Source: Octopus bimaculoides
Taxonomy: Eukaryota
NCBI RefSeq assembly: GCF_001194135.2
Contig: NC_068984.1
Coordinates: 80,296,442 to 80,328,965, forward strand
Length of the DNA: 32,524 nucleotides
Direction: 5' to 3'
Part shown: piece by piece, positions 1 to 32,524 of the stretch
Position numbering within the stretch: the first letter of the stretch is position 1
Layout of the letters: each line of letters begins with the position of its first letter
The notes under the pieces: model-generated
What the model saw: only the letters and a program-made list of their open reading frames with translations
Told to the model about the DNA's origin: nothing
Databases searched by the model: none
Translations under genes and position numbers: made by a program

Positions 1-20
1 TATATATATATATATATATA

Positions 21-450
21 AGGTGCAGGCTGCGCTGTGTGGTAAGAAACTTGCTTTTCAACAACGTAGTTCCTGGTTCAGTCCCATTGCGTTGCATCTT
101 GGATAAATGCCTTCTGCTATAGTCTCGGGTCAATCAAAGCCTTATACGTGAATTTGGTAGACGGAATCTGAAAGAAGCCCGTCACATATATGTGTGTGTG
201 TGTGTGTGTGTGCGTGTGTGTGTATGATGTATGTATGCGAGTGTGTGCGTGTATGTGAGCGTGTGTGTATGTCCCCCACCACCGTTTGACAACCGGTGTT
301 GGTGTGTTTACGTCCCTATGCCTTAAAAGTTCAGTAAAGAGATCGATAGAATAAGTAACAAGCTTTCCAAAAAATAGTATTGTGGTCGATTCACTCGACT
401 AAAACTTCTTCGAGGCGGTACCCTTGCATGGCCGCAGTCTAATTATAAAA
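21..450 (+). mobile_element. tRNA-derived SINE, family A, near full length
   Basis: tRNA-like head (gctgtgtggtaag...ggttcagtccc), then gtgaatttggtagacggaa, an internal (TG)n, the gacaaccggtgttggtg block and the tail catggccgcagtct. The same blocks recur at 2457, 3590, 10966, 19875, 21348, 23735 and 29283. Confidence 0.9.
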
Positions 451-451
451 G

Positions 452-488
<37 letters not shown>

Positions 489-957
489 CCACGAAAGTTC
501 TAAAGTATTTGTCATCATTTCCAAAAACAGTTCTTTATTTTAACCATATTCTTTTAAAAATCGAAGATCCATCTATAATCTTATATTTCCAGTCATTCTT
601 CTTTCTTCTCCTGTTTCCTAAAAATAATGTTTGATTACGTTAGTTCTTGAGACCAAAATTCAGTTAGATCACTGATATTTCGAGATAATAAGCCACCTGT
701 AAAATAAAACACTTCTTTTACTTCAGCAACCCAAATCGCATTTTCTAATCTTCTCAATATAATTACATTTAAGTCATGGCGTGTGTGCTGTTATCATAAT
801 ATGATTTACTTTGTGGTTGCTACTGTTATTATTAGTATTTTCTTTTGAGGTTCATTTTCAAATATGAGTAAAATAAAAATGAATCTAGCTGCTTATTTCA
901 AAGATTTACAATTTTAACACTCACATATACGCACACATATACATACACGCACTCTTC

Positions 958-988
<31 letters not shown>

Positions 989-1219
989 NNNNNNNNNNNN
1001 NNNNNNNNNNNNNNNNNNNNNNNNNNNNNNNNNNNNNNNNNNNNNNNNNNNNNNNNNNNNNNNNNNNNNNNNNNNNNNNNNNNNNNNNNNNNNNNNNNNN
1101 NNNNNNNNNNNNNNNNNNNNNNNNNNNNNNNNNNNNNNNNNNNNNNNNNNNNNNNNNNNNNNNNNNNNNNNNNNNNNNNNNNNNNNNNNNNNNNNNNNNN
1201 NNNNNNNNNNNNNNNNNNN

Positions 1220-1445
1220 ATATAGATAGATACATACATATCTATCTATATATATATAGATACATACATATCTATATATATATACATGCATATCTATATA
1301 CACACACATATATATATATACATATATAAATACATATGTATATACACACATATATATACATACATACATATATATACATATATACATACATACATACATA
1401 CATACATACACATATATCATACATACATATATATATACGTGCGCG
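1220..1445. repeat. Compound (TA)/(TACA)/(TAGA) microsatellite
   Basis: Directly visible low-complexity run adjoining a gap; source of the YI/CVY pseudo-ORFs. Confidence 0.95.
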
Positions 1446-2456
1446 TGCGCATATTTGTAATTCTTTGAAATAAGTACTCAATGCTAATGAAAAACTCGAA
1501 GTTCCAACTTCTATAGAATGTTATATACAATGCGTGTATATGTGTATATGTGTATACGCATGCGTGCACGAGTGTCTCTCTGCTTTTTACCTGAAAACCG
1601 TGACATGAGTGAAAATATATTTCTGAGTCTAGAAAGGAATTTCATTATCAGAATTTCAAAATTGATAATAATCACTGCACCCTCTTGGAATTCTATAGAA
1701 CTATTAATCTCTCTAGCTTTTAAACACACACACACACACACACACGCGCAGAGTTTATTTTTCTCTCTGTGTCTGTACTGTATTTGTTCACCTCCCCCTT
1801 TTTTTAGTGTTTTGTTTTTGTCATTTGATGTCTTGTATCTCACAACAGTTCACATACATATGCACGAACTTTCAATGTCACTCCTCCTCCTCCTTCTCAC
1901 CCTCTCTCTCTCTCCCTATCGGCTTTTTTTCTGCAAATAAATGTACATTGGTACATGTTCTAAACAATTATCTCTTAAATTCCAAGGTAGTTTAGAGTTG
2001 TAGAAACCTCGGAACATTGGCCTAAATCATTCATAGTATTAACACAAGTATCTCTCTCTCTCTCTTTCCCTCTATATATCTATTTATCTACCTATCCATC
2101 CATCCACCCTCCCTCTGGTGTTTTGCTGAGCAGCAAGAAATAAAAGCACTCTCTTACGTGCAATAAACAATGACATTATCTCTTGAATTTCAAAGGTAGT
2201 TTAGAGCTGCAGAAACGATAATTCAGAGTATTTTTGTTAACTTTTATATTGTTCCGAGTTTGTATTCTACCAGAGTTAACCCCTTAATTCTGAGGTCAAT
2301 AAAACAAGACACAGGGATACAGTTGCAAATATGTTACAAGTCAACGAAGGAAACACTATTCGAAGGGACATTACTCTCATTCGGTGCGCCACATTCGAAC
2401 TGTAGCCATCTTGATATATATATATACATACACATATAGTGTGTGTGTGTTTGTGG

Positions 2457-2858
2457 GCAGAAGCATGTCTGTGGAGTAAAGGAGCATACTTTGTAGTCAC
2501 GCAGATTTAGGTTCAGTCCCACTACACGGCACCTTTAACAAGTATCTACTACTATAGACCCGGGTTGACCAATGTCATGTGAGTGGATTTGGTAGACAGA
2601 AAGCAGAAATTGTTTGGAAGTCCGTCGTGTGTATGTGTGTGTGTATTTTTTATGTTTGTATTTGATCCCCTACCATTTCCGCTTCACAACCAGTGTTGGC
2701 GTGTTAAATGACCCCGTAACTTAGAGGTTCAGCAAAAGAAAGTGATAGAATAGTATTATATATTTTAAAAAATAAGTATTATAATGAATTTGTTCGACTA
2801 AATTCTTCAAAACGGTACCCCAGCATGGCCGCAATCAAATGACTGGAACAAGTAAAAA
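2457..2858 (+). mobile_element. tRNA-derived SINE, family A, diverged full-length copy
   Basis: ggttcagtccc B-box, gtgagtggatttggtagac, caaccagtgttggcgtg and tail cagcatggccgcaatcaaatgactggaacaagtaaaa, all colinear with 21-450. Confidence 0.9.
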
Positions 2859-3589
2859 ATGAAAACATCAAGAAATATATTATCTAATCTATCTTAATTT
2901 TTTGTATGATGACAGAGCTCTGTTATTCAGTTGATGCGCCGCAAGGGGTGTCGTGATATGCAGTGAATTTTTGAAAATTTAATTTAAGGTTTTAGAAAAG
3001 CCATACAAATGTTTCAGCATCTTGAAAAAATATGTTTTATTCGCAATTTCTTTTACAAACGTATGAGTAATAAAACGAAAAACAGTTTTCTAAATTTTCT
3101 TTTATTAATTTTGAAATTTAAAATATTTCCTTCATTAGCGTTCCGTGTGAGGTACCTCGGTGATTTTTAAAAGTTTTTATCATCAGTGCGTTAGAAGTTT
3201 TAAAAATGATATAATGAAACTCACTGCTCTATGTAGCTGCTTGAACTGCATGAAATAGCAGTTGGGTCTCTTTGAAATTATACAGTACCACGATGGTTTT
3301 TAATCTTTTTGGTTTCATCGCACCAGTGGTGCATTTCTCGCAAAAAAGGCGAGAAAGAGCCGCTTGAAGGTTAAAAATTTAGGGGGAAATATACAAAAAA
3401 TTGCTAAATTGTTTTACAAAGCTCAAGTGTTAAACAAAATTTTGAATAATACATTTTTCAAGGCAGTAAAAAAATTGATGTGCCTTCAAAGCCTTTAAAT
3501 TACCTTCGATATTCGATGTGAAACCCCGTCTGAGAAGCACCCTCCGATAGTCGCTAAAATGTGGACGGATACAATAAATAAAAGTCTAG

Positions 3590-3745
3590 ACGCAGGCATG
3601 GCTGTGTGGTTAAGACGCTCTCCTTGCAGCCACGCAGTTTTGGATTAAGTCCCTGCACCTTGGGTAAGTGTCTTCTACCGAAACTTGAGCCGATCAATGT
3701 TTTGTGAGTGAATTTCGTAGATGAAAACTGTGTGAGAGCCGTCAG
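3590..3745 (+). mobile_element. SINE family A, 5' half (runs into gap)
   Basis: gcaggcatggctgtgtggttaag head, caccttgggtaagtgtcttcta and gtgagtgaatttcgtaga. Confidence 0.85.
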
Positions 3746-4409
3746 NNNNNNNNNNNNNNNNNNNNNNNNNNNNNNNNNNNNNNNNNNNNNNNNNNNNNNN
3801 NNNNNNNNNNNNNNNNNNNNNNNNNNNNNNNNNNNNNNNNNNNNNNNNNNNNNNNNNNNNNNNNNNNNNNNNNNNNNNNNNNNNNNNNNNNNNNNNNNNN
3901 NNNNNNNNNNNNNNNNNNNNNNNNNNNNNNNNNNNNNNNNNNNNNNNNNNNNNNNNNNNNNNNNNNNNNNNNNNNNNNNNNNNNNNNNNNNNNNNNNNNN
4001 NNNNNNNNNNNNNNNNNNNNNNNNNNNNNNNNNNNNNNNNNNNNNNNNNNNNNNNNNNNNNNNNNNNNNNNNNNNNNNNNNNNNNNNNNNNNNNNNNNNN
4101 NNNNNNNNNNNNNNNNNNNNNNNNNNNNNNNNNNNNNNNNNNNNNNNNNNNNNNNNNNNNNNNNNNNNNNNNNNNNNNNNNNNNNNNNNNNNNNNNNNNN
4201 NNNNNNNNNNNNNNNNNNNNNNNNNNNNNNNNNNNNNNNNNNNNNNNNNNNNNNNNNGACGCCTCCAATACTAACAGGCTCAAAGAGATGTACCAAGCAA
4301 TATTCCCAGCACTTCCCTGTCACGAACAGGAGGAGGTGAACCCAGAAATATACGACAAATTCTACAAAGGACACCCCAATGTGCAACAACCAAACCAAAC
4401 CGTTTGACA

Positions 4410-4850
4410 GGAAGCCCGGTGAAATTGCTCAGGATCTGGTTCGTCCAGACCTCCAAACAGAGAGAAACTGGGGTGAGGTCACGAACAGGGTGGCTAATCT
4501 CACCCAGAAATGGGCTGAGAGGAAGCTGTCTCTGAAAGGGAGGGCGGAGGTGCGAATGTCTTTATCGCACCGCGAGGAAAGTTTACCGAGAAAATATATC
4601 CATAGTATCTCACCATTAATAGTTAAAAACGATTTTATTGAAGAAAAAAAAAAAAAACGAGAGAAAAACTCAAGTTGAAAAATGACGGCAAAAAAATCGT
4701 ATGATGAACTTTCCCTGCGGTAAATTGATGGCGGTAAACTTACCAGGCATGTTCTTAAAGAAGAGAAAGGATACATAGGCCAATGTGGTCCTAAATGTAT
4801 GATATGTGGCTGAAATCCTTTTGAACATGCGTTTGTTCAAGTGGGACTAA
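4410..4850 (+). mobile_element. Decayed Tx1/L1-clade LINE ORF2 fragment (post-RT region and zf-RVT-like motif)
   Basis: From 4419 reads VKLLRIWF, then after a 1-nt frameshift PDLQTERNWGEVTNRVANLTQKWAERKLSLKGRAEV. This fits the L1/Tx1 post-RT pattern LGxWFG...NW...W..R.LSLKGR. 4787-4840 reads GPKCMICG*NPFEHAFVQ, a CxxC...H zinc-knuckle remnant. Confidence 0.65.
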
Positions 4851-5449
4851 TCTGGGGTGAAACAATGTCAATAATTGGATAGTTATACACAGAAGAAAAT
4901 CTGGAAACATTCCAAAATAAAATGACTTACGGCATTTACCACGTATCTCACCGACAATGTGGCAATGTGGAGTACAATTTACCTAGAGCAAAAAAAAAAA
5001 AAAAAAAAGGTGGCATCATTATTTATCACTTAACGACCTCAACCAGCTGAAGGGAAACCATAAGCTCTCTTATCCAGCAATGTTCCCTCAAATCTTTTTT
5101 GTGGATATGCGCAAAAGTAGCTTGTTTACAAATTTTATCTTTCTTTGCGAAATATGTGTACTTCCATGAGAGTAACTATTTTGAATTTAAAATAAAGAAT
5201 TTCATCATGTAAACCTTGTATGCAGATATTTCTTTTCCTTTGTGCATTTGTCGTACAGTATGTATGCGCACGCACAACTTTTCAGCTTAGCGGCAACTTT
5301 CTTATTCATATTTAATCGACAAACATTCAGGATGCGAATTGCTAGATCTTAGTGCGATAATGCATAATCATGACCTATGGGGAGGAGGTACGTAGTCTGT
5401 ATCGACAGGTGTTGTCAGGTAATTATGTTGTCTTTTATATAGTTTCTAG

Positions 5450-5505
5450 TTCGCCCTAAATCGAGTAGACCTTTGATCAAAAAACACGCATCTATGACTA
5501 TCTCG
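5450..5505. repeat. Interspersed repeat family D fragment
   Basis: atcgagtagacctttgatcaaaaaacac resembles gatgcaggcttaagatcaaaaagcatt at about 6550-6576. Confidence 0.45.
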
Positions 5506-6529
5506 CATTTTTATTCAGTTGGTATATCTAAGAATAAATTGTACACATAACATACACGCTTGCATTATATATNNNNNNNNNNNNNNNNNNNNNNNNNNNN
5601 NNNNNNNNNNNNNNNNNNNNNNNNNNNNNNNNNNNNNNNNNNNNNNNNNNNNNNNNNNNNNNNNNNNNNNNNNNNNNNNNNNNNNNNNNNNNNNNNNNNN
5701 NNNNNNNNNNNNNNNNNNNNNNNNNNNNNNNNNNNNNNNNNNNNNNNNNNNNNNNNNNNNNNNNNNNNNNNNNNNNNNNNNNNNNNNNNNNNNNNNNNNN
5801 NNNNNNNNNNNNNNNNNNNNNNNNNNNNNNNNNNNNNNNNNNNNNNNNNNNNNNNNNNNNNNNNNNNNNNNNNNNNNNNNNNNNNNNNNNNNNNNNNNNN
5901 NNNNNNNNNNNNNNNNNNNNNNNNNNNNNNNNNNNNNNNNNNNNNNNNNNNNNNNNNNNNNNNNNNNNNNNNNNNNNNNNNNNNNNNNNNNNNNNNNNNN
6001 NNNNNNNNNNNNNNNNNNNNNNNNNNNNNNNNNNNNNNNNNNNNNNNNNNNNNNNNNNNNNNNNNNNNNNNNNNNNNNNNNNNNNNNNNNNNNNNNNNNN
6101 NNNNNNNNNNNNNNNNNNNNNNNNNNNNNNNNNNNNNNNNNNNNNNNNNNNNNNNNNNNNNNNNNNNNNNNNNNNNNNNNNNNNNNNNNNNNNNNNNNNN
6201 NNNNNNNNNNNNNNNNNNNNNNNNNNNNNNNNNNNNNNNNNNNNNNNNNNNNNNNNNNNNNNNNNNNNNNNNNNNNNNNNNNNNNNNNNNNNNNNNNNNN
6301 NNNNNNNNNNNNNNNNNNNNNNNNNNNNNNNNNNNNNNNNNNNNNNNNNNNNNNNNNNNNNNNNNNNNNNNNNNNNNNNTATATATATATATATATATGT
6401 TGCATTTTTAAGATAGTAACGTGTAATCTGAAGGACGTTTGGACGCTATCTCTTGCTAGTCAGAGCGATCAGGTAGGAAATAATGTATTTCAGGTATGTT
6501 GCTATTGTCGTCACAGTTGTTGCTGTTTC

Positions 6530-6690
6530 AACCGAAGTTAGTTCTGATGATGCAGGCTTAAGATCAAAAAGCATTCAACTCGTGGCCATTTAATTTTTTT
6601 GTTTTGTACCCCATTTTAAAGAGGGCTAGGAGTCATTTGAGGGAGATTTGATTGCTATCTTTATCAATTTGAACAGTTAGGTAGAAGTTG
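6530..6690. repeat. Interspersed repeat family D copy
   Basis: Contains gatcaaaaagcatt and tttgagggagatttgattgcta. Related blocks occur at 5450, at 24210 (ggagggagatttga) and inverted at 7420-7640. Confidence 0.55.
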
Positions 6691-7149
6691 CTTGCTGTTA
6701 ATTTGTTGCAATTGACCGGATGTGAATTGGCAACATAGAGAGATGAATTTCATTACTGTAATGCATTAATGTCTAGCTTCCCTTTCGCTACACCTGAACT
6801 TATGGTCATTATATGGTCTATATTGTCATTGCAGCCAAATTTTGAAACATACCCTAATATCTAAATAAAGAGAGAACGGCATATTAAGTAAGGTAGTCTC
6901 AGATACATAATGCGTGATTGAGAGAAATGAGGAGCTTTTGAATAAACATTTGCTCGATTAGTGATGACTTTGAAGGAAACAAAATAAATATATTGACTTC
7001 TTTCATCTATTGTCGATTGCATTGATCCTAGAGGAATGAAAGATAAAGTTGATTTTAGCTGGATTTCAGCTCAGTGTGTAGGGTGGTAAACTAGATGCCA
7101 CAGAAGGTTTGGCGTAATAAATATATTGATTTTATTGATAAACGCAAGG

Positions 7150-7355
7150 AAGGCAGCGAGCTGGCACGATCGTTAGCCCATAGGATAAAATGCTTAGCGG
7201 CATTCCTTCCGGCTATTTAGTTCTGTGTTCCAGTTTCGCCGGGGTCGACTTTGCCTTTCGGCTTAATAAAAGAAGTACCAGTCATGTACTGTGGTCGATG
7301 TAATCGAATTTTCCCACTTCCATCCAAATTACTGGCATTGTACCAATATTTGAAA
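7150..7355 (+). mobile_element. tRNA-derived SINE, family B
   Basis: Head aaggcagcgagctggca, aaatgcttagcggcatt, ggtcgactttgcctttc, aagtaccag, gtcgatgtaatcga and tail ttgtaccaatatttgaaa; colinear with six other copies in the window. Confidence 0.9.
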
Positions 7356-7419
7356 TAGATCCAAACAATTTACAAACACAAGGCTTAAAATGTTTGGAAT
7401 GAGTAGAACCAGTTAGATT

Positions 7420-7640
7420 CAGCTTGGGCTTACACGAGTCAATTAAGAGGCCTCCCAATGGTCACTCAACTGGTCAGAAATGGCAGCAATATCTACCTTA
7501 CACGATATTGTATTGATAAAAAAAAGGTGACAGTGCTGCCCAAGATATGCAAGAAAAAAAAAATGGTAGAATAATCACAAGTAGAATGAAGTTGATCATA
7601 GTTTTGTATATTCAATCAGGATAGACTTGGAGCTAAACAG
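7420..7640. repeat. Interspersed repeat family D, diverged, opposite orientation to 6530-6690
   Basis: cagaaatggcagcaatatctacc and aatcaggatagacttggagctaaac resemble the reverse complement of family D blocks. Confidence 0.45.
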
Positions 7641-7794
7641 TTAATCGTACGCATTTCATTGAACCACAGAAGGATAAAATATAATCGCGGTAAGATTTGA
7701 TCTCAGAAAGGTACGTGACTTAAAACATACCACAAGCACGTTTGCCCGTCATTCTCCCGATCCTGTCACCACTACACACACACGCGATACTAAC

Positions 7795-8071
7795 AAGATG
7801 ATATTTTTTCGAACCGTTAGAACAGTAATGCCGTTAGAACAGCAGAAATAATAGGTAAATACACATACAAGGCGGAAAAAGTTGTCAACAAACAGCCATG
7901 GAACTCGAACCCATATCCCCAAAGACTCCGGCTGAATTTATTCTTCATCTTGGGAGATGTGAGTTTGAGTCCCATGGTTGTTCGTTGACAACTTTTTCCA
8001 CCTTGTAAGGATATTTACTCGATATTTCTGCTGTTCTAACGGCATTACTGCGTTCGAAAAGATATCATCTT
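7795..8071. repeat. Fold-back element: arms of about 125 bp around a loop of about 23 nt, with tRNA-type B-box motifs next to the loop
   Basis: The reverse complement of 7948-8071 aligns by hand to 7795-7924 at roughly 85% identity, with an 8-nt local duplication (cgttagaa) in the left arm. The minus strand reads GGGTTCGAGTTCC near 7900-7912. Confidence 0.9.
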
Positions 8072-8289
8072 ACTTGTTTCGTGCAATACACATTTCGACG
8101 TCTCTAATAAAAACAAATGTTAGTTTGTTTATATTTATACATACATATAACACACACAGAAGATATACATACAAACATACACTTTGATGCAATATAGCTT
8201 ATCAAAATTTACGTGTAATACCGGAATAATAATAAAACCAAATGTTGATATTTTGGATGCATTTAATACGTATGTTTAAAGTAGTTACA

Positions 8290-8900
8290 TAAGACAACCG
8301 TTCGTAAATATCCTTGTAGTGAAACTACCTACCGCTATTAGATACAAAACTGCTATCGCCATTCTTCTCATTTAAATATAAACAAACGCGGACGTAGCGG
8401 AAAACATCAACCTTGTCATCACGTGACTGATCATTATTCGAATCGGCAACTTCTTCGAACCGTTCCCGCCAGAACGCAAACTGACCAATCACAGCCCTTA
8501 ATAAGGTCACGTGATAGTGTTTTCCTACTACCGTCTTAGAGCCCCCTTAACGCCTTAAATAGATCAACTCATACCCAGCAAATGGGTCTCGGTCCAGTTT
8601 CTCTTTGAGACTGTTCCGTGTACCACACGACAGCAGCAGCAACAATCAGCCAGCGACCACTTCAACAGCTTCGTCCAGCCAACGATGACCACCGCCGTCG
8701 CCACACCAGCAACAAGAGTCTACGACTACTATCCAGCATCATCGTCATGTCCAACACGATTACTACCAANNNNNNNNNNCTTCGATTCTGTTAGGTGACT
8801 CAGCTTCACCACGATAAATAAACAGACAAGAAATCTCAACCAGCGACGAACATCTGTATAACAAGAATCACGGCCCGGCATCGATGCCACGACATCACAA
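8290..8900. promoter_or_regulatory. CpG-rich putative (bidirectional) promoter with two TCACGTGA E-boxes, a CCAAT box and an E2F-like site
   Basis: ATCACGTGAC 8418-8427, GTCACGTGAT 8506-8515, CCAAT 8485-8489, TTCCCGCC 8463-8470. Local CpG/GC enrichment against an AT-rich background and absence of SINEs. Confidence 0.6.
8333..8371 (-). CDS. Candidate first coding exon, signal-peptide-like MRRMAIAVLYLIA
   Basis: Two in-frame ATGs (8371, 8362), a basic-then-hydrophobic peptide, and a donor GCG|GTAGGT (alternative GTAG|GTAGTT 4 nt further). Lies immediately downstream of the E-box/CCAAT cluster on the minus strand. No later exon identified. Confidence 0.35.
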
Positions 8901-9501
8901 CTAGTGATCAGCTCTGCCATACACAGCCTCCCCAACTTTCACATACAGACTCATACTATTGTGTACACAAGAACTGGTATAATTGCTCACGTGTTATTGA
9001 CTCTCTTTCTCTCTGCTGTAATAACTAACATACACACACATGTATCACTCACAGACATACTTTTCTTTGTACGACGGCCTGTCTTTGATTATGTTCTTAT
9101 ATGTCGCATTCACACTCTCACACAGACATACATCTTTAACGCCATAATAAATATCTCTGTTATTCATCTTATACGGTTGTGGTCTTTAATTACTGGTCAT
9201 CTATGTTATCGTCGTATAACATATCATGTATATCATTTGATATATATATTTGTGTGTTCGACCGTGCGACGCGTATAAATAAAAGGAATCCTCTGTTTCT
9301 TCCATTCGTCACCATATCTCCTTTTTTGAGTTCGCACGGTCGTTCCTTACATCCTTTTCAATTCACATTTCAAAATATATATGCATACATATGCATATAG
9401 GCGCGCACGCGCGTGTGCGTGAAGAACAACAAATGATAGGAAACAAGTTGATAATTTTAGCACAGGCTAACTATGATTTATTTTTATGCTGATCTACTTA
9501 C

Positions 9502-9566
9502 CTTCCGCCATTTCTGTCTATCTGTCTGTCCGTCCGTGAGTCGGTCGTTGGACAGACAATTACTTC
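9502..9566 (-). CDS. Candidate 65-nt exon carrying a start codon (5'UTR + ATG GCG GAA G; MAE, phase 1)
   Basis: Acceptor gcttctaaatttcag|, consensus donor AAG|GTAAGT, ATG at 9511 in context gaaATGG, and an in-frame stop upstream within the exon. Confidence 0.45.
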
Positions 9567-10074
9567 CTGAAATTTAGAAGCAACATTAACGGAGTTAATC
9601 TAACGTAAACGAATTCCAGTAATATCTCAAGTGCAATTACTATTTTTTTAAAAATAACAACCACAACAACAGTAATAAAAATAATACTAATAATAAACAT
9701 AATCATTCTATTATATTATCGTTATTATTTACAGTTCTCTTAATGGGACATCTTTAAATCTTCTTAATGAAATGAGGTATTATCATTTTGACAAGAATCT
9801 CTCAGTTACTTATCTTGAAGCAATTAGCCACTTCTGCTATTCAACATTCACTACGCGAACTAAGATAGATATTGGTCGATGAAGGGTGAAAAGCCATTAC
9901 TTAGCAAATAATGGCCTCTGAATGTCAAACATTTCAACAGCGCTGTTAACAGTATTGCTTTCTGCTGGTTTCCTCCCGCTGTTGTATTTGTATCATTATT
10001 TAAAATAGACAACACCACCTATTGAATAGATTAATGTCCAGTTGTGATCGAATTAGCATCACCTTCGACAGAGA

Positions 10075-10420
10075 CATGTAGATAAATAGCTAGTTATGCA
10101 GATAATTAGATATATTTATATAGATAGGTAGGTGAATAGATGTCTAATAGGCGCACACATAGGTTTGTGCATAGATAGACAGTGAGAAAGAGATGTAAGA
10201 AGATCAGATACAGATGCTGCAAGATAGATGGATGGACAAGGATGAATGGATAGAAAGAGATAGAAGTAACGAGAAAGGTAGATAAAAGTAGATAACTAGA
10301 TACATCAATACCGAAATATGTAGTCAGGAGGAGTTAGAGAGAAAAATGGAATGATAGAAAATAGATAGATAAAAAGAGTTAGAAAGAAAGATAGAAAAAT
10401 AGATAGATATTTAAGTAGAT
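10075..10420 (+). repeat. Degenerate (AGAT)/(AGAA) purine-rich microsatellite
   Basis: Repeated tagata/gataga units. Confidence 0.75.
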
Positions 10421-10965
10421 AGATAAATCCATTAACATTGTAATCATACTAACTATAGTTATCGAAGTCAGTTAATGGATGTTTGTAATCTTCTAGATTC
10501 TGCAGTATAAGCCATGTCTGTACCTTTTGTAGAGAACAGATTAATTGGTGTGAAAGAAAAGGTCTCTTGTGAACCAAAGCTGGAGTCGGAGCTGTGTTGG
10601 TGAATATTAGAAAGTTAATGTGTTTCTAAATGCATAAGACGCTCATTATCAAAAGTGGTCCTCGTGTTTATACTCTGTTTATGGAATTCGTTCAGTTCAG
10701 ATTTCATTGCTATTCGAAATTTATCTTGAATATGCATCTAATAAGCGAGGTTTTGAAAATGCATTGTTATACAAAATTACATGATATTAAATTAAGAATC
10801 TTGCATCCTGTTGCCGACTGATCAAGGTTAAGCACCACTTAACTCGGTCAAATGTTTCAATACGCGGCTGTTTAAAAATCTATCGGAAACTATATATTTG
10901 CTCTCTCTCTTTCCTCTCTTACCCGCATTTCTCAGTATAAATACACACACACAATATATAAATAT

Positions 10966-11148
10966 CTGACCACCACTTGACAACCGGTGTTGGTGGGTTT
11001 ACGTCTTCGTTAATTATCGGTTCGGCAAAAGAGACCGACAGAATAGTACCAAGCTAAAAGAAACTGAGTACTGGAGTTGATTCGTTTGACTAAAATATTC
11101 GTCAAGTCAGTGCCCCTGTATGTCTGTAGTTTAATGACTGAAACAAGT
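10966..11148 (+). mobile_element. SINE family A, 3' half
   Basis: cttgacaaccggtgttggtgggtttacgtc, ggttcggcaaaagagaccga and tail aatgactgaaacaagt. Confidence 0.85.
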
Positions 11149-11735
11149 CATGATGTTCTTTCTGCTCAGTGGTCAGCAGGCGGGGGACAAACTTGGCAGA
11201 GACACGCTGCATGTTCGATTCAGACGCTAAGATTGCCTGCACAGACCCGTACGACAGACTAACAACATCAACAATGTCATTGATTGTCCTCTGGCGATCC
11301 TAAATGCACAAGCTGATGAATTCTCTCCATATTTCCGGGGATGACGCTCGTAGCAGGTCTTAGAGATCACTCATCGTCTTCCAGGGACGTTCTTCTGCTC
11401 TTGAAGCGCCCGTGCCACTCGAAACATTGCGTACAACCCATTGCTTCATCACCGTAAGCTTACTGAAATATACTCAGTGTCTCTGCAGCAGACTTCCCAA
11501 GTTTAACGCAAAATTTCACATGGATTTTTGTCCCTGTCCATGACAAAATCGCAGACTACAGCATACACGTAATCACAAAACACAAATTTCACAACTTGTG
11601 ATGTAAACACAATGATGTTACTCAGCACACTACTTCATAAAGGTCACTGCTAATTCTCACTGAGCACGCAACCGTATGCTGCCATCTGTTGGCGCACTAC
11701 AGAACTAGTCCAGGAACTTTTTGATACCAAGTCGT
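11149..11735 (-). mobile_element. Mariner (irritans-related, HTH_48-type N-terminus) 5' half: TIR and pseudogenised transposase
   Basis: TIR-like ...tatcaaaaagttcctggac at 11735-11710 and ATG at 11541. With frameshifts and stops it reads VKFCVKLGKSAAETLSIF, AYGDEAMGCTQCFEWHGRFKSRRTSLEDDE, DRQRTINDIVDVVSLSYGSVQAIL and MQRVSAKFVPRLLTTEQKEHH (WVP-region motif KFVPRLL). Confidence 0.9.
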
Positions 11736-12737
11736 TGAAGTAAGAAAAAAACAGAAACTAATACATTTATAAAACTAGAATATAGTAGTAATCAACATAC
11801 AGCAAGAGAGGAAAATGGCCCAGGTATGGAATTATTGGGTGTATGTATTTATGTATGGGTGCGTGAGCAAGAGAGATGCTTAATGTAGAAATGAGAAAAA
11901 AGGTTATTTTTATGGTTGAAAAATTGATAATCAGAAAAACTTGAAATATTAGACACGTTAATGTTGAAATTTAGCCGACATAAGAAAATTGAGGGAAGTA
12001 AGGATTTATGAAGTAAAAAAAGAAAAAAAAAACGCAATGACGCTGGAGGAGGAAAGCCAATGGTTACAGTTTGAACACAAAATTTACGATTAAAATAACT
12101 CAACTTTTTTTCAAATATAAAGTGAGATAGTTAAAAGAAATGTACTAATATTTTTATTATAGAAATAACATATAGGAGATTTCAAGAATGGGTAAATACG
12201 TGTATACATATGTGTATGTGTCTGGCTTGAACGAAGATTGAAGAAATACATTATTAGTATAGACATCGGTAAATAGAGTTGTTGGATAAAACTTATAGTT
12301 TAAGACACAGTAATAAAATATGAAATGCAAAAAGGCAACGATGCAAGTTGAAAGTAGAACACTATCTGCGATATATATAAAAAAAAAACTGAAGTATTTT
12401 TTGAAAGTAGCAAAGTAAGAAATAACTAAAGAAAATTGAATATTTATTGTGTTAAGGAAATTAATTGGTCTGGGAATGGAAGTGAATGTGTAAACGCTGC
12501 AGAAGCAATGATGGTTAAATAAAGTCTTTTATCAAAATAAAATATATCAGAAAGAAATATAAAGAGAATGGAATGTAATGTAATGTCAAATCCCAAAAAA
12601 TATAGGTTAGTAGTTGTAAAGAAACAAAGTAGTCAGTTGGTAGTGAAATTAAAATATTCACCCAACAAAAATTCTAACGGAAAACAACTATAAATTCATA
12701 TTCTATCAGCTATTATTGTTAATAATTTAGTTATTCT

Positions 12738-12765
12738 CTGATGAACAAGTTTTTGACGAAACATC
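12738..12765 (+). ncRNA. Decayed minimal hammerhead ribozyme-like motif
   Basis: CTGATGA (12738-44), residual stem II caa/ttg, GAAA (12758-61), then CATC (plausibly CGTC after CpG decay). Stem I and the stem II closing pair are mismatched. Lies just upstream of the GIY-YIG relic. Confidence 0.4.
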
Positions 12766-12879
12766 TAAATATTGCAATGCAGCACAACGAAGAATTTGCT
12801 ATACAAAGTAAAATGAATCTCTAATATAATGCTAACCTATGCTAAACGTAGAGACATGTAATGTAGTAACGTGTCCCCG

Positions 12880-13530
12880 GTTTTTAAGTTCTTTTCTTTA
12901 TGGGCTAAAATTTAAAACTCGTGCAGAAAAAATATGTCTTCTATTCATAAGTATCATAAACTACTTAACCAAAAGATATCAGGATTTTGTATCCAGCCAT
13001 CAAATATCTTGTACAATATCTTGCTGATTGAGAACACAATCTCTCCAAACTGAGAACACAATCTTACCATCAAAATACTCCAAACTATAACTGTACTACT
13101 TCAAAGAAATTACCAGGAAAACGAAGTAATCTATTCTGTCATAGTCAATGTTAATTCGACTTCCCTTTGGTACTTATGGTTAACCGCAGATCCTTTCAAA
13201 AGTAGCTCAACCACAACAGACATCGTTTCGAAACCCCGACAGAAAACTGCTGTATATCGATTGACTTATACCCTGGATACTGAACTTTTCTAACATTCCT
13301 TCTAAATAACAACCAGAAAGTTACGCATCACAATATCTAAAAATCCTTTTCTCTCCTGCACCATTACAACATTCAGAATTACTATTTTTCTGAAGAGAGA
13401 ACAATAAACTATTTAAACCCATTTTCCCCCAGAAGAGGTTACTACTCATCTTATACACTTCCATAGAACCTGCTAACGTTTTTCTTCACTTCAACAAGAG
13501 GCATGACTTGTCCCATGAATTTGCAAACAA
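12880..13530 (+). mobile_element. Penelope-like element (PLE) relic: linker and GIY-YIG endonuclease, heavily frameshifted
   Basis: Ordered fragments: KYHKLLNQKIS (12949), FVSSH (12986), NC..LPGK (13089-13121), in-frame ENEVIY...YLWLTADPFK (13117-13200; GIY/YIG equivalents), TSFRNP (13220), WIL (13274), FNKRHDL (13490). These follow the PLE endonuclease pattern I recall (NVIY..YIGLT..FK.R..NH.TSFR...YIW.LK...LNKR.EL). Confidence 0.6.
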
Positions 13531-13753
13531 TATTCCTTTATATAGCCCATAATGTTATAAACCAATATAATCTGTATTGGGTTTGATCTCTTTTTTCCTC
13601 TTTGAATAACTCGTTAATTTTTTTCTTCATAAAACTGCACATCAGCTTCTTATAAACTCCAAGTTTTTACTTAAAATGAGTTTATACTAATGTTAAACTA
13701 ATTAGATTTTTTACTCTGTTGTTGTTGTTGTTGTTGTTGCTGTTGTTATTGTT

Positions 13754-13964
13754 AAGGCGGCGAGCTGGCAGAATCGTTAGTACGCCAGGCAAAATGCTTA
13801 GCTGTATTTCGTCTGCCGCTACGTTATGAGTTCAAATTCCACCGAGGTCTTTTTTGGCTTTCATCCTTTCGAAGTCGATAAATTAAGTACCAGTGAAACA
13901 TTGGGTCGATGTAATCGACTTATCCCCTCCCTCAAAATGGCTGCCCTTGTGGTAAAATTTGTAG
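13754..13964 (+). mobile_element. SINE family B (copy 1 of tandem trio)
   Basis: aaggcggcgagctggcagaatcgttag head; gagttcaaattcc; aagtaccag; gtcgatgtaatcgactt. Confidence 0.95.
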
Positions 13965-14006
13965 CTATTATTATCTTTATCATTATTATCATCATCATCA
14001 TCATCA

Positions 14007-14048
<42 letters not shown>

Positions 14049-14062
14049 GTAGTAGTAGTAGT
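13965..14062. repeat. Compound trinucleotide microsatellite (ATT)(ATC)(ATT)(AGT)
   Basis: Directly visible; spacer between SINE copies. Confidence 0.95.
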
Positions 14063-14277
14063 AAGGCAACAAGCTGGCAGAATAGCTAGCACGCCGGGAG
14101 GAAATGTTTAGCGACATTTCGTCCGTCTTTACATTCTGAGTTCAAATTCAATCGAGATCAAATTTGCCTTTTATCCTTTTGGTAGTGATAAAATAAGTAC
14201 CAATTGAAAACACTAAGGTTGATTTAATCGACTTATCTCCTCCTTCAAAATTGCTCGCCTTGTACCAATATTTGAAG
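14063..14277 (+). mobile_element. SINE family B (copy 2 of trio)
   Basis: aaggcaacaagctggcagaat head, gagttcaaattc, aagtaccaa and tail cttgtaccaatatttgaa. Confidence 0.9.
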
Positions 14278-14300
14278 TCATTATTATTATTATTATTATT

Positions 14301-14516
14301 GCGACGTACTGGTAGAGTCTTTAAAACGCCGGACATAGTCTTTAGCTGCAGTCCACCAGTCTTCGTGTTTTGAGTTCATACTCCACCGAGGTCGATTTTG
14401 CCTTTCATGGTTCGGAGATCGATAAAATAAATAACATTTGAACACCGAGATCGATGTAATTAGCCAGTCCCTTCCACAAAATCTCAAGTCTTGAGCCTAT
14501 AGCAGAAAGTAGAAAG
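14301..14516 (+). mobile_element. SINE family B, most diverged (copy 3 of trio)
   Basis: gagttcatactccaccgaggtcgattttgcctttcat, gatcgataaaat, gatcgatgtaatt. Confidence 0.8.
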
Positions 14517-15467
14517 GGTTATTATTACATAAATCGTGATTTAAGATTAGACGTTTTTATTCACTTATTAGAGTATAAAAAAGAAACAGAAAATGCAAAG
14601 AAGAAGAAGAAATATGAAGGATATTAAGTAAGATTTTGTTTTAAAAACGCAGTAAAGTTATTCAAACAGGCCTCGCTGTCGGCCTCATCAGAAAAGCTGC
14701 TAATCAATACGTTACACTTGCAATCGTTAACGAATAAGGAACGTTGATGGTTGCAACAGAGATAAAGAAACAAACGAATGGATTAGGTTAGAAGTCCTCA
14801 CGGGGCCGTGGCCCATTTGGTTGCGGTTTGTACAGAAAGAAATATATTAAAAATTTTATTTCTATTTCAGTGTAATGAGTGTTTTTGTACTATATATGTA
14901 TTATACATATAATATACGTGTGATATATTTAAAAATTAAGTTGTATATTATGCACTTTATGGTTTGTTATGCACATGATCTCTCAATATGTGGAACAAAC
15001 TGTCTTGCAGGAAACCGGTCCATCGTACAAAAAGCTGCTGACCACCGTATTAGAAAACGGAAGAAGGGACGATATCGTTATTTGTGTAAAAATTATCATT
15101 TTCATTAGCTGCATTTTAGCTTTATTTCCATTTTCCTTTGTCTAGTTTACGGGATCTAAAATTTTTCTTCCTATTATATTATTATGCTCTCATTTAATTA
15201 TACCTCTGTTTGTATCTTTTGTCATCTATTAGACCTCTATTCCAGCTCCTACACATAACAATATACCCTTGTGTATATATAGACATTTATATAGGTTCTA
15301 TATGTATTTCCATATACGTGTAGGTACATGAGTATATATATGTAGTGAATCTTGTAGGCACGAAGTGGATTCGATCCACCATAGCAAAATTTCAAGTAAC
15401 AGTTCAACAGAACTTTTCTCACGGTGGAACAATAGTTTTTCAGTGACTGCAGTTTTACATTTTTCAG

Positions 15468-15732
15468 ATTGCTTTAGCTCGGCCGAAATAATATCTTCAC
15501 CACTTGACCCTTCTAACCTCTCCTAGACCACCAAAAGCTAGAATTAAGATGACAAGACCACCAACTAAATCTATTGCTCTCAACGATATATCTATCCTTC
15601 TGGGTAGTTATAAAAACAAGAACCCCCAAGCATAAATCAGTTAGTCACTTTGGTGACAGCTCCTGACGTGAGAGAGAGCTAACATCAGTTAGTGAACCGA
15701 CCACTAGAATCATGGAAGCAGGCAGACAAACG
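15468..15732 (+). other. Candidate exon ending in a short coding start MEAGRQT
   Basis: Acceptor gttttacatttttcag|, ATG at 15712 in context aatcATGG, donor ACG|GTAAGA. A 28-codon upstream ORF lies inside. Confidence 0.25.
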
Positions 15733-16113
15733 GTAAGAAGGAAAAAGAAAGACAACGTCCCACACTCTCTCACTAGCTCTAATGCTGTTCTCTTACACCA
15801 CCATTCTATCTTCCTCTATAATTACTACTAAACAATGACGAGAACACAAACACAAACTATGCAAGGAAAATCTATATCTATTTTTACTTCGCATGCTTTA
15901 CGATTTTATCACCTGCCTGTCGAGGCAAGGTATTGTATAATATAACGGTAAAAATAAATATTTCCTTAAAACTTCATGCATTGTTCATTTTCACATCTTA
16001 CATGTCGTTACAAATTAATTCCAGCCGTTACACAAAATTAATCATCATCGTTACATATATATGTGTGTGTGTGTATGTGTATATATAACCAGCTCCAAAT
16101 GTTCCTTGTATCG

Positions 16114-16871
16114 TCCTTTTGTCTTCCTTTTCTGTCCATTATGTTTTCGCCCAGTTTTCGTCTATTTTCCCCTTTTCTATCTAACTTTCGAAATATTCAT
16201 TGCAGCGCAACGCACCTCCGTTTGTTTACTTAACACTAAAAAAAATTCCCTGAATATTTGTAGTGCAACTCTTAACACTTTCTTCTCTCTTTTCTTTTTT
16301 TTGTTTTCCCTCTTCTCCTTAATTGCCTCCCTTGTACCCTGTCCTCTCTCTTTCCTTCTCTCTTACTCTTCTGCTTCTCTCTCTTTTCATGTCTTAGTCC
16401 TCCCACCACTCTTCCTCTCTCCTACCACGTAACCGGTGTCCAGTCAAAGCGCGTCGTTTTTGTTTCTTTTTTGGCCTGCTGCTGACTAAACCAGACACCA
16501 TTTGTGTTCTGTCCTTCAAGGACTTTTTCCATTTCTTTGCGCTAGCTCACTACGTCTGTCTTGATAGCTGAAAAGGCTTTTTTCTGTTTGTATTGAATTG
16601 TTTTAGTACTGTATACGTATGATTATTCCTACAAATTATTGTGCAGCAGTAAGGCATTTTCCATTGCATATTTACCATTCCTTGTCTGTCATATCTTATC
16701 GTTATTTTTTATTGTACATTCAATGTTATTTTATCCTCTCCTCGCACACATTCGTCAGCCTTTTCCTGTAGTTGTATGTTCTTGCGCTCCCGTTGATAAC
16801 AGTGATGTTAGTTTTAAATAGCGTGAACCCACTGAGACGTCTCGGAAACCGACTGATGAGAAAATCAGCAG
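16114..16871 (-). mobile_element. Possible very decayed RTE-like LINE 3' fragment bracketed by an 18-bp direct repeat
   Basis: The minus strand around 16400-16570 gives, with frameshifts, SYQDR..ELAQRNG, KW/WFS, SSRP and TKTTRFDWTP..ERGR, resembling the RTE C-terminus. A purine-rich 3'UTR-like tract follows. Flanked by CAAATGTTCCTTGTATCG at 16096 and 16872. Confidence 0.3.
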
Positions 16872-17744
16872 CAAATGTTCCTTGTATCGCTGAAAAATGC
16901 ATTTTGATACGTGAGGAAAGATGCTTCGAGTACATAAAAGAACTTGGTGAAAATATAATAACGAAACGGATATGGTTGGTGGAGACACCACCCCCTAGAA
17001 CTGATTATTTGCAGTTGTTAAAGACGGACGTAGCAATGATTAATGGAAGAAAGATAACGCGAGTGTTTGGATTTTTTGAGTTACAAAACCGTTAAAATGT
17101 TTACATGACGTTGAACGTAAAAGTGGACATTGCGCCTCATTTTTTTATTCTTGCATATTATCATTTTATTTTAATTACCCCGNNNNNNNNNNNNNNNNNN
17201 NNNNNNNNNNNNNNNNNNNNNNNNNNNNNNNNNNNNNNNNNNNNNNNNNNNNNNNNNNNNNNNNNNNNNNNNNNNNNNNNNNNNNNNNNNNNNNNNNNNN
17301 NNNNNNNNNNNNNNNNNNNNNNNNNNNNNNNNNNNNNNNNNNNNNNNNNNNNNNNNNNNNNNNNNNNNNNNNNNNNNNNNNNNNNNNNNNNNNNNNNNNN
17401 NNNNNNNNNNNNNNNNNNNNNNNNNNNNNNNNNNNNNNNNNNNNNNNNNNNNNNNNNNNNNNNNNNNNNNNNNNNNNNNNNNNNNNNNNNNNNNNNNNNN
17501 NNNNNNNNNNNNNNNNNNNNNNNNNNNNNNNNNNNNNNNNNNNNNNNNNNNNNNNNNNNNNNNNNNNNNNNNNNNNNNNNNNNNNNNNNNNNNNNNNNNN
17601 NNNNNNNNNNNNNNNNNNNNNNNNNNNNNNNNNNNNNNNNNNNNNNNNNNNNNNNNNNNNNNNNNNNNNNNNNNNNNNNNNNNNNNNNNNNNNNNNNNNN
17701 NNNNNNNNNNNNNNNNNNNNNNNNNNNNNNNNNNNNNNNNNNNN

Positions 17745-18010
17745 GAGGCTCCGGCAGGGGATGGTGGTGAACCCTGCTGTACTCTTCCACCACAACTTTC
17801 TCTCACTTTTACTTCCTGTTTCTGTTGTGCCTGTAATTCAAAGGGCCAGGCTTGTCACACTGTCACGCTGAATATCCCCGAGAACTACGTTAAGGGTACA
17901 CGTGCTTGTGGAGTGCTCAGCCACTTGCACGTTAATTTCACGAGCAGGCTGTTCCGTTGCTCGGATCAACTGGAACACTCGATGTCGTAAGCGACGGAGT
18001 GCCAACAACA
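17745..18010 (+). repeat. Interspersed repeat (SINE/LINE-tail-like) 3' part after gap
   Basis: GC-richer block ctacgttaagggtacacgtg...cacgttaatttcacgagcaggctgttccgttg...gacggagtgccaacaaca that I recall as an abundant octopus repeat. No second copy in the window. Confidence 0.5.
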
Positions 18011-18919
18011 AACAGAATAAGAAACAGATACACTGAGACAATTTCTCTCATGTTCACCGATTTATCTCAAACAACGTAACACATTCATCATTTTCACTGA
18101 GACAAAATTTTCTTTCATTACTCCACATCCATTAACTATCATATATAGATATCAACACATTAAAGACATTATCCTTTGACCTTCACTCACCCATAATTTC
18201 ATAACGGCTTTTTTATTGACTTCCATTACACATAACACACGCAAATTTATTTGATTTTTAAATTATCATTAGATCAATTAACAGTCACACGCATTTATAA
18301 TGAATGTATTATACATTACGTTACTACTTACATTTTAATTTCAACCCACTTCCTCTTCCCTCTACATACGCTGCACACCGACGCTTTAATATTCTTATAC
18401 CCAATCATAACAAGTATTTATAAACTGAAAGAAAAAAACAAACAAACTAAATGAATAAATGGTAACAGAAACGTCAACGGTAATTATAAAACGATAAAAA
18501 TTAAAAAAGATTAACTGAATAAGAAATTCTTTACATATTTTTTTTCCTACTTCACTTGACGATTTAGCATTAGTGAAAAATCTGTGCTATAAAATAGCCG
18601 CGTAATCATCGACTCCAATTTGCACTCTATTATAAAGTGTTGGATCTTCTTTATGTTTGTTTTATATTCGCTTGTGAGTATACATACACACACACACACA
18701 TTCATTATTAGTGACGGAAGTAGTTCAAAATCAGTGATCTGTACGCATACGACATGTACACAGAGAGAGAGAGAGAGAGAGAATATGTGTAAAATCCTAG
18801 ATTGATGGTGTGCTATAATATATGTAATATCTATGTAATACACAAGTTCACACACACACACAGAGTAATACGTTTATGTACATGTATGTATATATAAGAG
18901 CATATATACATGCGTATAT

Positions 18920-18953
<34 letters not shown>

Positions 18954-19425
18954 NNNNNNNNNNNNNNNNNNNNNNNNNNNNNNNNNNNNNNNNNNNNNNN
19001 NNNNNNNNNNNNNNNNNNNNNNNNNNNNNNNNNNNNNNNNNNNNNNNNNNNNNNNNNNNNNNNNNNNNNNNNNNNNNNNNNNNNNNNNNNNNNNNNNNNN
19101 NNNNNNNNNNNNNNNNNNNNNNNNNNNNNNNATATAAATTGATTGATAGATAAATAGAAAGAAAGACGGAGAGAGAGAGAGGAAGAAATTCTCACGCATA
19201 CATACAAGCACATATACACGTTAATAACGAACTGAAAGAAGTTCCTCAGAACCGGAATGATGGATGGTATATTCTTTGATGATTGAAAGTCAACAACCTA
19301 ATGGCAACGATTTCCATGCTTGTTGATTAGCTAGTAATTATCCAACACGAGAACGCAGTTGATATCCGGCTACCATGGCAAAATGAGAATATGTATATGC
19401 ATATGTGTGCGCCCGTGTATTTGTA

Positions 19426-19436
19426 TGTGTGTGTGT

Positions 19437-19528
<92 letters not shown>
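19426..19528. repeat. (TG)6 followed by perfect (AC)45
   Basis: Directly visible. Confidence 0.95.
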
Positions 19529-19530
<2 letters not shown>

Positions 19531-19874
19531 TAACACGTACATGACATTTATAAATATTGATACGGATATCCTGTGCAATGTGCTTAATATTATATATTTA
19601 GTCTCACTGTTAAAATATACCTCACGGATATACCGAAGAGTTCAGTCACTTGAAATGTGGATCCTAGTTAATTTACAGTGTCAATCTTCTTCTCGAGGCT
19701 AAACATATGATTATTATACGTATTATATACTACTTCCGAATACACATTACAGAAGGGAAAATTTTGAACATGATTTCTGAGTTTTGTTTCTTCACTTGAT
19801 TTAGACTAAATTGGCATGCTGATTTCAAAACTACAGTTAGTTTTCTTCTATCACTTCAAGATTTTTTGCTACAG

Positions 19875-20037
19875 TTTGCGTCCTCATAATCCGGCAGTTC
19901 GATAGAAAGGTAAAATAAAATAAGTACCAAACTTTTGAAAATAATAGAGGCGGTCTCATCGATTGAATTACAAATGCATAGAAAAACATCAAGACAGTGC
20001 CCAAGCATGGCCGTTGTCCAATGACTGGAAAAAAATA
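19875..20037 (+). mobile_element. SINE family A, 3' fragment
   Basis: aataagtacc and tail cagtgcccaagcatggccgttgtccaatgactggaa. Confidence 0.7.
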
Positions 20038-20279
20038 AATAATTAAAAGGTAGAAGAAAATAATTCAGAAAATAAATTGACATGTTTAGAAGAAAAGCTA
20101 ATCTTCCTTTCCAAGCAAGGGAGACAACTACAAACAAGTTTTGGATGACTGAACCGTCGGTATATTCTTTATTTTTGTCTTAATCACTGGATTGCGTCGA
20201 TGCTGGAGTAATAGATTGAAGAGTTTATCAAACAAATCTGCTATAGTTTTTATTTCAAGGCTGATATTTATTCTTATTT

Positions 20280-20509
20280 CTTTATTGCCCACAAGGGGTT
20301 AAACATAGAGGGGACAAACAAGGACAGACAAATGGGTTAAGTCGATTACATCGACCCCAGTGCGTAACTGGTACTTAATTTATCGACCCCGAAAGGATGA
20401 TAGGCAAAGTCGACCTCGGCGGAATTTGAACTCAGAACATAAAGACAGACGAAATACCGCTAAGCATATCGCGCCCGGCGTGCTAACGTTTCTGCCAGCT
20501 CGCCGCCTT
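20280..20509 (-). mobile_element. SINE family B, young near-consensus copy with a distinct tail
   Basis: Reverse complement reads aaggcggcgagctggcagaaacgttagcacgccggg...gagttcaaattccgccgaggtcgactttgcc...ggggtcgatgtaatcgactt. Confidence 0.95.
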
Positions 20510-20682
20510 GTATTTATTCTATTTGTCTTTTTTTTTTTTTTTTTTTNNNNNNNNNNNNNNNNNNNNAAAGGGTGTAAAGAAACCATACTGGATTTTAAGC
20601 AGTAGGGAAATCAAACACAAAGAGGCTCCCACACATCCATATGAAAAAGAAAGATGTGTGTGTGTGTGTGTGTGTGAACGCA

Positions 20683-20930
20683 CGTGGGCTAATGGGTAGA
20701 GTGTTGCATTCACAGTCGGAAGATGTGATTTCAGTTTCCGAATAAGACAGTGCTTTGTGTTCTTGAGCAAAACACTTGATTTCTCTTTACTCTGAGATCA
20801 CATCATCTGACATATGACATGCCGTGCCCCTGTACAGACAATATCGATTTGATGGAGAGAGTAAGCCAATGTACAGCATAAGCAAATGATCACTGTAAAC
20901 AATTCATTTGTTCGTCTATGACAGGAAAGT
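20683..20930 (+). mobile_element. tRNA-derived SINE, family C (single diverged copy)
   Basis: A-box-like tgggctaatgggtagag, degraded B-box, then tgttcttgagcaaaacacttgatttc resembling the conserved central domain of tRNA SINEs. Confidence 0.5.
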
Positions 20931-21347
20931 TCACGATATACATGTACATACGTATGTACATTATAAAACACTATAAAAGATATCCACTGATTAACATCAC
21001 AGTTTTTTTTATATCATGTTGTTAACTTAAAAATGTAATATTAATTCGGTGCAATATCCATAAAAGGAATGAATTTGCATAGATATACGTTGGTTAGGAT
21101 GTTCAGAGCAAAATATTAAGAATACAAAAGGAAAAGTCTCACTGATATTTGAAAATTCTACTATGTTCAATAAATGCTTTCACAGTTAAAATATAGATAT
21201 CATCCATATAATTATTGCGTAATTAATATCTAAACTTATGTAATTTGAATGAGATGAAGAAGTAAAATTCAAATATGCCGATTAAAGCATCGTTGCTATT
21301 TTAGATATGAAAGACGTGAAAAATACACCCCCCACACACACACACAC

Positions 21348-21498
21348 CTGGCTTCTTACAGTTTCCGTCTATCAAATCCACTCATAACGCTTTGGTCGGC
21401 CTGAGGCATGCACTTGCCTAAGGTGCCTCGCAATAGGACTGAACCTGGAAGTATGTGGCTGGGAAACAAAATTCTTACCGCACACCTACGCCTGCACC
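21348..21498 (-). mobile_element. SINE family A, 5' half
   Basis: Reverse complement: ggtgcaggcgtaggtgtgcggtaag...ggttcagtcc...gagtggatttgatagacggaaactg. Confidence 0.9.
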
Positions 21499-21592
21499 AT
21501 CTTATCACACTCCCACGCAGTATGGAAGGATGTGAGTGTATGTATGCACACATAGATATCTTTATACCTATATATTTATAAATGTACATAGA

Positions 21593-21810
21593 AAGGCGGC
21601 GAGCTCGCAGAAACGTTAGCACATAGGGCGAAATGCTTAGCGGTATTTCGTCTGTCTTTACGTTCTGAGTTCAAATTCCGCGGAGGTCGACTTTGCCTTT
21701 CATGCTTTCAGGGTCGATAAATTAAGTACCAGTTACGAACTGGGGCTGCTCTGATCGACTGTCTCCCTCCCACCAAATTCTGGGCTTTGTGCCTAGAGTA
21801 AAATAAAAAT
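21593..21810 (+). mobile_element. SINE family B, near-consensus
   Basis: aaggcggcgagctcgcagaaacgttag...gagttcaaattccgcggaggtcgactttgcctttcat...aagtaccagttacg. Confidence 0.95.
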
Positions 21811-22134
21811 GAACATAGAAATACGCAAATATACATACGTACTATATATACAAGAATAAGGGCAGGGAATCGTCAATTAATAATAGAATTAATAATTAAC
21901 AATTTTGCCAAGTAGATCAGTATGAAAAAACCTTTATCGGTAAAACCATTTATCATCATAAATATACAGGGATTAGCATTGAGTTGCTTCTCCAACATAC
22001 TGAAAATTTAGAAATAGCAGTCAAAGAACTACTGATTCTAAACTACAAATTTTTCTCTAAACGGATGGCGATATTTATGGCACACATAGAACAAATATAT
22101 ATATATATGCAGCAGCAGACACATGCTTAAATTG

Positions 22135-22198
22135 CTGTGCTGCGGGACTGAACACAAAACCACGTGGTTGTGAAGCGAATTTCTTAACCACACAAAGC
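22135..22198 (-). mobile_element. SINE family A head only
   Basis: Reverse complement: tgtgtggttaagaaattcgcttcacaaccacgtggttttgtgttcagtccc. Confidence 0.65.
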
Positions 22199-22899
22199 GT
22201 TTCAGTGAGTACTGGATACATTCATAATCAATGTGTACTGCCATACTAGTTATTATACTCTGGGAAACTAATTTCAAATAATAATGTGTTTGCGTCTGCT
22301 TGTGTGTGTGTGTGCGCGCGTGCGTGTGTTGTTTTATTTTCTTATACCATTCCCATAACACAATTCCACCTGAAGTCACAGAATAAACTCAATTTTCAAA
22401 TCCATAGTCATATGGAAAACTTCACATTATACGGTTTTCCTTCACTTTAAGCTTTCCTATTCTTTAGCATATTAAACTCGCCGACAAAACTTGGCCATCA
22501 TATCGCCCATTGTTAATGTTGCAAACACGAACAATAATCTACACACAGATGCAATCATACATATATTCATACATTGTGTATGTTTCTCTGTACATATGTG
22601 TGGGTATGTATAGATATGTGTATAAATATGTATGCATGCATATTATGTATGTGTCTTTCTTGAGATGAATTTTTGCAACATTTCTAAGGTTGCTTGGAAA
22701 CTATGAAGTGAGTAAATACATACATATTGTTTAGCATAAACCAAAACAAACAAAAGACGATATAAACCAATTAAAATTTTATTTGTGGTTTTTGCTTGAT
22801 TTTTCTTTCTCCTTTATCTCGCATTTTGGCTGTAAGATTTAAAATTCTTTTTTTTTTTTCTCAACTGTTGAATTTCTGTTTCCCTCGAGTCAAAGAAAT

Positions 22900-23225
22900 G
22901 CATTATCATATTAATAATAATAATAATAATTCTCATCGTTTTTGTTATTGTTGTTCTTAGTATTTTTGTTGTTGTTATACTTGCTGTTATTATTGTTAAA
23001 CACACCTGCTAAAAATGCCTGACTGCGTAATTTCTTCAGATCGCAATATTTGAACAAGTTTTATAAAGATTAAATAGAAATCCATTTCTTGGAGTCTTTT
23101 TTCCCCTCTTTTAGCTCTGTTCTTATCCTTTTCGTTCTTTCTCGTTTTCCATCTGATTATTATTATCATTATTATTGTTTGTATCATTATTATATTAGTG
23201 CTATTGTTATTATTGATACTGTTCC
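22900..23225. repeat. Degenerate (TTA)/(TTG) low-complexity region
   Basis: Directly visible trinucleotide-type runs. Confidence 0.7.
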
Positions 23226-23734
23226 TGTTGTGTTACGTTATGCAGTTACTTATTCACTTTGATACGTTGAAAGAAAGACACACAGAACATACGAAGTTAA
23301 CAGATTACATCTGCAAGGAACATGTGGATGGAAAACAAAACTATTACAATCAAAGTGTATGTAGTAATATACACTAATACAAAGTTTCTTTTGATCGAAT
23401 CATCACATAGACCAACAGGCGGGGGATCGTTTTTAGTACTGCAGGCGAATTCTGAGTGCTGTTCTTTCTCATTTTATAATAACCAGTGTGCGAAAAGTTC
23501 GTTCGCTATGCAAAAAATTTCCCTTGACAAATGAATAATAAGTATCAATTATTAATTACTACATTGGCAACTAACCTTCTGTGCACTCAGTTTCTTGTGA
23601 GTATATTAATTTCTGGTATATTCAGAATGTTAGACGTGTGTGTGCACACGACAGTATATCTTTGGAGAGAATAGCACTTACGGGTATAGATATGCGCTTA
23701 AAAGATAATGATTCTTAAATTTTGTAATTTATCT

Positions 23735-23997
23735 TTATCTTTTACTTGGACCGCGGCCATGCTAGGGCACCGCTTTGATGGCTTTAGTCTGGTACTTATT
23801 TTATTAGTCTCTTTTGGCAAAACAGCTAACTGACAAACACCAATCGCCAAGAAGACTTACACAAACATACAAATATATGAAATTTCATACAGTTTCCGCC
23901 TTCCAAATTTACTCACAAGGCATTGGTCGGCCTGAGGCTAAAGCAGAAGACACTTAACCATAATGTCACGCAGTGGAACTAAACCTGAAACTGCGCC
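23735..23997 (-). mobile_element. SINE family A, internally deleted
   Basis: cgcggccatgctagggcaccgc (tail), cagtttccgccttccaaatttactcacaaggcattggtcggcctgaggcta (body), cgcagtggaactaaacc (head). Confidence 0.85.
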
Positions 23998-24073
23998 ATT
24001 GCCATTGTGGAGGTGGGCACACTTTAAGCTCTGCTTTGACCTATCGATGAACAACCGTCATTCAGTTTTGTAG

Positions 24074-24184
24074 ATCGGAATTCCCAATTCCTCCTGTAAA
24101 CCCTGGATGTTATAGCAATACACAAACCTTCAGTCACTCGAAAGCACTTAGATCGAAAGTAGAGTACCTCCGTTTCTTTTTCAA
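24074..24184 (+). CDS. Candidate 111-bp symmetric (phase 2-2) coding exon
   Basis: Acceptor cagttttgtag|, donor CAA|GTAAGT. Only one frame is open: SEFPIPPVNPGCYSNTQTFSHSKALRSKVEYLRFFF. Product not recognised. Confidence 0.3.
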
Positions 24185-24861
24185 GTAAGTTCTTCTCATC
24201 CAGTCTTGATGCTTTGGAGGGAGATTTGAAACTAACTATAGGCTTACATCCTTTTCAAAACTCAACTTAAAATATCAGATCTGAGAAATTCTCACTTCTT
24301 ATCAATAAAATAATACACGCGATCAGCTGACCAGTCCTATTACGACCAGACAAACAATACAACTGTGCTTATTCAAAGATTAACTGAAGAAAAAGAAACT
24401 TGACTTGATAGGAAAAAAAACTGACTGTAGTTTTAATTGAACTGAATGGAAATCATGTTCAAAATTGTTGCCTATTTGTTCATTTTCGGTTCAATTTCCA
24501 CAGAGATCGAATTAATCTTGCATTCTTCCAGGCCAATTAAATAAGTACGAATTAAATACTGCAATCAATATAATTCAACTGTACTCGGCCTCCAAATTTG
24601 AGACCTTGCGTTTGTTGGTCTTCCTCTTCGTGTTGTACACTTAAAATTATTTAACTTGCTGCTTTAATGTATCGGCACCTTATTCTTTAACAAGTTTATC
24701 ATGTTACTGAATTTTGTGCGTTTCCAATATCTTGTTCTAAGGCTTTATATTTAGAGAATACCTGTATTTCTTTTGCTCTAAACAATATATAAGCCATGTA
24801 CATTTTTTTTAGTGATTCCTTTAGATCTCCTTCATTGTAGAAGTCTATGTTTTTAATGATT

Positions 24862-25036
24862 CTTTCAAATTTGGGTACCAGCCCCAAACATTTGAGGGGT
24901 AGATGTAGGTCGATGTAATCGACCCTAATACTTGACTGCTACTCATTTTATCAACCTTAGCACAATTTGAACTCAGAACGTAAAGAGTCTGAAGCATTTT
25001 GTCCGACGCACTAACGATTCTACCAGCTCACCGCTT
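24862..25036 (-). mobile_element. SINE family B, internally deleted
   Basis: atttgaactcagaacgtaaaga, cactaacgattctaccagctcaccgc and ggtcgatgtaatcgaccc. Confidence 0.85.
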
Positions 25037-25710
25037 TTTTATGTTTCACGTAAGACTGAAACATGTTCAAACTGCCTTTCGTAATTATTGAATTATATAT
25101 ACTGATAAAATTCATCAAATTATTTTCTTTTACTAATTATATCAAATATGTAAACACTTAACTGTTGTTTTTGTTGCAGATGAAGTGTCGGAAATATTGT
25201 CTATACATTTATGTTTAAAGTTTCTCAGATTCTTTCAGAGCTATAGATTTTTGCTGCAATTAAAATCTTTGTACTATTTTGTTTTCCTTTCATTAGACCT
25301 TAACAAGAACATCCAAAACGATTCCTTTTTGCAGCTCTGTACGTGCCGATGATGACTGGTCTATTGAATATTTTTGTTAGTTATAATTTAACTCTATAAC
25401 GCTTGATTTATCAGTATACATAAATTATATATATTAATTTGATTTAGCTTATTTAAAAGGCAAGGAGTATATTTGATGTAAAAAAGCAAATTTTCTTACC
25501 CATACATACGCGATTATTATCACGTGTTCTGCGTATAACAATTGAATAAATGAATGTGTGGCGCTTCTTTTGGTGGATGAGGGAGCATTATTCAGTTTTG
25601 TATTGCGATATATTTATGAATATATTTCATTCTATATTGTTACGTTGCTTCCTTTTAGTTTTTCTGACTATCAGAAACGTGAACCTCGCCTAACGTAGCT
25701 TCAGCTAAGA

Positions 25711-25713
<3 letters not shown>

Positions 25714-25750
<37 letters not shown>
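25714..25750. repeat. (TA)n
   Basis: Directly visible. Confidence 0.95.
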
Positions 25751-25755
<5 letters not shown>

Positions 25756-26356
25756 CAATTAAGATTCAGTTGAATTAGGTACTTAAATTGAGGTACGACA
25801 CTTGTACCTCATTGTTGCTCACTTATATTTTATGTATGTATTCGCGTACATATACGCAAATATACACATTAGTAATTTGGCAACAACTGCGATATACAAT
25901 TGTTGCATGCAATAATGTTATTCATATACAAAGAATTCTAAGAGCTCGTCCAATCTAATTTTCTTGTTTCCCGCTATAAGAATCATCAATAATTAACAAT
26001 ATGAGTTATATGGCTAACAATAGTTCTCGAAGACAGAGTGAGGTTTCATTCTGTATGAATAAAAAGATATTTGATTGTGAAAGTATTAAAACTTCACAGC
26101 TAATAGGCTTATATTTCGAAGTAAATATTCCTCAGATGTACAATGAAGAAGGTCAGTTATATAATAAAGATAGAGTAAAATATAGATTTGAATGTTTGAA
26201 AAGAGTACCTCGTCTTATAAAGTAAACGCCACTTTTATAACTTTCATTTAGAAATGATACAGAATATGTGAATTAAATAAAAGCAGTATTGAAGTGAATA
26301 ATATCCTGAATATATATACACTTCTGATAATGATGCCATAGGAAAAGTTTCTACAC

Positions 26357-28314
26357 CAGGCATAGGAAATCTTTTTAGTACCAAGGGGCAGTCATAAATA
26401 CAAAATACCTTTGAAATGTATTGGGTCGAGGAATAATTCATGAGCCTTTTTTCTCAAATTAAATGATGCACGCAGAAATAAATCACATTCACAAAATGTT
26501 TTGTGTTATTTAAAAGAAAAGTTTTTGCTCTACAAGATAGTGTGTTTTGATTTTTTAATTTTATTGATTTTTGTGTATTTTTAGATCATTGAAATGAAGT
26601 GTCAAATGGACAAAACTGAGCATTTTCGATACCATTTGCCTTTTGCATTTAATTGAGGTGTCAAGGCCACCGAAGCTGCTCGTGTGATTTGTACTATGTA
26701 TGGAGAAGGAGCAATGCCTCAAAGTACNNNNNNNNNNNNNNNNNNNNNNNNNNNNNNNNNNNNNNNNNNNNNNNNNNNNNNNNNNNNNNNNNNNNNNNNN
26801 NNNNNNNNNNNNNNNNNNNNNNNNNNNNNNNNNNNNNNNNNNNNNNNNNNNNNNNNNNNNNNNNNNNNNNNNNNNNNNNNNNNNNNNNNNNNNNNNNNNN
26901 NNNNNNNNNNNNNNNNNNNNNNNNNNNNNNNNNNNNNNNNNNNNNNNNNNNNNNNNNNNNNNNNNNNNNNNNNNNNNNNNNNNNNNNNNNNNNNTGTATC
27001 GTTCAATAATGACGTGGAATTGAGGGCTTGGTTGGACGAATTCTTTGAGTAAAAAAAACCGGGAAATTTTTATCGCCGAGGCATCGACAGACTTATTGAA
27101 CGATGAGAGAAAGTCGTAAGCAACAACGGAGAGTATATTATTGATTAATTTTTTTTTTCTAAATAAATTTGTAAAAAACGTTCATTAATTATTCCTCAAG
27201 AAATAACAATGAAGCACAATAACAGTTAAACATGTGATTGCGTTCGCAGCATGAATTAAAATGTTATAAGACGCTAATTAGCCAGGGGGTTATAACGCTT
27301 TAGATAACGAAAAACCAAAACCAACGCGGGGTATGTTTTACCTGGAATATTAATAGTCAAATCTACTTATCTTTGAGGACTAGATGTTAAAGGAGATCGA
27401 TAATGAGGCAATTCTCAGATAGGTGCAAAATAATTATTATCCGAAAGCAAGCAAAATTTAATGCCGAGAAAATATTCTCTAATGGTAAATCGTAGAAATC
27501 AATGATGCAATTTTCACTGCGGGATTCCTTGAGATTTAATATTTTTAGATATCTACCAAGGATCCATAAAACTGAAAAAAGAAAAACTATTAAATCTGAA
27601 TATCAAAGTATTATCCAATTGTAAATTAATTCATTCTAGTTGCAAGGAATCGAGAACTTAGCATTAAATCAAATACAGTTACGCTTATTTATAATTTGAA
27701 CTCATAATTTTGTCAATCTCGAAATCTTTTCAAATTGATCCAACAGAATGAAACATTCTGTAGTATATACTCCATTACAGACTTTAGTTCCTGTTGTTTC
27801 GGTGTTGGAAAAATGTAGCATGCTATATTATTTTCCAGTCCAGCTACAAACAGTTATAGCATTGATATTGGCGAAGAAGGCAATAACTGCATTCAGTCCA
27901 TGTGTTTTCAAATTTAGGTGATTTGAGTGATTCGTAAAATTGAACGTCAAATTTTGTAACCCTTTTTACATCATCTAATTTCATGATGCGAATGCCTTTA
28001 ACATCTATGAAAAAGTGTCACTTCGGCATTCAGTTCATAGAAGATTTGATTATGTACACTTTGCTTAACCAGAGAACCCCGCAATGATACAATAAATCAT
28101 ATTTATTTTGCATTCGAACTTTGTTGAAACTTTCCGATGTTTGATGCCCATTTTTCTCATAAAGTGGTGAGATAAAACCGGACATGCTTTGCCTCGCAAA
28201 ACCTGCAGAAGTTGTTCATAGGTATTGCAAGCTCTTCTAAATCCATCGCAATACTAAAAGGTCCTCCATATCATCACTATGTATCTCAGATTCAAAAGTT
28301 TCGCCCTTAGCCTG
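26357..28314 (-). mobile_element. hAT (Charlie/SPIN/Buster-type, GTF2IRD2-like) DNA transposon relic, interrupted by a mariner
   Basis: Minus-strand fragments in the expected order: FSIAMD (28258; first catalytic D motif), FMRKMGIKHRK, KYDLLYHCGVLWLSK (hAT LLYHxxVRWLS motif, about 28105-28060), FYELNAEVTLF, TNHSNHLNLKTHGLNAVI, LENN..IFPT, KRFRD, LQLE*INLQ, LRIAS (about 27410). Imperfect CAGGC-starting TIRs at 26357 and 28314; no TSD recovered. Confidence 0.8.
26419..27205 (+). mobile_element. Mariner (mellifera/capitata-like) with both TIRs; pseudogenised, centre in gap
   Basis: Left TA-ttgggtcgaggaataattcatgagcctttttt matches the reverse complement of right aaaaaacgttcattaattattcctcaagaaa-TA. 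N-terminus MKCQMDKTEHFRYHLPFAFN*GVKATEAARVICTMYGEGAM; C-terminus FNNDVELRAWLDEFFE*..FYRRGIDRLIER*EKVVSNNGEYIID*. Confidence 0.92.
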
Positions 28315-29149
28315 AGTGGGCAGCGAGGAGTGAGGTAGTTCTTACCTTCACTTTGGTTATTATACTCTGTTGGAATTATACAGCCTTTGTTTCAATTAAT
28401 TTTCAACATAATGTATTCAGTAAAATAACTTCATCATTTTGATGTTTGAAACATGAATTAAACGAAATTTTAATGGAAAGACTTAATTTGAAACAAGTTT
28501 GTATCTTAAATCCAGGAGCTGTCTCATGCAGGTTGGTATTAAAACATTTCATTACATTATTGATTCCCTAAGAATAATCACATGCTTTTTGTTGGTTAGA
28601 AAGAAATGGCATGTTACTAAGGAGATATTTATCTTCAATTTCTAACAAGTCAGCCAACCACGAAGGGTTTCTATCATTAAATCGTTGCATTGGGCAGTCT
28701 AGTGTTTGTTGTATCGTTGTTGATATTTCTGTTTCTGCTGCTGTTATTTAACTGCAAGTCATTTCTGGGAGAGCAGACCTATGACCAAAGGTATACCAGT
28801 CGCAATTTTGTTTCTTTTGTTTTGATTTTGCCAGATTTTTCTACTATTTTAGAATGTACATTGTGGTTTGCGGGAGAAGTATCTATTTCTAGCAGGTTAG
28901 CTATAATTTTACTATAGTGTAATATTACTTAGTCCGGTATAGTGTACTTAACATCTTGCATTATAGAGTTGAATACATTGAAACAAGCTGCGCTGAATAT
29001 TATTATGTAAACCTAGACATTGATTTATAAAATGTCATCTTTAAATGACAATGTATTTATTATCTTCGTAAATAATCCAGAGAAGTTGGAATGGAAAGAA
29101 ACTACTTAAAACTAGAACAATTGCAATACATTATATCCTTGTTGATTTT

Positions 29150-29153
<4 letters not shown>

Positions 29154-29228
<75 letters not shown>
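29154..29228. repeat. (TA)n
   Basis: Directly visible. Confidence 0.95.
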
Positions 29229-29234
<6 letters not shown>

Positions 29235-29282
29235 CACACACATACAAGTATATATATGGATACGTACATCGTTTTCTTCCAC

Positions 29283-29666
29283 TTTTTTTGTTTCAATCAT
29301 TAGACTGCAGCCATGCTGGGGCACAATCTCGAAGGGTTTTCGTCGGACAAATCGACCACAGTACATCCAGTACTTATTTTGTAGAGTCTGGTACTTATTC
29401 TATCGGCCACACATACCGAACCGCTAAGTTACCGAAATGTAAACAAATCAACACCGTTTGCCTAGCGGTGGTGGGGGAAAACGCAAGTACAGATTGTGTG
29501 TGTGTACACCAACAACGGGCTTCTTTCAGTTTCCGTCTAGGAAAATCTCTCAAAATGCTTTTGCCGGACTGGAGCTATAGTAGAAACCAGTTACCGAAGA
29601 TACCACGCCGTGGGACCAAACCTGGAACTGTTGGCAAACAAGCTTCTTACCACACAGCCATGCTTA
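29283..29666 (-). mobile_element. SINE family A, full length
   Basis: gactgcagccatgctggggcac (tail), gaaccgctaagttac, gggcttctttcagtttccgtcta and aagcttcttaccacacagccatgc (head). Confidence 0.9.
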
Positions 29667-30346
29667 TCTATATATATCATATTGGTGAATAAATGTAAAT
29701 TAATGCTGGTAAAATAAACATATAGCCTTCTTTCAGTGCATGTCAATGTTAGCCAGATTTTAGATGGAATAGCAATGGAAATGTCGGCAATCATCTTACC
29801 AGTACTTTCGTTCAAAATTGAAAAGGCTGTAAAGGAATGTTATACTTCTCCGTAAGACAAGGTTTACAGTCTCTGTAACAATAAGTTTGTAAGACGCACA
29901 TTCTATAATGGATTAGTCGATCTTGGGTGTTTTCAAGAAAGTTCCATATCTTTGCTTATTTCAGGCCTTTCTACAGAGACGAGATCTATTCACAACCATG
30001 TAGATAATGATGAATAGGCGAATGTGTGGTGCCTTTATTAACGTTTTGAGGACTTGAACAACTCAAATCTTGATGTGGTATTGAGTAATGATATCGGTGA
30101 GAATGACGCTATAAACCAGTGGTTCTCAACTTGGGTACATATGACAGTGTGTGTGTGTGTGGGGGGGTGTCCATGTAAGATTTTTGTGACTAAAATTTAT
30201 GTGAAAATAATTATTTATACTTCTACAATATACAAAATAGTTCAACAATTTTTTAAGATAAAATTCTTAATAATATCTACTTATAAAAATACTATAGAAT
30301 TTACATTATTTACAATTGACGGATATTTGTCCTCATCTTTGTTGTT

Positions 30347-30392
30347 AACACAACGTTTCGGCTGATATATCCTCCAGCCTTTACTAGGTGTC
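30347..30392 (-). ncRNA. Minimal type I hammerhead motif, left arm (core mutated to CUAGUAA; stem I intact)
   Basis: Minus strand: GACAC-CTAGTAA-A-GGCTG-gaggatatat-CAGCC-GAAA-CGT-T-GTGTT. Confidence 0.6.
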
Positions 30393-30466
30393 TTGGGGAA
30401 ATTTCGAACCTGGATTCTCATTCCTGAAGTATTTTTTGATGTTGTTGTTGTTATTATTATTATTAT

Positions 30467-30534
30467 GCTGCGTAGTGGTTAAGAGCGCGGGCTACTAACT
30501 CCAAGATTCCGAGTTCGATTCCAGGCAGTGACCT
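30467..30534 (+). promoter_or_regulatory. tRNA-derived Pol III internal promoter (A and B boxes)
   Basis: gcgtagtggttaag (A-box, 30470-30483), anticodon-loop-like ctactaa, gagttcgattcc (B-box, 30511-30522). Cloverleaf stems are imperfect and the 5' acceptor strand is truncated. Confidence 0.8.
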
Positions 30535-30535
30535 A

Positions 30536-30570
<35 letters not shown>

Positions 30571-30633
30571 TAACAATAACAACAACATCGAAAATACTTT
30601 AGGAATGAGAACCCAGGTTCGAAATTTCCCCAA

Positions 30634-30679
30634 GACACCTGATGAAGGCTGGAGGGTATATCAGCCGAAACGTTGTTCT
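30634..30679 (+). ncRNA. Minimal type I (Penelope-type) hammerhead ribozyme, right arm, intact catalytic core
   Basis: GACAC-CTGATGA(30639-45)-A-GGCTG/CAGCC 5-bp stem II-GAAA(30667-70)-CGT-T. Loopless palindromic ACGU stem III; predicted GUU cleavage after 30674. Stem I is weakened (GTTCT instead of GTGTT). Confidence 0.8.
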
Positions 30680-31059
30680 AACAACAAACAAGATGAGGAC
30701 AAATATCCATCAATTGTAAATAATGTACATAATGCCTCATCTCTTAAACATAGAACTGAAAAATACTATAGAATGTTTTAAACATCGAATGCTTATGAGG
30801 GAAAAGAGAAAGTCAGAGAGGATGAAGTTAGTTTGTGGGCCAGATGTAAAAGCATTGCTCCATTGTGGCCTCAGCTTGAGCTTTATGGTGTATCAGAAAT
30901 TGTTGGAGTGATATTTGTTCCGGCCGTGAGGAGAAAGGAACGATCATTGAGATGCGGTCCCCACAATGTTAAGGATGTGCTTTTATCGCTGGTGATAGTG
31001 AAGCGCAACATTTTTGAGTGCTCTGATTGCAAACACATCTGATAAATCTTTGTACAAAT

Positions 31060-31181
31060 GCGTATGTATGTGTATATACATTTATGTATATATGTATAGT
31101 TATATACATTTATGTATACGTATGTGTATATGTATACATACATGTATATATATATATATACATACATGTATATATATATAT

Positions 31182-31222
<41 letters not shown>

Positions 31223-31330
31223 TACACACGCATACATTTTTATATGCACATACGTCTATATACCTATATATGCACACATACTCACACTGATACACATGTC
31301 TCTCTCTATATAAACATGTATGTATGCATA
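31060..31330. repeat. Compound (TA)/(TACA)/(TATG) microsatellite
   Basis: Directly visible; source of several YI-rich pseudo-ORFs. Confidence 0.95.
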
Positions 31331-31332
31331 GA

Positions 31333-31560
31333 TAGTTGCGTTCAAAAAGTATCCGACTTTATTTTTCCCTGCCAAGCCTAATGTCACATGGGCAAAATGA
31401 GTCGGGTGGGAAATGACGCCACTCTCCCTGCGCACGTACAAAATTTTCGCGCTATAGGCTGCGTCAGTTCTGGCTTTTACGCCTATAGTACAGAAATGCA
31501 GTGCGCGCTCGTTGGATTTTCGTTTTTCACGTAAGATGACCGGACGCATCGTGCAGAGAC
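31333..31560 (+). mobile_element. Mariner 5' end (TIR, UTR and first codons MTGRIVQR)
   Basis: gcgttcaaaaagtatccgactttattttt TIR-like terminus; UTR similar to the opposite-strand copy at 31990-32130; ATG at 31536. Confidence 0.75.
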
Positions 31561-32177
31561 CATTAACTCATGTCTCATCACCAGTGATGATGGTCTTCAC
31601 AAAGTCTGGATCGTTGTTTGCACGATCCAGCAAGTCCTGAGCGATTTCCTTGCGGTGTTGCTTCTACTGCTTCGCTGATATTCATCCACCGTTGAAATAG
31701 AGTACCGATCCTGTGCTTACTCACACTTAGTGAGCTATTTCCTGGATTGTTACACGATGGTCTTCCATGACTATTCACCGAACCTTCTCAACTGGCTCCT
31801 AATTTCGGTTTGTGGATGGCCTGTCTGAGCATACCCCGCTCTCCACTGAGGTGCGGTCATATTTGGAGTGGTTGTATTACACCTTCACCTTAGTTTTACC
31901 CATGGCATCATCGCCAAAGGCTTGCTGAATCTTTTGGATAATTTGAACTTGAATATCACCAAGCTCTTCGCAAAACTTGATGCTGCTAGATCTTGCATGA
32001 GAACAACAGTCCTACGAGTGCACACTAGACATCACAACCGGGAACTGACGCGGCCTATCAGCGCGAAAGTTTTCACACAAGCGCAGGAAGGGTGGCGTCA
32101 CCTCTCACTCAGTGTTTTCTTTGCACTGCTAGGAATCACGTTGCTGTACACCAACGTCGTGAATTATTGAACGAGTA
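31561..32177 (-). mobile_element. Mariner 5' half, pseudogenised, truncated just after the first catalytic D
   Basis: Minus strand: SIKFCEELGDIQVQIIQKIQQAFGDDAMGKTKVK, RPSTNRN, MEDHRVTIQEIA, KQHRKEIAQDLLDRANNDPDFVKTIITGDET*V (TGDETW motif). Confidence 0.9.
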
Positions 32178-32524
32178 AAGCACAACTACAAGGTAAGACA
32201 TTTGTTGTTTTGGGGGGAGGGGATTCAGTGGGGGTTTGTTGCTTGTATTTATTTTTGTCGAACAAGAAATCTCCACTGCGTTCCACGCATTTGTCTGCCT
32301 GTGGTTGTGTTTAAAGTCTCACTTAGCGGTGAGAAGTGCGTATTGTGGGGCGTATCCCTCCTTCTATAATTGTGCTTATTTCTTACCAGTTTTTGTGACT
32401 GTTTTGTGACCTTACCAAGAGGCTTACCGAGTTGGCCAGGAGTACCAGGACGGCCAGAAGAGTTTGCTGTGGTTTGGAACTGTTTCTTGCCTTCTTGCAG
32501 TTTTTTAAAACTCTGTGAACTTCT

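What the first reader, a model, noticed from the sequence alone, without database searches (positions are those of the whole stretch)
30301..30758. Hammerhead-bearing, tRNA-headed fold-back SINE inserted as one unit (16-bp TSD)
Seen: a perfect 16-bp TSD brackets an inverted arm, a tRNA-like A/B-box head plus (AAT)n, a sense arm and a 31-nt tail; both arms carry a hammerhead motif. Established: TSDs of this length indicate target-primed retrotransposition, not cut-and-paste MITE insertion (TA or 8-9 bp). Minimal hammerheads and inverted terminal copies are typical of Penelope-like elements (PLEs), and Schistosoma SM-alpha is a tRNA-derived SINE with a hammerhead. Inference: this is a non-autonomous Pol III retro-element mobilised by PLE machinery. 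I do not know of this exact architecture being described in cephalopods, but it could be an already catalogued octopus SINE whose ribozyme was overlooked.
Basis: partly seen in the sequence, partly recalled or inferred. Interest (0 to 1): 0.9.

Follow-up and report, generated by a model that had tools for sequence, protein, structure and literature searches.

The report
Octopus hammerhead SINE, Penelope-style insertion
A 458-bp mobile element in an octopus genome combines a tRNA-like head with a small hammerhead-ribozyme module, and its insertion scars match those left by Penelope-like retrotransposons; this is a new member of a known kind of element, not a new kind.

Summary
The anatomy is real. 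A perfect 16-bp target-site duplication brackets an inverted arm, a 68-nt tRNA-like head, an (AAT)n/(AAC)n linker, a sense arm and a tail of about 30 nt.

The source is Octopus bimaculoides: the only named protein matches are from that species.

The "hammerhead" is a Penelope-type minimal hammerhead with no helix III loop. Rfam misses it, even in intact relatives. The right arm keeps the core but has lost helix I. The left arm keeps helices I and II but has a dead core (CUAGUAA). The 12-copy consensus restores the whole motif, with some covariation.

Other copies show the same head-linker-arm unit, and head-to-head inverted dimers recur with different junctions. In three composite insertions the inverted copy ends 29-35 nt short of the forward copy. 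Published work gives this "tail" as a Penelope-specific signature, caused by priming on both DNA strands from two start sites.

The arm is 82% identical over 68 nt to 114-129-nt tandem hammerhead repeats that are very abundant in another, unidentified genome.

Not shown: the autonomous partner, Pol III transcription, or cleavage.

Verdict: a tRNA-headed, Penelope-dependent SINE, analogous to Schistosoma Sm-alpha. Interest is moderate.

The parts
30285..30300 (.). Left target-site duplication, AAAAATACTATAGAAT
   Evidence: Exact 16/16 match with 30759-30774 (family D3). No 16-mer pair at this spacing in 200 simulated windows.
30301..30440 (-). Inverted, 5'-truncated and tail-less copy of the arm. 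It ends at the position matching about 30727-30729 of the sense copy.
   Evidence: blastn and pairwise alignment with 30587-30727: 138 nt, 10 substitutions, K2P 0.078.
30347..30392 (-). Left-arm hammerhead remnant. Helix I GACAC/GUGUU, helix II GGCUG/CAGCC and GAAACGU-U are intact, but the core has mutated to CUAGUAA.
   Evidence: Alignment A3. Covariance model R1 scores it 83.1 bits.
30441..30466 (-). Reverse complement of the A-rich linker, (TTG)n(TTA)n. It belongs to the inverted copy.
   Evidence: The repeats flanking the head are inverted, not direct, which argues against a nested insertion of the head.
30467..30534 (+). tRNA-like head with an A-box-like TAGTGGTTAAGAG and a B-box-like GAGTTCGATTCC, starting 35 nt apart
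   Evidence: Pattern hit 30473-30522, 0 of 100 shuffles. Homologous heads occur in L004 (two) and L015 (two). ARAGORN and the Rfam tRNA model are negative.
30535..30586 (+). A-rich linker, (AAT)n(AAC)n, between head and arm
   Evidence: An equivalent A-rich AAT/AAC linker is present in L001, L004, L008, L011 and L015.
30587..30727 (+). Sense arm, the hammerhead-bearing 3' module. It includes a second B-box-like GGTTCGAAATTTCC just upstream of the ribozyme.
   Evidence: 73-78% identical to arms in L001, L004, L008, L011, L015 and L017. 82% identical over 68 nt to the L009 tandem unit.
30634..30679 (+). Right-arm minimal type I hammerhead. Helix I 5' strand 30634-30638; CUGAUGA 30639-30645; extra A 30646; helix II 30647-30651 with 30662-30666; GAAA 30667-30670; CGU 30671-30673; U17 30674, with predicted cleavage after it; degraded helix I 3' strand 30675-30679.
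   Evidence: The only descriptor hit in the window, 0.003 expected. R1 scores it 87.6 bits.
30728..30758 (+). 3' tail (about 29-31 nt, CATAATGCCTCATCTCTTAAACATAGAACTG region), present only on the sense copy
   Evidence: Absent from the left arm. Conserved in other copies: P0001, P0013 and P0023 at protein level, L008, and the L010 terminal unit TATAATCAAACCTCATCTCATAGATTCAG.
30759..30774 (.). Right target-site duplication
30776..30779 (+). First TTTT on the sense strand, a candidate Pol III terminator. There is none in 30467-30758.
   Evidence: Read directly from the sequence. This is inference only.

Best explanation
The element is one copy of a dispersed, non-coding SINE-like family of octopus. 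Its unit of about 290 nt has four parts: a tRNA-related head with Pol III A and B boxes, an A-rich (AAT/AAC)n linker, an arm of about 140 nt, and a tail of about 30 nt. The arm carries a Penelope-type minimal hammerhead.

The arm and tail most likely imitate the 3' or pseudo-LTR region of a Penelope-like element (PLE). That would let the PLE reverse transcriptase and GIY-YIG endonuclease copy the SINE RNA.

Proposed insertion mechanism. The enzyme cut both DNA strands 16 bp apart and primed cDNA synthesis from both.
- Bottom-strand synthesis started at the distal RT start site. It therefore includes the tail, and it ran to the 5' end of the head.
- Top-strand synthesis started about 30 nt further in, so it has no tail. 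It stopped at the linker/head boundary.
- Joining the two cDNAs head to head gave the fold-back. Repair of the staggered cuts gave the 16-bp duplication.

The fold-back would therefore be made anew at each insertion and is not part of the transcribed master copy.

Shown: the single-unit insertion, family membership, head-arm linkage, the motif and its conservation, and the recurrent asymmetric inverted architecture.

Inferred: PLE as the mobiliser, Pol III transcription, ribozyme activity, and an age of roughly 10-15 My. The age comes from K2P 0.078 between arms, using the Albertin et al. calibration of JC 0.09 for about 25 My as quoted in PMC13282606.

In this copy both ribozymes have decayed and are probably inactive.
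For: Single event:
- A perfect 16-bp duplication brackets the whole composite.
- The microsatellites flanking the head are inverted, not direct.
- The arms differ by 7%, so this is not an assembly artefact. A perfect 16-bp duplication is still expected about 30% of the time at that divergence.

Family:
- The arm translation matches 154 short spurious ORFs. Two are from O. bimaculoides, and P0001 covers arm plus tail.
- DNA copies L001, L004, L008, L011, L015 and L017 are 73-78% identical to the arm.
- Head, linker and arm occur in the same order in L004 and in both L015 copies.

Hammerhead:
- There is one descriptor hit against 0.003 expected.
- The 12-copy consensus is GACAC|CTGATGA|A|GGCTG...CAGCC|GAAA|CGT|T|GTGnT.
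- 77.8% of cells pair, against at most 51% when the partner is slid. Four pairs show changes on both sides: helix I C-G to U-A in L011 and L010; helix II U-A to C-G in L009 and L010; helix II C-G to G-C in L004.
- All four PLE minimal-hammerhead hallmarks are present.

PLE signature:
- The literature describes an inverted 5'-truncated copy and a 30-40-bp tail at one end.
- It also reports cleavage and extension of both strands, and two RT start sites that delimit the tail. [quoted passage not shown]
- The tail-less inverted copy is seen here and in L009 and L019. Those two end at the same CCTTAATGA/G but have different inner junctions.
- L004 and L011 are head-to-head dimers with yet other junctions.
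- The L009 composite has a 13-bp duplication with 2 transitions.

Plausible partners: PLEs are present and recently active in Octopus.
Against: - No autonomous PLE sharing the arm or tail was recovered. The ORFs near the related loci are LINE-like (RTE-type by my reading), not PLE. No octopus PLE sequence could be examined.
- The Rfam hammerhead models do not match. This holds even for the 98%-identical intact tandem units, so the motif rests on a descriptor, conservation and modest covariation (12-15 of 500 shuffles reach the observed values).
- The head is not recognised as a tRNA by ARAGORN or Rfam.
- Neither arm has a complete ribozyme.
- Published in-vitro work found that hammerhead cleavage is not needed for PLE insertion, so the role of the motif is unknown.
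- Most comparison copies come from unidentified organisms (Logan runs SRR118693xx; ENA ERZ21867824; GCA_052426985.1).
- Only three O. bimaculoides loci are known, and two of those only at protein level.
Confidence: 0.72

Rival explanations
1. A LINE-mobilised SINE (partner RTE, CR1 or Dong-R4, all abundant in octopus). Its 5' inverted copy arose by twin priming, or by snap-back of the first-strand cDNA on itself with the head as the hairpin loop.
For: - A long duplication fits any target-primed reverse transcription.
- L1-type twin priming is known to give 5' inversions (my own knowledge).
- LINE-like ORFs lie near the related loci, and RTE, CR1 and Dong-R4 are the active LINEs in Octopus.
- The single-copy head sits at the centre, as a snap-back model predicts.
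Against: - Twin priming inverts a different, upstream part of the template. It does not duplicate the same 3' region.
- Neither model predicts that the inverted copy ends precisely about 30-35 nt short of the 3' end in three independent composites.
- Neither predicts two classes of 3' end across the family.
- There is no poly(A) or LINE-type 3' microsatellite.
- The module carries a PLE-type minimal hammerhead.
- In L004 both heads are present, so the head is not simply a hairpin loop.
Confidence: 0.12
2. The composite arose in two steps. Either two independent SINE insertions landed in opposite orientation, or a post-insertion palindromic DNA duplication (replication template switch) copied the arm.
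For: - The arms differ by 7-10%, so they need not have been identical at one time.
- In L015 the two oppositely oriented copies are separated by about 330 nt of unrelated DNA, so they may be independent insertions.
Against: - The 16-bp duplication brackets the composite, and neither half has its own.
- The outer end of the inverted copy abuts the duplication exactly.
- The same asymmetric architecture recurs in L004, L009, L011 and L019.
- Nine of ten arm differences are transitions, as ordinary decay after a single origin would give.
Confidence: 0.07
3. A fold-back DNA transposon or MITE with long terminal inverted repeats that happened to capture a tRNA-like sequence in its loop.
For: - Inverted arms of about 165 bp form a near-perfect hairpin (-259 kcal/mol, z = -26.8).
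- The only significant Rfam hit is a miRNA-precursor-like hairpin, which MITEs often give.
Against: - The termini are not inverted repeats. A tail of about 30 nt separates the right arm from the duplication.
- A 16-bp duplication is longer than those I know for cut-and-paste superfamilies (my own knowledge, not tested here).
- Other copies exist as a single arm with a head, or with other junctions.
- The relatives form direct tandem arrays.
Confidence: 0.03
4. The whole fold-back is the transcribed master and is copied as such at every transposition.
For: Inverted dimers are seen in most loci where the upstream side is visible.
Against: - The inner junction differs in every case: at the linker/head boundary here; both heads present in L004; part of the head in L011; inside the hammerhead in L009; 8 nt upstream of the core in L019.
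- A Pol III transcript starting in the head would not contain the left arm.
- L017 shows a simple copy.
Confidence: 0.04

Closest known systems
Schistosoma Sm-alpha / Sj-alpha SINE-like retroposons
   Same: These are tRNA-derived, high-copy SINE-like elements that carry a type I hammerhead. Sm-alpha is derived from tRNA-Gln (PMC2770079).
   Different: - As far as I know, Sm-alpha carries a canonical type I hammerhead that Rfam-type searches detect. Here the motif is the minimal PLE type with no helix III loop.
- The heads and bodies are unrelated in sequence.
- The A-rich microsatellite linker and the fold-back insertion form are not features I know for Sm-alpha (from memory, not tested).
Penelope-like elements (pseudo-LTR with min-HHR; Cervera & De la Pena 2014; Craig et al. 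2021; Frangieh et al. 2024)
   Same: - Minimal hammerhead with an extra nucleotide after A9, the G10.1-C11.1 pair, a palindromic ACGU and a short helix I.
- An inverted 5'-truncated copy at the 5' end.
- A 30-40-bp tail at one end.
- Pairs of minimal hammerheads 100-700 bp apart on opposite strands were already noted in Schistosoma.
   Different: There is no RT or GIY-YIG ORF, and the unit is only about 290 nt. It has a tRNA-like Pol III head, which PLEs lack. No direct tandem (pseudo-LTR) is present in this copy.
Metazoan non-LTR retrozymes (Cervera & de la Pena 2020; Li, Clavereau & Pollet 2026 preprint)
   Same: These are non-autonomous, non-coding, AT-rich hammerhead repeats thought to derive from PLE pseudo-LTRs, with duplications longer than 4 bp. 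The relatives found here (L009, L010, L019) are short tandem arrays of 114-129-nt units, each with a hammerhead.
   Different: - Retrozymes are defined by tandem units of about 170-400 nt with canonical type I hammerheads, and by circular RNA.
- The octopus copy is dispersed, with one sense unit and a tRNA-like head.
- The relatives' units are shorter than described retrozymes and carry the minimal motif.
Classical octopus and cephalopod SINEs (OK, OR1, OR2; Ceph-SINEs)
   Same: tRNA-derived SINEs in cephalopods (cited).
   Different: No paper in the searched library links an octopus SINE to a hammerhead.

Membership tests
PLE-type minimal hammerhead (min-HHR) | Catalytic core C3-U-G-A-N-G-A9 ... 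G12-A-A-A15.1 | tested here: met
   Right arm: CUGAUGA ... GAAA. The family consensus agrees. The left arm fails, with CUAGUAA.
PLE-type minimal hammerhead (min-HHR) | [quoted passage not shown] | tested here: met
   A at 30646. A22 is present in 11 of 12 aligned copies. The hallmark is listed.
PLE-type minimal hammerhead (min-HHR) | Helix II closed by G10.1-C11.1 | tested here: met
   GGCUG/CAGCC in both arms, 5 bp plus a G-U. The G-C closing pair is present in 8 of 12 copies.
PLE-type minimal hammerhead (min-HHR) | No helix III loop; palindromic 15.2-16.2; U16.1-H17 cleavage site | tested here: met
   GAA-ACGU-U in both arms. The A-U pair is present in 12 of 12 copies and the C-G pair in 8 of 12, with 2 U-G.
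PLE-type minimal hammerhead (min-HHR) | Helix I of 4-5 bp | tested here: inconclusive
   The left arm has 5 bp (GACAC/GUGUU). The right arm has only 2 bp. Helix I is 71.7% paired across copies, with C-G to U-A changes.
PLE-type minimal hammerhead (min-HHR) | Self-cleavage, as a dimer | not testable with these tools
   Needs in-vitro transcription. The Rfam hammerhead models give no hit, even on intact relatives.
PLE-mediated insertion | Inverted 5'-truncated copy adjacent to the 5' end | tested here: met
   30301-30466. It recurs in L004, L009, L011 and L019.
PLE-mediated insertion | Optional 30-40-bp tail at one end only (two RT start sites) | tested here: met
   The tail is 29-31 nt here, just at the lower edge of the range. 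It is about 35 nt in L009 and L019. Two classes of 3' end are seen across copies.
PLE-mediated insertion | An autonomous PLE (RT plus GIY-YIG) sharing the 3' or pseudo-LTR sequence | not tested
   No octopus PLE sequence could be retrieved. No PLE ORF was found in the window or the loci.
tRNA-derived SINE | Internal Pol III A and B boxes at tRNA-like spacing in the 5' head | tested here: met
   Pattern hit 30473-30522, 0 of 100 shuffles. The boxes are conserved in four other heads.
tRNA-derived SINE | Head recognisable as a tRNA (cloverleaf or parent species) | tested here: not met
   ARAGORN finds no genes. The Rfam tRNA model gives no hit at E<=10.
tRNA-derived SINE | Short, non-coding, dispersed multi-copy family with target-site duplications | tested here: met
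   The copy number in O. bimaculoides was not measured.
Non-LTR retrozyme | Tandem units, each with a type I hammerhead | tested here: not met
   The window has no direct tandem. The relatives L009, L010 and L019 do.
MITE / fold-back DNA transposon | Inverted repeats at the extreme termini and a short, fixed duplication | tested here: not met
   A tail of about 30 nt breaks the symmetry, and the duplication is 16 bp.

The most novel reading that the evidence does not exclude
The arm and tail form a deeply conserved recognition module for PLE enzymes, minimal hammerhead included. This module defines a previously unnamed SINE superfamily shared between octopus and at least one other, unidentified animal genome, where it has thousands of copies. 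Because PLE enzymes prime on both strands, insertions of these SINEs often create a ready-made RNA hairpin of about 150 bp. The family, and PLE-mobilised SINEs in general, could then be a systematic source of the unusually abundant long dsRNA and ADAR hyper-editing substrates reported for O. bimaculoides (PMC5625713).
Probability: 0.2. Interest if true: 0.7.

Novelty: new member of a known kind. Interest (0 to 1): 0.5.

Why it matters
SINEs make up about 12% of octopus genomes, and most families are listed as "unclassified".

If this family depends on Penelope-like elements, it gives three things:
- A concrete example of a SINE mobilised by a Penelope-like element rather than a LINE. A partner for the family could then be sought.
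- A natural, easily scored read-out of the dual-strand, two-start-site insertion mechanism. So far that mechanism has been shown only in vitro, for a lizard element.
- A mechanism that creates long hairpins at insertion, in a lineage known for extreme RNA editing.

It also shows that minimal hammerheads go unseen by the standard Rfam scan run here, so they could easily be overlooked.

Tried and rejected
- **Rfam scans.** I ran gathering and permissive thresholds on the window and the loci. No hammerhead or tRNA hit appeared. The only significant hit (MIR2606) reflects the long hairpin.
- **tRNA search.** ARAGORN found nothing.
- **More copies in the window.** blastn and a covariance model found none.
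- **Public collection scans.** Exact and degenerate pattern scans of the metagenome, viral and prokaryote-genome collections gave 0 hits.
- **O. bimaculoides DNA for other copies.**
  - The dystrobrevin gene holding an exonised copy spans 132 kb, so no DNA was returned.
  - P0001 is not on record.
- **Pfam.** Scans of window ORFs gave nothing. My impression of mariner-like and LINE-like fragments in the window is therefore untested.
- **PLE ORFs near related loci.** Only LINE-like ORFs were found.
- **Source organisms.** I could not identify the organisms behind SRR118693xx, ERZ21867824 or GCA_052426985.1.
- **Literature.** String searches for the element's sequences found no paper. The SINEBase supplements are not held.
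- **Nested insertion.** I rejected insertion of a short head-plus-(AAT)n SINE into a palindrome. The flanking microsatellites are inverted, not direct, and head-linker-arm is a constant unit elsewhere.
Full report
**1. The observation**

- The 16-mer AAAAATACTATAGAAT occurs at 30285-30300 and again at 30759-30774.
  - Only three non-repetitive direct repeats of 14 nt or more lie 200-1000 bp apart in the whole window.
  - No 16-mer pair arose in 200 simulated windows.
- Between the two copies lie, in order:
  - an inverted arm with an inverted (TTG)n(TTA)n run, 30301-30466;
  - a 68-nt GC-richer centre, 30467-30534;
  - (AAT)n(AAC)n, 30535-30586;
  - the sense arm, 30587-30727;
  - a segment of 29-31 nt, 30728-30758, that has no counterpart on the left.
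- Outside the microsatellite the arms align over 138 nt, with 9 transitions, 1 transversion and one 3-nt indel (K2P 0.078).
  - Arms that differ this much are not an assembly artefact.
  - At this divergence a still-perfect 16-bp duplication is expected about 30% of the time.
- The window is a draft scaffold with eight N gaps. It holds no second copy of the head, arm or tail.

**2. The source**

A translation of the arm found only two proteins in the word-indexed search, and both are from Octopus bimaculoides.
- One is a 51-residue "uncharacterized protein" that reads through arm and tail at 84% identity.
- The other is a predicted dystrobrevin-beta isoform whose N-terminus contains a piece of the arm.

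So the family has at least three loci in that species.

**3. The hammerhead**

Rfam finds no hammerhead, even at E<=10. Read by hand, the motif is not a classical hammerhead. [quoted passage not shown] They list four hallmarks that were not built into their search descriptor:
- the G10.1-C11.1 pair;
- a palindromic 15.2-16.2, with no helix III loop;
- a short helix I of 4-5 bp.

The right arm reads GACAC|CUGAUGA|A|GGCUG-loop-CAGCC|GAA|ACGU|U, followed by GUUCU. All hallmarks are present except helix I, which has decayed to 2 bp.

The left arm, read on its own strand, keeps helix I (GACAC/GUGUU), helix II and ACGU-U. Its core is CUAGUAA, which changes three conserved core positions.

A descriptor for core + extra nucleotide + helix II + GAAA matches once in the window, at 30639. 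The expectation is 0.003 per window, and no simulated window gave the full motif with the palindrome.

**4. Relatives, and the family consensus**

An exhaustive profile search with the 63-residue arm translation found 154 short, evidently spurious ORFs. They fall into two groups.

*Octopus-like copies.* These come from Logan assemblies of runs SRR11869384-94, whose organism I could not identify.
- The DNA copies are L001, L004, L008, L011, L015 and L017.
- They are 73-78% identical to the arm.

*A very abundant second family.* These come from ENA assembly ERZ21867824 and from GCA_052426985.1, and at least 3,976 ORFs match at E<=1e-5.
- The homologous unit forms short tandem arrays of 129 nt (L009, L019) or 114 nt (L010).
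- The octopus arm is 82% identical to the L009 unit over 68 nt (E = 8e-15).

*The consensus.*
- The 66-nt hammerhead region aligns without gaps in 12 copies.
- The consensus is a complete minimal hammerhead.
- By outgroup comparison, CUGAUGA and GUGUU were the states at insertion, so the element was inserted with an intact motif.

*Pairing and covariation.*
- 77.8% of cells pair in register, against 15-51% when partners are slid.
- Four pairs show changes on both sides:
  - helix I C-G to U-A, in L011 and in L010;
  - helix II U-A to C-G, in the tandem family;
  - helix II C-G to G-C, in L004.
- 12-15 of 500 shuffles reach the observed covariation. This support is moderate, not overwhelming.

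*Rfam on the relatives.* Rfam also misses the intact, 98%-identical tandem units. Its silence therefore says little about this variant.

**5. The head**

The centre carries TAGTGGTTAAGAG and GAGTTCGATTCC, starting 35 nt apart. This combined A-box/B-box pattern is unique in the window and absent from 100 shuffles.

Homologous heads stand upstream of the linker and arm, in the same order, in L004 (two copies) and L015 (two copies). L017 and the tandem family have different tRNA-like heads. Head-arm linkage is therefore a family property and not a chance juxtaposition.

ARAGORN and the Rfam tRNA model do not accept any of these heads. "tRNA-derived" thus rests on the promoter boxes alone.

The sense strand from head to tail has no TTTT, and the first one lies 17 nt past the element, at 30776-30779. 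This fits Pol III read-out but is weak evidence.

**6. The insertion architecture**

Craig et al. (2021) describe PLE insertions as often carrying an inverted 5'-truncated copy at the 5' end, and a 30-40-bp "tail" at one end only.

Frangieh et al. (2024) studied a purified lizard PLE protein. They reported three things:
- It cleaves and extends both DNA strands.
- It starts reverse transcription at two adjacent internal sites.

The octopus element fits this exactly. The inverted copy ends 29-31 nt short of the sense copy.

The same asymmetry recurs in the tandem family. In L009 and L019 a full minus-strand copy (head plus body) ends at CCTTAATGA/G, about 35 nt short. It abuts, head to head, a plus-strand 5'-truncated tandem array that does carry the terminal sequence. 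In L010 only the last unit carries a 29-nt tail, and that tail is homologous to the octopus tail.

Among octopus-like copies the 3' ends fall into two classes, with and without the tail.

Head-to-head dimers also occur in L004 and L011. The inner junction differs in every case. The fold-back is therefore regenerated at each insertion and not inherited from a master copy.

The L009 composite has its own 13-bp duplication with two transitions, lying directly at both ends.

**7. Mechanism, and what remains inferred**

The best reading has four steps:
1. A Pol III-type transcript (head-linker-arm-tail) is recognised through its PLE-like 3' module.
2. Staggered cuts are made 16 bp apart.
3. cDNA synthesis is primed from both strands, at the two start sites.
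4. The two cDNAs are joined head to head.

I could not retrieve an octopus PLE to test for a shared 3' end. PLEs are present and recently active in Octopus vulgaris (31 families, 336 recent insertions). Transcription and cleavage are untested. Published in-vitro data suggest that cleavage is not needed for insertion, so the hammerhead may be retained as part of the recognition module or for RNA processing.

**8. Rivals**

- A MITE is excluded by the asymmetric terminus and the 16-bp duplication.
- Two-step origins are unlikely. The duplication brackets the composite, and the asymmetric architecture recurs.
- A LINE partner with twin priming or cDNA snap-back cannot be excluded without the genome. 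It does not predict the precise tail asymmetry or the PLE-type ribozyme.

**9. Comparison with known elements, and novelty**

[quoted passage not shown] Also close are the animal non-LTR retrozymes, now argued to be PLE derivatives.

The octopus element differs from these in four ways:
- it carries the minimal PLE-type motif;
- it has an A-rich microsatellite linker;
- it is dispersed, not tandem;
- it shows the PLE insertion scars very clearly.

No paper in the searched library connects an octopus SINE with a hammerhead. The family may nevertheless sit among the roughly 900 "unclassified SINE" families of octopus repeat libraries. I rate it a new member of a known kind.

**10. A consequence worth testing**

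As RNA, the element folds into a near-perfect hairpin with stems of about 165 bp (-259 kcal/mol, z = -26.8).

O. bimaculoides has an exceptionally high density of loci able to form long dsRNA, and the strongest hyper-editing signal among the 19 species studied. In the lizard, the massively edited LINE is Penelope.

PLE-type insertion of SINEs could therefore be a built-in source of ADAR substrates. This is speculation, and it can be tested with existing RNA-seq data.

Noticed in passing
window 16087-16113 and 16863-16889: A 27-nt direct repeat (24/27, with the exact 18-mer CAAATGTTCCTTGTATCG) lies 776 bp apart. It brackets about 750 bp of CT-rich sequence with no inverted repeats. It may be a long target-site duplication of another retro-insertion.
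   Followed up: partly
P0002 (O. bimaculoides dystrobrevin beta isoform X1, GCA_001194135.2): The N-terminus of this predicted 94-residue isoform (GEGWRVYQPKCCVNNKQDEDKYPSK) is a translated piece of the same SINE arm. A copy has therefore been exonised, or mis-annotated, in a gene model spanning 132 kb.
   Followed up: partly
L009 10026-10382, L010 10116-10498, L019 295-690: An unidentified genome (ENA ERZ21867824; also GCA_052426985.1) holds thousands of copies of a related tRNA-headed element. Its hammerhead unit forms short tandem arrays of 114-129 nt. That is shorter than the 170-400-nt retrozymes described so far.
   Followed up: partly
L010 10083-10117 and 10527-10545: The L010 array is flanked by AAAATTCATTTA(T)AATT on both sides, a candidate duplication of about 17 bp with one indel. 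An odd 15-nt palindromic piece (TGAATTTTTCATCTT) sits at the left junction.
   Followed up: no
window 30590-30778 (+) and 30284-30478 (-): Both arms are open in the same reading frame (101 and 65 codons). Gene callers have therefore produced at least 154 spurious 'protein' clusters from this repeat family in public databases.
   Followed up: yes
window 11105-11299 (-) and 4340-4675 (+): These ORF fragments look to me like a mariner transposase N-terminus and a LINE RT C-terminal region. Pfam gave no hit, so this is unconfirmed.
   Followed up: partly
window 31042-31294: A long imperfect (TATG/TATA/TACA)n low-complexity palindromic tract lies about 270 bp downstream of the element.
   Followed up: no
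L009 2031-2576; L010 948-1427 and 18230-19153 (-): LINE-like RT and C-terminal ORFs (RTE-type by my reading, not tested with Pfam) lie near the tandem-family loci. No PLE ORF was seen.
   Followed up: partly
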